Assembly (NCBI GenBank): GCA_027317865.1
Contig: DAHVQG010000007.1
Location: 86,408-150,407 of the forward strand
Direction: 5' to 3'
DNA from: Bdellovibrionales bacterium
Lineage (GTDB): Bacteria > Bdellovibrionota > Bdellovibrionia > Bdellovibrionales > UBA1609
Length of the DNA stretch: 64,000 nucleotides
The notes under the pieces were generated by a model. The model was not told the DNA's origin. It saw only the letters and a list, made by a program, of their open reading frames with translations, and ran no database searches. Shown piece by piece: positions 1 through 64,000 of this stretch. The first letter of the stretch is position 1, and every line of letters begins with the position of its first letter. A program made the position numbers and the translations under genes.

Positions 1-115
1 CTCACGAATTTGTTATTCCCGCGGATTAGCGTGTTTCTGCGTTCTGTACTAGACAAACAAATAGATTTTAGGTTGTTTAGAAAATCTTCAGGTATACCGA
101 AAATATCAGGTCTCT

Positions 116-2974
116 ATGACCAAACAAATTGAATTTAATCCTACTCCAGAGCAAAAAGCGGCAATTGACCACTTTGAGGGTCCTGCTGTCGTATTTGCTG
201 GACCGGGTTCGGGTAAAACTGAAGTTATTGTTAGACGTGTAGTGGCGCTGGTTACCACACGAGGCGTCAAGGCCGATCAGATATTTTTGACGACATTTAC
301 AAACAAAGCGGCTGATGAGCTTCGAGTTCGGTTGGCGCAAGTTTTACGTGAAACATTGCCCGAGGCCGAAGCCGACAGAATTGCGTCGAAAGTCAACGTC
401 GGGACCATACATTCAATGTGTTACCGAGTGTTGCGCGAATTTGGATTCAAATACGAGGCCACAGCAAAACCAGTTATGCCCGCCACAGAAGATGATCAAA
501 TTTTATTTCTGAATCGCTTTTACAATGAGTTTGGACTTAAAAAATTTTACGAGGACACCAAAGAATTTTGGAAGAACGAGGGATTCAAAGACCCTTTCAG
601 TAATTTTATTACCGGGTTAACTACAGCTTTAAATACGATTTCTGAAGAGTGCGACGACCCGGAAACAGTTCTACCGCAACTCGTGTCCGCTTCAAAAGAC
701 GAAGTGATGCGCGGTTGTTTTGAAGTTTACCTCAAATACCGCGCAAAGATGAAGAGTCTCAATCGCGTTGACCAAAGTATGGTTTTAAATCACGTCGGGG
801 CAATATTGCGTGAACACTCGGAGACTGCGAGGCACGTGCGTGAGACTTGGCCTTTCATTCTTGTGGATGAATACCAAGATACAAGTCCGTTGCAAGATAA
901 GATATTCGGTCTAATCTACTGTCCTGGGTCCAACATTATGGCCGTCGGTGACGACGATCAATCCATTTATCGATTCCGAAACGCGGAGCCAAAATTATTT
1001 TTGACATTCACAGAACGATTTGGGGTGAGAGCAGACCACCGATATGTCCTTGCCGAGAATAGGCGAGCTACCCCAAGTCTCGTCGATTTTTCGAAAAAAT
1101 TCATTGAAAAAAACAAAAACAGAAAATCGAAAGATTTGCGCGCAGCTAAAGATAATCCATCGGGCAATTCTCCAATTTATTTTCAGTCTAACGATAAGGG
1201 GCAGGCAGGTCTGGCTGTCAGTTGGATAAAGGAACTTAGGTCTTCTGGCAAAATCCCAAATTTTCGAAATGCCGCGATAATTACATTTTCAGTAGGTCAT
1301 TTTGCATACGACGTGCAGTCTCATTGCCACTCGCTGGGAATTCCATACCGTATCGAATCGGATAAAGCGTTTTTGAAACATCCAACGCTCAAAGGTTTTA
1401 TTGATTTATTGGACGCCGCTCAATCAACCGAGCCACCGACGCCGGGCAAGTTGAATTCAAGAAGCAAGCTTAGAAAAGCTTATGATGCCTTCGGAAAAAC
1501 TGGATGTTCTAAGGATGAAATTGTTCGTGATCTTTCATACTGGCAACATCGGCTTGCTCATGCAGAAAGAAGCGATAATCTTTTAAAACTCTTTTACGCG
1601 TTCATTGATCGATATAAATTAATCGGTCGCGAAACGGTATCCGAAACCATGAAAGCACTCGGACAGTTTAGCGTCTTGGTTGCAAAATTCGAAGAGGGGC
1701 GCCGATCAACGGCGTTTCAGCCACCGACCACTATGCTGGATGGAGCCGATGCAGTTGAAGAGCCGTTATCACCATCAGATCAAAAGGCTCTTGAAAATGT
1801 AAAAGAAACTTTTCCGCCGGATTGGCTCAGTCGTCGTGCGAACAGATTTATTCGTTACCTTAGTATGCTGAATCTTTCCAATGAGCCAGAGGAGCTTGAA
1901 GATTATTTGCTCGTAACTACTATTCATAAAGCCAAGGGGTTAGAATTTGATGCCGTCGCTATACTGGGTGTTGATTCTTGGTGCTTTCCGGGCGATCCTT
2001 CTCCGGGCCTTCGCGACAAAGTACGGTTCGAACTTAATGGTCACTCTTACAAGAACTCTGATGTAATTGAAGAAAAGCGTCGACTTTTATACGTCGCGAT
2101 GACGCGAGCGCGGCGATCACTTCTGCTTACGGCAGGCGAGAAACAAACGTCTCCATTCATAGCCGAGGCGGATTTAGAATCACTTGGTTCAGAACAAATT
2201 TTAGAAAATCTACCACATATTTATGCGCCAAAGCAAAAGCGAGAGCTAGAAATACTAAGACTAAGTCACGGTCAGGTAACAAGCTACCTTGAGTGCCCAA
2301 AGCGGTACTTGCTTGAACATCATTATGACTTTCAAGGTCTCGCAACGCCGGCATTGCGCTTAGGTCATGCTTTGCACCGGGCAATTGAAAATGCGCACCG
2401 GTGGCAAATGGAACAGAATCAACCATTAGATGAAACACTTCTGAAGACCATCTTCGCTCAAACTTGGCCGCTGCCAAAGAAAACGAAAGACGACTTTCTT
2501 CAGTATTCAGATTATGAAAAAACTTTTTTAAACTACTTTACGCATAACAACAAGCTGCAAAGGCAGGTTGTAACAGTAGAGAGCGATCTTGCCGTTGTCA
2601 GGTCATCAAATATTCTGACGGGCAAAATAGATGTGCTTCAATCGCAGAAAGAGAAACCAATTATTGTTGAAATTAAGCTTAATTATAACCGACAGAATCT
2701 TGAACATGCAAAACAACAACTCAATCATTATGCCTTAGCCTTTCCGGACCAAGAAGTTGATTTGAAAGCTCAATTTCTTCGGGGGCGAAAGTTTGAAGAA
2801 GAAATTGAACGCCGGGATAAAAACGAAGTCAAAGAACAGGTGGCCGAGGTATTTGGGCGAGTGCGGGAACAAAACTTTAAACCAAATCCAAAAAAAGATA
2901 AGTGTTCAAACTGTCGGATGAACAAAATATGTTGCGAGGGCCGTGAGTTGTTGCGGCCGGCAAGGGCTGCTTAG
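116..2974 (+). CDS. UvrD/PcrA-type SF1 helicase fused to a C-terminal Cas4/AddB-like PD-(D/E)xK nuclease with a 4-Cys (Fe-S) signature
   Basis: Helicase motifs: PEQKAAI (Q), FAGPGSGKT (I), TFTNKAADEL (Ia), LVDEYQDTSP (II), VGDDDQSIYRFRNA (III), ENRRATPS (IV), TIHKAKGLEFD (V), LLYVAMTRAR (VI). C-terminal nuclease motifs: SYLECPKRY, GKIDVL...IVEIK (D...ExK), QLNHY, and terminal CSNCRMNKICC. Confidence 0.85.
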   Translation: MTKQIEFNPTPEQKAAIDHFEGPAVVFAGPGSGKTEVIVRRVVALVTTRGVKADQIFLTTFTNKAADELRVRLAQVLRETLPEAEADRIASKVNVGTIHSMCYRVLREFGFKYEATAKPVMPATEDDQILFLNRFYNEFGLKKFYEDTKEFWKNEGFKDPFSNFITGLTTALNTISEECDDPETVLPQLVSASKDEVMRGCFEVYLKYRAKMKSLNRVDQSMVLNHVGAILREHSETARHVRETWPFILVDEYQDTSPLQDKIFGLIYCPGSNIMAVGDDDQSIYRFRNAEPKLFLTFTERFGVRADHRYVLAENRRATPSLVDFSKKFIEKNKNRKSKDLRAAKDNPSGNSPIYFQSNDKGQAGLAVSWIKELRSSGKIPNFRNAAIITFSVGHFAYDVQSHCHSLGIPYRIESDKAFLKHPTLKGFIDLLDAAQSTEPPTPGKLNSRSKLRKAYDAFGKTGCSKDEIVRDLSYWQHRLAHAERSDNLLKLFYAFIDRYKLIGRETVSETMKALGQFSVLVAKFEEGRRSTAFQPPTTMLDGADAVEEPLSPSDQKALENVKETFPPDWLSRRANRFIRYLSMLNLSNEPEELEDYLLVTTIHKAKGLEFDAVAILGVDSWCFPGDPSPGLRDKVRFELNGHSYKNSDVIEEKRRLLYVAMTRARRSLLLTAGEKQTSPFIAEADLESLGSEQILENLPHIYAPKQKRELEILRLSHGQVTSYLECPKRYLLEHHYDFQGLATPALRLGHALHRAIENAHRWQMEQNQPLDETLLKTIFAQTWPLPKKTKDDFLQYSDYEKTFLNYFTHNNKLQRQVVTVESDLAVVRSSNILTGKIDVLQSQKEKPIIVEIKLNYNRQNLEHAKQQLNHYALAFPDQEVDLKAQFLRGRKFEEEIERRDKNEVKEQVAEVFGRVREQNFKPNPKKDKCSNCRMNKICCEGRELLRPARAA

Positions 2975-3000
2975 ATCAATTCGCACAAAGAGGGTTCCAA

Positions 3001-3999
3001 GTGGCTTTCAGACAGATTGATGAACCGCTACGAGACGACGAAAAATCCCGCTTTGTAAGACTAGATGGGATCACTCCACAACGAGCCCCCAAGGACGAGC
3101 TTAAAGGATTAGATTTTGACACAATGTTATTCGTTGGTTCTGGAGCAATTGACGGCGGATGGCAACCAATCAGGCAACTTTGTACCGAAATAATTGACGG
3201 TAGATTTCTGGGGCTCGTCGATTATGGGACTAATAATTGCTACTTCTAAAATGAACCTTATGACCACTTTCTAACCTCGATTGCGTTCATGGAAACTTCG
3301 CTCAGGTCACGCTTCGCGCGCGCACTTCGAGAATCTAATTTTTCTGAAAGTCAGTCGTTTAAGATGTATTCAAATGCTGTGTCTACAAGAGAGAAAATGG
3401 CTGAAATTTTTAGAGCCGAGAAATCACTCCAATTGCGCAGTCTGGACCAACTTGAGCACGGGATCGATCTAGATCGGACTATTGTTGTTACATCGAATTG
3501 GGACGACTGCGTTTGGTCCGATAAAAGATTTAAGCACTTAATCTACTTACATGGCCACTGCAAAATAAAAAACTCAATTGTTTTGCCTACTCAGTTTGTA
3601 ACAGATGAATACCCATTGAAATATTGGATTGACCTACAATATAAAAATAGCAGCTACGAAGCGCGAGTTGCTTTGGGCAACGTGAAATTGATTTCGGGCT
3701 GGCTTAAGGTTATACCGGATCTTCCTAGGGGCGATGAGCAAGATGTTCAACTTGAACTGAGTTACGCACACGATCTACTTCGCGAGGTGATCTCGTGCGG
3801 AAAACTAAAGCGTATGTTAATTTGGGGTTACGGTTTTAATTTGTATGATGCCGAAGTTAATCTTTTACTGACACTTGCGAGTCAAATGTACAATCCGAAA
3901 ATAGAAATTATAAATCCAGATCCCACGGTCTTGCTGAAGGCGGCGCAGGTGTTAGCAGTTCCAATAAACAACATCGGTTATCATCACCCATCAAAATAA
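3001..3999 (+). pseudogene. SIR2-like (SIR2_2 / DHS-like NAD-binding fold) protein, one reading frame interrupted by a single in-frame TAA at 3247-3249
   Basis: ORFs 3001-3249 and 3289-3999 are in the same frame, with 13 sense codons and no other stop between them. The N-terminal part has LFVGSGAIDGGW (GAG-type NAD loop). The C-terminal part has IVVTSNWDDCVW (TTNYD-like Asn motif), LIYLHGH (catalytic His motif) and IVLPTQFVTDEY. There is no SD before the 3289 ATG. The gene starts 26 nt after the helicase stop. Confidence 0.6.
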
Positions 4000-4044
4000 A
4001 ATGCCGAAGAGTATGGTTGGTGCGACGATTGATCAGAATGACGC

Positions 4045-4272
4045 TTATTCCGCCTCTAAATCCACCAGATTTTTGAGCGGAACTCCAATTGTATTAGCAA
4101 TTCGCGCTAACGTATAAATTTCTGGACTGGTGAGGCCATTTTCAATTTTACTCATTGTTCCACGTGAAAATTCACCTTCGAGATAGACCCTGTCCTGACT
4201 ATACCCTTGTTGCTTGCGAATTTTAGCGATATGAGCGCCGAGTTTTTTTAGAAATTGTTTCTTTTTCACCAT
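4045..4272 (-). CDS. XRE/Cro-CI family helix-turn-helix transcriptional regulator (likely the element's repressor)
   Basis: 75 aa with a typical HTH_3 pattern: LGAHIAKIRKQQGYSQDRVYLEGEFSRGTMSKIENG...EIYTLARIANTIGV. It is divergent from the replication module. Confidence 0.85.
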   Translation of the reverse strand: MVKKKQFLKKLGAHIAKIRKQQGYSQDRVYLEGEFSRGTMSKIENGLTSPEIYTLARIANTIGVPLKNLVDLEAE

Positions 4273-4305
4273 GTAACAATCGTGCCGGATAATAAATTGC
4301 CATCT

Positions 4306-4319
4306 CTTCCTATAGGAAG
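4306..4319. promoter_or_regulatory. Perfect 14-bp palindrome CTTCCTATAGGAAG in the divergent XRE/replication-module intergenic region (candidate operator)
   Basis: Read directly from the sequence. It lies 34 nt upstream of the XRE start codon, inside a 278-bp divergent intergenic region. Confidence 0.35.
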
Positions 4320-4550
4320 GTATTGTTTAAGCATTCATTGATTTTGCACAAGAATGGTAATTTGAAAGGTGGTCATCTATTAGAGACTTATTTGTACCAT
4401 CCGGCCTGAATAAACGGGCCTTGATCAGTTAAGACAATCTACGTTAAGCGGATGATCACCGGGGTCGCGGACTCGAAAAAAGCATGCAACATTCCCATGG
4501 GTTTGTGACCGAAATATGTAAGTTCAAATTAATTAGACCGAGGGAGGAGA

Positions 4551-5762
4551 ATGCCAAAAACACTAAAGCAAAAAATAAAAGCGCTAAAACTAAAGGACAC
4601 AAAAATATTAAGCGACGTCGAACACGCCGAGTTCATAAAAGACGTAAGAACTTCGGTAAGCCAAAGCGAGCCGCCGGATGATTCCTTTTGGAGTAATGAT
4701 GATTGGAATGTCGACGTTGAGGTTGGATTTCCTAAACGAATTATAACACTCGACATTGAAACTTTCGGGCGCATTGATCCTCGAACAGATGCTATGCCAA
4801 AGGTGGGAGTCATTGGTATAAAAGCATTTGAATTCGTGAATTCACGCAAGGGGTATATTGCTAAGGACTATCTATGCTATAACGATCAGGAAATCGGACA
4901 TGCAGAAAAAGTCCTTAAGCGCACGAAATGTCCGATCCTGGGTTATAACCTTTTTAACTTTGACTACCGAGTCTTAAACTCTTTTTTCAGTGTAAGCGAT
5001 TTAATTCCGAGAACTGTTGATTTGCTTTGGTATTTTGCATCGCGGGCGAAGAGTTGTCGGCGGGCTTTACAAGGCTATTCGTTAAATGCCATGTCGCAAT
5101 TAAATTTGAAAAAAAGGAAATTGACGAGTTCCGAAACCGTTCCTGAACTGTTGGCCCAGGGTAAGATCGGCCTAGTCAAGAAGCACAACGAACGTGATCT
5201 TGATCTCACGTTCTTGCTTTGGCACAAATACTTGGCCAGGAATTGGCTGATAATTTGCCCTCCGTTAATTTCGTATGATCGTTTGCCGTTATTAGAATCA
5301 GATGTCCCATTTCTTGTTGGTCAGCAACCGATGTTAACGGCGGAGCAATGGCCCGCATTTGTAAAAGCTCGCGCCACCGGAAATTTTTTTAAGAGCCGAA
5401 GCGATCGCGACAAGGGGGGCATAATTCTTGTTTGTGACCCGGAATTCGAAATGACGGGCGTGCATCGCGAATTCGGTGAAATCGGTAACATTGAATACAA
5501 AATGTACTACCTGTTCTGTGCGGTATGCGGTTGGAATGTCACTTTGCTGTCTTTAGCTGATCGTCGAGATTACCTACGGTCGAAAGTCTACCTTCCGTGT
5601 CCTCTATGCCATCCAGAGCTTAAATCAGTGTATGAAGAGGCGGGTTTAACGGTGGGACGCAGATACTCCAAAGGGCTGAAATGTCCAATTAGGGGAGGCG
5701 CGGCCGACAAAAAATATTTAATGCACTTAGTTCGAAGAAGCCTGCGTGAATTGACCACGTAA
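4551..5762 (+). CDS. RNase-H-like/DEDD 3'-5' exonuclease domain protein with a Cys-rich (Zn-ribbon-like) C-terminus
   Basis: Strong SD (gagggaggaga-ATG). Exo-like motifs: ITLDIETFG (ExoI), ILGYNLFNFDYRVL (ExoII), KKHNERDLDLT (ExoIII-like). C-terminal CAVCGW...CPLCHPE. Confidence 0.5.
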   Translation: MPKTLKQKIKALKLKDTKILSDVEHAEFIKDVRTSVSQSEPPDDSFWSNDDWNVDVEVGFPKRIITLDIETFGRIDPRTDAMPKVGVIGIKAFEFVNSRKGYIAKDYLCYNDQEIGHAEKVLKRTKCPILGYNLFNFDYRVLNSFFSVSDLIPRTVDLLWYFASRAKSCRRALQGYSLNAMSQLNLKKRKLTSSETVPELLAQGKIGLVKKHNERDLDLTFLLWHKYLARNWLIICPPLISYDRLPLLESDVPFLVGQQPMLTAEQWPAFVKARATGNFFKSRSDRDKGGIILVCDPEFEMTGVHREFGEIGNIEYKMYYLFCAVCGWNVTLLSLADRRDYLRSKVYLPCPLCHPELKSVYEEAGLTVGRRYSKGLKCPIRGGAADKKYLMHLVRRSLRELTT

Positions 5763-5921
5763 TGGCATCAATTTTGTTGCATTTCCTTTCAATAACATTG
5801 GTTGTTCAATTTTTTTTTAAATTCATTCCTGGCGTTGAAGCAACGGCCTAAAATGCATCGAGATGAGTGGACCAAAGTCGTAATCGATCCAGATTCATAT
5901 TTATTTTGACGATGATAATGT

Positions 5922-6869
5922 GTGGAACCGAACTACTTCATTTCAAATATTAAGCGTCTTGGAATTACTGAAGATGAGGCAAGATTTTTTGGCGATCTAA
6001 GGTTATTTTTGCAAAATGATTCAAAATTTATTTTGAGCGAAACGTTTGGGCTGTGTTCTAGAGCTCGTCAATGCATTGAGGGCTACCAGACCCATTGTGA
6101 CCGAAGCCCACTGTTTGCTTTCGATCCGGATTTATTCGGCTATGGTCAAAAAATGTTTTCTGAGGTTGTTCCAAAAAAAATGGGTCGAAAAAGAAAGCGG
6201 GACACAGAGCGCAGAGTCCCCCTAAAACACCGATACCCACTTATAGATGATGAATATGATTTTGTAGGGTTGTACTCTATTCCGAGTCCTACTAATTTCG
6301 GAAGCATTGACCTTTCACAATTTGACCTAGAAACGAAGCTCTTTCCCGATCTCATGCCGTACTGTTTCGATGTTTACGAGCCACTATTTGAAAGCACTAT
6401 TGCAATTTACAGAAAAAAGATACGTCTAGCCTCGGTAGTTTATTTTGGAAAAAATTTGGTAACGTTATGGCAAAGAGCTCAGGAAGGCGACATCGGGGCT
6501 GCCGCAGCTATTGCTCGGATTGAACGTCATGTTTTTAAATTTAATGACCTACCAGGCTCTCGCGTTTTCGCAAAATTGGCGAAAAAACCTATGCGGCCAG
6601 GAATGGCAAATAAATGGCAAATAAAGATTGATCAAGCACCGAGGCTTGGCGGAGCCTGGAAGCGGATATTGGTGATTGCCTATTGTTGGAATTCGCGATT
6701 CATTCACCTGAAGTTGAATGAGCTATTGGCAGTGCTTGTTGGCCTAGACGTTGCGGATAAGAATCTCAATTGCGATACTTTAAAGAGATTTCTATATAGG
6801 TATGGATTCAAAAAGTCGCCCCACCGCATCCCGCCAAGAGGGAAAAAGCGAGCAATCACGAGTAGTTAA
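5922..6869 (+). CDS. Hypothetical protein (orphan; basic KKMGRKRKRDTERR patch)
   Basis: Long ORF in the co-directional replication module. It has a GTG start and no motif I recognise. Confidence 0.4.
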   Translation: MEPNYFISNIKRLGITEDEARFFGDLRLFLQNDSKFILSETFGLCSRARQCIEGYQTHCDRSPLFAFDPDLFGYGQKMFSEVVPKKMGRKRKRDTERRVPLKHRYPLIDDEYDFVGLYSIPSPTNFGSIDLSQFDLETKLFPDLMPYCFDVYEPLFESTIAIYRKKIRLASVVYFGKNLVTLWQRAQEGDIGAAAAIARIERHVFKFNDLPGSRVFAKLAKKPMRPGMANKWQIKIDQAPRLGGAWKRILVIAYCWNSRFIHLKLNELLAVLVGLDVADKNLNCDTLKRFLYRYGFKKSPHRIPPRGKKRAITSS

Positions 6870-6926
6870 ATAAAATCCAATTTGTCATCCTTATTTCTTA
6901 TCAAAATTCTGCCATGGTTCTGCTTT

Positions 6927-8634
6927 ATGAATTCAAAAGACGCACAACTAATCGCAGTGGATTTTGAAACCGATGACGTTCAGTTTTTCAACAAGAAGAA
7001 TCGCAAGGAGCTAAGCTGGTCAGGACACCCGCGATTGGCCCAGGCAATGATTGTCAGTAATCGAGATGAAACGGCCTGCAACGCTACAGAAAATATAAAG
7101 GACCTTTCTGTGCCAGACGGTTCTGTGATTTTGTTTCATAACGCTGCGTTTGACATTCAGGTTGGAATAAATTCGGGAGTGTGGTGTGAACACAGTTTCA
7201 AAGTTTGATTTTCATTGTACGGCGACAATGGCGAAACTTTCTCATAATTTGCGGAGTGCCCGATTGAAGGATTTGGCGCTAGACCTGCTAGGTGAACAAA
7301 AAATCGTTCGCTACGAAGAAGCGAAAACGGGCTCGGCTGAAGGTTTTTTGAACTATGCAAAAAAGGATGCAGATTATACCTTTCGCCTTTTTCCGGTTCT
7401 GAAGCGAGAACTCGATGACAAAAATCTTTGGGAACTGTACGAATTTGTCGAAAAACCATTTTTGCTTATCAATTTGGAGTGCCAGAGAAACGGTATTCGT
7501 TACGATGTTGATGCAGCCCGCGATGAAATTTCATCTCTTGACGAGAAGATTGCGCTTACAAAGTTAAAGCTCAACGACCCGAAAATGAACTGGAACTCAC
7601 ATAAGCAACTTCAAAGAAAACTCTATGGGGAGCGCGGCATTCCACTTGCGTACCATAAGGGCAAGGTATCTACCGGTAAACGGGCGTTACAATCTCGGGC
7701 GCAAGATTCACTGGTACGAGCCGTGTTAGAGCTAAAAGAATGCGAAGCATTGAAGCGACAAATCTTAACCATTAAAAAATTTGTCGACCCAAATACCGGA
7801 AGAATTCACGGATATATAAATCCGCTTGGGGCTGATACGGGCCGAGTAACTTCGTCTTCCCCGAATCTTCAGAATATTAAAAAGGACTCAGTTTTGAGAA
7901 AAATGTTCGTAGCGAGCAAAGGCTATAGCTTGATAGCACTTGATTTCAGCCAGATTGAGCCCAGGGTGCTCGCTCACTTTTTAGGAAAACAAACACCATT
8001 TGCACGGCTATTCGACGTTGACGAAGATTTTTATGGCTTGCTCGCTTCTGAACTAAAACTCGAAATTCACAAACAAAGTGATGCTCGCGCCGTAGTTAAG
8101 CAAATTGTCTTGGCAACACTTTATGGTATGGGTCCAAAAACTTTAAGTGAAAATCTTAAAGTCACTCAACTAAATGCGTCCGAGATTCTGAACTTATTTT
8201 TCTCGAAGTTTCCAGAGATTGTTGAATTCAAAAATCAAATGATCGCAGAGGCTCGTGAAAAAGAATATGTAATTGGGCTTTTGAACCGTAGGCGCTACAT
8301 TAAGAGTTTAAACGACGTCGATAACAAGTTGAAATTTCGAGCCGAACGGCAAGTGTTGAATTCAATAGTACAAGGTTCTGCAGCTACTATTTTTAAATTC
8401 AAAGGATGCGAACTTCGACGGCAACTGCCATCGACCGTTCGATTTCTTCATCATGTCCACGACGAGTATATTTTAGAGGCACCAGAACAAGACGCGTCTG
8501 TTATGTATCGACTAGCAAAGCAAATTTTAGAAAGACCGCTACCATGGTTCTCAATTCCGTTGAAAGTCGATGGCGGAATAGGTCGATCATGGTTGGATGC
8601 AAAAAACGCAAACAAAAAGAAAGGGGGTGAATAA
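6927..8634 (+). pseudogene. Family A (Pol I-like) DNA polymerase with 3'-5' exonuclease domain, split by a +1 frame change between 7171 and 7205
   Basis: ORF 1 (frame 0, ATG at 6927) carries ExoI LIAVDFETDD and ExoII LFHNAAFD. ORF 2 (frame 1) carries ExoIII YAKKDADYTFRL, motif A LIALDFSQIEPRVLAHF, motif B RAVVKQIVLATLYGMG and motif C HHVHDEYILE. The exonuclease domain therefore spans the frame break. Confidence 0.8.
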
Positions 8635-8635
8635 A

Positions 8636-8917
8636 ATGAATGTATCAGAAGTCAGAGTGTTCCCGGTTCCGGGAAACTCAAAACTGAAGGCAAAGGCTGA
8701 TGTGACTTTTCTTTTAGAGAACGGCGCACGCTTAGCCGTAAAAGGTTTTAGAGTTCACGATGATGGAGAAAAGCCACCGTGGGTTGGAGTACCCACGGAG
8801 CGTGTAACTAGAAACGGGAAAACGGAATATTTCAATAATATTTGGATCGATGCGATTGGCCAATCACAAGTCTATCCGAAAATTATAGAAGAATACAACC
8901 GGTTGATAAAAAAATAG
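8636..8917 (+). CDS. spoVG: SpoVG-family nucleic-acid-binding protein homologue
   Basis: MNVSEVRVFPV...KLKAKADVTF...LAVKGFRVHDDG...PWVGVPTERVTRNGKTEYFNNIW resembles the SpoVG N-terminal fold pattern (MxVTDVR...KA.A.V...V.....V). The ATG at 8636 follows the SD aagggggtga. Confidence 0.65.
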   Translation: MNVSEVRVFPVPGNSKLKAKADVTFLLENGARLAVKGFRVHDDGEKPPWVGVPTERVTRNGKTEYFNNIWIDAIGQSQVYPKIIEEYNRLIKK

Positions 8918-8963
8918 CCGAATACTGTTTAAACATTCAGTTTCGGCGCATCCAAGTGGATGT

Positions 8964-9000
8964 GTTTTCACGGGGGCGCCGTTAGGCGCCCCCTGAAAAC
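8964..9000. other. Long GC-rich stem-loop (16-bp stem, one bulged C, GTTA loop) upstream of the Rep gene; candidate replication origin or structured element
   Basis: gttttcaCgggggcgcc-gtta-ggcgccccctgaaaac. No T-tract follows on either strand, so it is not a classical intrinsic terminator. Confidence 0.4.
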
Positions 9001-9074
9001 CAAAATGTTCTCGGTAAAGCTCGGAGGCGAGTTAATGGAGTGGTTTATTCAAAATTTTACGGAAGAGAGGACAA

Positions 9075-9938
9075 ATGAAAAATTCGGGAATGAATAATCT
9101 CAGAGAAGTTCGGAGAATTTATTCGGAGGTAGCACGGAGTAATTCCCTTGATTGTATTAAGCGTAACTCCAACAAGGGCAACTCGGCGCGAGGGCTAGCT
9201 GGGATCGAAGCTCCATGTCGAGCGGCAAAATACATTTTAAAAGGGGTAGCCGACGAGGACGGTCTGTTCCCTCACTATAAAACTTTTTGCAAGTCGTATA
9301 ACTGCGAGTTTTGTGGCCCCAGAAAGAGAGCCTTAATTCGACACGCAATTGCCCTTGCTATTGAAAAATACAAATTGATTTCCTTTGCGACACTAACGCT
9401 TGATCCGAAGACTTGCAAATGTGGGCCAGAGGGTTCGGCTAAATATATTCGGCGAGCATGGAATAAGTTTCGTGTACTTCAGAAACGTGAATTTAACAGG
9501 GGGTTAGAGTTTGTCGCAGTAATTGAGTTTCAGAAAAATGGCTACGCTCATCTTCATATTGTGTTTGATCGGTATATCCCGCACACATGGTTGAAAGAAA
9601 AGTGGGTGAACGTTGGCGGCGGTAAAATCGTAGACGTTAGAAAATGTGATGCGAAAGCATCATACTATCTTGCAAAATACTTGGGCAAAGAATTGCTCCC
9701 AGAATATGCACAGAAGATTCGACGGTACTCAACGTCAAAAAACATCAACTTAAATCGCTTATTAAAGGAAAACCGTAAAAACGATGGTTCGATATATGAG
9801 TTTGTAAAAATAAGTGAGCAAGACGCGAGAGATATTCTTAAAGAATATATCGAGGCCGATATTCTTGACCCTAAAGATCATATTTTAGGCTTCAAAGCGA
9901 GCAAATCATTAAATACAGAACACGGGGAGGCAATTTGA
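9075..9938 (+). CDS. HUH-superfamily rolling-circle replication initiator (Rep)
   Basis: Motif 1 FATLTLDPK, HUH motif YAHLHIVFD, Tyr motif ASYYLAKYLGKE. The N-terminal CEFCGPRK is Zn-finger-like. Confidence 0.65.
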   Translation: MKNSGMNNLREVRRIYSEVARSNSLDCIKRNSNKGNSARGLAGIEAPCRAAKYILKGVADEDGLFPHYKTFCKSYNCEFCGPRKRALIRHAIALAIEKYKLISFATLTLDPKTCKCGPEGSAKYIRRAWNKFRVLQKREFNRGLEFVAVIEFQKNGYAHLHIVFDRYIPHTWLKEKWVNVGGGKIVDVRKCDAKASYYLAKYLGKELLPEYAQKIRRYSTSKNINLNRLLKENRKNDGSIYEFVKISEQDARDILKEYIEADILDPKDHILGFKASKSLNTEHGEAI

Positions 9939-10046
9939 ATAATTTTAATTTGAGAAACAAAACTATTTTAAATTTATCGAATTTATATGTGTTGTTGCCA
10001 CAAAATCGAAAAATGAGAACACGTTACGTAAACGTAGAGGTGGATC

Positions 10047-10451
10047 GTGCTGATCAGTGAGTTGCTGGACCAATTGCCAGCCGAAATGCCATGCCCCGTG
10101 TGTTACAACCTTAAAAAGTTAAAGCTAAGTAAGAAACGTCGTCCATATTGGACCTGCAATGACTGTTGGTTGCAGGTGTTTGCCCGAGGAGACAGGTCTA
10201 TAGAGGTCTTGAAGGAATTAAATAAAATTTCGAAAGTAACCTCAAAGTTTAAGGGGGAGAAAATTGCGGCTGGAATCGTCATACAGACGATACAACGTAA
10301 ATTAAAAATTAAGTCAGAAATTAAACAAATTCGGGGCAAAAAATTTATTTTAACTGATGACGACGATTTCAAAAAAATTAGAAGTCTTGAAGTTGAACTA
10401 GATGAAATTCAGAAAATTTTGAATCGATTTTCAGGATTGCCAGAGAATTAA
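10047..10451 (+). CDS. Hypothetical Zn-ribbon plus coiled-coil protein
   Basis: CPVCYN...(17 aa)...CNDCW, followed by a charged helical tail. GTG start. Confidence 0.4.
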   Translation: MLISELLDQLPAEMPCPVCYNLKKLKLSKKRRPYWTCNDCWLQVFARGDRSIEVLKELNKISKVTSKFKGEKIAAGIVIQTIQRKLKIKSEIKQIRGKKFILTDDDDFKKIRSLEVELDEIQKILNRFSGLPEN

Positions 10452-10549
10452 TTTAAAAAATAAAGGGCTCGAATAGCACAAAATGATCAGCGAGGGGTGC
10501 GTATATTTTATCTGAGGATCGAATATATTTATTAAGGGGAATATTTATT

Positions 10550-10861
10550 ATGAATAATTTAAAAAATTCGCATTTTTCGAAATTATCAGTTCTACAAGGC
10601 CCTTCAAATACGTTAAATAATAAAAACTCATCGCTCTTTCAAAATAGAATAGGTACGGCTGATGCCATTGATGACTCCGGCGAGTGGTTGACGACTGACG
10701 AGGCGGCTGAATATTTGCGAATTTCACCGGCTAGCTTGCGAAATTTATCGAGCAGTGGTCGGGTCCCGTATTACAAATGGCAAAGGCGAAATAGATATAA
10801 GAAAAATGACCTCAGAGACCTCCTTCTCGCCAACAGAAGAGGGAGAATAATATGGGAGTAA
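10550..10861 (+). CDS. Excisionase / MerR-type HTH DNA-binding protein
   Basis: C-terminal WLTTDEAAEYLRISPASLRNLSSSGRVPYYKWQRRNRYKKNDL matches the excisionase-family HTH_17 pattern. Its stop overlaps the integrase start (ATGGGAGTAA). Confidence 0.6.
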   Translation: MNNLKNSHFSKLSVLQGPSNTLNNKNSSLFQNRIGTADAIDDSGEWLTTDEAAEYLRISPASLRNLSSSGRVPYYKWQRRNRYKKNDLRDLLLANRRGRIIWE

Positions 10862-11955
10862 AATTCAATGATCGAACCGGTTTTTATGAGGCATCATATA
10901 GCCAGCGGCACCCGATAACGAGGATGCCCGTTACACTGCGACGCTTACGAATAAGAACAAAATCTGAAGCTGAACGAGTTTATCGGGAGTTGATTGTATC
11001 AGTTAACGACAAAATTCGGCGAAAGACGATTCCCGACTGGCCGACCGCTGTTGAAGCATATCTTAAACACGCGCTAAATGAAGGATTCATGTCGATCACG
11101 ATAGAGAACTATCGGCTTTGTTTAACGGCTCATACTTTTGGTCCGTGGTGTGACAAACTGATCGATCAAATTTCAACGGATGAAATTCGCGAGCTGATTC
11201 GAGGCAAAGAAAAATCGCACTCGGTATCAACTCAAAAGAGCATATTGAAAATGATTCGTGGTGTTTTCAAGTATGCCGTTGAAAAGAACTTCGTGAGTCG
11301 AGACCCTACTCCACACATGAAGTTTCGAATCGGTGACAAAATCAAACGTGTGTTGGCCGAGAGCCAGGCGTCGATGTTGCTGCATAAGGCGCAGGAGTTA
11401 AACAGCGAATGGTATCCGATTTGGGCAATGGCGCTTTATACGGGGATGCGAAACGGTGAACTGTACGCGCTGACTTGGGATAAAGTGAGCTTCGAGCGGA
11501 ATTTTGTGTTGGTCGATACTTCGTGGAATAACAAGGATGGGTTCAAATCTACGAAAACCGGCGACGACCGAATCATAGACATAGCCCCGCACCTCCTGAG
11601 TCTATTGAAAGAACTCAAATTGCAAAGTGCTGATCGTGCGTTTGTACTTCCGCGAATTCAAAAGTGGGACGATGGTTACCAGGCCGAGGTATTGCGACAA
11701 TTTTTGATCGGCATCAACATTCCGCCCGTTCGATTTCACGATTTGAGAGCTTCGTGGGCAACGATGCTTCTCAATAAAGGTGTCGAGCCAGTGAAAGTGA
11801 TGGCAATGGGCGGATGGAAAGACATCAAAACCATGATGATTTACATGCGGAAAGCTGGAGTCGATATCAAAGGGAGCGCGAGCTGTTTGACGTTTCATGA
11901 ACCGAACCGTGGTTCAGCCAAGGTCCTAAATTTCGACTCTGGAAGCACGCCGTAG
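10852..11955 (+). CDS. Tyrosine recombinase / phage-type integrase
   Basis: ALYTGMRNGEL (Arg I), HDLRASWATMLL (HxxR), GGWKDIKTMMIYMRK (catalytic Tyr). The N-terminus is SAM-like. Confidence 0.9.
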   Translation: MGVKFNDRTGFYEASYSQRHPITRMPVTLRRLRIRTKSEAERVYRELIVSVNDKIRRKTIPDWPTAVEAYLKHALNEGFMSITIENYRLCLTAHTFGPWCDKLIDQISTDEIRELIRGKEKSHSVSTQKSILKMIRGVFKYAVEKNFVSRDPTPHMKFRIGDKIKRVLAESQASMLLHKAQELNSEWYPIWAMALYTGMRNGELYALTWDKVSFERNFVLVDTSWNNKDGFKSTKTGDDRIIDIAPHLLSLLKELKLQSADRAFVLPRIQKWDDGYQAEVLRQFLIGINIPPVRFHDLRASWATMLLNKGVEPVKVMAMGGWKDIKTMMIYMRKAGVDIKGSASCLTFHEPNRGSAKVLNFDSGSTP

Positions 11956-11992
11956 TTTGACGAAGTGCGCACCAAAGATTGTTCAGTTACTT

Positions 11993-12013
11993 AGGTGGCG
12001 AAGGCCGCCACCT
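11993..12013. terminator. GC-rich hairpin between convergent int and the chromosomal gene (possible bidirectional terminator or att-proximal structure)
   Basis: aggtggcg-aaggc-cgccacct. It has an 8-bp stem and no clear T-tract. Confidence 0.3.
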
Positions 12014-12045
12014 CCAAATTCAAGAGTTGTGATCCTGCATGGCGC

Positions 12046-12600
12046 CTATTGATTCAAAAACCGGACTTTCAACACCGGATGAAGCTCGATACCGTTCGGA
12101 GCCGAACCGCCCGCATGCGGAAAATCAAAAAATGCGACACCCGTAACTGATGCTGGGATGTTAACTCTTGTTCCACCGCTCCAGTTCTGTTTCAAATAAG
12201 ATCGTGCGGCGCTAATTAACGGCAAAAACGGACTTGAAGCCCCGACGCAGCTTGGAGAGGGGATCTCAGTGACCATGGTGTTACCGGAAGAATCTTGCAC
12301 GAGTAAATGGTAATCGTCGTCGGCTTCATGGCGAATTTCGATGATCGTCGCGTGAATATTAAAAACCGTATCTTCGGTCGGTGCGATCCGTGAATGTTGC
12401 GGATATGCATTCCACCTTGGCGGGTTAAACGGCAGAGGCAGTGAAACGAGGTTCGCGATCGTAGTTGGTTGAACATTATTAACGTTCACCTGTTGGGCAT
12501 CTCGATCCGTTCCGGTTTTTACCGACCATCGCCATTTGCCACACGCCAATGCCTGGCTCGACACAAATGCGAGCGCAATACTAAGTATTAACCCTTTCAT
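12046..12600 (-). CDS. Hypothetical secreted protein
   Basis: N-terminal signal peptide MKGLILSIALAFVSSQALA. No recognised motif. Confidence 0.5.
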   Translation of the reverse strand: MKGLILSIALAFVSSQALACGKWRWSVKTGTDRDAQQVNVNNVQPTTIANLVSLPLPFNPPRWNAYPQHSRIAPTEDTVFNIHATIIEIRHEADDDYHLLVQDSSGNTMVTEIPSPSCVGASSPFLPLISAARSYLKQNWSGGTRVNIPASVTGVAFFDFPHAGGSAPNGIELHPVLKVRFLNQ

Positions 12601-12758
12601 TGATCCCCCCCTTGCGCGAGTTACGCGTCTTTGGTCTTGATCATCCCAAGAAAAAAATTGATTTGTCGAGCACCAGAATTGTTACTTTCAATACTAAAGT
12701 CCTGGTTTCAAACAAACTTCTAACATGACAAAATTGTTCAACAATTCCAATTGTTGAG

Positions 12759-13616
12759 TTATGGGGCATTCGGATGGGCAGCGTCAAATTCTTTTTCGGC
12801 GCGCTCGTTCCATTTGAGCACACCCCACTGGGCGTTTTCATAAGCATTTGTATAGTCAAAGCTAAGCAGGATAAGCCCTCCAAGGCCCAAGGTCGCGTCA
12901 GCCCAAGTTACGTTTTGATTTTTGATTCCAACGTACGTCGGATAAGCTATGGCCAAAGCACCGAGTATCGCCGCAGCCAGACGAATAGCTCCACCCTTGT
13001 CGTCGCCGACGTAAAATTGCCCCAAGCCTGGAATTAGAGACCGCGCGTCGGCAACTCGCTTAGATCTCCATGGTACTTTTTCAGCTTCGTGCGCATAGAC
13101 TGCAAGTTGCGATTTGGGATCTTCGTGAATCAATTCGTTAAACGCATCGTTCGGATTGGTGTGTTTAAACCCGGTCACTCCAACAGACCGCAAAGCCCAA
13201 CCCAGCCGATACAGTACAAGCGGTTGCAGTTTCGAGTTCGGGTAACGTTTAAGAAATGACTCCCAAATTTGTACAGCCGCATCGGGAGCGCGAACGCGAA
13301 GATTAAAAAGATCGAAAGAACTCGCCAAAGACTGAAAAAGCGGAAAATCAGTAGCTGCGGCCAACACTTCGGTAAATAGCGTTTTGTTCGAGCGCGGCGG
13401 TTGTTCAAACCGGTAGCGATAAAAACTTTCGGCTTGCATGAACATCGTACGCTCTGCGGGCGAAACCTTCATGCCATCCACCAGAACTAGTGTGCGTTGC
13501 AAGCGGCGCTGCGCTCTTAGATAAGTGGGATCGTTTTTCTGAATTAAAATCGGCGGGCTCGCACAGCCGGTAATAGCGACAACCGCGAACATAAAAATGA
13601 GATACAATTTCTTCAT
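12759..13616 (-). CDS. Lipoprotein with a helical-repeat N-domain and C-terminal TM segments
   Basis: Lipobox VVAITGC. The C-terminus has hydrophobic helices (AIRLAAAILGALAIAY, LGLGGLILLSF). Confidence 0.5.
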   Translation of the reverse strand: MKKLYLIFMFAVVAITGCASPPILIQKNDPTYLRAQRRLQRTLVLVDGMKVSPAERTMFMQAESFYRYRFEQPPRSNKTLFTEVLAAATDFPLFQSLASSFDLFNLRVRAPDAAVQIWESFLKRYPNSKLQPLVLYRLGWALRSVGVTGFKHTNPNDAFNELIHEDPKSQLAVYAHEAEKVPWRSKRVADARSLIPGLGQFYVGDDKGGAIRLAAAILGALAIAYPTYVGIKNQNVTWADATLGLGGLILLSFDYTNAYENAQWGVLKWNERAEKEFDAAHPNAP

Positions 13617-13665
13617 CGGCGCTTTAATTTGACCCGCAAAATTTTATTGGAGCAAGATAATAAAA

Positions 13666-14151
13666 ATGACTAAAAATTTTAAATTGCCGCGATGGGTACT
13701 TTATTATCGTGAACTTTTCTTTCGCATTGCAATTTTGCTTAAAGGTCTCGACGGCATTCTTGAAATTTTAGGCGGCGCCGCTTTTTTCTCGGTTGGCCCG
13801 CGGTTCATCGTCAAAGTTGTAGGCTTTCTCACGCAGGACGAAATCGCCGAAGACCCTCATGATGTGGTTGCCAATTTTCTGCGCCGTACGGCGGCCCATC
13901 TCTCGCTTTCTGGTGAGCACTTTATTGGAGCGTATTTGCTCATCGACGGAGTAATTAAAATCGCGTTGGTTGCCGCGCTTTTGAAACGGGTTCGCGGCGC
14001 TTACCCTGTCGCCGTCACCATTTTTTTCGCACTGTTTATTTATGAGTTTTACCGCTTCGCCATACATCCGAGTTTCGCGTTACTTATACTTTCGGCGGTG
14101 GACTTGATCGTGATCAGTTTAATTCTGATCGAGTACCGGTTCATGGCCTAA
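13666..14151 (+). CDS. Small integral membrane protein (DUF2127-like)
   Basis: 4 predicted TM helices. The N-terminal pattern RIAILLKGLDGILEILGG resembles DUF2127. Confidence 0.45.
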   Translation: MTKNFKLPRWVLYYRELFFRIAILLKGLDGILEILGGAAFFSVGPRFIVKVVGFLTQDEIAEDPHDVVANFLRRTAAHLSLSGEHFIGAYLLIDGVIKIALVAALLKRVRGAYPVAVTIFFALFIYEFYRFAIHPSFALLILSAVDLIVISLILIEYRFMA

Positions 14152-14247
14152 AAAAAATTTGCGAGTGCGGTTTAACGAACTGTTTAACTGTATGACGTAC
14201 TTGTCATTGACATCAAAACCTCACTCTGATCGAATAGCGCAAATTTC

Positions 14248-15801
14248 ATGCAGGGGGGATATATGGGGGAGCGTTCATGGAAAGTCGTATTTCTTTTAGG
14301 GTTAGCATGCACAGTCGTCGCCGCCGGCGCGGTCGCTGCGACGATTGTGTATAAGGCAACCACGAGCATAAGTTCTGATCCTTATAGTGTACAATTACAG
14401 AAATCTGAGGTTGAACCGGATACGTACGCTTTTGGTTCAACAATTGTAGCGGCCTTTCAAGTTGGCCGATTTGCAGGCGGGGGTGCTCTCAACATTGGTT
14501 GGGCGACTTCACATGATAACGGTAAAACATGGCAGCATGGTTTCATGCCGGGCATAACAAAATACCAAGGCAATGGACAATATGATCGGACAAGTGACGC
14601 GTCAGTTGCCTACGACGCCAAATATAACGTTTGGATGGTTTCGTCGCTTGCCGTTTACGACAGTGGCGGCGCACAACCGTTTAGTCCGGGGCTTTCAGTT
14701 CCAGCTGTCGTGTTGAACCGCTCCACAGATGGCGGGTTAACCTGGCAAGCGCCCGTATATGTTTTCAACGAGGGCCATCAAGGTTTTGTCGATAAAAACT
14801 GGACAACCTGTGACAATTGGCCAACGTCGCCTTATTACGGCAACTGCTATACCGAATTTGATGCGCCTCAATCGCGCAATATGATTTACATGTCAACTTC
14901 GACCGACGGTGGCCTGACGTGGAGTTCACCACAAACCACGGCCGACGTTGCAAACGGCCTGGGTGGTCAACCGCTCGTGCAACCCAATGGTACGGTCGTT
15001 GTGCCGATCGGCAACGGAACGTTGAGTGGTTTGCAGTCATTTGTCTCGCGCGACGGCGGTATGACCTGGAGCGCTTCTCAACCCATTACTCAAATTGATC
15101 CACACCCTGTGGCGAATAGTTTGCGTGCACCGCCTTTGCCGAGCGCGGCCGTCGATGCCACCGGGAGAATTTATGTAGCGTGGTCCGATTGCCGTTTTGA
15201 GGCGAACTGTTCGGCAAACGATATTGTTATGACAACGTCAATGGACGGCATCAATTGGACCCCTGTGGTTCGAATCCCCACCGAAGCCGTCGACAGTAAT
15301 GTTGATCATTTTCTTCCGGCGCTTGCAGTCGATCGCAGTACCGGCGGTGCAACCGCGCATTTGAGTCTGATGTATTATTATTATCCGCAGGCCGACTGTG
15401 CGGGTACCAATTGTGAATTGCGCGTGGCTACAATGCAGTCAACGGACGGCGGCGTAAGCTGGACCAAACCAATTGAGATTAGTTCTCATTCCGTCTCGTG
15501 GAGAACGGTTCCGATGACCAGTCAGGGGCCGATGGTGGGCGATTATATGTCGAGCTCGTTTGTCGACGGTGGAGTAGCGTTGCCGGTGTTTGGCATGAGT
15601 TCATTACTGGCGGATGGCCGCATTAACGATGCTGTCGGTCTCGTGATGGACACAACGGCGCAAAACTTGACCTCTGAATTCTCGCGCGCCCTTGCGTGGT
15701 CGCGGCTTGAAGAAAATCAGCCCCGCGTCTTTGTAAAACCAGAACCCGTTTTGAGTACGCGTTCAAACCAATTTGGCAAGCGCTGGTCGTATTTGTTTTA
15801 A
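14248..15801 (+). CDS. Secreted BNR/Asp-box repeat protein (sialidase/glycosyl-hydrolase-like beta-propeller)
   Basis: Repeated SxDxGxTW boxes: SHDNGKTW, STDGGLTW (x2), SRDGGMTW, STDGGVSW, plus the degenerate SMDGINW. N-terminal signal/TM segment. Confidence 0.75.
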   Translation: MQGGYMGERSWKVVFLLGLACTVVAAGAVAATIVYKATTSISSDPYSVQLQKSEVEPDTYAFGSTIVAAFQVGRFAGGGALNIGWATSHDNGKTWQHGFMPGITKYQGNGQYDRTSDASVAYDAKYNVWMVSSLAVYDSGGAQPFSPGLSVPAVVLNRSTDGGLTWQAPVYVFNEGHQGFVDKNWTTCDNWPTSPYYGNCYTEFDAPQSRNMIYMSTSTDGGLTWSSPQTTADVANGLGGQPLVQPNGTVVVPIGNGTLSGLQSFVSRDGGMTWSASQPITQIDPHPVANSLRAPPLPSAAVDATGRIYVAWSDCRFEANCSANDIVMTTSMDGINWTPVVRIPTEAVDSNVDHFLPALAVDRSTGGATAHLSLMYYYYPQADCAGTNCELRVATMQSTDGGVSWTKPIEISSHSVSWRTVPMTSQGPMVGDYMSSSFVDGGVALPVFGMSSLLADGRINDAVGLVMDTTAQNLTSEFSRALAWSRLEENQPRVFVKPEPVLSTRSNQFGKRWSYLF

Positions 15802-15828
15802 TATTAAATCGCACACCGGGGTGGGAAT

Positions 15829-17352
15829 ATGACGAATGAATCAAGCTCCAACAACTCGGTCGGATATAATCCGCCGAAAGGTTCAACGGCGCGTATAGAT
15901 TGGTCTTCGCGTGACGGCAAAAGCGAAGAGATTGAAGTCACCGCCGAGTGGATTGTGTTGCGTAAAAAAGAAAAACCGTCGGCTGAAATTTTCAATACGT
16001 ACTACCGTTTGGTTCAGCCACAAAATTCGAAAAATGGAATTCGTCGCGCCATAACGTTTGTATTAAACGGTGGACCTGGTGCCGCTTCGGCTTATTTGCA
16101 CCTCGGAGGTTTGGGGCCACAGCGCGTTTGTTTCAATAAGGACGGCTCAAAATTACCACCTCCGGCAAAGTTAACGAACAACACCGAAAGCTGGATCGAA
16201 TTTACAGATTTAGTTTTCATCGACCCTGTAGGGACTGGGTTTAGTCGCGTGGTTGAAAGTGATGCCCTGGCCCCCGCTTCGGTCAGCGCGGCTCAAAAAG
16301 ACACATCGGACAAAAGCAAAGTCACCGACGAAAAAGAATATTACGGGCTCAACCGTGACCTCGAGTCGCTCGGGGAATTTATCGAGCGGTTTCTCTCGAA
16401 ATATAAACTTTGGGATGTTCCCGTATACATTGCCGGTGAAAGCTACGGCGGGTTTCGAACGGCAAAACTCGCAAGACGGTTACAAGAAAAACACGGCATT
16501 GGTTTGAGCGCCGTAATTGCAATTTCGCCGGCGCTCGAGTGGGCACTGCTCAACGACGGCGATTACGATGTTTTGCGGTCTGTGGACACTTTTTGTTCGA
16601 TGGCTCTCGGTGCCGCATTTCACGGCCGCTCGCGCGTGTTTAAAAAAGGCGATTCGATTGAAAAGATGCGCCCCACAATCGAATCGTTTGCGACAAAAGA
16701 GCTAGCGCACGCTTTGATGGTGGGTACGGCGCATGAACCGGCCGAGCTCGAGAAGGTTTTTTGCAAAACTGCCGATTTTCTCGGTTTGCCTGAGCAAATG
16801 GTGAAACGGGCGCATGGTCGCATACCGTTTTGGCGTTTTTCGCGTGAACTGCTACGTGATCAACAACGCATTGTCAGTTGGTATGACGCCACTCTGACGA
16901 CGATTGACCCGTATCCAGATCGCGAGATGAACGAAGCTCCTGATCCGAGTCTAGTTGGCGACGAACACATATTCGAAAGCGGTATCAACCAATTGTTGCG
17001 CGCGCGCATCGGTGTCGAAACGGAACGGCGCTACGAATCGCTGAACCTCGAAGTCTATACGGTTTGGAAGCGCGACGACTCAAAACATGCTTTCGATGGA
17101 CCGGCAGGCAGTGTCGACGATTTGCGATATGCCATGAGTTTGAATCCTGAAATGAAGGTTTTAATCGTGCACGGTTATTACGACATGATTACCCCTTACT
17201 TTTCGTCTGAGCGTTTAGTTGAGCAGATGAAGCTGTTGCCCGAGAGTCGCCGTAATCTCACGCTTAAATATTTTTCTGGAGGGCACATGTTTTATACATG
17301 GGAGGAATCGCGGATCGCATTTCGAGACTATTGCCGCAATTATTACGAGTAA
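15829..17352 (+). CDS. Peptidase S10 family serine carboxypeptidase
   Basis: LNGGPGAASAY, catalytic Ser motif IAGESYGGF, C-terminal GGHMFY His motif. Confidence 0.75.
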   Translation: MTNESSSNNSVGYNPPKGSTARIDWSSRDGKSEEIEVTAEWIVLRKKEKPSAEIFNTYYRLVQPQNSKNGIRRAITFVLNGGPGAASAYLHLGGLGPQRVCFNKDGSKLPPPAKLTNNTESWIEFTDLVFIDPVGTGFSRVVESDALAPASVSAAQKDTSDKSKVTDEKEYYGLNRDLESLGEFIERFLSKYKLWDVPVYIAGESYGGFRTAKLARRLQEKHGIGLSAVIAISPALEWALLNDGDYDVLRSVDTFCSMALGAAFHGRSRVFKKGDSIEKMRPTIESFATKELAHALMVGTAHEPAELEKVFCKTADFLGLPEQMVKRAHGRIPFWRFSRELLRDQQRIVSWYDATLTTIDPYPDREMNEAPDPSLVGDEHIFESGINQLLRARIGVETERRYESLNLEVYTVWKRDDSKHAFDGPAGSVDDLRYAMSLNPEMKVLIVHGYYDMITPYFSSERLVEQMKLLPESRRNLTLKYFSGGHMFYTWEESRIAFRDYCRNYYE

Positions 17353-17385
17353 CGAAAACGTTTTTTAGGTTAAGGGAGAACATTT

Positions 17386-17805
17386 ATGAAATATGCAGTG
17401 GCGCTGGGCAGAGTTTTATTTTCGTTGATTTTTATTGTGGGCGGCCTTGGTCATTTTTCGTCTTCGACCATTTCTTGGGCCGCAAGCCAAGGTGTCCCGC
17501 TCGCACATCTCTTGGTGCCGCTTGCCGGTATTATGGCGATTGCCGGAGGCCTCAGCATCATTTTGGGATATCGCGCGCGCTACGGCGCATTGTTGCTGAT
17601 TTTGTTTTTAATACCGGTGACACTTATGATGCATGCGTTTTGGAGGGTTTCAGATCCTTCCATGCACGATATACAACAAATCATGTTTCTCAAAAATCTT
17701 TCGATGCTCGGCGGAGCGATATTAATTTTTCATTTTGGCTCCGGCCCGATGAGCTTAGATAACTTGAAGCGCAACTCGTCACAGAGTAAATCTGTCGTCG
17801 AGTGA
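17386..17805 (+). CDS. DoxX family membrane protein
   Basis: ~140 aa with 4 TM helices. N-terminal [18 protein letters not shown] is the DoxX pattern. Confidence 0.65.
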
Positions 17806-17833
17806 GGCGGCGCGATTTAAGGAGAAGATTTTA

Positions 17834-18394
17834 GTGCATCCGTGGCATGATGTCGAAATTAGTGACGGCGAACAATTAAAAAACGCAAACATCGTGAACG
17901 CCGTCATAGAAATACCGAAAGGGTCGAAAATCAAATACGAGCTAGATAAAAAGAGCGGTCTAATCAAAGTGGACCGCGTTTTATTTAGCAGCGTTCATTA
18001 CCCCGCTAATTATGGTTTTATACCTCGTACCTATTGCGAAGACAAAGATCCGCTAGATGTATTGGTTCTGGGGCAAGAGTCGGTTGTACCACTGGCGGTC
18101 ATGCGCGCAAAAATTATCGGAGTTATGCGTATGCAAGATCAGGGGGTCGCCGACGATAAGCTGATCGCGGTTCATGCCGATGATCCGGAATACGCACACT
18201 ATCAAACAATTGGTGATTTGCCGCCTCATCGCATGACCGAAGTGCAGCGATTTTTTGAAGACTATAAAATTCTTGAACACAAAAAGGTTGTGGTTGAGAA
18301 ATTTTTAGACCACGAGGCAGCAATGCAAATTCTCAAAAATGCGATTGGTCTTTATCGGACCAAATTTTCAAAATCCGATATTGAGCAGCGGTGA
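17834..18394 (+). CDS. ppa: Inorganic pyrophosphatase (family I)
   Basis: [45 protein letters not shown] start after the SD aaggaga. Confidence 0.9.
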
Positions 18395-18994
18395 GATCTC
18401 GAACATTCCTTTTGTATTGAAATTGAGAAGTCCGATTTGTATTCCATGCAAGTTGTCCGTTCGGTTGAGCAAACCGATTTGAAAGCCGTAAATCGATCGT
18501 GCAACGTTATAGAGCCCCAACTGAACGCCGTGTACTTTCGTGTGCGGGGCATAGTTCCCAATCAAACCGATTTGGGCGCCATAGACGCTCGACCCGGCCG
18601 TATTAATGTTCAAGCCCAACGTTAATTGAGCGCCAAGAACGAAAGTGCTTTCGGTATTGTAGTTCGTCAGGCCGGCAAGCTGTACCCCCAAAATGTCGGT
18701 TGTACCGTGAGTGATGTTAAATACGCCTGAAATCGCCGTCCCGCCGAATTGTACCGTCGTGACGTTACCGAGACCGCCGACATCAAGGCCATACACGTGG
18801 CGGTTGTGCCCCCAAAGTAAGCTAAGACGCGCTCCACTGACGCCAAATGTACTCGGTGGCAATTGTACGGGAGGGATCAACGACACGGCAATCGGGGAGT
18901 ACATCGCGGCATGTGCGCGAATCGATACTGTTAAACAAGAAATGCCTAGTAGGCAACTCATGACAATAATTCGAAAGGATGTCGTTTTTCGCAT
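18368..18994 (-). CDS. Secreted repeat protein with tandem G-[VIF]-Q-[LI]-G-L-x-N units and a C-terminal Phe (OM/surface protein-like)
   Basis: Signal peptide, then repeats [47 protein letters not shown]. It ends ...LLNIGF. Confidence 0.55.
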
Positions 18995-19187
18995 TTGGTA
19001 ACTCCTTTTAGCTATTTACATTTTACGGGAATTCGCCTCGAACGTCGAATCGGACTAGATGTTTGGCCTGGGTTTCAGGGGTTTGTTGTACAATTAATGA
19101 ATGAATATTAAAAATTTTAAACTATTTGGGTTGATTCTTTAATCGCCATTGACAACCGGACGCGGATAAGCGAAACGAAGGCTCAAT

Positions 19188-19898
19188 ATGTTAACAGTTC
19201 GGAAGTCACAAGAGCGCGGCTCATTTGACCACGGTTGGCTTAAAACGTTTCATACGTTTTCTTTCGGGCAATATTTCGACCCCGATTTTACCGGGTACAG
19301 TGTATTACGTGTCATTAATGAAGATCGAATCCGCGGTTGTGGTGCTTTTGCGATGCATGGGCACAAAGACATGGAAATTGTCACTTACATCATTAGTGGC
19401 GCGGTTGAACATAAAGACAGCATGGGCCAGTCAACCGTTGTACGTGCGGGGCAAGTTCAGCGCATGACAGCAGGCAGCGGGGTGCGCCACTCAGAAGCGA
19501 ATCATTTTTCTGATCGCGATACCCATTTGTTACAGATTTGGATTGTGCCGCAAGTTGATTCACTTGAGCCCAGTTATGAGCAGAAAGATTTTTCGCAATC
19601 TCGAGAAAATTTGTGTTTGATTGTTTCGCGCGACGGCCGCGAAGGTTCCGTGTCGATCCATCAGGATGTCGATATATACGCTGGCCGTGTTCAAAATATT
19701 CCACTTGTACTGCAACTTCCAGTTCTGGCTTCGCGTCGCGGATGGGTACAAATGATAAGCGGCAAGGCCCGGGTCTCGGCGAACGATAAAGAATCAGCCA
19801 ATGCTCAGGCGGGCGATGGCGTGGCCATTTACGGTGTTAACGAAGTTAAAGTTCATTGCGAACCAGGCGCCCACTTTTTATTTTTTGATTTGCCCTAG
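19188..19898 (+). CDS. Pirin family protein (bicupin)
   Basis: FDHGWL.TFHTFSF, HGHKDMEIVTYIISG, GSGVRHSE. Confidence 0.85.
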   Translation: MLTVRKSQERGSFDHGWLKTFHTFSFGQYFDPDFTGYSVLRVINEDRIRGCGAFAMHGHKDMEIVTYIISGAVEHKDSMGQSTVVRAGQVQRMTAGSGVRHSEANHFSDRDTHLLQIWIVPQVDSLEPSYEQKDFSQSRENLCLIVSRDGREGSVSIHQDVDIYAGRVQNIPLVLQLPVLASRRGWVQMISGKARVSANDKESANAQAGDGVAIYGVNEVKVHCEPGAHFLFFDLP

Positions 19899-19921
19899 GC
19901 TTTCATCTTTCGAGCGGGAGA

Positions 19922-20926
19922 TTAAGCAAATACGCTCGCGAGAACAAAGCTGAGGAGACCCAGTACATACGCGACGACCATTGAAATTAATAAGAAATTT
20001 GTTTCTTTTGGAGCATCCCGAAATTCATCCCAAAAGTAAATCGACCAAAGCGCAGAAATGAGCATAGCGCCTTCTGAGATTCCGAACGAAACTCCAAAGC
20101 CCATGCGTTCCGCAGCGAGTACGCTGAGTTCAAGGCCGAAACACCAAATTGAGCCGCTTAAAACTCCGACTAAGTGATCGCGCAAACTTGCATTCAAATA
20201 GTCGTCAATTGTGAGCGGCTGGCCCGAGATCGGTTCTTCCATAAGACTGGGGATAAATAGAAGCGCGCTTAAAAAAACGCCAACAGCAAATGAAAATACG
20301 GACCCATAGGGCCCCAGTTTGCCTATTTCGGGCGGATTGTAATGGTGCGCGGTTGCCATTGCCAGCACACAATAAAACAAACCAAACAAAGCACCGCTTG
20401 CGACAGGTAAAACCAGTTTTGAAAGTGACGGACGCGTTCTTTGCGGGCGAACATACTTAAAGGCTTGAGCATCCAACCAAATTGCATAAACGATCAATAT
20501 AACGCCGGCAAACAATAGTGCCGGGTGCCCCTTTGGCGAAGTGATGTAATTTGAGAGGACCCCCACGACAAGGCCAGCAACCACCGTGACCGGTAGTGCG
20601 ATTTGTATTCCGACCGAGGCGATCGCATTTACAATTAAAACGTTTGAAAAGTTAAATAAGATTCCACTCGAAAAGGCGAGTACGAAATAATCAACTTTTG
20701 ACTGCGCGAGATCGTCGAAGAATGACCGGCCCACGTTGCCAACCGAACCCCATGTAAAACCGAGCACGATGGTTGCGAGCAAAATGCCAATTGCATGGTC
20801 CCAATAGAATAACTCAAAACGCCACTTTTCAATCGCCAGATTTTCGATTTTAGCCCAAGAACCCCAGCAAACCATTGTAATCAAACAGCATATGATGGCT
20901 TCGGCAAAGGTACTGGGGACATACAT
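19922..20926 (-). CDS. Polytopic membrane permease (about 10 TM, DMT-superfamily / sugar- or ureide-permease-like)
   Basis: Hydrophobicity pattern with two similar 5-TM halves. No diagnostic motif. Confidence 0.45.
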   Translation of the reverse strand: MYVPSTFAEAIICCLITMVCWGSWAKIENLAIEKWRFELFYWDHAIGILLATIVLGFTWGSVGNVGRSFFDDLAQSKVDYFVLAFSSGILFNFSNVLIVNAIASVGIQIALPVTVVAGLVVGVLSNYITSPKGHPALLFAGVILIVYAIWLDAQAFKYVRPQRTRPSLSKLVLPVASGALFGLFYCVLAMATAHHYNPPEIGKLGPYGSVFSFAVGVFLSALLFIPSLMEEPISGQPLTIDDYLNASLRDHLVGVLSGSIWCFGLELSVLAAERMGFGVSFGISEGAMLISALWSIYFWDEFRDAPKETNFLLISMVVAYVLGLLSFVLASVFA

Positions 20927-21021
20927 GAGATCCTCCGCGTGGATCCAGCCCGAAGACGGCAGTTTGAGAGCTGCCGTCTATTTTCATACCCGGTTCGACC
21001 CGCGCGGAGGGTAAATATTTT

Positions 21022-22515
21022 TTAATTCTGCACGTTCAGCGCAAATTTTTGGCTATCGACGAATGTTTTATGGCCGGCGGAATACGATTGTCCCTGCAAC
21101 CATAAAATGTACGTTCCGTTGGGTACGGTCGGCGTGCGCCAGCCCATCGTCATTTCGCTTGCTACGTTAGGCGAACCGTAGTGCGTTACTTTACCGTTTG
21201 GGTCTTGAATAAAGAGCGAAATTCTTTGAAGCGGAACAGAACTTGTTGTGTCAACCGCCACATTAAATACTATTCGGCCGTGCACGGGCTGAGTGGCATC
21301 AAACTTTGGCGTCGCCACGATTTTGTAATTTTCCGGTTGATTGGCCACGTAGAAATAGCGGTAAATCTTCGCGGCACTGTTGCCTGCAACCAAAGTATAT
21401 TTACCATCTGGCAATGTGGTCGTGTTCAATGTTAAATTGCACGCGCGAGAATGGCATGAAGTGTGAGCATTTTGGGCGTGGCTCGCATTTTCAATCGAGA
21501 GATTAAGCGCTCCATTATTCATTGTCGGATTTGCTTCAAGATCAGAAGCGCTGAATGTTCTGACGCCCGAAACAAAAGTGCGGTCGCGAAGCGGTGAGTA
21601 AATATAGTCTGGTGATTTGTTGAGTTGAAACTGCGTGTTATTTTGCCCGATGCCCGAAATGTCATCGTAGCTAACATAAGCAAAACCTTTCATGCCCCAA
21701 CTTCGGCCCCAACTGTTGCGAATGATCCACGCGCCTTTGGCATCATTGTAACCAATCAGAGAAACCGCGTGCCCACCGAGCTCGGGGCCGGTTACGTGCT
21801 TATAAACGCCGCTCGAGTAAGTGATGAAATCAGAATAAACAACCATGGTTGTGACCATCGGGCCGTTTTGTAACGCTTCTTTGACTTGTTCCATACCGTA
21901 CGGGTTTGTGTACGACGAAATTTTGATGGAACGTTGCGCAGCGTTCGGGCAAATCGAAGAACAATCGACATCTTTACCTGTTGCGCCTTCTGTATAAGGC
22001 GCACAAGCTTCGTCGGGGACACCATTGGATACAAGAAATTGTGCGGCGAGATTGGGCATCCAGCCGTAATCGCACATGCCGCCGCCACAAGCGAATAATG
22101 CTTGGGGCGAAAGTTCCAAATCAAGACTCGGAATGCCAGAAGTAACGTTGATTTGCGATTCGAGCGTGCCGATCGTGGCAAATGCGACACAACTTCCACA
22201 CTCGCCTTGATTGAGCATCGGTGCTTCGTAATCAAAACCGTTATGGTTACGCCAATCAAGAGACGGCGGTATGTTTGCCGGAGTGTAATTCAAAGTTGAG
22301 AAATCAACGGGAGAAGGATGCACGCCTCGCGCGCCCATCATGTGCACCAATTCAGTACGCGACAAATGGTTCAACCAGTTGTCTTTTGCGCGCCAGGTGG
22401 CGTGGTTTGCCTCTAAATGTTTATTTAAAAGTTTAACCGATAAAAATTCAGCACCAAATGCACGGGCCGTGTACAACAGCGGCATACATGCCAATAAAAC
22501 GAGCAGCTTTTTCAT
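21022..22515 (-). CDS. Secreted papain-family (C1A) cysteine protease with a C-terminal beta-rich extension
   Basis: Signal peptide. QGECGSCVAFA (Gln/Cys), GGHAVSLIGYN (His), IIRNSWGRSWGMKGF (Asn-Ser-Trp). Confidence 0.85.
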   Translation of the reverse strand: MKKLLVLLACMPLLYTARAFGAEFLSVKLLNKHLEANHATWRAKDNWLNHLSRTELVHMMGARGVHPSPVDFSTLNYTPANIPPSLDWRNHNGFDYEAPMLNQGECGSCVAFATIGTLESQINVTSGIPSLDLELSPQALFACGGGMCDYGWMPNLAAQFLVSNGVPDEACAPYTEGATGKDVDCSSICPNAAQRSIKISSYTNPYGMEQVKEALQNGPMVTTMVVYSDFITYSSGVYKHVTGPELGGHAVSLIGYNDAKGAWIIRNSWGRSWGMKGFAYVSYDDISGIGQNNTQFQLNKSPDYIYSPLRDRTFVSGVRTFSASDLEANPTMNNGALNLSIENASHAQNAHTSCHSRACNLTLNTTTLPDGKYTLVAGNSAAKIYRYFYVANQPENYKIVATPKFDATQPVHGRIVFNVAVDTTSSVPLQRISLFIQDPNGKVTHYGSPNVASEMTMGWRTPTVPNGTYILWLQGQSYSAGHKTFVDSQKFALNVQN

Positions 22516-22570
22516 GAAAATCCCCCTCCCATAGGTGAAAAGCTTACCGGCTGGGGGATTTATGAATACT

Positions 22571-22599
22571 GCTAGTTTTTAATGAGACTAAAAACTAGC
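22571..22599 (-). terminator. AT-rich 11-bp perfect hairpin downstream of the KGG-repeat gene (candidate terminator)
   Basis: gctagttttta-atgagac-taaaaactagc. It lies 22 nt after the stop of the minus-strand gene 22621-23022. The T-tract is weak. Confidence 0.35.
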
Positions 22600-22620
22600 C
22601 TTTGGTTTTGGTATCTCGCA

Positions 22621-23022
22621 CTAATGCCATTTTTCTTCGTCGAAGTCTTTGTAATCTTCGTCGCGACTTGAGCGTGAACTGCGGCCATAATTGGTTTGGT
22701 CGAAGTTGCGTTCATCATAGGCGCGTTGACTTCGTCGGCCTCTCGCCGATCGCGCGCGCTCAATGTAACCATCTCTCACGGGCTCTCTGACATTTCGAGT
22801 TTGAGGACGTACATAATCGCGGCCTCTACCGCCGTGACTAGCTCGGCCACCCATGCTTGCAATTGCTCGTCGTTCTGCGAGTGACATCGCGGCGAATCCG
22901 CGCCGACTTGTTCCGCTTTTTTTCTTCGAAGCCTTACGAGACTTGAAGCTTCGTCGCGTGGGTGTGTGTCGTCGTGCACGTGAAGTTCTACTTTGTGTTC
23001 GTGCCATTTTCGAACCCTCCAT
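22621..23022 (-). CDS. Highly basic stress-protein-like (KGG/YciG-type repeat) protein
   Basis: RGFAAMSLAERRAIASMGGRASHGG resembles the KGG stress-induced repeat. The protein is Arg/Ser-rich throughout. Confidence 0.5.
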   Translation of the reverse strand: MEGSKMARTQSRTSRARRHTPTRRSFKSRKASKKKSGTSRRGFAAMSLAERRAIASMGGRASHGGRGRDYVRPQTRNVREPVRDGYIERARSARGRRSQRAYDERNFDQTNYGRSSRSSRDEDYKDFDEEKWH

Positions 23023-23193
23023 TTGAAGTCGTAGTAACTGTTGTTTTCGGACTTTGTCTTACTGTCTAATTATTCGAACAGTGCAACTATTGTGCCACTA
23101 CGGCACAGTTTAGACACAATGGCGCGGGCACGCTTTCGGTTATACTGACACGTGGAGAAGTTCCTCTAGAACTGCTAATCTGTGGACACTATT

Positions 23194-23733
23194 TCATCGA
23201 CCGTATCGCGCTTGCAGACGACCGGCCGCAATCTTCAAATGGTTGAGATTGAATCCAACCATTGCGGCTGTTGCATTTTCATCGAGCGGAACTTTTTCTT
23301 TTAAAGCATACACAGTAAATACGTAGCGGTGCGGTTTTCCGGGAGGCGGGCAAGGACCGCCGTAACCGAATTGACCGTAATCGTTTCGGCCTTGAATTGC
23401 GCCTTCTGGGAGTGGTGCCTTGCCGGAACCAGCGCCGAGCGCGAGGTGATTCACATTTGCGGGAATGTTAAACACGATCCAGTGCCACCATCCCGAACCG
23501 GTCGGTGCATCGGGGTCAAATACCGTGACGGCAAATGCTTTGGTATTTTTCGGCGCTCCCGACCATTCAAGATCCGGCGAAATGTTTTGCCCATCACAAC
23601 CGGAACCGTTGAACACTTGCTCTATCGGAATTGATTTGCCTTTTCGAATCGCGTTACTTTTTAACGTTAACGTAGATGCCATACTCGCCACTCCTAAAAC
23701 GATTGTTGCTATAAAAAATTGTCGAACGATCAT
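23194..23733 (-). CDS. YbhB/YbcL family PEBP (Raf-kinase-inhibitor-like) periplasmic protein
   Basis: FDPDAPTGSGWWHW, YGGPCPPPGKPHRYVFTVYAL. Signal peptide present. Confidence 0.85.
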   Translation of the reverse strand: MIVRQFFIATIVLGVASMASTLTLKSNAIRKGKSIPIEQVFNGSGCDGQNISPDLEWSGAPKNTKAFAVTVFDPDAPTGSGWWHWIVFNIPANVNHLALGAGSGKAPLPEGAIQGRNDYGQFGYGGPCPPPGKPHRYVFTVYALKEKVPLDENATAAMVGFNLNHLKIAAGRLQARYGR

Positions 23734-23743
23734 CTTCGTAAGC

Positions 23744-24250
23744 CTAATCGGGGAGTGTTAGAAAAACAAGCGCAGCTGAGTCGATAACCAGTAATCGAGT
23801 TGCGGCGTTGAGCGCGCCTGACCATGGTGCGGGGGCGAGCCACAAGTAAAACCATTCTCCGCCGATTGTAATAAAGCCGGTAGTGAAAAGAACGAAACCA
23901 ATTGTTAAACCGATTAGGGCCCACGACTTAGCGTTCGCAAATTGTTCGTTTGAGCCATGACGTATTTTATATAGGTCAGTCGCGCCGCCTAAACACAAAA
24001 TTGCGGCGACCATTTCGGCAACGATAATGAGTAAATAAACGGCGTGATGCGCGAGAGGCGAATGAAATGCCCGCCAATGTGGTGCGAGGGTAGGCAATGC
24101 CTTCATATTCAGAACATGTTCAACGTATGAAAAGTTGATGTCGTAATTGAAAATATTGTTCAACGCAATTGCGCCTAACAATACTGCAACACAACTGACC
24201 ACAGTGATTTTGCAATAACGTAAAACCATCATATTGCGATTTGTTTGCAA
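23744..24250 (-). CDS. Small integral membrane protein (DUF2165-like)
   Basis: 4 TM helices, ~160 aa. The track start is TTG; the in-frame ATG-ATG 18 nt downstream is more likely. Confidence 0.4.
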   Translation of the reverse strand: MQTNRNMMVLRYCKITVVSCVAVLLGAIALNNIFNYDINFSYVEHVLNMKALPTLAPHWRAFHSPLAHHAVYLLIIVAEMVAAILCLGGATDLYKIRHGSNEQFANAKSWALIGLTIGFVLFTTGFITIGGEWFYLWLAPAPWSGALNAATRLLVIDSAALVFLTLPD

Positions 24251-24626
24251 AAATAGTGCTAACTTCGCTGTGGCCTATTGCCAGGAAAACAGTGGGCATG
24301 GTTCCGAATTCGGCCTTGTCCCGCCTCTAATTAGCGTCGGTGTGTCGGTCTGTTTTGTTTGCGATGCAATACCCGGACCCTCCGGGCATTTTTGACAATG
24401 CAAGATTACGTCAAACTAAATCAGCTCGAGTCGTAGGGATTTGATCGCGTTGGTGGTCGATTTTTTGTGCGGTGGTTGAGCGTTGTGAATACGTCTTGAG
24501 TTCCTGTCGCTAAAACGCTGGGATTAAGACGAAAACGCGGCGTGAGGTTTCGTTGCCTAAATTTGGCGTGATTCACGGAGTCCTAAACCATAGACAATAA
24601 ATCTTCAAAGATTTAATCATTATTAC

Positions 24627-24785
24627 ATGGAAATAATCAGACCTGGAAAAAGTTCGGATGCCGAAGCTATTGCAAAGGTCCACGTTATCGCGTGGCGTGA
24701 AACCTACGCGGGAATTGTTCCCAACGACTATTTGGATTCGCTTTCCGTTTATTGTTCAACGTATGCCTGTCGAGTTTTTGGTTGA
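24627..24785 (+). pseudogene. N-terminal remnant of a GNAT acetyltransferase (about 40 homologous residues, then stop)
   Basis: My translation is MEIIRPGKSSDAEAIAKVHVIAWRETYAGIVPNDYLDSLS..., a typical GNAT N-terminus. It terminates at codon 53, and the acetyl-CoA-binding motifs are absent. Confidence 0.45.
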
Positions 24786-24820
24786 TGACGAATCAACCCG
24801 CATGGACTAGAAGCAGAAGT

Positions 24821-25195
24821 ATGCCGACTCAATTAATTGAATCTTCATGTCATTGTGGTGCTGTAAAGTTGCAGATCGAAGGCGATATTCCTGAAACGTT
24901 GACCTCATGCAATTGTTCGCTCTGTCGCCGATACGGAGATTTAATGGCTTATTATTCACCCACAAAAGTTAAAATCTTTGCTGAGTCTGGTGCCACTGAT
25001 GAATACATTTGGGGAGACAAGAGTATCGCATTTGTCCGATGTAGTAATTGTGGCTGCTTTAGTCATTGGAGAAGTTTAGATCCCAATCAAAACGATCGAA
25101 TGGGCGTAAACGCGCGGCTCTTTACAAACGTTGAAATCGACAAAATTCGCATCCGCCATTTCGATGGGGCAAACACCTGGCAATATCTTGACTGA
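24821..25195 (+). CDS. GFA (glutathione-dependent formaldehyde-activating / CENP-V) family Zn protein
   Basis: SCHCGAV, CNCSLCRR, RCSNCG Cys motifs. The likely start is the internal ATG at 24821 (MPTQLIE). Confidence 0.8.
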   Translation: MPTQLIESSCHCGAVKLQIEGDIPETLTSCNCSLCRRYGDLMAYYSPTKVKIFAESGATDEYIWGDKSIAFVRCSNCGCFSHWRSLDPNQNDRMGVNARLFTNVEIDKIRIRHFDGANTWQYLD

Positions 25196-25233
25196 TTTTT
25201 GAATGGAACCGTTAGCAAACCAAATCCGACCGG

Positions 25234-25677
25234 CTAACAAAACAAAGCACGGATTTTGGTGCAGTAAGGTTTGGCGAAAAGAGCGAGGTATAATTCAAGC
25301 AGAGTGACTACGATTGCAAGTGGCAAGCCCGAACGGTCGATAAAAAAGTGAAACAAAAAAATGTTAGCAACTACGGGTGCCAGTATAACAACTCCAAGTG
25401 AAACGTAGGCGCCGGTCAGAAGTAGTGCTCCACCAACGACTTGCACCCCAAAAAGAAACGGAATGAAATAGCCGGTCGCATATAAGCCCGAGAAAAACTG
25501 TTCGGGTCTTCCGTGCATCGGCGGCATCGGCAGAAAATGAAAAAATCCGTTGAGGCCAAACACGACAAATATCAAGCCCAATACAATGCGTGCGATTGTG
25601 GTCAATTTGCTCAAGTGGAGGCTCCTTGCCAGATAATTAAATGGTTTCTTCACAAAAATTGTTCCACCATGCAGCAA
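25234..25677 (-). CDS. DoxX-like 4-TM membrane protein
   Basis: Hydrophobic profile. RIVLGLIFVVFGLNGFFHF. Confidence 0.45.
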   Translation of the reverse strand: MLHGGTIFVKKPFNYLARSLHLSKLTTIARIVLGLIFVVFGLNGFFHFLPMPPMHGRPEQFFSGLYATGYFIPFLFGVQVVGGALLLTGAYVSLGVVILAPVVANIFLFHFFIDRSGLPLAIVVTLLELYLALFAKPYCTKIRALFC

Positions 25678-25717
25678 CCCGTGTCAATATGACGCAATTA
25701 CATTTAGAATGGCATGA

Positions 25718-26638
25718 ATGAACCCCATCATTGAAGTTTCACATTTAAATAAGATTTATGCCGGTGGTTTTCAGGCGCTAAAGGACGTCAGTCTTCAAAT
25801 TGATAAGGGCGAGATCTTTGCGCTTCTTGGGCCGAACGGTGCGGGCAAAACAACGCTGATTCATATTATTTGTGGGATCGTCAACCGGACTTCCGGTGAA
25901 GTGTTGGTTGATGGTCACGATATTATACGTGACTACCGGTACACCCGTTCGCTGATTGGGTTGGTTCCACAAGAATTAGCGACCGATCAATTTGAAACCG
26001 TATGGAATATCGTCCGTTTCAGCCGCGGCATTTTTGATCAACCAAAAAACCCGGCTTATCTTGAAAGCGTGCTGAAAAATCTCGCGCTGTGGGAGAAACG
26101 CAAAAACAAAATTATGACATTATCGGGCGGGATGAAACGACGTGTGATGATTGCCAAAGCACTCGCGCACGAACCGCAGATTTTGTTTTTGGACGAACCA
26201 ACGGCCGGTGTCGATGTCGAACTTCGCAAAAGCATGTGGGAGCAAGTGCGGCGGCTTCGCGAATCGGGCGTCACGATCATTCTTACCACGCACTATATCG
26301 AAGAGGCGGAAGAACTTGCCGATCGAATCGGCGTGATTAACCACGGGGAGCTTATCGTAACCGAAGATAAAAGTCGTTTGATGAAAAAATTGGGTAAAAA
26401 AGAATTGAACCTTGAACTCAAAGCGCCGCTCAAAGCCATTCCCGAGGCACTTTCGGGTTACCAGCTCAAATTATCGCCGGATGGTCTGGTGCTGACTTTG
26501 GCTTACGATTCAACGCACAACGAAAGCGGAATTACAGAATTATTGGATCGACTTAAAGAAAACGGCGTGAGTTACAAAGACATTTATACCAAACAAAGCA
26601 GTCTTGAAGAAATATTTGTGCAATTGGTGCATCAATGA
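25718..26638 (+). CDS. ABC transporter ATP-binding protein (ABC-2 exporter type)
   Basis: Walker [10 protein letters not shown], signature LSGGMKRR, Walker [10 protein letters not shown]-loop TTHY. Confidence 0.9.
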
Positions 26639-27402
26639 GAATTAATTTTCGAGCGATTGGGGCCATATATAGGTTTGAAATGGCGCGAACATTTCGAACA
26701 ATCCTGCAGAGTATAGCGTCGCCGGTGATTTCGACGACGTTGTATTTTATCGTTTTCGGGTCCGCGATCGGTAAGCACATGAGCGCTGTTAACGGTGTAA
26801 GTTACGGGGCTTTTATTGTTCCGGGTCTTACAATGCTAACGGTACTGCAACAAAGTGTCGCCAATGCGTCGTTCGGAATTTATTTTCCGCGTTTTGTCGG
26901 GACGATTTACGAAGTTCTTTCGGCGCCCGTCTCATACTTCGAAATTTTGGTCGGATATGTCGGAGCGGCTACAACGAAGGCTATGATGGTCGGAACGATC
27001 ATTCTGCTAACGTCATGCTTTTTTGTGCCGTTACATGTTGACCATCCGTTTTGGATGATCGGTTTTCTTTTGCTGACATCTTTATCATTCAGTCTTTTGG
27101 GTTTTATCATTGGCATTTGGGCCGATGGGTTTGAGAAGCTGCAGCTCATACCGCTTCTCATCATCACGCCGCTGGCGTTTTTAGGCGGTGCTTTTTATTC
27201 CATCAAAATGCTGCCGCCGCTGTGGCAAAAAATTTCGATGGCCAATCCGGTTGTCTATTTGATCAGCGGTTTTCGCTGGAGCTTTTATGAAAGATCGGAT
27301 GTCAGCGTGCAGACAAGTCTTTTGATGATCAGTCTTTTTCTCGCCATTTGCATATTAATCGTAGCGAGAATTTTTAAAACCGGTTACCGGCTCAAAACAT
27401 GA
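26635..27402 (+). CDS. ABC-2 type transporter permease
   Basis: 6 TM helices. Translationally coupled to the ATPase (overlapping ATGA). YadH-like layout. Confidence 0.85.
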
Positions 27403-28958
27403 TAGATCCGAAGTCGTCAGTTCTCGACAACCGGTATTTTGCGGTGCCGTTGCGCGATTGGACCTGGCTTTTTGCGCTCGGGCTCCTTCGCTTTTTGATC
27501 GGTCTACATTACGGTTTGGGCGTCGACGAAGCTCATTACGCGCTGTATGGTTTGCACCTCGATTGGAGTTATTTCGACGACACACCGCTAGTCGGTTGGG
27601 TTCAAGCGATTTTTTTACATTTGTTTGGACTTCATGATTGGGTCGTACATCTACCGGCTGAAATTGCCGGTGTCGTTTCAGGTCTCTTAGCCTTTCGTTT
27701 ATGTGAAAAACTCACTGGTGATGTAAGGGCCGCGCGTTGGGGCGCAATCGCTTTAAGCGTTTCATTTTTGCCAAACGGTCTTTGGTTTATGCTGGAGCCC
27801 GACACCCTCCTTCTCATTTTTGTATTTTGGCTTTGTGAAATCGTAATCCGTCTTCGCAACTCCGGTTATCGGAATTGGCGCGAGTGGTGCGAATTGGGTT
27901 TATGTTTGGGGCTCTGCGGGCTATCGAAGTATACCGCCATTATTTTGGTACCCGGACTTTTGCTTTTTTCACTTTGGGAGCGAAATTATCGCGAAATCAA
28001 AGACCATGTGTCAAAGTTTCTCGCCGCTGTGGTGATTGCGTCGATCATTGTTTCACCCGTTTTTTACTGGAATGCGATTCACGGTTGGATCAGTTTTCAT
28101 TATCAAATTTCGCACGTCGTTTATGCTCATCGCCTCTCGCTCAAGCATTATTTGAAAAATTTTGTTTCATTTATAGGCGTGCAAACTGTGGCTTACAGTC
28201 CGTTTGTTATTGCGGCTGCAGCGATCGGCTGGTGGCGATGGAAGCGAAATTTTAGCGAGTTCACTGGCACGCAATTGTCATTGGGGCGACTCATACTTAG
28301 CCTCGCGCTGACTTGCTTGGCCTTTTTTGCTTATACAAGCTCACGACAACCGGGTTTGCCGCACTGGACTTTCTTTGCATGGGGCCTTCTGCTGCCGGCC
28401 GGCGTTTCGATCGGAGCTGCGCCCACGCCGAGTGGCCGCCGTGCAGGCGTGTTTGCGCGCGGGTTGACCGTCGTCTCGAGTCTCGTTGTCGGCGTTTTAT
28501 TTTTCGAACTTGCTTTTCACGTGATTCATTATCCACCATACCGGTCGCCGTATAACGATTTTGCCGGTTGGCAGGAGCTAAGGCCTACGGTTAAGAAGCT
28601 AGTTGCAGAAGAGTGCGAAAATTTCCGTATTCGACCTATGCGTACAAAGGCCGCCGCTTTATGTGAAAAAATTGCTATCGGTGTGCCGAATTGGACTCTT
28701 GGTAGCCGTGCCATGTGGTATTATTCGGGCATCGCGCCCGTTTACGTACTCGACAATAAATTCGACCAGTTCAATTTGTGGGAAGGCAATCCGCCCATCG
28801 GTAAAGACCTTTTGATTTTGCAATGGCGAGGCTTTCCGATGAAGCTCGATCAAAAATCGAAATGTACAAGCATTCAACCCATTGGCACAAAAGTTTTCTC
28901 TGAGCACGGCATACCGATCACTTCGGTAAAACTTTGGTGGTGTTTGGGCTACAAGTAA
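27399..28958 (+). CDS. Glycosyltransferase family 39 (ArnT/PMT-like) membrane protein
   Basis: N-terminal [13 protein letters not shown]...DDTPL loop followed by many TM helices. Coupled to the ABC-2 genes. Confidence 0.7.
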
Positions 28959-29059
28959 GAATGTTGTTGCCGCGCCCTGGCCCGATCGAAATAAGGCCTT
29001 GCCATACGGGGCGTATTTTTTCAAACTGTGCCTAAGTCATCCGGAGGACATAGCCTAAT

Positions 29060-29491
29060 ATGGCAGAAGCGAAAACGTCAGAAATATTTAGCTGCACGCC
29101 CGCGGAGTTTTACGGAATTGTCAGCGATTACGAAAAATATCCGGACTTTTTAAGCGAAGTCAAAAATTGCCAAATTTTGAAAACTGAGCCTGGTCGAAAA
29201 TTAGTTGAGTACACTGTTTCTATCATCAAAGATTTTAAATACCGGCTATGGATGACCGAAGAGCTCAATCAAAAAGTCGCATGGGTTTTCGAGTCAGGCG
29301 ATCTGTTCAAAGTTTCGACCGGGTACTGGCAGCTCCAAGAAGAAGGCGGTAAAACCCGCGCAACGTATTTTTTAGACGCAAAATTCAACCTGTTTGTACC
29401 TGGACCGATTGCAAAAGCTCTGGTCAACGTGAATTTGCCTAACATGATGAGCTCATACCATAAGCGAGTAAAAGAACTTTATGGCAAGTGA
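29060..29491 (+). CDS. SRPBCC (START/cyclase/COQ10-like) family protein
   Basis: 143 aa. YEKYPDFL and W.L......T...Y pattern. Confidence 0.65.
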   Translation: MAEAKTSEIFSCTPAEFYGIVSDYEKYPDFLSEVKNCQILKTEPGRKLVEYTVSIIKDFKYRLWMTEELNQKVAWVFESGDLFKVSTGYWQLQEEGGKTRATYFLDAKFNLFVPGPIAKALVNVNLPNMMSSYHKRVKELYGK

Positions 29492-29834
29492 CGACGGAAG
29501 AGACGAAGGTGGATCTCGCAGCAGTTTTGACCTTGTTAAAAAATTGATCAGTGCGGGTGTCGGTGCTGCGTTCATGACCGAAGAAAGTATCCGCGCGTAC
29601 CTGGGCGAATTGAAATTGCCCAAAGATGTACTCGGTACCCTTCTGCAGGGTGCGCAAAAATCAAAAGACGAGCTTATGGATCGAGTCGGTAATGAAATCA
29701 TTAAAATCGTGCAGAAAATTGATTTTGTGCACGAGGCCTCGCGTTTCGTCGAGGAACATAAATTTCGCATCACGGCTGAAGTCGATGTTGTGAAAAAAGA
29801 CCGCAAAAATTCTCAAGTTGAGACGCCGCTCTGA
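29481..29834 (+). CDS. Hypothetical helical protein
   Basis: ORF coupled to the upstream gene. No recognised motif. Confidence 0.4.
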   Translation: MASDDGRDEGGSRSSFDLVKKLISAGVGAAFMTEESIRAYLGELKLPKDVLGTLLQGAQKSKDELMDRVGNEIIKIVQKIDFVHEASRFVEEHKFRITAEVDVVKKDRKNSQVETPL

Positions 29835-30081
29835 CGATCAGTCTCTCGGTATGTTGGGCTCATGCGTAGTTTTCATTTTATCCATTTTGGCTTTTGCCGT
29901 TTCGTCGCGCGGGCTTTTTTCGGCTTTGCAAGAAAATGTTGCGTTAACCGCATTGACCACCGGTTATTCGCGGCAAGCCGTTCGGATTGGCAAAGCATAC
30001 AAGCTTTTCGCATGGGGTGCGCTGACGCTGTTTTTATTCGCGATGATGATAGGAAGTTTAATTGAGGTCATCCGACTGTAG
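29818..30081 (+). CDS. Small 2-TM membrane protein (hypothetical)
   Basis: Two hydrophobic helices. The start is uncertain. Confidence 0.35.
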   Translation: MRRRSDDQSLGMLGSCVVFILSILAFAVSSRGLFSALQENVALTALTTGYSRQAVRIGKAYKLFAWGALTLFLFAMMIGSLIEVIRL

Positions 30082-31090
30082 CGCCAAGCCTCAGAAACGC
30101 CTGACCGCGTTTGAGCATCGCATTCTGCGGACTTTGCGGAACTGTGGCGCGGTCCATCGGCGCATTCTTATTGCTGTTTCAGGCGGCGTCGATTCGATGG
30201 CGCTTTTGTCGGTACTTGTGCGCTTGCAACCACTTCTAAAAAACGAATTGGCCGTTATTCATGCGCACCACGGTTTGGGGCCTAATGTACCGCAAAAACA
30301 AAAAACATTTCGTAATCGAGCTCGTCAGCTCGTCTCGACGGCGGCCGACGCGTACGGAGTGAAATGTTTTACGGTCGTCTACAGGGGCCGCGTTGCATTG
30401 GCGTCAGAGGCGCAATTTCGCGCTTTTCGATGGCGGGCCATTTTTCGCACACAAAAAACCTGGCGGGCGCAAATCATTGCGACGGCTCATAATGCTGATG
30501 ATCTACTTGAAACGCGGCTATTGCGGCTTCTTCGCGGCACGGGTTTAAGGGGGCTTGCGGCGATGTTTGTCAAATCGAGCACTCAGGAGCGCAGGGTCAT
30601 TATCCGTCCATTTTTACAAGTGTCGCGTCAAGAAATTTTAAGTTACGCCAAAGAAATGCAGTTGAGTTGGCTCGAAGATCCGAGTAATGAGAATTTGGAA
30701 TATCGACGAAACTGGTTGCGGCACGTGTGGTTACCGCTCCTGCGAAAGGCGTGGCCATCTGCAGATCAAACTTTGGCGCGTTCTCTTGAAACGATCGTCA
30801 CCGAATGGTCACAGGTTGGTTCTAGACGTCGAAAACTTTCAAGAGATATAGTGCAAAATAAGGTAATGTCTCGACCAAAGTATCTCGCGCTCAGTCGTGA
30901 AGAGAAATCCGCTTGTCTTGCCGATTATCTGGTTGCAGTGGGTATACACGATTTTACGCAGGGGCAAATATATGAGATTTCTCGGTATCTTGACAGTTCC
31001 CGAAAGCGATTCAAATTTAAAGCGGTACGACGTGAATGGATGGTCACTCCGAGCGAAATTCGTGTTAAACTACAAACAAGAGGCTTTTAA
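30062..31090 (+). CDS. tilS: tRNA(Ile)-lysidine synthase
   Basis: PP-loop [24 protein letters not shown]. Conserved position immediately upstream of ftsH. Confidence 0.85.
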
Positions 31091-33060
31091 TGCGTAATTC
31101 ACAAAAAACCATGGCTCTTTGGGCGATCTTTTTGGTGCTTGGAGTGTTGTTTTTTCAGATGTACCAAGCCCAAAAGCACTTAACGATCCAAAATTTCAAT
31201 TATCCGAAATTCGTTGCGGCTTTAAAGGCCGGCGAAGTCAAAGATGTCACATTTCGAGACGGTGAAATTTTAGGCGACGTCAAAGCTCAATACAAAGATA
31301 AATTCGGTGGCGCTACCAAATTTCAGATTGTCGGCAATACAGGCAGTGACGGTTACAAACTCGTTGTGGCAAATGGCCTTGTGCCGAATTACGAGCGCAA
31401 CGACAACTCATTCATGACTTCGTTATTTCTGAATTGGCTCCCACTTATTTTGATTATCGTCATGTTTCTGTTTTTGTTTCGGCAGATTCAAGTTGGTGGC
31501 GGCAAAGCCATGAGTTTTGGCAAATCGCGAGCCCGGCTTCTGACTGAAAATAAGAATCGAGTCACGTTTCGAGATGTGGCTGGGGTTGAAGAGGCAAAAC
31601 AAGAATTGGTTGAAATTGTCCAGTTCTTGAAGGACCCCAAAAAGTTTACGCGCCTGGGTGGGCGTATTCCTAAAGGAGTTTTGTTGGTTGGCCCTCCTGG
31701 GACAGGCAAAACTTTACTGGCTCGAGCCGTAGCGGGTGAGGCCAACGTTCCATTTTTTACTATTTCGGGCTCTGACTTTGTCGAGATGTTTGTCGGCGTA
31801 GGCGCGAGCCGCGTCCGTGATCTTTTTGATCAAGGTAAGAAAAATGCGCCCTGCCTTATTTTCATCGATGAGATCGATGCGGTAGGTCGGCATCGTGGAG
31901 CCGGTATGGGCGGCGGACACGACGAACGCGAACAGACACTGAATCAGTTGCTTGTTGAGATGGACGGTTTTGAAAGCAATGATGGCGTAATTTTAATTGC
32001 GGCCACAAACCGGCCCGACGTGCTTGATCCGGCGCTGTTACGACCGGGCCGGTTCGACCGTCGAGTTGTTGTCAATCGTCCCGACCTGAACGGTCGCGAA
32101 CAAATTCTTCAAGTGCACACTAGAAAAACGCCGCTCGCTTCGAATGTCGACGTATCAAAAATTGCTCGCGGCACGCCCGGTTTTAGCGGAGCCGATATTG
32201 AAAACCTAGTTAATGAAGCGGCACTCATCGCAGCGCGATCAGATAAAAATCGTGTTGAAATGTCTGATTTTGAACACGCAAAAGATAAGATCTTGATGGG
32301 TAGCGAACGCAAATCTATGATCGTGAGCGATAGTGACCGGCGCATCACCGCCTATCACGAAGCCGGCCATACGCTTGTGGGCAAAATTTTACCGGGACTA
32401 GATCCGGTACATAAGGTTTCGATTATTCCACGGGGCATGGCGCTTGGAATTACCCAAACGCTCCCCAAAGAAGATTTGTTGCATCTCACTCGCAGCAAAG
32501 CTGAAAACACAATTGCAATGTTGTTTGGCGGTCGAGCGGCAGAAGAACTGATTTTTAAAGATTTCACGACGGGTGCCGGTAATGACATCGAACGCGCAAC
32601 ATCCATGGCTCGCAGTATGGTTTGCGAATGGGGAATGAGCGATAAAATCGGCCCACTAACACTTGAAAAACGCGAAGGCCCTGTTTTTCTGGGGATGCAG
32701 TCGACCCATCAGCGCGAGTATTCTGATCAGAAAGCTCAAGAAATCGACGCCGAAGTGAAACGAATTGTCGACGAAGCTCATCAAAAAGCGCTCCAAGTTT
32801 TGAAAGATAATATGCAAGCGCTTCACAATCTTGCAAAATCACTTCTTGAACACGAGACGATCGACGGCGAAGAAGTCGACATGATTATCTCAGGTGCATC
32901 GATTGAAGATATCGCCCGTCGGCGAGCTGAGACTAAATCAAAACTCGAAGAAGAGCAGCGAATTGCTAAAGAAGAAGAAGAAAAGAAAAAGAATTTGGCG
33001 GCTGCAACAGGTTCGGGGTCTCGTGATCCGTTGGGGAATCCAGGTCCGGTTACCGCGTAG
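31090..33060 (+). CDS. ftsH: ATP-dependent zinc metalloprotease FtsH
   Basis: [20 protein letters not shown]-type Walker B (LIFIDEIDA), [23 protein letters not shown], Zn site HEAGHTLV. Confidence 0.97.
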
Positions 33061-33100
33061 TGGTGGCGCCGTACAAGATTGACACGGCAAGGGCGTTATT

Positions 33101-33910
33101 GTGGGCTTTTGGACGGACGTCGAAAAACTACAATTTTTGATTAAGCAAGTGGGTTGGCGCGACATCGTCGATTTACTATTGGTCTGGTTTGTCATTTATC
33201 GTGCACTTCTACTTACAAAAAGTTCGGGCGCCGTCCAAATCTTGTCGGGTATGGGTGTACTCGCAATTGCGTATTTTATCAGCCATTGGCAAGGCTTTAT
33301 TACCTTCAACTGGATTCTCGATCTTTTCTTTTCTAACCTGTTTTTGATTGTTGTAATTTTATTTCAGGGTGAAATTCGCCGGGCTTTGGCCCATATCGGG
33401 TCGAATCCGCTTCTTATCGGCTCGGCAACAATGGAAACTCGCCAGAACCTCGACGAAGTGGCCAAGGGCGCAATGGAATTGGCTAAAAAAGGGATCGGAG
33501 CACTCATTGTGGTCGAACGCGACATTGTTCTAGACTATTTTATCGAGCCCGGAACTGAACTTGACGCAGTTATTTCGTCGGATCTGATCAGCTCGATCTT
33601 TGCGCCGACAAGCCCTCTCCACGATGGCGCGATGATTGTTCGTAACGGAAGAATTTTTTCTGTCGGCAATTTTTTGCCGCTTTCAAAAAGCGCGGTCTTA
33701 GATAAACACAAGGGGACGCGGCACCGGGCCGCTTTGGGATTGGCCGAACAGACTGATGCTCTCATCATGGTTGTTAGTGAAGAAGCTCGCAGTGTCAGTT
33801 TGTTTTACGGCGAGGTTATAAAGACTGATCTTGATATGCCAACACTGTTGAATTCGCTTTACCAAGAAATGGGTCTAAGGTTGCGGCCCGAGAAAGTTGC
33901 AACTGCATGA
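33101..33910 (+). CDS. cdaA: Diadenylate cyclase CdaA (membrane-anchored DisA_N domain)
   Basis: 3 N-terminal TM helices. GALIVVER, SPLHDGAMIV, GTRHRAALGLAEQTDALIMVVSEE. Confidence 0.9.
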   Translation: MGFWTDVEKLQFLIKQVGWRDIVDLLLVWFVIYRALLLTKSSGAVQILSGMGVLAIAYFISHWQGFITFNWILDLFFSNLFLIVVILFQGEIRRALAHIGSNPLLIGSATMETRQNLDEVAKGAMELAKKGIGALIVVERDIVLDYFIEPGTELDAVISSDLISSIFAPTSPLHDGAMIVRNGRIFSVGNFLPLSKSAVLDKHKGTRHRAALGLAEQTDALIMVVSEEARSVSLFYGEVIKTDLDMPTLLNSLYQEMGLRLRPEKVATA

Positions 33911-34344
33911 GTTCTAGACGTTGGCGGATTTGGTTTCTGGATCTTTTTCGTGAAAACTGGCTTTATAAAATCGTGGCGCTCATCGTTGCGGCGGCGGTTT
34001 GGGCGACAACAATTTACGGGCAAAAAGACACAATTATGATAAAGACATTGAACGTCGAGTACATTTTGCGCCCTCAATACATCATCGCAAATAATTATTT
34101 GCGAACGGCCCAGGTGAAGGTAGCCGGTCCACACGAAGCGTTGAGAACTTTTGCCATGTCGGCATCACCGCTCGTGATCAATTTGGCGAGTCAAAAAGTC
34201 GGTGAAGATGTTATTCCGCTCTTAGCTTCAAATGTAGAAGTCCCTTTGGGGGTAAAAGTGTTGTCGATTCGGCCTAATTTTATAAAAATCAGAATTCGAA
34301 AAGCGCATGTACGTTCGCATTCGACCAAAGGAGCGGTCAGATGA
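33907..34344 (+). CDS. Short YbbR/CdaR-like regulator (one TM plus a single YbbR-like domain)
   Basis: N-terminal NWLYKIVALIVAAAVWA anchor. Positioned between cdaA and glmM, as in the canonical operon. Confidence 0.55.
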   Translation: MSSRRWRIWFLDLFRENWLYKIVALIVAAAVWATTIYGQKDTIMIKTLNVEYILRPQYIIANNYLRTAQVKVAGPHEALRTFAMSASPLVINLASQKVGEDVIPLLASNVEVPLGVKVLSIRPNFIKIRIRKAHVRSHSTKGAVR

Positions 34345-35726
34345 GCCAAAATAAAAGAAAATTATTCGGCACAGATGGGATACGGGGCACGGCAAATCGC
34401 GACCCGATGACGCCTGATATCGCTCTCAAAGTCGGCCAAGCTTTGGGTTATGTTTTGAAAAGTTCGCCAAGCGCGCCCATCCGAAAGGGACTGCCTCGAA
34501 CGGTTCTTATTGGTAAAGACACACGGCTTTCGGGTTACATGATCGAGCAAGCGATGGCGTCGGGTCTAAATTCAATGGGTGTGCGGGTATTGCTAACCGG
34601 GCCGCTACCGACTCCAGGCATCGGTTTTGTCGCACAAAACATGCGCGCTGATGCCGGGGTGGTAATTTCAGCGTCGCACAACGCGTACCACGATAACGGC
34701 ATCAAAATATTTGGTTCCGACGGTTTTAAAATCGACGCGTTGATGGAAGAAGAGATTGAACGCCTTGTGTTCGAAGAAGATATATCCGCGCTTCTTGAAG
34801 ATCCGGATCGCATCGGCCGCACCCGGCGAATAGACGACGCCGACGGCCGTTATATTGTTTACGCGAAAAATACTTTTCCGCTCAATTTGAGTCTCGAAGG
34901 GATGCGCATTGTTCTCGATTGCGCGAACGGCGCGGCATACAAAGTTGCTCCCGCAATTCTTGAGGAGTTAGGCGCAGAAGTCATGGTCATCGGCAACGAG
35001 CCGAATGGCCGCAATATCAACGACAAAGTGGGTGCGCTTTACCCGCATCGAATAAGTGAAGAGGTCGTACGATTTCGCGCGGATGTCGGTGTTTCGCTTG
35101 ACGGCGATGCGGATCGGGTGATGATGGCCGATGAGCGTGGTCACATCGTAAACGGCGATCATATTTTGGCTATTTCGGCACTTCATAAAAAGGACAAAAA
35201 ACAACTTGTACACGATACGGTTGTGGCGACCGAAATGAGCAACATCGGTCTCGAACAATGCCTCAACCGGAGCGGCGTTCAACTAGTTCGTACTGATGTC
35301 GGCGACAAGTACGTTGTCGAAGAAATGCGCAAAAACGGCTATAACTTAGGCGGTGAACAGTCGGGCCACATCATTTGCCTAGACCACAGTACCACGGGAG
35401 ATGGGATCGTCGCGGCACTGGATGTGTTATCAGTCATGCGGTCAACCGGGCGCAAATTGAGTGACCTCAGCAACGTAATGATGGATGTGCCGCAAGTTTT
35501 GGTTAACGCGCGCGTGAAATCGCGTGCCGAGTTGAAGGAGATCCCAGGGTATGAAGAATTGATTGCCAAGGTACGCGACCGATTAAAAGGGCGCGGGCGC
35601 GTGTTTGTGAGATTTTCAGGTACAGAACCCGTTGCGCGTGTACTTGTTGAGGGGCCGGATAAACGATTGATTTCAACTTTTGCCGAAGAAATTGCGAATC
35701 TAATTCAGTCGCACTTGGGCCGGTAG
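34341..35726 (+). CDS. glmM: Phosphoglucosamine mutase
   Basis: FGTDGIRG, active-site SASHNAYHDNGIK, DGDADR, GGEQSGH. Confidence 0.95.
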   Translation: MSQNKRKLFGTDGIRGTANRDPMTPDIALKVGQALGYVLKSSPSAPIRKGLPRTVLIGKDTRLSGYMIEQAMASGLNSMGVRVLLTGPLPTPGIGFVAQNMRADAGVVISASHNAYHDNGIKIFGSDGFKIDALMEEEIERLVFEEDISALLEDPDRIGRTRRIDDADGRYIVYAKNTFPLNLSLEGMRIVLDCANGAAYKVAPAILEELGAEVMVIGNEPNGRNINDKVGALYPHRISEEVVRFRADVGVSLDGDADRVMMADERGHIVNGDHILAISALHKKDKKQLVHDTVVATEMSNIGLEQCLNRSGVQLVRTDVGDKYVVEEMRKNGYNLGGEQSGHIICLDHSTTGDGIVAALDVLSVMRSTGRKLSDLSNVMMDVPQVLVNARVKSRAELKEIPGYEELIAKVRDRLKGRGRVFVRFSGTEPVARVLVEGPDKRLISTFAEEIANLIQSHLGR

Positions 35727-35732
35727 CACTCT

Positions 35733-37256
35733 ATGCGCCTGGCAACTGTGGAGCAATGTCGGACTCTCGATAATTTATCTGTTCGCACCTACGGACTTGC
35801 TCAAGATACTTTAATGGAAGCTGCCGGCATCGTGGCGGCCCGTGAGTTACAACAAAATTTTTATCCGGAATTGAGCCGCGGGATGACCGTCATTGTTTGT
35901 GGTCCCGGAAATAACGGGGCCGATGGTCTCGTGGTTGCACGACATTTACATTCCACGGGGTTTCGCGATTTATTGGTGGTAACCGTTGCGCCAAAAGATA
36001 AACGCTCGACTTTGTTTCGTTTACAATACGAACGCGCGCGTAAGCACGGCATTCACTTCGATTCGTCGCTTGAAGCACTTTCGAATGCCGAGTTAATCGT
36101 CGACGGACTATTTGGAATCGGATTAAATAAAAAACCAGCCGGAGCCTTTCAAAAAGCCATTGAGAAAATCAACGCGTGCAAAGTGCCGGTTGTGAGCCTG
36201 GATACTCCGTCGGGACTTCAATGTGACAGCGGTATAACTGCTGGAGTGGCCATTCAAGCGCACACAACGTTAACGTTTGGACTCGCCAAGCCCGGATTTT
36301 TTATCGCCGACGGCCCTGCGTGTGTCGGCAAATTGCGGGTTTTACCGATCGGCTATGCCTATGAGTGTGTGCGAAAGACCGCGACGACGCATTTTTTGTT
36401 CAACGAAAAACTCGCGCGCAGATATTTGCCGGAACGTAAAGACCGAACGAACAAAGGGGATTATGGCCGGCTCGTCGTGATGGCCGGCAGTCGATCCACG
36501 TGGGGCGCCGGAATATTGACCGCACAATCGGCCTATCGCATGGGTGCTGGTTACGTTATTTGGGCCGGTCATGATTTACCGATTCAAGAACTGGAACAAA
36601 CACCAGAAGTTTTAACTGCGAACCTCGATGATGAGCGTATTTGGGCTGAAAATGTGACGGCTTATGCGGTTGGGCCGGGACTTGGCGTAACCGATGAAAC
36701 ACTCAAAATTATTTATAAGCTTCGCAAGGCAAAGGCGAGGCACGTTGTGCTTGATGCCGATGCGATCACGGTTTGCGCGCGAGCCGCAGAAAACGAACGG
36801 CGTTCTTCGAATGAGCGAATTTTTCCGTTGCCTGAATCGTGGGTGATCACACCCCATCCGGGAGAATTGGCTAGAATTTTGAAGATTTCTTCGAACGAAA
36901 TTGAAAACGACCGGTATGCGGCCGCCGCAAAGGCCGCGAGAGTTACGGGATGCCATGTGCTCCTAAAGGGCTACCGTTCGATTTTGGCCTATAAGGATCG
37001 CTGTTTAGTCATTGGAGCTGGTAACGCAGCCTTGGCGAAAGCAGGTTCAGGCGATGTGCTGACCGGCATGATCGGTGGACTATTAGCGCAGGGGCTTGAA
37101 ACCGTTCAAGCAACGGCTACTGCAGCTTATATTCATGGTCGGCTGGCTGATGAATGGGTGCGGGCCGGCCGTGACAAACGCACGCTCAATGCAAGCGATC
37201 TGAAAGACTCATTAGGCCAGCTCGTTGCGCAAGTGGCTCGCTCCTCGATTTTTTGA
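35733..37256 (+). CDS. nnr: Bifunctional NAD(P)H-hydrate epimerase/dehydratase (YjeF)
   Basis: CGPGNNGADG (YjeF_N). C-terminal carbohydrate-kinase motifs GSGDVLTGMIGGLLAQG. Confidence 0.9.
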   Translation: MRLATVEQCRTLDNLSVRTYGLAQDTLMEAAGIVAARELQQNFYPELSRGMTVIVCGPGNNGADGLVVARHLHSTGFRDLLVVTVAPKDKRSTLFRLQYERARKHGIHFDSSLEALSNAELIVDGLFGIGLNKKPAGAFQKAIEKINACKVPVVSLDTPSGLQCDSGITAGVAIQAHTTLTFGLAKPGFFIADGPACVGKLRVLPIGYAYECVRKTATTHFLFNEKLARRYLPERKDRTNKGDYGRLVVMAGSRSTWGAGILTAQSAYRMGAGYVIWAGHDLPIQELEQTPEVLTANLDDERIWAENVTAYAVGPGLGVTDETLKIIYKLRKAKARHVVLDADAITVCARAAENERRSSNERIFPLPESWVITPHPGELARILKISSNEIENDRYAAAAKAARVTGCHVLLKGYRSILAYKDRCLVIGAGNAALAKAGSGDVLTGMIGGLLAQGLETVQATATAAYIHGRLADEWVRAGRDKRTLNASDLKDSLGQLVAQVARSSIF

Positions 37257-37351
37257 TGAATTTTTTCAAATCGTCGTAATCGAGTTGATTTCTCCATCTC
37301 GCCGGTGATACGCCTCGTCATCGGGGATGATTCATAAGAAATCTAATCCAT

Positions 37352-38134
37352 ATGGTTAAACAAAAGCTCATTGTGTTGTCGGTATTATTCGCACCGCTTG
37401 TGGCCCACGCCGGAGCTTTTCAATCTTTTTATCAAACACAACGAGTGCAAAGGTTGGCTGAATTGCGGGCAAGGCCGGCGTATGCCCGGGCTCGGGCTCT
37501 CTGCTCGGAGATCCCCGGTGGGCCAGAAAACTGGGTATACATTAAGGCTTCAATGGAACAGGTCAGCGCTTTAATGGGTCTACATGCAGAGGCGCAGTGG
37601 CAAAAACTCATGCACAGGCGTTACTACGTGTCGCCGTTACTCGCTTCGGATTTGCAAAGTGATGCGTTTCGTTTGGGCCTAGAAGATTGCGGTCTTGGAG
37701 TCCACGGGCAAGACCGGGTTGTCATCAGTGTTATTGCCGACGACTTGCTCGGCAAGATGTTATTCATGGTTCCGTTTGCGAAGATGTCCGAGTACGGCGG
37801 AATCGGTTTGAAAATGTTTGCGGATTGGTTGGTACGAATGGGAACACCGGCAAAAATCTTGACGCTCTTTTTTGCACCGGCAATAACGGGCATGGCGTAT
37901 CAACATTTTTTCGGCGATCACGCAGTTACCAAAAACGGTGTGACGGCCAATAACCTCAATCGAGCCTTGCAAATGGGTCGGCTGAGCCGAGATAAGTATC
38001 AAGCTCTAAACGAGTTGCTCATTTATTGCGAAGACGAACGAGCGCGGACAACCGATCGAAAAAAGATCGCTCAATTCAATCAATGCATTGCGTGGATTCA
38101 GCGCAATCTCAATTCACCAAAAGGAGTAAACTGA
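37352..38134 (+). CDS. Hypothetical secreted protein
   Basis: Signal peptide LIVLSVLFAPLVAHA. No recognised motif. Confidence 0.45.
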   Translation: MVKQKLIVLSVLFAPLVAHAGAFQSFYQTQRVQRLAELRARPAYARARALCSEIPGGPENWVYIKASMEQVSALMGLHAEAQWQKLMHRRYYVSPLLASDLQSDAFRLGLEDCGLGVHGQDRVVISVIADDLLGKMLFMVPFAKMSEYGGIGLKMFADWLVRMGTPAKILTLFFAPAITGMAYQHFFGDHAVTKNGVTANNLNRALQMGRLSRDKYQALNELLIYCEDERARTTDRKKIAQFNQCIAWIQRNLNSPKGVN

Positions 38135-38137
38135 TAA

Positions 38138-38704
38138 ATGAAAAATTTTATTGTGTGCATTTTGGCGCTAATTTTGGGAGGTATTTCATTTTCTCAAGGA
38201 GCAATGGCAGACAGTTTGGCGACGGTGCCTTTTCGCGCTCCTGTACAAGTGTTGTGTTCGCCGACACAGCCGCCTAAGAATCAGGTCGAGTGTCTCATGA
38301 CCAAGTGGCAGGCGCAGATTTCGGCGGATCAGGAAGTCATCAGCGAGATCAATTCACAAATTACGGCTGGGCAGTCTAATCTTCAGAATGAACGGAATTT
38401 GTCGAAAAAACTGCTGCCGGCAGGTATTGGTGCAACAATAATCGGCGCCGGTCTTATCGTGCTTGCAGTGCGAAATGCGCCGGAGACTCTCGTTGCCCGG
38501 ATTTTTGAGGGCCTAGGTGGCTCTCTAGCCCTGGCGACTGGTGGCGCCGCTTTAGCAGGTGATGCTGGCGAACACTTTTTTGTGATTCCGAAAACGAAGA
38601 AGAACATCGCGATTCTTCAGCGAGAGGTGAGCCTAAGGCGGCAAGAACTGTTGGTTCTTCAAGCACAATTGAATTACGCGAAGTCCATGCTGAAGAGGTT
38701 TTGA
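38138..38704 (+). CDS. Hypothetical secreted/membrane coiled-coil protein
   Basis: Signal peptide, central Gly-rich TM segments and a coiled-coil tail. Starts 3 nt after the upstream gene. Confidence 0.45.
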   Translation: MKNFIVCILALILGGISFSQGAMADSLATVPFRAPVQVLCSPTQPPKNQVECLMTKWQAQISADQEVISEINSQITAGQSNLQNERNLSKKLLPAGIGATIIGAGLIVLAVRNAPETLVARIFEGLGGSLALATGGAALAGDAGEHFFVIPKTKKNIAILQREVSLRRQELLVLQAQLNYAKSMLKRF

Positions 38705-38789
38705 GGGCCAATTAAGGCTTGTGGCTGGGCTTATACACGAGTAGGATTTTTTGAAATTTCAAAAGGCGACACTGTAAAAGGAGCCACAT

Positions 38790-39755
38790 ATGGGACCCAT
38801 TAGCGAATTCATTGAGCGACACTATCGTCACTTTAATTCTGCTACTCTAAAAGACGCAGCAGAAGCCTACCGGCGCCATGTTGAATCGGGTGGCAAAATG
38901 ATGGTCACCATGGGCGGCGCCATGAGCACGGCCGAACTCGGACAATCGTTAGCCGAGATGATCCGCCAAGACAAAGTTCACGCCATTACGTGTACGGGAG
39001 CCAATCTCGAAGAAGACGTATTTAATTTAGTCGCGCATGAATACTACGTAAGAGTGCCAAATTATCGCGACCTTACGCCTGCGGATGAAAAGAAACTCCT
39101 CGATCGACATCTCAATCGCGTGACCGATACCTGCATCCCCGAAGAAGAAGCCATTCGCCGAATTGAAAAAGTCGTACTTGCCAAGTGGCAAAAGGCGACA
39201 AATGAGAACAAAGAATATTTTCCGCACCAGTATCTTTATCAGATTTTGAACGAAGGACTGTTGAAAGAGCACTATCAAATTGATTCTAAAAATTCGTGGC
39301 TTTTGGCAGCCGCTGAAAAAAATCTCCCAATATTTGTGCCGGGCTGGGAAGACTCAACTCTCGGTAACATCTTTGCCGGTCACGTAATCAGAGGTGAGGT
39401 CAACCGTCACGCGGTGAAAACCGGGATTGATTACATGGTCGCGCTGGCCGATTGGTACCAAAATACAAAAACGCCAAAAGGCATTGGGTTTTTTCAAATT
39501 GCCGGCGGAATATCCGGAGACTTTCCGATCTGCGTTGTCCCTATGCTTGAGCAAGATTTGGGCAAGAAAACTCCGAAGTGGGCTTATTTTTGTCAAATAA
39601 GCGATTCGACAACAAGTTACGGCTCTTATTCGGGGGCGGTTCCAAACGAAAAAATCACTTGGGGTAAGCTCGACATCACAACGCCAAAATTCATTGTTGA
39701 GTCGGATGCGACCATCGTTGCGCCACTTATGTTCGCCTATATCTTGGGATGGTAA
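38790..39755 (+). CDS. Deoxyhypusine synthase-like (homospermidine-synthase-like) protein
   Basis: GGAMSTAELG, ITCTGANLEED, WGKL near the C-terminus. Length ~320 aa is typical of bacterial DHS-like proteins. Confidence 0.75.
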   Translation: MGPISEFIERHYRHFNSATLKDAAEAYRRHVESGGKMMVTMGGAMSTAELGQSLAEMIRQDKVHAITCTGANLEEDVFNLVAHEYYVRVPNYRDLTPADEKKLLDRHLNRVTDTCIPEEEAIRRIEKVVLAKWQKATNENKEYFPHQYLYQILNEGLLKEHYQIDSKNSWLLAAAEKNLPIFVPGWEDSTLGNIFAGHVIRGEVNRHAVKTGIDYMVALADWYQNTKTPKGIGFFQIAGGISGDFPICVVPMLEQDLGKKTPKWAYFCQISDSTTSYGSYSGAVPNEKITWGKLDITTPKFIVESDATIVAPLMFAYILGW

Positions 39756-39801
39756 TGCAAATCAGTTTCGTAAGACGTCTCGTACATGTTATTGGTGCTG
39801 A

Positions 39802-40527
39802 GTGGTTTTAGAAGCAATTATTATCACCTCAGTCATGTTCGTGCTTGCCGCGGTGCCGATTTGTTGGCCGCGAGCACGCCAGTACAACAGTTCGCTCTTA
39901 CTTTTTGGTACGGGTTCACTTGTCGGGATTTGCGCATTTGATTTGCTCCCCGATTTTTACAAAATGGGCGGGCTTAAAGGACTGCCATTAATGGTCGCCG
40001 CAGCGTTGGTTTTTTCGATTGCGCATTTGTTTCAAGGGCATGACCATGCGCATTCGCACGAGCATGATTTTGCGGATGAGCATACCCATTCGCATGCTTT
40101 ACGATCACCATATATTTTTCTCGTTGCGATCACGGTGCACTGTTTTACGAGTGGGCTTTTGCTCGGAGTATCGGATCAATTTTCAAAACATTTAGCGGAT
40201 TCAGTATTTGCCGCGCTGTTCATCCATAAAATCTACGAATCTTTCGCGGTTTCAGTGTTATTGGTGAGCTATAAACGTCGCACATTGTGGACGGTTTCGA
40301 TGTTGTCGCTGTATTTGCTTTCATTTCCGGCAGGAGCAGCTGTGGCCAAATACTATGGTCAAGTTAATCATGAGCTGCTGTTGATTATTACGGGCATTGC
40401 AATCGGCAGCCTGATCGGCTGCCTCATTTTTGATTTTATTGTACCGAGTTTTCAGCAGATTCGCCAAAACCGGCGTCAGCTTATTTGGCTAATCGCCGGT
40501 CTACTCGTAACGGCCGTACTTATTTAG
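39802..40527 (+). CDS. ZIP-family divalent metal transporter
   Basis: 8-TM layout with a His-rich loop HDHAHSHEHDFADEHTHSH. Confidence 0.7.
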   Translation: MVLEAIIITSVMFVLAAVPICWPRARQYNSSLLLFGTGSLVGICAFDLLPDFYKMGGLKGLPLMVAAALVFSIAHLFQGHDHAHSHEHDFADEHTHSHALRSPYIFLVAITVHCFTSGLLLGVSDQFSKHLADSVFAALFIHKIYESFAVSVLLVSYKRRTLWTVSMLSLYLLSFPAGAAVAKYYGQVNHELLLIITGIAIGSLIGCLIFDFIVPSFQQIRQNRRQLIWLIAGLLVTAVLI

Positions 40528-41345
40528 TTTGTGGCGCTGCTTTTAGACTTAGCGCCAGAATTTTTGGCCAATTCGCGGTCAATGATTTTTTTGAAAGTAT
40601 CAAAGGGATAAGCGCCGCGAACCGAAACGCCGTTAATGATAAAGCCAGGTGTTCCGGTGAATCCGAACTTTTGTGCCTCTGCTGTATCCGCCGCAATGCG
40701 ATCTTTAACGACTGTAGAATTTAGATCTTTTTTCAACAAAGCCATGTTCGCGCCTGCAATTCGGGCGGCGTGATCGAGAAATTTGGGGCCTTCTTGAAGA
40801 AAAGTATCACGATGCGAGAACACATAATTATAGTACTTGTAGGCGGCAGCCTTATTTTGAAGCGAAATTGCCACGTAGTGTTTAGCAGCTGCCATTGCAT
40901 AAGGGTGAAGGTTCACGAGCGGAAAGTTTTTGTAGAGGAAACGAATTTTACCCGGATACGCTTTTAAAACCTTTTTCATTGTAAAATACGCGCGATCGCA
41001 AAACGGGCACTGAAAGTCGCTGTATTCAACGATTGTTATGGGAGCATTTTTGGGTCCCCAATAAGCGTAATCTTTCGGCAATGTGGGTTTAAGAGGATGT
41101 TTAAATTCATCTTCTTGTTGTTTTTTAGCTTGTTGTTCAGCCTGCTGTTCAGCTTTTTGTTGACTGTTAAACGCGGCTTGTTGAATTGCGTTTATGAATT
41201 TTGTCGGGTGCTTTTTGATTAAATTCGTAATGATGTCCGGATTCTTTTCGAGGACATCTTGAATTTGCGACTTTGTTGGGGCGCAAGCCGCCAGTAGGCC
41301 CGCGCTGAGCATACAAACGCCAAACATTAATTTTGTGTGTTTCAT
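40524..41345 (-). CDS. DsbA-family thiol:disulfide oxidoreductase (lipoprotein)
   Basis: Lipobox LLAAC. Thioredoxin motif FSDFQCPFC. Confidence 0.8.
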   Translation of the reverse strand: MKHTKLMFGVCMLSAGLLAACAPTKSQIQDVLEKNPDIITNLIKKHPTKFINAIQQAAFNSQQKAEQQAEQQAKKQQEDEFKHPLKPTLPKDYAYWGPKNAPITIVEYSDFQCPFCDRAYFTMKKVLKAYPGKIRFLYKNFPLVNLHPYAMAAAKHYVAISLQNKAAAYKYYNYVFSHRDTFLQEGPKFLDHAARIAGANMALLKKDLNSTVVKDRIAADTAEAQKFGFTGTPGFIINGVSVRGAYPFDTFKKIIDRELAKNSGAKSKSSATN

Positions 41346-42261
41346 GAGTTGTTCCTTTCAATCGCCGGCAGGCGGAGAGTATTATGATGAATCAAGTGAA
41401 AGGGGATGTCGACTGAAATCTTTGGCAGGATTTTCGATCGTTAATGTTGGCGTGAACTTGCCTGGGCCACTTGCGTCGTATCAGTTGGAGCAACTGGGTG
41501 CGTCCGTGATTAAAGTCGAGCCTCCGCAGGGAGATCCGCTCCAATTCGCTTGCCCTGAATTTTATAAATTTATATCGCAGCATCAAGAAATCGTCTCGCT
41601 CGATTTAAAAAGTAAAAAGGACCGGCAAACCTTAGAAGGTTACCTCGAAAAAAGTGACCTGTTGATCACTTCATCGCGCCCTGAGGCGCTAGCGAAGTTG
41701 TCGCTTGACTGGGATTATCTCCGGGCGCGGCACCCAAGACTCTGCGTCATTCACATTTTTGGTTTTGCGTCGCCTAACCAAAATAAGGCGGGTCACGACT
41801 TGACGTACCAAGCTATGGCGGGATTGCTCACGCCGCCAAATATGCCGAGTCTATGCATAGCTGATTTTGCCGGAGCGCACGCGGCGAGCCTTCGCGCCGC
41901 TTCATTGCTGCTGGCTCGCGAACGAACCGGCGTGGCGGAATATGCCGAAGTTTCGTTGTATGAATCGGCGCAATGGTACGGTTGGGCAGCTAAATTTGAA
42001 TTAACTTCGCCGCCTGGACCTTTGTCTGGCGCGCTACCTGAGTATCGCATTTATCAGGCCAAATCTGGTTGGGTTGCGGTTGCGGCATTAGAAGATCATT
42101 TTAAAACACAACTTCAAGCATTGTTGGAGATTGATGAGATCAGTGAAAATGAACTTAAACGAACTTTTCGAAAACATACGGCGAGCGAATGGCAAACAAT
42201 TGCGGACGAAAATAATCTGCCAATAGCTGAAGTGATTTTACCCGCGGCCGAGAATGACTGA
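41335..42261 (+). CDS. CoA-transferase family III (CaiB/BaiF-like) protein; true start probably ~80-90 nt downstream of the ORF start
   Basis: LAGFSIVNVGVNLPGPLASYQLEQLGASVIKVEPPQGDP is the family N-terminal signature. GHDLTYQA. Confidence 0.7.
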   Translation: MCFMSCSFQSPAGGEYYDESSERGCRLKSLAGFSIVNVGVNLPGPLASYQLEQLGASVIKVEPPQGDPLQFACPEFYKFISQHQEIVSLDLKSKKDRQTLEGYLEKSDLLITSSRPEALAKLSLDWDYLRARHPRLCVIHIFGFASPNQNKAGHDLTYQAMAGLLTPPNMPSLCIADFAGAHAASLRAASLLLARERTGVAEYAEVSLYESAQWYGWAAKFELTSPPGPLSGALPEYRIYQAKSGWVAVAALEDHFKTQLQALLEIDEISENELKRTFRKHTASEWQTIADENNLPIAEVILPAAEND

Positions 42262-42591
42262 AAGTGATAGAGTAACCATAACAATTGCGGCGACTATAAC
42301 AAAGCGCCAGTCGCGCTCGCGTATCCAGAGAAAAAGGAGTGCAATGACGCGAAATGCGGGGGTTGCGGCAAGCACTAAAATTCCAGTGCCCATAAGGCGT
42401 TCACCAAGTGACAAGCCGCCTCGAAAGAGATCGTCCATGCTCACCGCGATCGGGCGAACATGACCGGAGGCTAAACTGACGATCACTCCGGCGAGCATAA
42501 GAAGTGTGGAAAGGGCTAGGCCGCCGCGCAAAAGATTTGTCACTAAATCGCGTTCGGTCGCGAGTTCCTGTTTCACCGATTCAGACGCCAT
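42238..42591 (-). CDS. DUF1634-like small membrane protein
   Basis: 117 aa, 3 TM helices, immediately downstream of a TauE/SafE permease (a common pairing). Confidence 0.55.
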   Translation of the reverse strand: MASESVKQELATERDLVTNLLRGGLALSTLLMLAGVIVSLASGHVRPIAVSMDDLFRGGLSLGERLMGTGILVLAATPAFRVIALLFLWIRERDWRFVIVAAIVMVTLSLSVILGRG

Positions 42592-42596
42592 TGTAC

Positions 42597-43496
42597 CTAT
42601 ACTCCATTTGATTTAAAAAACATTTGGATCGAGACCGCAACAAGTACAACCGCCAAAATTATTTTGAGCAATTTATTTGAAGTATGTCCCGCCAGTTTTG
42701 TGCCGAGCAAGGCGCCGATTACAATGCCGATGGCACTGGGGGCTGCGATCCACGGGTGAACGAAGCCGCGGGCAAAATAAACAAAAAGACTTGAAATGGC
42801 GGTGACGCCGATCATGAAATTGGATGTGGCGGCCGCAACTTTAAGTGGGACTTTCATGCCGAGGTTCATAGCTGGGACTTTAATAAATCCGCCGCCGACC
42901 CCCAAAAGACCCGAAAGCACGCCCGCGATGTACGAAATGCTGGCGCCAAAATAAACGCGTACGGCTTCATAATAAATCATCTTTTTTTCGAAGACGTCGT
43001 AGAATGAGCCGGCTAATCGGCCTGGTTCTTCGTGTCCAATAAGTTGAGAGTGATTTGCTCCGCTGCTTTCTGGCTCCGGCGAAGCTAGATCAGCTTTCTT
43101 TTCGTCGGGTGAAGATTTTCCGTGATCTTTTGAGCGCAACATCAAAATAGCCGTAATGATCATCATGACCGCAAACAATTTAGCCAGAACATTCGACGGT
43201 ACCAGTGCTGCGAGTAGGCCTCCCGTGAGACCGCCTAACGTCGTGGCAATTTCAAGCGTCATGCCGAGGCGCATATTCGATAAGCCTTTACCTACATAAA
43301 CGCTGCCCGCAGCGGTTGACGTTGCAACAACGGCAACAAGTGACGCCGCAACTGCGATTTTAATATTGATTCCAAAAATAAGAACCAGAGCAGGAATTAA
43401 CACAACTCCGCCGCCAATACCGACAAGTGCGCCGAGAAGGCCGGCGAAAATTCCTAATATACCGAGACCAAAAATCGTTTCAGATGATACAACCAT
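42597..43496 (-). CDS. TauE/SafE family anion (sulfite/organosulfonate) exporter
   Basis: Two repeated 4-TM halves with GxGGG motifs (GIGGGVV, GVGGGFI). Confidence 0.85.
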   Translation of the reverse strand: MVVSSETIFGLGILGIFAGLLGALVGIGGGVVLIPALVLIFGINIKIAVAASLVAVVATSTAAGSVYVGKGLSNMRLGMTLEIATTLGGLTGGLLAALVPSNVLAKLFAVMMIITAILMLRSKDHGKSSPDEKKADLASPEPESSGANHSQLIGHEEPGRLAGSFYDVFEKKMIYYEAVRVYFGASISYIAGVLSGLLGVGGGFIKVPAMNLGMKVPLKVAAATSNFMIGVTAISSLFVYFARGFVHPWIAAPSAIGIVIGALLGTKLAGHTSNKLLKIILAVVLVAVSIQMFFKSNGV

Positions 43497-43658
43497 GGGG
43501 GCCTACTTCTGACAAATTACTAGCCGTTTGGCAAGAGCTTTTGCGATTAGATTTCACGCTTTGGTTGCGAGTGAGTCAAACAATGACTACCATGAGGAGT
43601 GCAGACAAAGCACGCATGGCAACAAACACAACCGAGAGCGAAATCAGGGGGCCCCGTT

Positions 43659-44462
43659 ATGAGCAAAAAAGTCGTACGTTTAGCAGTTATTGGTTTTTGT
43701 TGTACTGTATTATTTCCGTTTGCGGCCTACGCGGGTTCGCCTTTATTTCAAAATCTGTCAACAAGCGATTATCAAAGTGCGCTTAAAGACATTTCTTCGG
43801 CCTGGTCGTATACAAGTGTGTCGCCGGCTTCAACACTCGGCCATATCTTCGGTTTTGAAATTGGCGTGGTTGCGGGTGGCGCGGATACTCCCAAAATCAA
43901 TAGTTTGTCGCAATCGGCGGGTGCGGGGTCTGTCCCTGAATTACCGTCAGGTGAAATTTTTGGCGCGATCACCGTACCGTTTGGTTTAACAGTAGAAGCC
44001 GAGGGTTTACCTAAAATGACGGTTGCTGGCGTAAGCGCGAATTCAGAAGCTTTGGCGCTTAAATGGACATTCTCCGAACTTTTACCAATGCTGCCGCTCG
44101 ACCTCGATGCAAAAGCTTTCTACTCCAATTCAGGATTTAATTTCGACGGCACAGTTTCGGGGGTTTATACAACTTTTGATTTAACGGACGAAATGACCGG
44201 TGCCGAGATTGAAGCCAGCAAAAAGTTCTTATTTGTTGAACCTTACGTCAAGTTAGGAATGCTTCAAGCGCGCGGCAAAATGGATGTTACAGGATCTACT
44301 CAAGTATTTTCAACGGGAGTCATGAGCGACACAGAAACCGTTTCGGGTACAGAGTTTATGGCCGGTGCCGACCTCGATTTCGCCGTTTTACGTATAGGGG
44401 CTGAAATTGGCAGTGTTTTCGGCGACACTCGCGCCGCTGCCAAACTTTCGTTGTATTTCTAG
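43659..44462 (+). CDS. Hypothetical secreted protein, probable OM beta-barrel
   Basis: The ATG at 43659 follows the SD aggggg. Signal peptide. Alternating beta-strand pattern. The C-terminus ...KLSLYF is OMP beta-signal-like. Confidence 0.5.
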   Translation: MSKKVVRLAVIGFCCTVLFPFAAYAGSPLFQNLSTSDYQSALKDISSAWSYTSVSPASTLGHIFGFEIGVVAGGADTPKINSLSQSAGAGSVPELPSGEIFGAITVPFGLTVEAEGLPKMTVAGVSANSEALALKWTFSELLPMLPLDLDAKAFYSNSGFNFDGTVSGVYTTFDLTDEMTGAEIEASKKFLFVEPYVKLGMLQARGKMDVTGSTQVFSTGVMSDTETVSGTEFMAGADLDFAVLRIGAEIGSVFGDTRAAAKLSLYF

Positions 44463-45875
44463 CGAAAATTCCAGCGTAGCAGAAGTGCCATTATCCGGTT
44501 GGCTGACGATGGTGGCCCTCCCTTTGTGGAGATTCATAATCGATTTAACGATTGTTAGTCCCAGTCCGTGGCCGGTCACAGGGCCATTTTTTAATACGCC
44601 TTTGCCACGATAAAACCGGTCGAAAACAAATGGGAGATCTTCGGGTGGGATGCCCGCGCCCTCGTCAGTCACTGTTATAACTATATTGTCGCGCGTTTGC
44701 CGGCCGCTTACTATTACAGATCCGCCTTGCGGCGAATATTTGATGGCGTTTGATAAAAGATTAGAAATGGCACGTTCAAGCAGAGTGCGTTCGGCAAACA
44801 GTTGGAGGGTCGGTTCTATTTCAACTTTGAGCTGTACGCGTTTTTCGTCCGCAAGCCCTTGAAAAAATTCGACTAGCTTTTCAACGGTGTCGCGAACCTT
44901 TACGCTTTCGATGCGCAGATTTTGATCGGGCGACTCCGCCTTGGCGACAAACAATAATCGTTCGACAATTTCCGCAATCCGGCGCATTTCTTCAAGGTTC
45001 GAAAAAAGTGCCTCTCGGTATTCTTCGGTCGTGCGCGGCCGACTGAGCTGGATCTCGGTTGAACTTGTTATATTCATAATTGGCGCTTTGAGTTCATGGG
45101 CGATGTCGGCAGAAAACCTTGAAAGGCGATCGAACGCGTCTTCGATTTTTTCGAGCATGGCATTGAACGTTTGAATGAGTTCCACAAGCTCTTGCGGCAA
45201 ATGATCAGATGGGAGCCGGTCATGAAGAGCAGTCTGCCACTTGCGGATGCGCGCGATCACCGAACGCAACGGCACAAACGCAGATCGCGATAAATACCAT
45301 GACCACAAGACCGAGAATACGCCGGTGACCAAAAATATGATCCAAAAAAGTTTATAGTAGTGATTGAGGAGCTTTTGGTGTTGTGACAAATCGGTTGCAA
45401 ATTGAAATGTTGCATTTTTGAGTGTGGGGTCATGAGTCCTGATATGCGTTGTAAAAACCAAATAACTTTGACCGTTAAGAACGCGTACGACCGGTTTTTT
45501 GGTGTCGTTCTTTATTTTAAAAAGCGGCGTCAGTTTTTGTTGTTTGATTTCGGATGACGCAACAATGACGGCGCCTTTGCCGTTGAGCACACGCAAATAG
45601 GCCAGCTCACCGCGACGGGCTTGCCAGCCATTTTCAATTTGCGGAATTAATCGTTCAAGCGAACCCGGTCGTTGCAACGTGAAGGTCAGCGCTTCAATAC
45701 GGTTGTTCATGTCAATGACCGCTTCGCCAAGCATAAACTGTTTGAGCTCGGCGTGCGCAGCTGTCGCGATAATGGCACCGGCAATCAAAAGGTTAAGCCC
45801 GAACCAAAGCGTGACTCTTGAAGTAAACGAGTAAGATCTTTTTTTAGACCTGTCGGTTTGTGGGACGCGCATCAA
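44388..45875 (-). CDS. Sensor histidine kinase (CusS/heavy-metal-sensor type)
   Basis: 2 TM helices plus HAMP. H-box SADIAHELKAPI, N-box LLSNAIKY, G-boxes TDEGAGI and GHGLGL. Confidence 0.85.
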   Translation of the reverse strand: MMRVPQTDRSKKRSYSFTSRVTLWFGLNLLIAGAIIATAAHAELKQFMLGEAVIDMNNRIEALTFTLQRPGSLERLIPQIENGWQARRGELAYLRVLNGKGAVIVASSEIKQQKLTPLFKIKNDTKKPVVRVLNGQSYLVFTTHIRTHDPTLKNATFQFATDLSQHQKLLNHYYKLFWIIFLVTGVFSVLWSWYLSRSAFVPLRSVIARIRKWQTALHDRLPSDHLPQELVELIQTFNAMLEKIEDAFDRLSRFSADIAHELKAPIMNITSSTEIQLSRPRTTEEYREALFSNLEEMRRIAEIVERLLFVAKAESPDQNLRIESVKVRDTVEKLVEFFQGLADEKRVQLKVEIEPTLQLFAERTLLERAISNLLSNAIKYSPQGGSVIVSGRQTRDNIVITVTDEGAGIPPEDLPFVFDRFYRGKGVLKNGPVTGHGLGLTIVKSIMNLHKGRATIVSQPDNGTSATLEFSLEIQRKFGSGASVAENTANFSPYT

Positions 45876-46552
45876 GCACTTGCGGGTTCACGCAAAACAT
45901 AACCCATCCCGCGGACGGTATGAATCAGTTTTGATCCAAACGGGTCGTCAATTTTAGACCGTAGCCGGCGCATGTGAACATCGACGACGTTCGTTTCGCT
46001 TTCAAAATTGATGCCCCAAACTTGTTCGGCCAAAACCGAACGCGATATGATCTCGCCTTTGCGCCGAGCCAGTAAGCCTAAAATAGAAAATTCTTTTGGA
46101 GTCAGATCAACTAATCGACCTTGCCGCAGTACTTTGCGTTGAAAAAAATTAATTTGCAAATCGGCGACATGCAAAGCTTCTGGGTTTTGTTGCGTACTTC
46201 GCCGCAGAAGTGATTTCACGAGCGCCACTAGTTCGGGAAATGCAAAAGGCTTTATCAAGTAAGCATCAGCACCTAAATTCAGGCCCTTTACGCGATCGTC
46301 GAGTTGATCACGCGCCGTCAGCATGAGAGTCAGCGTTTGCTTGTTGCGATTTCGCAGCTCCGTGATAACCGCCCATCCGTCTTTTTTCGGCATCATGACG
46401 TCCAAGATCAAAAGGTCGTAACTGGATTGCTCTGCACGCAAAAGTCCCTCTTCGCCGTCGTTTGCGACATCGACTTCGAAGCCGGCTTCGCTAAGCCCCT
46501 GTTGAAGTGACTGTGCCGTTTTGATTTCATCCTCAATGACGAGTATGCGCAT
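45872..46552 (-). CDS. OmpR-family response regulator (CusR/CopR-like)
   Basis: MRILVIEDE, DLLILDVMMP, LTARD, winged-helix C-terminus HTVRGMGY. Confidence 0.92.
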   Translation of the reverse strand: MRILVIEDEIKTAQSLQQGLSEAGFEVDVANDGEEGLLRAEQSSYDLLILDVMMPKKDGWAVITELRNRNKQTLTLMLTARDQLDDRVKGLNLGADAYLIKPFAFPELVALVKSLLRRSTQQNPEALHVADLQINFFQRKVLRQGRLVDLTPKEFSILGLLARRKGEIISRSVLAEQVWGINFESETNVVDVHMRRLRSKIDDPFGSKLIHTVRGMGYVLREPASA

Positions 46553-46848
46553 CGAATGCCTCCTCTTAATGAATTGAGTTATGATCGTGATTCAATGGTT
46601 TGTATAGATACAGCGTCGCATGTCATAATGAATAATTTGTCACAAAATCAAGCGGTAAATGGGAGCGTCACCATGTGATACCACTGACGAAACTTCGCGA
46701 AAATCGGCTTCAAAAATGTGGGTATGAATACGCGCTCAAATCGCGCGGTTCACAGACCGCGCATTGACGTGCTTGAACGGTTCGGCCTGAACCCTGCCGT
46801 TTCGGCTGTGCCTTGATTGCGAGACAATAGGAGAATAGACTGGCCGGA

Positions 46849-48153
46849 ATGCGAATATTTAAACGCCTCCTATCGGTTTTCTTTGTGCTCTATTGCGTGA
46901 GTTTGGCGACGACAATGGCCGGAATGGAGACTTTTGGTTACGGTCTTGCCATTTTCGTGTTTGCCTACATGGCATTGAACTGGAAGAACCCGTCCGTGCA
47001 CTTTCCGCGGCTGAGCCCGAATTTTAGCGTTGAATGGGCCATGATTCTTATGGTGTTGGTGGCTATTGTTGGTGCGATAGCAAGCCCGCATCTACCGGTA
47101 AAGGATCGCATCGATTGCGTCGGGCAGCAGCGCTGGATGTTACTTCTCTATGCTTTAACCGCGTGTTTGGCTGTTTTATCGCTCGACAATCCAAACTCGT
47201 TGCCAAAAGCTTTTTGGATTCTGTTTGTGTGTTTCGCCGTCGCGGTGCTCTTTGGAATATTTCAATCTTTGTTTAATGTTGGGTTCTTTTTTCGCCCCGC
47301 TTACACGAGGCCGCCCGACACTTTCGGGCCGCTCACAATTTATCGGGCTCGCGGCTTCTTTTCGAATTGCATGTCATTTGCATATTCTCTGGGGCAAGTC
47401 GCGTGTTTCGCATTTGCGTTTGCATTGGCGGCGGATATACCGCCAAAGATTCGACGGCTGCTTTATGCATTTTTCATTTGGTTTGTGATCGGAATTTGTT
47501 TTACTTTCACTCGGGGCGCATGGCTGGGTTCAATTTTAGCGTTTGTCGCTATGGGGTTATTGTGGAACAAAAAAGTGGGAATCCAAATTATCGTGGCAAT
47601 AGCGGCGTTGATCGCCATCGGTTCAATTGTTTCACCCGGCGTACGGTTTCGTCTCAAAAGTATTTTTCATACCCATAGTGATGTCTCGATCGAGCAGCGG
47701 TTTCAAGTGTGGCGGGTTAATTTGCAAATGTTCAAAGACCATCCACTATTTGGGATCGGGTACGGCTACAATTACTACTACACTCCCGAATATAATTTGA
47801 AGGTGTTGGGGCACCCTGGATTTAACGGCAACGCACACGACAATTATCTCGAAGTTTTAGCCGGTTCAGGGGTTTTTGGATTTGTTCTGTGGCTATTTAT
47901 TTGTGGATATTTTTTCTGGCGAACCTGGATATTATATCGAAATTCGAGCAATGGCAGTTGGGCCAAGGCGATCGGCTTGGGTGGTTTGGGTGCGCAAATA
48001 TTTTTTCATTTTGGCGGGCTGACACAGACCACTTTTTTTGACGCGAAAAACGTGCACGTATTAATGTTAGGGTGGGCGTTTGTACTGGCGCACGATATTG
48101 CCAACCGGCGTAGCGCAAATCGCGCCACGGTGATTGAGGGAAGGCCGGCATGA
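46849..48153 (+). CDS. O-antigen ligase / Wzy_C-family polytopic membrane protein
   Basis: 10-12 TM helices. The FTRGAWLG loop motif is typical of O-antigen ligase-like proteins. Confidence 0.7.
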   Translation: MRIFKRLLSVFFVLYCVSLATTMAGMETFGYGLAIFVFAYMALNWKNPSVHFPRLSPNFSVEWAMILMVLVAIVGAIASPHLPVKDRIDCVGQQRWMLLLYALTACLAVLSLDNPNSLPKAFWILFVCFAVAVLFGIFQSLFNVGFFFRPAYTRPPDTFGPLTIYRARGFFSNCMSFAYSLGQVACFAFAFALAADIPPKIRRLLYAFFIWFVIGICFTFTRGAWLGSILAFVAMGLLWNKKVGIQIIVAIAALIAIGSIVSPGVRFRLKSIFHTHSDVSIEQRFQVWRVNLQMFKDHPLFGIGYGYNYYYTPEYNLKVLGHPGFNGNAHDNYLEVLAGSGVFGFVLWLFICGYFFWRTWILYRNSSNGSWAKAIGLGGLGAQIFFHFGGLTQTTFFDAKNVHVLMLGWAFVLAHDIANRRSANRATVIEGRPA

Positions 48154-49178
48154 TTACGGGAGCAATTGTCACAGGCGGCGCGGGATTTATCGGTTCGCAC
48201 TTATGCGAGTCGCTTTTGGCGCGTGGCCTACCGGTAGTTTCGGTTGATAATTATTCGACAGGATTGCGTGAAAATTCGGAGCATCTCCAAAAGTTGCGCG
48301 CATCGCAAAATTTTTTGTCTATTGAAGCCGACGTGATTGAGCCTTGGTCATGGCAAAAACAAATTCCGAATGAATGGTTCAATAAAATAAGCCACGTGTT
48401 TCATTTCGCCTCACCGGCATCGCCGCCGCTTTATCAAGAATTGGCTTTTTCTACATTATGGGTAAACACTTTGGGTTTAAAAAATGCGTTGGAGTTTGCC
48501 GATTCGCTTGCACCTGCAGGGAGTGACCGTGGCGCTCGTGTCATTTTTGCGTCGACAAGTGAAATTTACGGCGACCCGAGCGTGAGCCCGCAACCCGAAA
48601 CTTTTTGGGGGAACGTGAATAGTTTTGGAGTTCGCTCTTGTTACGACGAAAGTAAACGGTTTGGCGAAGCGCTGATATTCACGCACAATTGGAAGAAAAA
48701 CACTCGTCACGGCCTTGTTCGAATTTTTAACACGTACGGGCCGCGAATGAACCCGCACGACGGCCGAGTGGTGATCAATTTTCTGGTTCAAGCGCTCAAA
48801 AATCAGCCGCTCACGGTCTACGGCGACGGTCATCAAACGCGCAGCTTTTGTTATATCGATGATTTGGCTGATGGAATTTTACGCTATGCCGATTCGAATT
48901 TGACGGAACCCGTGAACCTAGGCAATGACACCGAGTTTACGGTGTTACAGTTGGCACAAACAGTGCAGTCTCTTATTCGTGAACTAAGTGCGGGTTCGGC
49001 TCAGAAAGAATTGCCGATTGTTTTTAAGCCGCTACCCAAGGACGATCCCAAACAGCGCCGCCCTGATTTAGCGCGGGCACGCGAGAAGCTCGCCCCATGG
49101 CAGCCGAATATTTCATTGCGTGAAGGTCTTGAGCGCACTTACGAATGGCTAAGTAACAATTTGCGTCTCTCAAATTAA
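48150..49178 (+). CDS. UDP-glucuronate decarboxylase (UDP-xylose synthase-like SDR)
   Basis: TGGAGFIGSHL, STSEIYGDP, YDESKR, NTYGPRM, DGHQTRSFCYIDD. Confidence 0.88.
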   Translation: MITGAIVTGGAGFIGSHLCESLLARGLPVVSVDNYSTGLRENSEHLQKLRASQNFLSIEADVIEPWSWQKQIPNEWFNKISHVFHFASPASPPLYQELAFSTLWVNTLGLKNALEFADSLAPAGSDRGARVIFASTSEIYGDPSVSPQPETFWGNVNSFGVRSCYDESKRFGEALIFTHNWKKNTRHGLVRIFNTYGPRMNPHDGRVVINFLVQALKNQPLTVYGDGHQTRSFCYIDDLADGILRYADSNLTEPVNLGNDTEFTVLQLAQTVQSLIRELSAGSAQKELPIVFKPLPKDDPKQRRPDLARAREKLAPWQPNISLREGLERTYEWLSNNLRLSN

Positions 49179-49304
49179 AAAAATATTAGAAACTATTTCA
49201 CGAATGTCCGCTAAATCGACACAAACGTGCGCCCACGTCATGCAATCGCGGGCACAGGACTTGCTCAAATTCATATCATGAACTGTTAGCTGGGGGATGG
49301 ATTT

Positions 49305-50234
49305 ATGAGCAATAAGCAAACTCTTTCAACACTTATCTTTTTCACCTGCCTGCTCGCACTTTCGACGATTATGCTATTTACAACTATTGCGAAAGCGGCT
49401 TCTAAAAAAAATGCTAAAGAAATCGAAAGGTGGGGGACGATCCCAACCTTATTTGCAAAAGCCGGCATTTACGGAAGTGAATTCAACCTGAGAACTCAAT
49501 TTAGTTTAGATGAAAGCATCGGGCTCAAAAAAGTCGAAAAATTATTGCGAAGTGAAGATCTAATTAAAAAATATATTCCCGACGTTCAGTCGGCACAATT
49601 TACTCAACCGGGGCCCGGCGGATTTTTTAATTTTCGAGTTAGTATTGCGAATTTTTGGGGCAAAAAATTTGCAATCTCATTTAAGTGTCGCGACGTGCAC
49701 AAAAAGGGCGAATCGAAAACCGTGTTGGATCAAGACTGCTTTGAACAACAGACAAATAAAAGTTCGCGCGTGCTTACCCATGCTGTTTTTACGACCGACT
49801 GTTTTCAAATCAAATCGCTTAATACGCAAAATGATGGATTTGGTTCGCGCCATCCGGGTTTGCAGTGCGATTTCGGGCTCGGTGGAAAAATGCACGGCAT
49901 ACATTCGTGGTTTTCGGGATCGACGCCTGGATCGACAATCGCTTATAACGTGTTTACCGCGCTGACCTCTTATACCGCGCAACTGGGTATGCGCGCAGGG
50001 GGCAACCTTGGCCCTTGCCCGCATAGCGACGGCGATTATTTGAGTTGCACTGTTTTTGACAATCAAATTCACCAACTCAAAGCGCGAAAACGAGGACTCA
50101 AGACAGTCTCTCCCACGCAAACATACGTCGTAACACTCAATCCGGCTGGAGTTGTTCAAGCGAACGTTTGGTACGGCGATTATGCGGTTGAGTCTTATAC
50201 TGATATGGTCGCGAGTAATCAGTCGGGGATGTGA
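49305..50234 (+). CDS. Hypothetical secreted protein
   Basis: N-terminal signal/TM LIFFTCLLALSTIMLFTTIAKA. No recognised motif. Confidence 0.45.
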   Translation: MSNKQTLSTLIFFTCLLALSTIMLFTTIAKAASKKNAKEIERWGTIPTLFAKAGIYGSEFNLRTQFSLDESIGLKKVEKLLRSEDLIKKYIPDVQSAQFTQPGPGGFFNFRVSIANFWGKKFAISFKCRDVHKKGESKTVLDQDCFEQQTNKSSRVLTHAVFTTDCFQIKSLNTQNDGFGSRHPGLQCDFGLGGKMHGIHSWFSGSTPGSTIAYNVFTALTSYTAQLGMRAGGNLGPCPHSDGDYLSCTVFDNQIHQLKARKRGLKTVSPTQTYVVTLNPAGVVQANVWYGDYAVESYTDMVASNQSGM

Positions 50235-50354
50235 CAAACTTTTAAACAGATGAAAGTGACTGAATTCCGCAACTTAACTCGACCGGACAAATTGGCCTTT
50301 AGTCGGGTTTTACGATAAACTGTTCAACAGGTGGGCGGAAAACGAGAATGAACA

Positions 50355-50585
50355 ATGGAAAGACCCTTATATTTTCGAAGATGCCACATCTGTGGCGGTG
50401 TCACTGAGCGCGAAGGTCATAAGCCGATTGATTATTGCGATCACTGCGGTAAACCTATGGCGCGCTTTCATTACTTTGACGACCGGGTAACTCCGGTAAT
50501 AAGCGACCGCACGCTTCGTGCCCCTGAGCTACCGGGCGAATTTTCACCATTGCACGGGCTTACGGTTTATTGGGAAAGTTTTTAG
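50355..50585 (+). CDS. Small Zn-ribbon protein (hypothetical)
   Basis: CHICGG...(15 aa)...CDHCGK. Confidence 0.4.
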   Translation: MERPLYFRRCHICGGVTEREGHKPIDYCDHCGKPMARFHYFDDRVTPVISDRTLRAPELPGEFSPLHGLTVYWESF

Positions 50586-50658
50586 GTGACATTTCACGCA
50601 TTCCATCGCGTGGTGCCAATCGCTTGACTCAATGTTAAGCTGCGGCCACGATGGCGAA

Positions 50659-51864
50659 ATGAAAATCACATTAGCCGATATTGAAGCTGCCCGCGAGCGA
50701 ATTGCGGGGGTCGCCAATCGCACACCGATCGAGTATTCGGCAACGGCGAGCAAACGTATCGGCGTTGAGGCCTATTTTAAATTTGAAAATTTGCAACGGA
50801 CAGGAAGTTTCAAAATTCGTGGCGCCCTTAACAAAATTTCGACTTTGACTGACTCCGAAAAAAAACGCGGCGTGATTGCCGCGTCGGCGGGCAACCATGC
50901 GCAAGGGGTTGCGCTCAGTGCGACGTTACTCCAAGTTTCGTCGACGATCGTGATGCCTAAAAACTCCTCTATTATCAAACAAGAGGCGACACGCAATTAC
51001 GGGGCGCAGGTGGTTTTGCACGGTGATTTTTACGATGAAGCCTATCAGCATGCGCGCGAAATTGAAAAGAAAACGGGCGCTGTATTTATTCACGCTTTTG
51101 AAGATCCCCATATAATGGCGGGTCAAGGTACAATTGGTCTTGAAATCTTAGAAGACCTGCCGGATCTCGATTCTGTCGTCGTGGCAATCGGCGGCGGCGG
51201 AATGATTTCAGGAATTGCGACAGCCATTAAAGCAAAGCGGCCGACAGTAAAAGTGTTCGGCGCGGTTGCCGCCAATGCTCCCGCAATGGCTGAAATGTTT
51301 CGTGGCCAAACGCCGGTTGCGAGACCGACGTGTATGTCGATTGCCGACGGCATAGCCGTTAAAACTCCCAGTGAAACAATGTTTAAGAATTTTGTTAAAC
51401 CACTTGTGGACGATATCGTGACAATTAGTGAAGACGACATCGCGGAATCGGTTGTATTTCTTCTTGAACGTTGCAAATCGGTAGCCGAAGGTTCGGGCGC
51501 TATTACGCTCGCCGCGGCAAAACAATTGGGTGCGCGTCTGGGTAAAAACACGTGCATCGTTGTGAGCGGCGGCAACATCGATCTCACCTTGATGGAAGAG
51601 ATTCTCGATCGCGGTCTGACTCGAAACGGTCGTCGAACGAAAATTTCAGTGGTGGTCGACGACCGGCCGGGTTCGCTTCTCAAATTAACCAAAATTGTGT
51701 CGCAAAGCGGGGCTAATATTATTCAAGTTGAGCACGACCGCGTGGATCCGGCTCTTCAAATTCGAGAGACCCGAATTTCATTTATTCTTGAGACAAAAAA
51801 TCGCGATCACATCGAAGAAATTCGCGCAGCGCTCAGGCTCGAAGGCGTTCGTATACTACTCTGA
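50659..51864 (+). CDS. ilvA: Threonine ammonia-lyase (PLP-dependent, single ACT-like C-terminal domain)
   Basis: FKFENLQRTGSFKIRGA (PLP Lys), ASAGNHAQG, GGGGMISG. The likely start is MKITLADIE at 50659. Confidence 0.88.
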   Translation: MKITLADIEAARERIAGVANRTPIEYSATASKRIGVEAYFKFENLQRTGSFKIRGALNKISTLTDSEKKRGVIAASAGNHAQGVALSATLLQVSSTIVMPKNSSIIKQEATRNYGAQVVLHGDFYDEAYQHAREIEKKTGAVFIHAFEDPHIMAGQGTIGLEILEDLPDLDSVVVAIGGGGMISGIATAIKAKRPTVKVFGAVAANAPAMAEMFRGQTPVARPTCMSIADGIAVKTPSETMFKNFVKPLVDDIVTISEDDIAESVVFLLERCKSVAEGSGAITLAAAKQLGARLGKNTCIVVSGGNIDLTLMEEILDRGLTRNGRRTKISVVVDDRPGSLLKLTKIVSQSGANIIQVEHDRVDPALQIRETRISFILETKNRDHIEEIRAALRLEGVRILL

Positions 51865-53319
51865 ATTGGCACCAAATCCGCCGCCGCCGCCTGATAAAAG
51901 AGTAATAATGTCACCCTTTTGTACGGTTTGTTCGCCAACTGAGGGTAAAATTGTTTTTTGCCCGTTTGCTGACTGTACAACAATTTCAGCGTCTTGACCC
52001 GACTTACCACCGTCGAGGCCTTCGGCTCGATTTGGGGGGCGCAAATAGTTCCAGCTCATTTTCACCGGCTGGAGAATTTTGAACGATTCGGCCGCGCCTT
52101 GACCGCCGGCGAAGCGGCCGCCGCCGCCCGAATGGGCGCGAATTCCACAATGAACAAATTCAATTTGATATCGACGCTCGAGATCTTCGATCGAATAAGC
52201 GAGTAATGAAAATCGGCGCCACGCAAATCCAGAATCGAGACCGGGGGCCGAACTGGTCGCACCTAAACCAGTAGGCAGCGAAAATAACCACGGGGGGCCG
52301 TCGTTCGGTATCAATTGTAAAGAGCAGTGACTCACGCCACTCATCGCCCAACCCAATTTGCGGTCAATTCGGTACAAAGCGAGTGAGATGATATTGGCCA
52401 AAAGATTCAGCCCATCCGTATGCCCCAGGTAGAGCGGTCGCGGAAACGACGAGTTCACCAGACTTCCTTTTGGTGCTTTGATTTCAAAACGAGAAAGCAC
52501 TCCCATGTTTATGGGGATGTCCGACTTTAATAAACTCAAAAATGTTCCGACGGCGGCGCCGATAGTGGCCGAATCAGTCATAAATAACGTCTGCCCAGCC
52601 GTGGTTCCGGTAAAATCCAAGAAAATGTGGCCGTCACGTATCTCCGCTTTCAAACGGATCGACTCTTTCCCACTCACGTCGATTTCGCTCGTGCCTACGC
52701 CTTCTGGCAGCTCATCGAGCCGACTATGAAAAGCCTGCTCAGAATCGCGCAAATAGTGCCGCCATTGAGTGCGGCTAAAATTTTCTTTGCGTAGTTCATC
52801 TTTTAATCGAGCGCGTAACTTGAGCAGTTGCGCAATCTCAGCTTCAATGCGCAGGAAAAAATCAGCGGGGAGCAGCGGGTGGCTTTTCAGTGCGTCGACG
52901 ATAGTCGGATTGGGCATGCCGTTTGAGAAATAAGGCGACGGCGGGATACGCAGACCTTCATCGTCAATCGTATTGGCTGGGCCGACCTTGGCGACAAATG
53001 TCAGGCGCGACGCCACTAACAATTCGGCCGGTGCCGATTTATTTTTTGTGGTGCGCGTACCCACGCCCATGACAAGAGTGGGGGAGCAGACGACGGTACC
53101 ACCCGAATACGGATCGTTCGTTATCGTGATATCCCCGTCGCGCAGGTGCAAATACTTGTGACTGACTTCTGATGCGAGTGGTAGTGTCCCGATATCGGCG
53201 AGAGACTCTGGCTTTACATAAAGCAATTCAAATTCGCTTGTCATAAGGCATGCGCGATGGAGCGGCCCAAAAAGGCTTTTAAGTTTTTCGTATATACGAT
53301 AACTGTTCAACCGATCCAT
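51856..53319 (-). CDS. Hydantoinase B / oxoprolinase family protein
   Basis: Family-typical C-terminus SGGGGGFG and internal GGTVVCSP. Overlaps its partner gene by 13 nt. Confidence 0.75.
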   Translation of the reverse strand: MDRLNSYRIYEKLKSLFGPLHRACLMTSEFELLYVKPESLADIGTLPLASEVSHKYLHLRDGDITITNDPYSGGTVVCSPTLVMGVGTRTTKNKSAPAELLVASRLTFVAKVGPANTIDDEGLRIPPSPYFSNGMPNPTIVDALKSHPLLPADFFLRIEAEIAQLLKLRARLKDELRKENFSRTQWRHYLRDSEQAFHSRLDELPEGVGTSEIDVSGKESIRLKAEIRDGHIFLDFTGTTAGQTLFMTDSATIGAAVGTFLSLLKSDIPINMGVLSRFEIKAPKGSLVNSSFPRPLYLGHTDGLNLLANIISLALYRIDRKLGWAMSGVSHCSLQLIPNDGPPWLFSLPTGLGATSSAPGLDSGFAWRRFSLLAYSIEDLERRYQIEFVHCGIRAHSGGGGRFAGGQGAAESFKILQPVKMSWNYLRPPNRAEGLDGGKSGQDAEIVVQSANGQKTILPSVGEQTVQKGDIITLLSGGGGGFGANSE

Positions 53320-54692
53320 TCTCTGAAAGCCTCAAATTCATCTATAATTGAAAGTCCGCCCAATGGTTGGGCTAACGCCGCGGCCAGTGGGCCGCAAATT
53401 TTCAAATTTTTATTTAAGCCGTGATTGCGAATTTCGTCCTGCAAGATCTCGCAACCCAGCACGAACAAACGGTCAGCCAATGTTTCACCGGCAAGACGTT
53501 CGTCGTCCGTAAAATTTCGCGCATGAGCCGCAAGTTGTTCAACAAGATGATGTCTACCGCGTTCATTACGTCGATCGGTTATCGGTATCACATCTTGAAG
53601 ATCGTCCGGTTTCATTTGAAGCGCCACAAGGTCAAAAAAAGTGGGAACAAGCCCACGACCAAAAACCATCGGGCCGAGATCGTGCGATGCAATGTCATTT
53701 GAAAATTCGACAGGCGAAATAAAACCTTTAGTTAATAATGAAAGGGGTTGAATGCGCGGAAAAAAGAGCGATGGCGTTGCAAGAGCAAGAGGCCCAAAAG
53801 GCGATGGCCACGACTTTTGCCGCTCGCCGCGACCGGCGAATAATATGAAGTTTTCATATCCGGCGTAAAAAATGGGGCCGTCCTGAGCCATAGACGATGA
53901 TAGTTTTTCGTAATATGAAGTCGCCGCTTTAAGAAGGGGAACGCGGCCGTCGGCGATTTCTTGCAAGGGGTGATCCCCGACAAAAACCAGATTTGTTTCG
54001 CCTGGCGCCAATGTTTCGAACACCGATTGAATTTTTTTAATCCGAGATAAAAAGGGTTCAAAAGAGCGCGCGGTCACAATGGTGGACAAGAAGCGGGACT
54101 TTTCGTCGGTCATCAAATGAAAATCGTGCCCGTTTTGCAAGCAAGATAGGTGGACGCGAAACCCTTTTGTTTCGAAGAATTCTTTCGCGCGCATTTCGTT
54201 TTCATTGTTGCGCGCGGAATGTAGAAAACAGATCGCAATATCTTTTATTTGATGAAGTTGCAGCTTCGAAGCGAGAAACTCAAGTTCGGTGTGATCAACC
54301 GGCTTTTCAATTTGCCCTTGCGCATTGGTTCGTTCAGACACCCCTAAAAAAAGATCGCGGTCAATCGGCATCGCTGGGCGACGAGCCTCGCTCGTAAAGT
54401 GCCACGTTTTGAGCGGCATTGTCATTTCAAGCCAGTTTTCAAAACCGGCGGTAATTAATACGGCTGCCGAATCACTTTGTCCCGATTGGCTCTGCTCAAA
54501 TGGCCAATTTGGATATAATCGAACCTTAGCAACGGTTGAAACTTGAAGCTCCTGCAGGAGTGCCGAAAGAGTCGCCTCGACGTTGGATTGCGGATAATAA
54601 AATCTCCGCTTGTAAAATTCTTTATTCAAAGCGACAAGGTCAGCGAAATGTTCGCCGACACGTAATCCAATTGACCAGGGCATAGCTCGCAT
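53307..54692 (-). CDS. Short, degenerate hydantoinase A / oxoprolinase-N-like protein
   Basis: SIGLRVGEHFADLVAL aligns to the family IGIDVGGTFTD motif but lacks D and GT. LITAGFENWLE and ICFLHSARNNENE match Hydant_A_N patterns. It is 461 aa, versus the ~680 aa I recall as typical (from memory). Confidence 0.5.
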   Translation of the reverse strand: MRAMPWSIGLRVGEHFADLVALNKEFYKRRFYYPQSNVEATLSALLQELQVSTVAKVRLYPNWPFEQSQSGQSDSAAVLITAGFENWLEMTMPLKTWHFTSEARRPAMPIDRDLFLGVSERTNAQGQIEKPVDHTELEFLASKLQLHQIKDIAICFLHSARNNENEMRAKEFFETKGFRVHLSCLQNGHDFHLMTDEKSRFLSTIVTARSFEPFLSRIKKIQSVFETLAPGETNLVFVGDHPLQEIADGRVPLLKAATSYYEKLSSSMAQDGPIFYAGYENFILFAGRGERQKSWPSPFGPLALATPSLFFPRIQPLSLLTKGFISPVEFSNDIASHDLGPMVFGRGLVPTFFDLVALQMKPDDLQDVIPITDRRNERGRHHLVEQLAAHARNFTDDERLAGETLADRLFVLGCEILQDEIRNHGLNKNLKICGPLAAALAQPLGGLSIIDEFEAFREWIG

Positions 54693-54709
54693 CCTATTTT
54701 AAATTTTCT

Positions 54710-55396
54710 ATGCGGTCAGCATCGATTATTATCACAATTGACGGTCCGGCAGCTTCCGGCAAGACTTCGGTGAGCCGGCTCATTGCCGGTCGTCACGGTT
54801 GGGCCTGGGTCTCGACCGGCGCATTTTACCGTGGATTGGCTTATGTGGCGCTAAAAGAACACATAAATATCCAGGACGAAGTGGCACTTGCAAAACTTTG
54901 CGTGTCGCCGATTTGGCGTGTTGTAATGGCCGCCGAACGGACCCAAGTTTTCATGCATGGCGAAGACGTAACCGATACCATTTATTCTGAAGAAATTGGT
55001 TCAGCCGCGAGTCTTGTCAGCCAATTCCCACAGGTGCGTGCGAGTCTTCTCAATGCCCAAAGACTTTGCGCGACTGGTGTCAATGCGCTCCTTGCCGAAG
55101 GTCGTGACTGTGGTACGGTTGTCTTCCCCCTAGCGCAAGTTAAATTCTACCTTACCGCCGGGACCCGTGATCGAGCCGAGAGACGGGCGCGGGAACAGGG
55201 CGCTAATGTTGAAGAAATGCGCCAAGCTCAAGTCAAGCGCGACTACCAGGATAGTTCAAGACGTGCAGCTCCTATGCAAATACCCAGTCAGGCCCACGTT
55301 ATTGACACCACTTCTTTGACTCTTGAACAGGTTGTTGAACAAGTTGATGACATTATCAGGAAAGAGCTTGCCGAACGAAGCCTCTCCCACTTATAA
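54710..55396 (+). CDS. cmk: Cytidylate kinase
   Basis: ITIDGPAASGKTSV, GRDCGTVVFP, RR.R. Confidence 0.92.
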   Translation: MRSASIIITIDGPAASGKTSVSRLIAGRHGWAWVSTGAFYRGLAYVALKEHINIQDEVALAKLCVSPIWRVVMAAERTQVFMHGEDVTDTIYSEEIGSAASLVSQFPQVRASLLNAQRLCATGVNALLAEGRDCGTVVFPLAQVKFYLTAGTRDRAERRAREQGANVEEMRQAQVKRDYQDSSRRAAPMQIPSQAHVIDTTSLTLEQVVEQVDDIIRKELAERSLSHL

Positions 55397-55476
55397 GTAG
55401 CAAAAAAAGGAATGATGCCTTACGGTTGGAGTTCACCCTTCCCTGTATGAGCGGAATTCCCCTAAGGAGGTAATAC

Positions 55477-57297
55477 TTGCACATGACCGAAAGTAACAAA
55501 GCACAAAAATCAAAGGCGAAGGCGGCCTTGGAAGCGGTGTTGGCTGCGTTAGACGCCAATGATGACCAAGTCCCAGCGAATCCGAGTTTATTTACGTTTG
55601 ATAAAAAAAGACCAGATGAATCGTTTGAGAAACTCTTCCGCGCGGAGGTCGACAAAAATGATTTCAAAGTCGGCGACGTGGTAAACGGTCGGGTTGTCGA
55701 GGTCCAAAGCGACTATGTACTGGTTGATATTAATTATAAAAGCGAAGGTTTAATTCCAATTGGTGAATTTCGCGTGGTTGAGGGCGTTCGAAACGTTCAA
55801 GTCGGCCAAGAAGTTCAAGTGTACATTGATAAAATTGAAAATGAAAACGGCATGATTGTTTTGTCAAAAGACAAAGCCGACATGCTACGAGCGTGGGACG
55901 ATATCTCGCGCGCGGCTGAAAATGAAGAAGTCATAGAGGGCACGATCATTGCCAAAGTCAAAGGCGGTCTCAGCGTCGACATCGGCGTTAAGGCATTCTT
56001 GCCGGGCAGCCAAATTGATCTTCGCCCCGTGCGCAATATGGATCAATACATCGGCAAGACTTATAAATTTAAAGTTATTAAATTTAACAAACGGCGCGGC
56101 AACATTGTACTTTCACGTCGCGCACTTCTCGAACAAGAACGCGAGAGCTTACGTTCGCAAACACTTGATTCAATGAAAGAGGGCTCCGTTGTCCGCGGGA
56201 TAGTGAAGAACATCACGGATTACGGCGCGTTCATTGATCTTGGCGGAATGGACGGTCTTTTGCACATCACCGATATGAGTTGGGGGAGAATTAAACATCC
56301 CTCTGAAATTTTGAATGTCGGCGATGAAATTGAAGTCATGGTTCTAAAATATGACAATACAAAAGAGCGCGTGAGTCTTGGCTTGAAACAATTAAAGGCG
56401 GATCCGTGGTCGCAAGTTGCGGCCGAATTCGTGCCGGGCCAAAAAGTGAAGGGCAAAGTTGTAAGCCTCACCGATTACGGAGCGTTTATCGAACTCGCTG
56501 ACGGAGTTGAGGGGCTCATTCATGTGTCTGAGATGAGTTGGACAAAACGGGTGAAACATCCCAATCAAGTCTTGAAAGTCGGTGAAGAAGTTGAAGTGCA
56601 AGTACTTGAAATTGATTCAACGAACCGTCGTATCAGCCTAGGGTTGAAACAGCTCCAGCCGAATCCGTGGGTAGAGCTCAAAGAAACCTATCCGCCGGGT
56701 ACGATTATCGAAGGTGAAGTGAAATCGGTTACGGATTTCGGTATTTTCGTAGGGATTGAAGAAGGAATCGACGGACTTGTACACGTCTCCGATTTTTCAT
56801 GGACAAAACGAATCAACCATCCGTCTGAAATTTATCAAAAAGGCGAGCGAGTTCGCGCGGTGGTGCTCGGCGTTGATATCGAAAACGAACGGTTCAGCCT
56901 TGGGGTGAAACAACTCGAAGCGGATCCGTGGGCAACGGTTGATCAGCAATTCGCGATCGGTTCGCAACATGACGTGAAAGTAGTGAAAACAGCCGATTTT
57001 GGCGTGTTCGTTGAGCTAGCTGAAAATATAGAAGGGCTCATTCACATTTCTGAACTGGCAACGAAACGGATCGAAAAACCTGAAGATGTCGTAAAAGTCG
57101 GGGATACGATCCGAGCCGAGGTGATCTCGATTGATAAAGACGCGCGAAAAATCGCGTTGAGCGCCAAACTCGTCAAACTTCGCGAACAAAAGGCCGACGT
57201 CGCCGATTACGTGAAGAAATCGACGATGTCGTCAAAAACAAGTTTTGGTGATATTTTCGGTGACACGTTAAAAGGTGCGGCGAAAAAAGAAGATTAA
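55477..57297 (+). CDS. rpsA: 30S ribosomal protein S1 (six S1 domains)
   Basis: Six repeats of the G.V..V.DYGAFV...G.EGL.H.SE pattern. Conserved cmk-rpsA synteny. Confidence 0.95.
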   Translation: MHMTESNKAQKSKAKAALEAVLAALDANDDQVPANPSLFTFDKKRPDESFEKLFRAEVDKNDFKVGDVVNGRVVEVQSDYVLVDINYKSEGLIPIGEFRVVEGVRNVQVGQEVQVYIDKIENENGMIVLSKDKADMLRAWDDISRAAENEEVIEGTIIAKVKGGLSVDIGVKAFLPGSQIDLRPVRNMDQYIGKTYKFKVIKFNKRRGNIVLSRRALLEQERESLRSQTLDSMKEGSVVRGIVKNITDYGAFIDLGGMDGLLHITDMSWGRIKHPSEILNVGDEIEVMVLKYDNTKERVSLGLKQLKADPWSQVAAEFVPGQKVKGKVVSLTDYGAFIELADGVEGLIHVSEMSWTKRVKHPNQVLKVGEEVEVQVLEIDSTNRRISLGLKQLQPNPWVELKETYPPGTIIEGEVKSVTDFGIFVGIEEGIDGLVHVSDFSWTKRINHPSEIYQKGERVRAVVLGVDIENERFSLGVKQLEADPWATVDQQFAIGSQHDVKVVKTADFGVFVELAENIEGLIHISELATKRIEKPEDVVKVGDTIRAEVISIDKDARKIALSAKLVKLREQKADVADYVKKSTMSSKTSFGDIFGDTLKGAAKKED

Positions 57298-57321
57298 TAT
57301 ACTGAACGAGGCGAGATCGAG

Positions 57322-58290
57322 ATGCGAAAATTTTTAGGTACGGTATTCATTGTATTACTGGTATTTTTTTTCGCGGGTTGTTTGTTGGTGATGAACGGGG
57401 TGATGAAGCAATTTCATCTCGAGAAACCTAAAATTGCCAGTTCATCGATCTTGCTGATGAGACTTAACGGCGTCATTGTTAACGACCGCAACTTTTTGTC
57501 AAATCTCAACCGGTACGTGAGCGACAGCAACATCAAAGGCGTGCTGGTTCGAGTTAATTCCCCTGGTGGAGTGGTCGGCCCAAGTCAAGAAATGTATGCC
57601 GAACTGAAAAGGGTCCGCACCAAATTGCACAAGCCAGTTGTTGTTTCGGTCGGCTCTATGGCTGCTAGCGGCGCTTATTACGTTTCGTTGGGGGCAAATA
57701 AAATCGTCACGAATCCAGGCAGCATGGTGGGGTCAATCGGTGTGATCATGGAGTTTGCTGATCTTCAAAAGTTGTACAAATGGGCGAAGATCAAAAGATT
57801 TGTGATTAAAACGGGCCCATTTAAAGACTCCGGGGCTGAATATCGGGCGATGAGGCCGGATGAAAAAGCGTATTTTCAAAAACTTGTCGACAATGTTTTG
57901 GTGCAATTTAAAACAGCGGTGGCGAATTCGCGTCACCTTACGATGGCTCAAGTGACGAAACTTGCGGATGGGCGCGTTTTTACCGGCGCTCAGGCCGTTA
58001 AACTTCATTTGGCGGATCAAATCGGAACTCTACAAGACGCCGAAGCTTTACTCGGCAAAATGGCGGGCATCGGCCCAAATCCGACAGTTTTTGTACCTCC
58101 ACCGCGGCATTCTCCGTATCTATTTGATTTGTTGAACACGCGTTCACGTGTTCCCAATTTCAATGCTTCAATTGGTTCGCAGATCGGCTCACAGATTGCA
58201 TTCCAGTTGCGGGATATGCTCCACACGCAATTGTGGGGGCAACCACTTATGATATTGCCGGAGGCAATGAATTTGTTAGGCGGTCAGTAA
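57322..58290 (+). CDS. sppA: Signal peptide peptidase SppA (36K type)
   Basis: NSPGG, GSMAASGAYY (catalytic Ser), GSIGV, FKDSG. Confidence 0.88.
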   Translation: MRKFLGTVFIVLLVFFFAGCLLVMNGVMKQFHLEKPKIASSSILLMRLNGVIVNDRNFLSNLNRYVSDSNIKGVLVRVNSPGGVVGPSQEMYAELKRVRTKLHKPVVVSVGSMAASGAYYVSLGANKIVTNPGSMVGSIGVIMEFADLQKLYKWAKIKRFVIKTGPFKDSGAEYRAMRPDEKAYFQKLVDNVLVQFKTAVANSRHLTMAQVTKLADGRVFTGAQAVKLHLADQIGTLQDAEALLGKMAGIGPNPTVFVPPPRHSPYLFDLLNTRSRVPNFNASIGSQIGSQIAFQLRDMLHTQLWGQPLMILPEAMNLLGGQ

Positions 58291-58799
58291 TGGCAGATTG
58301 GCCGCGATTTCGTGATATCATTTTTCGCCCCGACCGAATCGGTTATGTCCGTAAAGTTATCGGACTCGATGGTTGCGTATTTTGTAAGGCACGCGATCAA
58401 GGTGTGACCTCCGAATCATTATGTGTTTTTCGCAACGAACATGCCATGGCGATTCTGAATAAGTTTCCGTACAATACGGGGCACATCATGGTCCTTCCAA
58501 CACGGCACTGTGGTAGTTTGCTCGACCTGACTGATGATGAATATATGACCGTTCAACAATTAGTGCGTACTGCTGTGCGAATTGTTAAAATCGAATACGG
58601 CGTCGACGGTCTTAATGTCGGGCTAAATATGGGGCGTATTGCGGGTGCCGGGTTGCCAGATCATTTACATTGGCACATTGTCCCCCGGTGGATGGGCGAT
58701 ACCAATTTCTTTCCGCTCATTGCCGAAACCAAAGTGCTCCCTGAGACGCTTGAGCAAACTTACGGCCGTTATATTAAACATTTTGAGACGCAGAAATGA
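58290..58799 (+). CDS. HIT-family nucleotide hydrolase/transferase
   Basis: CVFC, NKFPYNTGHIMV, histidine triad HLHWHIVPRW. The ATG at 58290 overlaps the sppA stop (TAATG). Confidence 0.85.
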   Translation: MADWPRFRDIIFRPDRIGYVRKVIGLDGCVFCKARDQGVTSESLCVFRNEHAMAILNKFPYNTGHIMVLPTRHCGSLLDLTDDEYMTVQQLVRTAVRIVKIEYGVDGLNVGLNMGRIAGAGLPDHLHWHIVPRWMGDTNFFPLIAETKVLPETLEQTYGRYIKHFETQK

Positions 58800-59230
58800 A
58801 AATGGTTGGCGCAACCGGCGGTGATTTTGAGTTTGATCATGTCGGTATAGCCGTGACCGCGTTACAAGATGCGAGCCGCTTTTATTCTGCATTGGGGTTA
58901 AAACTCGGGTCAGCCGAAGAAGTCCCGTCTGAAAAGGTGCGAGTCCAGATGTTCAATCTTAATAATAATTGTCGAATTGAACTTTTGGAGCCGACATCAC
59001 CCGACAGTACAGTGGCGCGATTTCTTGAAAAGCGAGGGCCTGGTATTCATCATATTTGTTTGCGCGTTTCGGATATTCGCGAGACTTTAAAAAGACTAAA
59101 GTCGGCCGGAATTCGCCTCATTCATGACAAACCGATTCGAGGAGCGCACAATTGTGAAGTGGCATTTGTGCACCCTTCAGCTACGGGAGGCGTGCTTATT
59201 GAACTCAGTCAACCACTGGAGGGGCATTGA
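58796..59230 (+). CDS. Methylmalonyl-CoA epimerase (VOC/glyoxalase fold)
   Basis: FDHVGIAV, IELLEP, GPGIHHICLRV, GVLIEL. Confidence 0.82.
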   Translation: MKMVGATGGDFEFDHVGIAVTALQDASRFYSALGLKLGSAEEVPSEKVRVQMFNLNNNCRIELLEPTSPDSTVARFLEKRGPGIHHICLRVSDIRETLKRLKSAGIRLIHDKPIRGAHNCEVAFVHPSATGGVLIELSQPLEGH

Positions 59231-59985
59231 GCTTTAGGCAAGATCTTCAAGCCGTAATGCCATTTCGCGGTAATGTCCGCCGCCTCGTGATCGCCAACGT
59301 GGTGATTTGGATCGTTTGCGTTTTAATTCTAAGCAATTTTGTTCTTCGCAATAACCAAATCAATCTTTGGTTCGGTTTCGTGCCGCTACGCTTTTTTACG
59401 AAATTTTGGGTTTGGCAGCCGTTTACTTACATGTTCATTCACGCCGACAATATATTTCACATATTGTTCAACATGTTAATGCTTTGGTGGGTAGGCTCTG
59501 AACTCGAGACTTATTGGGGCGGGCGTTACTTTTTGTTTTATTATTTTACCTGTGGAATAGGTGCGGCACTCATCTACTGTACCGGCGTGTTCATTTATTA
59601 TTGGTTTACCGGTAACGTGTCAGTTTTACATGCGCCGATGATTGGCGCTTCTGGGGCCATTTTTGGGCTCCTTCTAGCTTATGGCGTGCTGTTTGGCGAG
59701 CGGGTGATTTTGTTTTTATTCTTGTTCCCGATGAAGGCGAAATATTTCGTTATGATTATCGGCGGAATTGCCCTTATGAACCTGCTTTCGCAGGGGCCAA
59801 CAAGTGAAGTTGCGAGTCTTGCCCATCTAGGTGGCCTCGTAGTTGGATGGATTATCATGAAATCGGGGCCGAAATGGCGCGACTTTTTGATGAAACGGCG
59901 GAATCGAGCGCATGGACGAAAGCTAAAACTGGTGGTAGACAATGATCGACGCGATGGCCGGGGTCCGAGCCGTTATTGGAACTGA
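59227..59985 (+). CDS. Rhomboid-family intramembrane serine protease
   Basis: HILFNM, GASGAIFGLL (catalytic Ser), AHLGGL (catalytic His). Confidence 0.85.
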   Translation: MSFRQDLQAVMPFRGNVRRLVIANVVIWIVCVLILSNFVLRNNQINLWFGFVPLRFFTKFWVWQPFTYMFIHADNIFHILFNMLMLWWVGSELETYWGGRYFLFYYFTCGIGAALIYCTGVFIYYWFTGNVSVLHAPMIGASGAIFGLLLAYGVLFGERVILFLFLFPMKAKYFVMIIGGIALMNLLSQGPTSEVASLAHLGGLVVGWIIMKSGPKWRDFLMKRRNRAHGRKLKLVVDNDRRDGRGPSRYWN

Positions 59986-60005
59986 TGGTTTGAAAGGAGT
60001 TTTAA

Positions 60006-60212
60006 GTGAGTTTACGTAAGTCACTTGATAAATTAAAATTCGATGTGCGCATGGCGGACATCAACTTGAAGTCACAGCTCGTGACATCTGAAGAGCTGAA
60101 TAAAAATCGTGAATCTTTACCTGATCTAAAAGATCAAGCGACAATTATTGATCTTGAAAACTCAAATTTGACTAACGGTGCGGATCGATTTGCCGATTCG
60201 GAAATGAACTAG
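60006..60212 (+). CDS. Small hypothetical protein
   Basis: ORF only. GTG start after aaaggag. No motif. Confidence 0.3.
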   Translation: MSLRKSLDKLKFDVRMADINLKSQLVTSEELNKNRESLPDLKDQATIIDLENSNLTNGADRFADSEMN

Positions 60213-60234
60213 AACACCCACATTATTAGTGGAT

Positions 60235-61311
60235 TTAGCGGGCCGCAGATTCGTCGTTTAGATTACTTGCCGTCAACGATGCGCCACTTTTAGCCTGTAT
60301 CACGTCAGGGCCAAGCGGGTGCCATACTTCAGACAATATTTTATATTGGCCGGCCGAATTGCGTTCTGTGTATAGCGTTTTTTCACCGACGTCATTTATA
60401 CCGGATGAGTTATATTGCTGAATAAAGTGAAAGATAGCTTGATTGTCGTGAGTCAAAACCATCGGATCTTGCACAACAACCCGGATCGTTTTGTAGCGCT
60501 TGTTCAACGATTCTTTATATTTGCGCCACTCATGCCGATTCATTCGAAATGACTTGAACTGGCCGATAAAATTTTTCGCGTAGTGGCTCATGTAAGCGTT
60601 GATATCTTTATCTTCCCAAGCTTTGCGCCATGACTCCAACCAATTGAGCGCGTCCTTCCGCTCTTTAGCGAGTTTTGCGGGAGTGACGTAATCGACTTTG
60701 CTTAAAATAACCACAGGCGTGCGCTTGAGCACTACATAAGGCGTGAGTTTTTGAATCGTTGCGTTGCGTACGACCACGCAACCTTCAGAGCCCTCGGCGA
60801 GCGATTCTGTTTTGGGTACGGCATGTAGCCAAATTCCAAATCCAGATTTACCTTCGAGACGATCGAAAAAATTTGGATAGTTTAAAGTGAACGCGCGAAT
60901 CCCGTATTTTTGGTAATCGACGTTGGCCATTTCTAGCCGGCGTTGAATAAAATAAACTCCCTGGGGAGTTTTGTCGTCACCGCTGACTTCTTTGTTGCCA
61001 TGTCGTTTGCCAATACCCATAGCGTAATATCCCACCAAATGAGGGACTTCGTTTTTAAATTTCCAGACCGAAAGAGTGCGATGATGTTTATCAGCTACAA
61101 AAACATACGGCGGATAAATTGAGCCGTTGCCGACAGCCAGAAGATTTTCCGGGACAAGATGAGCCGGTGGCGCCACGGGAGTTGGATCTTGCGGTTGCGC
61201 AGAAACCGGAGTTTTCGCGGCCGCAGATGCGGCGCTGAATTTTGCAAATCCAAAAAATCCCAAAATGAGAAAAAGATAGACGACTGCTTTACGCATAAAC
61301 CCCTTACTCAA
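60235..61311 (-). CDS. L,D-transpeptidase (YkuD) domain protein with a C-terminal SnoaL-like extension
   Basis: Signal peptide. GIWLHAVP...GSEGCVVVRN (His/Cys catalytic motif). Confidence 0.72.
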   Translation of the reverse strand: MSKGFMRKAVVYLFLILGFFGFAKFSAASAAAKTPVSAQPQDPTPVAPPAHLVPENLLAVGNGSIYPPYVFVADKHHRTLSVWKFKNEVPHLVGYYAMGIGKRHGNKEVSGDDKTPQGVYFIQRRLEMANVDYQKYGIRAFTLNYPNFFDRLEGKSGFGIWLHAVPKTESLAEGSEGCVVVRNATIQKLTPYVVLKRTPVVILSKVDYVTPAKLAKERKDALNWLESWRKAWEDKDINAYMSHYAKNFIGQFKSFRMNRHEWRKYKESLNKRYKTIRVVVQDPMVLTHDNQAIFHFIQQYNSSGINDVGEKTLYTERNSAGQYKILSEVWHPLGPDVIQAKSGASLTASNLNDESAAR

Positions 61312-61443
61312 TGTATGGCAAAACCTAAGTCCATTAAAAACGGGGGCTCGCGACTAGTCAAGAATTCCATTAGTTGTACTGTCTAAGAGTTTGGCAATTT
61401 GAGGCAAGTTTAAGACGTTTGTCTCATCGACCGATATGAAAGT

Positions 61444-61938
61444 ATGGCTGAAGAATCAGAAAAACCAAAGGGACAAGCAAAGAAAATTCTGCCCGTTCTA
61501 TTTATGGCTTTGAATTTCTTAGTCGTCGGCGGGGGTGCCTATCTTGCTTATGCGGGTACACTCGGCTATCGAACACCGGCAATGGTAGAGGCCGACCTCA
61601 ACCGCGGTTTGATTCAATTTCAAAAATCGCTTCAGAAACCGCCGATCATTTACACTTTTCGTCCGTTCAACACGAACCTCAACGGGCTCCCGCGCCGGTT
61701 CATTCGCGTCCAAGTGGCTGTTCAAATGTATAGTCAGGCCGGGTTCGAAGAGTTGGTTACTATTGGTGCGCGGGGCCGCGACGCAATCTTACGAATTCTC
61801 AATAGTAAGAACTTTGACCAAATTAATAGCGTTCAGGGTAAACTTCGTTTGAAAAATGACATAATTGCTTACCTCAACAAGTCGCTTAGGCACGGGGTAG
61901 TTAAAAATGTTTATTTCACGCAGTTTCAAATTCAATAA
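61444..61938 (+). CDS. fliL: Flagellar basal-body-associated protein FliL
   Basis: Single N-terminal TM segment. FNTNLNG...RFIRVQVAVQM and VYFTQFQIQ match the FliL pattern. Confidence 0.65.
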   Translation: MAEESEKPKGQAKKILPVLFMALNFLVVGGGAYLAYAGTLGYRTPAMVEADLNRGLIQFQKSLQKPPIIYTFRPFNTNLNGLPRRFIRVQVAVQMYSQAGFEELVTIGARGRDAILRILNSKNFDQINSVQGKLRLKNDIIAYLNKSLRHGVVKNVYFTQFQIQ

Positions 61939-62045
61939 ATTTTTTTGAGCCCAGTAATTTGATTCGCGCGTTGACTGGCGCGAGATGACTCCTCAAGATG
62001 ATAAGCACAGTTTTTGTGCCGCTGAACCTGAATCGAGGAGTCACC

Positions 62046-63440
62046 ATGGGCAACAACGTGTTCCGTCGCGCCGGTTTAATAATCGCTTGTGCAATTTCTA
62101 TTACGTTAATGGGTCCGATAGCGTCGGCGAAAGTGTCGGCGCCACCGGCAAAAAAGGCGCGACCGAGCGACGCCATTCGTTTTCCGGTTACAAAATACAA
62201 ATTGCCAAACGGTTTAACGGTGCTCATTTCAGAAGATCATCATTCACCGCTCGTGAGTTACCAACAATGGTTTCGCGTGGGTTCGAGTCACGAAAAAGTC
62301 GGGCACACGGGGCTTGCGCATTTTTTCGAGCACATGATGTTTGAAGGGACTAAAAAATATCCGTCGAAGCGGTTCAATCGGCTAATGGAAATCAACGGAG
62401 CCGATTTCGACGCCTTTACGACCCAAGACTATACAGGTTTTTACGAAACGCTCCCGAGTGATCAGGTTAAATTTGCGATTAAATTTGAATCCGATCGCAT
62501 GCACAATTTAATAATTAATCCAAAAGTGATCAAAAAGGTTCGTGAAGTCGTCGAAGAAGAACGCCGTATGCGATACGAAAATAGCGTTATGGGTACGCTG
62601 TGGGTTATGTTTAATTCGACGTTATATAAGACAAGTCCATATCATTGGCCTGTCATCGGCTACATGAAAGACTTGAACGCCATGAAGCTTTCAGAATTTA
62701 AAAATTGGTACAAAACGTATTACATTCCGAACAATGCAGTCGTAGTTGTTGTGGGCGACGTGAATACGGCCCACGTTAAAAAACTGATCGCAAAATATTA
62801 CGGACCAATCCCGGCTCGCCCACTACCACCGTTTCACCCCACACCTGAAGCGCCGCAAGAAGCTCCGCGAACAGCTACAGTTGAGCGCAACGTTCATGCT
62901 GTATCGATGATGATCGGATGGCCCGGCGTAAAGGCCGGTGACCACGATCAATATGCGCTGGATATGTTGGCTGACATTATGGCGGATGGTCCTTCAAGCC
63001 GGCTTTACAGAGCCTTGGTATACGACACGCACCTCGCGACATGGGTGTCGATGGAATCGGATGAAAATTTGCTCGCCGGTGATATCGCCATTACAGTAGC
63101 GTGGAACCCAGGAGCCAATATTAGGCGCGGTATCGCAATTATTAAACGGCAAATCGCAATGCTGAAAACGCGACTAGTAACAAAAGACGAGATGAAAAAA
63201 GTTCGAAACGCCGAGCTTCTCGGCTACATCCGTGGGCTGCAAACCGACTCGAGCCGGGCACAAGCCTTGGCGTATAACGAAATCATTTTTCACAATTATC
63301 AGCATTTGTTTACAGATCTTGATCAAATGTCAGCGGTCACGCGAAAAGACATTCAAAATGCCGCAATAAAATATTTGGTTCCGTCGAAAATGAATACTGT
63401 CGAAGTTGTTCCGGAGCACCGGAAAGGAGCAAGACCATGA
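62046..63440 (+). CDS. M16 (pitrilysin) family zinc peptidase, active subunit
   Basis: Signal peptide. HxxEH zinc motif GLAHFFEHMMFEGT. EERRMRYEN. The ATG at 62046 follows the SD aggag. Confidence 0.9.
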   Translation: MGNNVFRRAGLIIACAISITLMGPIASAKVSAPPAKKARPSDAIRFPVTKYKLPNGLTVLISEDHHSPLVSYQQWFRVGSSHEKVGHTGLAHFFEHMMFEGTKKYPSKRFNRLMEINGADFDAFTTQDYTGFYETLPSDQVKFAIKFESDRMHNLIINPKVIKKVREVVEEERRMRYENSVMGTLWVMFNSTLYKTSPYHWPVIGYMKDLNAMKLSEFKNWYKTYYIPNNAVVVVVGDVNTAHVKKLIAKYYGPIPARPLPPFHPTPEAPQEAPRTATVERNVHAVSMMIGWPGVKAGDHDQYALDMLADIMADGPSSRLYRALVYDTHLATWVSMESDENLLAGDIAITVAWNPGANIRRGIAIIKRQIAMLKTRLVTKDEMKKVRNAELLGYIRGLQTDSSRAQALAYNEIIFHNYQHLFTDLDQMSAVTRKDIQNAAIKYLVPSKMNTVEVVPEHRKGARP

Positions 63441-64000
63441 GAGTCGCGAAATCTATTTTTCAAGTAGCAGTGCTCGTTCTTGCTGTTACCATGGTGGGAT
63501 GCTCAACATTTGAAACGAAGTCCATTGTTTTGCCGCCTCATCGTAACGTGACATTGAAAAATGGTCTTCAAGTGCTTAAAGTTCAGGATCATTCCTTACC
63601 CTACGTAAGCATTGGCCTTCTTGTGCGCAGCGGATCAACCAATGATCCCATATCAAAATCAGGTTTAGCCAATCTAACGGCTACTCTTTTGAACCAAGGT
63701 GCGGGCAAATACACGGCGCTTGAATTAGCCAATCAATTCGCTCTTCTTGGCACCAATTTTTCAAGTGAGACGGGCCACGATTTTATGTACTTTTCAAGTT
63801 CGGCGTTGGCAAAAGACCAAGATCGGCTCCTTCACCTTTTTTTCGAAACTGTTACACAACCGCGGTTTGATGAAAAAGATTTTAACTTGCAACGATACGA
63901 AACAATGGCCCAGATTCGACGTAACTATGATCAACCCGCCTGGGTGGCGTCGCGGATTTTTGCGCAGTATTTGTACGGCGCGCATCCCTACGCGCGAGCC
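63437..64000 (+). CDS. M16-family peptidase, second (non-catalytic-type) subunit; lipoprotein; 3'-truncated by the window end
   Basis: My translation is MRVAKSIFQVAVLVLAVTMVGCST...LKNGLQVL...GLANLTATLLNQG (no HxxEH). The start overlaps the upstream stop (ATGA). The frame stays open to position 64000. Confidence 0.8.
   Translation, partial: MRVAKSIFQVAVLVLAVTMVGCSTFETKSIVLPPHRNVTLKNGLQVLKVQDHSLPYVSIGLLVRSGSTNDPISKSGLANLTATLLNQGAGKYTALELANQFALLGTNFSSETGHDFMYFSSSALAKDQDRLLHLFFETVTQPRFDEKDFNLQRYETMAQIRRNYDQPAWVASRIFAQYLYGAHPYARA

Follow-up and report, generated by a model that had tools for sequence, protein, structure and literature searches.

The helicase-nuclease gene (gene 1) and the SIR2-like gene (gene 2) found at the start of the window, by which we mean the whole 64,000-nt stretch of DNA analysed, are in our view probably two independent genes that adjoin each other on a self-replicating, integrative element of ~15 kb, the first a UvrD-Cas4 enzyme and the second an AbiH-like SIR2 pseudogene. 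The original prediction had proposed that they form a two-gene anti-phage cassette, but such a defence system is not supported by the data described here, which present them as chance neighbours on a mobile element. The features are collected in Table 1.

Table 1. Position and identification of the features of the element
Feature	Position (nt)	Strand	Evidence
Gene 1, UvrD-type SF1 helicase with C-terminal Cas4/AddB-type Fe-S PD-(D/E)xK nuclease, intact, 952 aa	116-2974	+	Pfam, PHROG, motifs
Helicase core, aa 10-673	143-2134	+	Pfam, motifs read from sequence
Walker A GPGSGKT, aa 29-35	200-220	+	motif in helicase core
Motif II DEYQD, aa 251-255	866-880	+	motif in helicase core
Helicase motifs V/VI	1919-2113	+	in helicase core
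Nuclease domain, aa 715-940	2258-2935	+	PDDEXK_1, PADLOC Cas4, motifs
Gene 2, 332-codon stand-alone SIR2-like (AbiH-like), pseudogene here	3001-3999	+	homologues, AF2 model, Foldseek
In-frame TAA at codon 83 of gene 2, in place of a Tyr codon	3247-3249	+	homologue comparison; second assembly
XRE/Cro-C1-type HTH repressor, convergent with gene 2	4045-4272	-	HTH_3 6.8e-10; PHROG transcriptional regulator/repressor families
Replication module	4551-9938	+	PHROG and further searches
403-aa exonuclease-like orphan, then 315-aa orphan	within 4551-9938	+	replication module
Family A polymerase (PolA), split by frame change	6882-7208 / 7186-8634	+	replication module
SpoVG-like gene	within 4551-9938	+	replication module
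Rolling-circle Rep-like gene	9075-9938	+	replication module
HTH_17 excisionase-like gene	10550-10861	+	HTH_17 2e-12
Tyrosine integrase	10852-11955	+	Phage_integrase 2.7e-21; PHROG 1 integrase 5e-50
Putative attR core CCGCCACCTCCAAA, 14-mer	12005-12018	+	repeated at tmRNA/tRNA-like 3' end

Results

Gene 1 belongs to a described helicase-nuclease family

Gene 1 encodes an intact member of the already described family of UvrD-Cas4 helicase-nuclease fusions, and the architecture foreseen for it was confirmed. Pfam searches matched the protein to UvrD-helicase (4e-64) and UvrD_C (1e-26), and its C-terminus to PDDEXK_1 (2.7e-21; aa 715-939, profile positions 1-246 of 247) and Cas_Cas4 (3e-8). PADLOC Cas4 models match aa 701-952 (2.5e-14), and the PHROG matches are to a DNA helicase (PHROG 1967, 7e-81) and an exonuclease (PHROG 69, 1e-12). 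The nuclease domain contains CPKRY (aa 727-731, with Cys727), GKIDV (aa 836-840, with D839), VEIK (aa 851-854, E852-x-K854) and the QxxxY motif QQLNHY (aa 867-872), together with the Fe-S cysteines of CSNCRMNKICC (aa 930-940, CxxCx5CC). Identity to any relative is 23-32%, with the closest ones at 28-32%. Fusions of this kind have been described as stand-alone genes or in association with Type III RM or Dcm-Vsr (PMC5704561), and this, like the inactivation of gene 2 described below, speaks against the two-gene cassette.

Gene 2 belongs to a family with a SIR2-like fold

Gene 2 starts with GTG 3001, on the same strand and 26 nt past the stop codon of gene 1, and runs in a single frame to the TAA at 3997-3999. 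The expected SIR2-type motifs were located at aa 46-49 (GSGA), 164-168 (TSNWD) and 183-186 (LHGH). Eight full-length homologues of 327-341 aa are 52-59% identical, and a profile search of 1.84e9 representatives retrieved 162 proteins (E <= 1e-3); the 150 of these that were listed have 82-411 aa, mostly about 300 aa. In an alignment of 85 sequences, in which GxG, NWD and HG are near-invariant, G46, G48, D168 and G276 are invariant and N166, W167, H184 and G185, among others, are at least 90% conserved.

The SIR2-like fold is supported by the structural model and its matches, by these motifs and by distant relatives that touch AbiH, SIR2_2 and PDC-S25, which agrees with the original prediction. 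The AF2 model has a pLDDT of 94.4 and a pTM of 0.92, and Foldseek against the PDB gave defence SIR2 domains (Nezha SIR2-HerA SIR2 or DSR2) at all ranks from 1 to 20, with a probability of up to 0.99 and weak values of E and TM (best E 2.5e-3, TM 0.33-0.43; no match at E <= 1e-3). An hhalign comparison of the family with a SIR2_2 protein (Pfam 5.8e-21) gave a probability of 95% and an E value of 2e-8 over an NWD...HG...P-S core, which is inflated because VITTNWDE was the motif by which this protein had been picked; with two SIR2_2 proteins not selected in this way, the E values were only 0.08 and 0.21. Among 84 aligned family members, nine match Pfam AbiH (best 5.8e-6), six Pfam SIR2_2 and 14 PADLOC PDC-S25 (best 2.4e-7), and PADLOC SIR2 models are touched as well, while no SIR2 or AbiH model directly matches the window protein or its close clade. 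AbiH is itself sirtuin-like (PMC13064643; bioRxiv 10.1101/2024.09.18.613514), and gene 2 is an AbiH-like single-gene SIR2, an already known type.

It is unlikely that gene 2 encodes instead a Rossmann-fold protein of other role (for example a regulator that binds nucleotides or cofactors, or a different enzyme), neither NADase nor defence, which would resemble SIR2 only in general topology. Such a protein would be consistent with the lack of any direct match in Pfam, PADLOC, PHROGs or NCBIfam, with the profile search of PDB sequences, which gave nothing significant, with Foldseek values of E 2.5e-3 or worse and TM < 0.5, and with several contexts that are not clearly defensive (L002, L013). 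However, the top 20 structural matches are defence SIR2 domains and not generic Rossmann proteins, the best-conserved motifs (GxG, N-W-D, H-G) correspond in order and spacing to the NAD-loop, Asn/Asp and catalytic His motifs of SIR2, the family touches the four kinds of models mentioned above, and its members are found in mobile elements and in a retron/SIR2 defence island.

Gene 2 is interrupted by a premature stop

The in-frame TAA that had been noticed at 3247 replaces a codon that specifies Tyr in 8/8 full-length homologues, read as TAC or TAT in all seven homologous genes with DNA available. Judging from this comparison, gene 2 of the window is a recent pseudogene arisen by a TAY-to-TAA mutation, because every intact homologue has Tyr at this position and because the stop cuts the NAD-binding loop from the catalytic half, leaving an 82-aa fragment with GSGA and a second one with NWD and HG.

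There is only a slight chance that this TAA is no true lesion, being an assembly or sequencing error or read through, and that gene 2 is functional in vivo. The frame is otherwise clean over 332 codons and retains all 82 columns invariant across nine sequences (the window and eight homologues), which favours a functional gene. Against this, the identical base is present in a second assembly (Logan contig L011, run SRR13205815; 0 mismatches to the window over 6,744 nt), although both assemblies may come from the same reads and thus share an error. Moreover, recoding is unlikely because TAA also terminates gene 2 itself, a substitution is untypical of homopolymer-type assembly errors, and the same element carries a second lesion, the frame change of PolA, which together with the broken gene 2 is consistent with decay.

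The two genes are not paired in the other loci sampled

With a common orientation and a spacing of just 26 nt, the pair is probably co-transcribed in the window. Besides it, we studied nine loci of the gene-2 family (L001, L002, L004, L005, L012, L013, L022, L023 and L024), five of them on contigs of 2.5 kb or less, and a UvrD-like ORF was present in none, the helicase-side flank being readable in eight (L004 is cut upstream). In an all-against-all BLAST of these loci gene 2 was the sole gene in common, and the nine contexts are all different, with integrases, toxin-antitoxin genes and a retron/SIR2_2 island among them. On the helicase side, a gene-2 relative was found in none of the four homologue loci whose DNA was scanned (L006-L009), the annotation of three plasmid loci contains no gene-2-type gene, and the called genes of locus P0030 have no match to a helicase or SIR2 family of Pfam. 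The co-occurrence of helicase and SIR2 genes beyond this lineage, on which the cassette depended, was therefore not seen in this sample. The closest helicase relatives stand, in the two loci examined (P0014 and P0030), alone amid unrelated genes, among them a toxin-antitoxin pair and others of housekeeping type. Full-length relatives at a greater distance occupy the first position of plasmid-borne Type III-RM-like cassettes, and a relative with 26% identity is located in a CBASS/HerA island. PADLOC recognised no system at the locus of the window, and its GajB matches are generic, because the P0014 homologue, alone among unrelated chromosomal genes, scores about the same.

We consider very improbable a lineage-specific cassette, now disabled by the nonsense mutation, in which the helicase-nuclease would sense foreign DNA ends or replication intermediates and license NAD+ depletion by its SIR2-like partner: the close spacing on one strand, the AGAGGG Shine-Dalgarno-like sequence before GTG 3001, the typical cargo position next to the element's repressor, the repeated use of both domain types by defence systems, the proposal of UvrD-Cas4 fusions as ancillary components of several such systems (PMC5704561) and the relative in the CBASS/HerA island speak for it, but gene 2 has neither a UvrD-like neighbour nor a conserved partner of whatever type in its nine loci, its family behaves as the single-gene system AbiH does, and this family is missing from the four scanned helicase loci and from the annotation of four more.

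The genes are carried by an integrative element

The element has no virion genes and lies at a tmRNA/tRNA-like 3' end, where the second copy of the putative attR core is found to the left of the window, ~3,060 nt before its first position (L011 17-30); the chance expectation for such a 14-mer match is ~0.015 (arithmetic from the lengths compared). As anticipated, it has an XRE repressor gene that converges on the pair. Searches for relatives of the element found none.

Discussion

As one of two independent genes, gene 1 would act alone in ATP-driven DNA unwinding and end resection. Most likely it would serve the element's own DNA transactions together with the rolling-circle Rep-like initiator and PolA, a Rep/PcrA/UvrD-type SF1 helicase being a classical requirement of rolling-circle initiators. 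Almost as likely, it could be an ancillary defence or anti-restriction nuclease, and the contexts of UvrD-Cas4 fusions in the literature point to defence more than to replication (PMC5704561). Gene 2 would form a module by itself, coding for ~330 aa in a SIR2/DHS-like Rossmann fold that comes closest to lactococcal AbiH, and would travel as single-gene cargo among mobile elements and defence islands. By analogy with SIR2 defence effectors, the GxG loop of the intact protein would bind NAD+, which the Asn/Asp of NWD and the His of HG would hydrolyse upon phage infection, so that the infection is aborted.

Compared with known systems, gene 1 shares the SF1A UvrD-type core of Gabija GajB, AddA, RecB and PcrA (PADLOC GajB 1e-55; NCBIfam pcrA 3e-64, addA 7.5e-47), but all its NCBIfam scores are far under the curated cut-offs (pcrA 218 vs 911 bits), GajB lacks the Fe-S nuclease, and the element genes scanned include neither GajA (ATPase-TOPRIM) nor an AddB/RecC/RecD partner. 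The UvrD-Cas4-like fusions (pfam12705; Hudaiberdiev et al. 2017, PMC5704561) have the same order of helicase and four-Cys nuclease in one protein of ~950 aa and are likewise stand-alone or in variable contexts; plasmid members beside Type III-like Mod/Res genes align over 97-99% of the query. In contrast to these, the window has no Mod/Res or Dcm/Vsr genes, gene 1 keeps only the low identity to its relatives given above, and its neighbour is a SIR2-like gene, on an integrative element that also carries Rep and PolA.

In the case of gene 2, the single-gene phage-defence candidate PDC-S25 is matched by part of the wider family, but only along ~70 residues around NWD of a 517-position model; the window protein and homologue P0002 do not match it. 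The SIR2_2 (PF13289) defence domains of Nezha/SIR2-HerA, DSR2 and ThsA provide its best structural matches (8sub, 8su9, 8uae, 8xfe) and have GxG, (T/S)-N-x-D and H-G in common with it, although the TM values are low, a direct Pfam match is lacking, and neither protein nor element has HerA, TIR/ThsB, SLOG, pAgo/APAZ or a large C-terminal sensor domain. From AbiH, the single-gene abortive-infection protein of Lactococcus lactis (PF14253, sirtuin-like 'SIRim'), gene 2 differs in that the window protein and its close clade miss PF14253 even at E <= 0.1-1, being similar only through intermediate relatives, and in that this copy is a pseudogene of a family for which we infer phage resistance. Like AbiH, however, gene 2 is a stand-alone SIR2-like gene whose model has no Zn module or extra domains, it is carried by integrative or mobile elements without a conserved partner, and 9/84 members of its wider family match PF14253.

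Results

Neighbourhoods of the two genes

The helicase-nuclease gene and the SIR2-like gene that follows it (gene 2) had been proposed to form a two-gene anti-phage cassette, a pairing that the genomic neighbourhoods do not bear out. We read nine further loci of the gene 2 family, with the upstream (helicase-side) flank readable in eight of them, and a phmmer search with the window helicase found a UvrD-like ORF in none of the nine. Likewise, no relative of gene 2 was present in the four helicase-homologue loci whose DNA was scanned (L006–L009). According to an all-against-all BLAST of the ORFs of the nine loci, the only sequences shared are gene 2 itself, its antisense shadows and, between L004 and the window, integrases. 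There is thus no co-occurrence in either direction in the available sample, and the absence of helicase-SIR2 co-occurrence outside this lineage was precisely what the original prediction had set against the pairing. Gene 2 behaves as a single-gene module without a conserved partner, like AbiH. As a separate observation, the L005 island looks retron/DRT-like and brings together two different SIR2-type genes in one defence island.

Features of the carrier element and of the compared loci
Sequence	Feature	Position	Strand	Remarks
Window	Helicase-nuclease, 952 aa	116-2974	+	Pfam, PHROGs and motifs
Window	Gene 2, 332 aa if repaired	3001 (GTG)-3999	+	Single frame, TAA at 3247-3249
Window	XRE-type HTH gene	4045-4272	-	Upstream of the + strand module
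Window	403-aa exonuclease-like orphan	4551-5762	+	No homologue except itself among 5.8e9 proteins
Window	315-aa orphan		+	Downstream of the XRE gene
Window	Family A polymerase, frame-split	6882-7208 / 7186-8634	+
Window	SpoVG-like gene	8597-8917	+	PF04026 1e-4, under the Pfam cut-off; overlaps PolA end
Window	Rolling-circle Rep-like gene		+	REP_ORF2-G2P 1.8e-13
Window	HTH_17 excisionase-like gene		+
Window	Tyrosine integrase	10852-11955	+
L001	Gene 2 homologue			Among integrase, recombinase and toxin-antitoxin genes
L002	Gene 2 homologue			Behind DUF4160-type small genes; contig end just downstream
L004	Gene 2 homologue			Contig start 23 nt upstream; downstream two integrases, Mom, FtsK and a relaxase-like gene
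L005	Island with gene 2 homologue	740-7663		1047-aa SIR2_2 protein, reverse transcriptase (RVT_1), PRTase-CE, SRAP
L012, L013, L022, L023, L024	Gene 2 family loci			Contig at most 2.5 kb, or different neighbours
L019	Plasmid three-gene cassette	4965-12205
L020	Plasmid three-gene cassette	4977-12278
L021	Plasmid three-gene cassette	4995-12411

Reading frame and family of gene 2

Gene 2 is as originally described, located 26 nt past the helicase gene in one frame with an interrupting TAA, and we located its motifs at residues 46–49 (GSGA), 164–168 (TSNWD) and 183–186 (LHGH); the XRE-type HTH gene on the minus strand does converge on it. Only eight relatives were found among 5.8e9 proteins (P0002–P0009; 327–341 aa, 52–59% identical, 97–100% query coverage), and the window copy keeps all 82 invariant columns of the alignment of the nine sequences (A1). 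Every homologue has a Tyr at the stop position, encoded by TAC or TAT at the DNA level, so the stop was made by a single TAY-to-TAA transversion. The same TAA is present in a second assembly (L011, a Logan contig of run SRR13205815) that matches the window over 6,744 nt without a difference. It splits the gene, leaving the Gly-rich loop on an 82-aa fragment and the NWD and HG motifs in the other half. Recoding of the stop codon is unlikely because TAA is also the terminator of gene 2 itself, and we read the copy present here, from its sequence, as a probable, recently inactivated pseudogene.

A HMMER profile search with A1 that covered all of 1.84e9 cluster representatives recovered 162 proteins with E <= 1e-3, 84 of them at <= 1e-10, and among the matches listed (150 of 162) family members have 82–411 aa, mostly about 300 aa. 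In an alignment of 85 sequences, residues G46, G48, D168 and G276 are invariant, and P56, N166, W167, H184, G185, P196, Y282 and D283 are at least 90% conserved. Scanning genome, viral and metagenome collections with A1 gave zero confirmed relatives. No search pattern could be designed from the wider alignments A4 and A5 because of their diversity, and a degenerate DNA pattern for VITTNWDE produced six matches in genome contigs, about the chance expectation by our own estimate, including one true member of the gene 2 family (L013) and one SIR2_2 protein (L018).

Fold of the gene 2 product

The window protein has zero matches in Pfam, PADLOC, PHROGs and NCBIfam; this includes the SIR2 profiles PF02146 and PF13289 (no Pfam match at E <= 1) and the PADLOC SIR2 models. 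Its structure was modelled with AlphaFold2 using the 85-sequence alignment (pLDDT 94.4, pTM 0.92, five models all >93), a run that replaced an earlier one with nine sequences in which one of five models was confident. The model is laid out as beta1-GxG, a helical insert, beta-(T/S)NWD, beta-xLHG and then more beta-alpha units, and it contains a Rossmann-type core with a Gly-rich NAD loop in which strand E41–45 is followed by GSGA, while TSNWD lies on strand E160–164 and LHGH comes after E180–182, in the order Asn/Asp then His and on strands that follow each other directly. These motifs align to TTNAD...H.QG of SirTM (5a3a) and to TTNWD...HG of the SIR2_2 protein. When the model was compared to the PDB with Foldseek, ranks 1–20 were exclusively defence SIR2 proteins (probability up to 0.99), namely the SIR2 of E. 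coli SIR2-HerA/Nezha (8sub, 8su9, 8suw, 8uae, 8sxx, 8j4u) and DSR2 (8xfe), with modest values (best E 2.5e-3, TM 0.33–0.43, rmsd 11–17 Å), and the nine-sequence model returned the identical list plus ThsA and SirTM. The model had no match among the BFVD viral structures, and neither A1 nor A2 had a significant match in profile searches of PDB sequences. The predicted SIR2/DHS-like fold, with its NAD-loop, Asn/Asp and His motifs, has good support.

At the level of the family, Pfam AbiH is matched by 9 of the 84 aligned members (best 5.8e-6) and SIR2_2, weakly, by 6 of 84 (best 1.8e-3); neither the window protein nor P0002 matches PF14253 (AbiH). The PADLOC candidate PDC-S25 is matched by 14 of 84 (best 2.4e-7), the match spanning only about 70 residues around NWD in a model of 517 positions, and several PADLOC SIR2 models are matched by single members. 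The family profile aligns with the L018 SIR2_2 protein (Pfam 5.8e-21) at 95% probability over NWD...HG...P-S, with an E-value that is flattering because L018 was retrieved through VITTNWDE; hhalign comparisons with two unselected SIR2_2 proteins gave non-significant E-values of 0.08 and 0.21 over short stretches on the HG and GxG motifs. Formally, gene 2 belongs to neither Pfam SIR2_2 nor AbiH. Its family is a divergent unannotated clade whose nearest neighbour is AbiH, which is regarded as sirtuin-like (PMC13064643; bioRxiv 10.1101/2024.09.18.613514).

The helicase-nuclease

We found in the 952-aa protein every helicase-nuclease motif that had been listed for it (GPGSGKT 29–35, DEYQD 251–255, C727-PKRY and QQLNHY 867–872) together with the nuclease residues D839, E852-x-K854 and C930-x2-C933-x5-C939-C940. 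Pfam identified UvrD-helicase (4.4e-64, profile 2–270/271), UvrD_C (1e-26), PDDEXK_1 (2.7e-21, profile 1–246/247) and Cas_Cas4 (3.3e-8), and PHROGs identified phrog_1967 'DNA helicase' (6.8e-81) and phrog_69 'exonuclease' (1.4e-12). A single polypeptide therefore joins an N-terminal UvrD SF1 helicase to a C-terminal Cas4-like PD-(D/E)xK nuclease with four Fe-S cysteines (Cys727 plus the C930-x2-C933-x5-C939-C940 motif), which, as judged by domains and motifs, is the architecture of the pfam12705 branch of UvrD-Cas4 fusions.

Close relatives were not found; the best ones are 28–32% identical and about 890–1085 aa long, those with a name being gammaproteobacterial. In the two loci examined (those of P0014 and P0030) the helicase homologue stands alone, surrounded by unrelated genes, some of them of housekeeping type and two forming a toxin-antitoxin pair. 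A tblastn search of plasmids aligned 42 records, each covering 80% or more of the protein, with 23–24% identity, and the putative placement in the fusion branch rests on these full-length alignments with plasmid-borne proteins of identical architecture. On plasmids of Enterococcus faecium, Phaeobacter inhibens and Blastomonas the helicase-nuclease is the first gene of an identical three-gene cassette, followed by a Type III-like methyltransferase and a TnsA-N/DEAD-box 'Res-like' protein without any PADLOC match. This cassette matches the published context of a monophyletic UvrD-Cas4 fusion branch of pfam12705 beside Type III genes, which is also often stand-alone and for which an ancillary role in several pathways has been proposed (Hudaiberdiev et al. 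2017; PMC5704561).

The matches of the helicase to PADLOC GajB and to NCBIfam PcrA, AddA and RecB are generic, because P0014, alone among unrelated chromosomal genes, scores about equally on the GajB models and because every NCBIfam score is far under its cut-off (pcrA 217.7 vs 911 bits, addA 159.9 vs 708, recB 132 vs 696), placing the protein outside the AddAB, RecBCD and PcrA equivalogs. The element genes scanned include no AddB, RecC/D or GajA gene.

In L008 (2468–14895), a 26%-identical UvrD-Cas4 relative is located between a CBASS operon (SMODS, E2, SAVED) and, on its other flank, a further gene group with a Dam-like methylase, a HerA-like DUF87 ATPase, a 440-aa unknown protein and a second UvrD helicase, and this region is possibly an uncharacterised multi-gene defence module.

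The carrier element

Both genes are carried by an integrative element of ∼15.1 kb inserted at a tmRNA/tRNA-like 3' end. L011 reaches 3,076 nt left of the window and begins with 28 nt matching the tmRNA 3' end (RF00023, E 2e-5, 5'-cut), Rfam finding nothing at gathering thresholds. The element is delimited by a 14-nt direct repeat, CCGCCACCTCCAAA, present at this tmRNA-like end (L011 1–30 region, about 3,060 nt left) and again at 12005–12018 of the window, about 50 nt beyond the integrase stop (chance expectation about 0.015 matches). The G+C content rises from about 0.42 in the first 12 kb to 0.45–0.51 beyond, and the window past the element is ordinary bacterial chromosome (FtsH, GlmM-like, S1 and others).

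Within the element, the 403-aa protein weakly resembles DnaQ/PolA exonucleases in its N-terminal half (phrog_17, 2.5e-5) and is rich in Cys at the C-terminus. The polymerase is divided between two overlapping ORFs in different frames, the first with the Exo I/II motifs and the second with the remaining exonuclease domain and the polymerase, and it is either a frameshift pseudogene or the product of a programmed shift. The element shows two apparent lesions, the gene 2 nonsense mutation and this PolA frame change. A complete prophage was rejected: neither the Pfam or PHROGs scans of element genes nor the Pfam families precomputed for the left arm, whose genes were themselves scanned against NCBIfam only, showed a capsid or tail gene. 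No relative of the element was found among phages by blastn, and searches of viral contigs with the window helicase and PolA gave nothing or one 23% match.

The left arm outside the window (L011 1978–2958) encodes a 326-aa protein with a signal/lipoprotein-like N-terminus, in a stretch with a G+C content of about 0.51 vs 0.42–0.45 over the greater part of the contig. NCBIfam does not match this protein and no Pfam family is precomputed for it; it may be separate cargo.

Discussion

An intact gene 2 would encode an AbiH-like, NAD+-consuming abortive-infection effector carried as single-gene cargo, its GxG loop probably binding NAD+ and N166/D168/H184 probably providing catalysis. The helicase-nuclease would work independently of it. 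Since rolling-circle initiators classically recruit Rep/PcrA/UvrD helicases, we favour for this protein a role in the rolling-circle replication of the element or in end processing, together with Rep and PolA. It is nearly as likely that it acts in ancillary defence, as published for the UvrD-Cas4 family. Unlike the distant plasmid relatives, the element has no Type III Mod/Res or Dcm/Vsr genes, a neighbourhood that is a common, non-obligatory trait of that family. Finally, the ∼330-aa 'mini-SIR2' family (162 representative clusters) might be a new one of plug-in NADase effectors, captured here by a UvrD-Cas4 helicase-nuclease that sensed phage DNA ends and licensed NAD+ depletion, and just inactivated. 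We consider this very improbable; if it were true, it would represent a helicase-nuclease and SIR2 system outside the named ones.

The UvrD-Cas4 fusion was already known, and gene 2 is a new, inactivated single-gene SIR2/AbiH-like protein. With the pairing unsupported, the fusion already described and gene 2 dead here, the locus itself is of little weight, and it is a caution that the adjacency of two defence-flavoured domains on a mobile element does not make a system. Should the small SIR2-like proteins be active NADases, they would add a compact and unannotated clade to the single-gene abortive-infection effectors of AbiH-like type. The ∼300-aa family is missed by PADLOC, Pfam and NCBIfam and could therefore be of use in better annotation of defence systems.

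Several named systems can be ruled out for lack of their partners or sensor domains. Thoeris is defined by the ThsB TIR protein and a SLOG domain, and SIR2-HerA (Nezha) by HerA, and neither accompanies gene 2; SIR2-APAZ/pAgo combines a short pAgo with APAZ, and gene 2 is without either. No TIR, HerA/DUF87, Piwi or APAZ domain was found in the element genes scanned with Pfam. The sensor region of DSR1/DSR2 makes a protein of >1000 aa, whereas gene 2 encodes 332 aa and a single domain in the model. Gabija was rejected as no GajA gene (ABC-ATPase and TOPRIM nuclease) flanks the UvrD-like helicase. The closest likeness is to AbiH, a single gene without a conserved partner that is carried on mobile elements. 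The gene 2 family shares these features in the nine loci: in L001 as well as L004 gene 2 has integrase, recombinase or toxin-antitoxin genes nearby, and in L005 it is part of a defence island.
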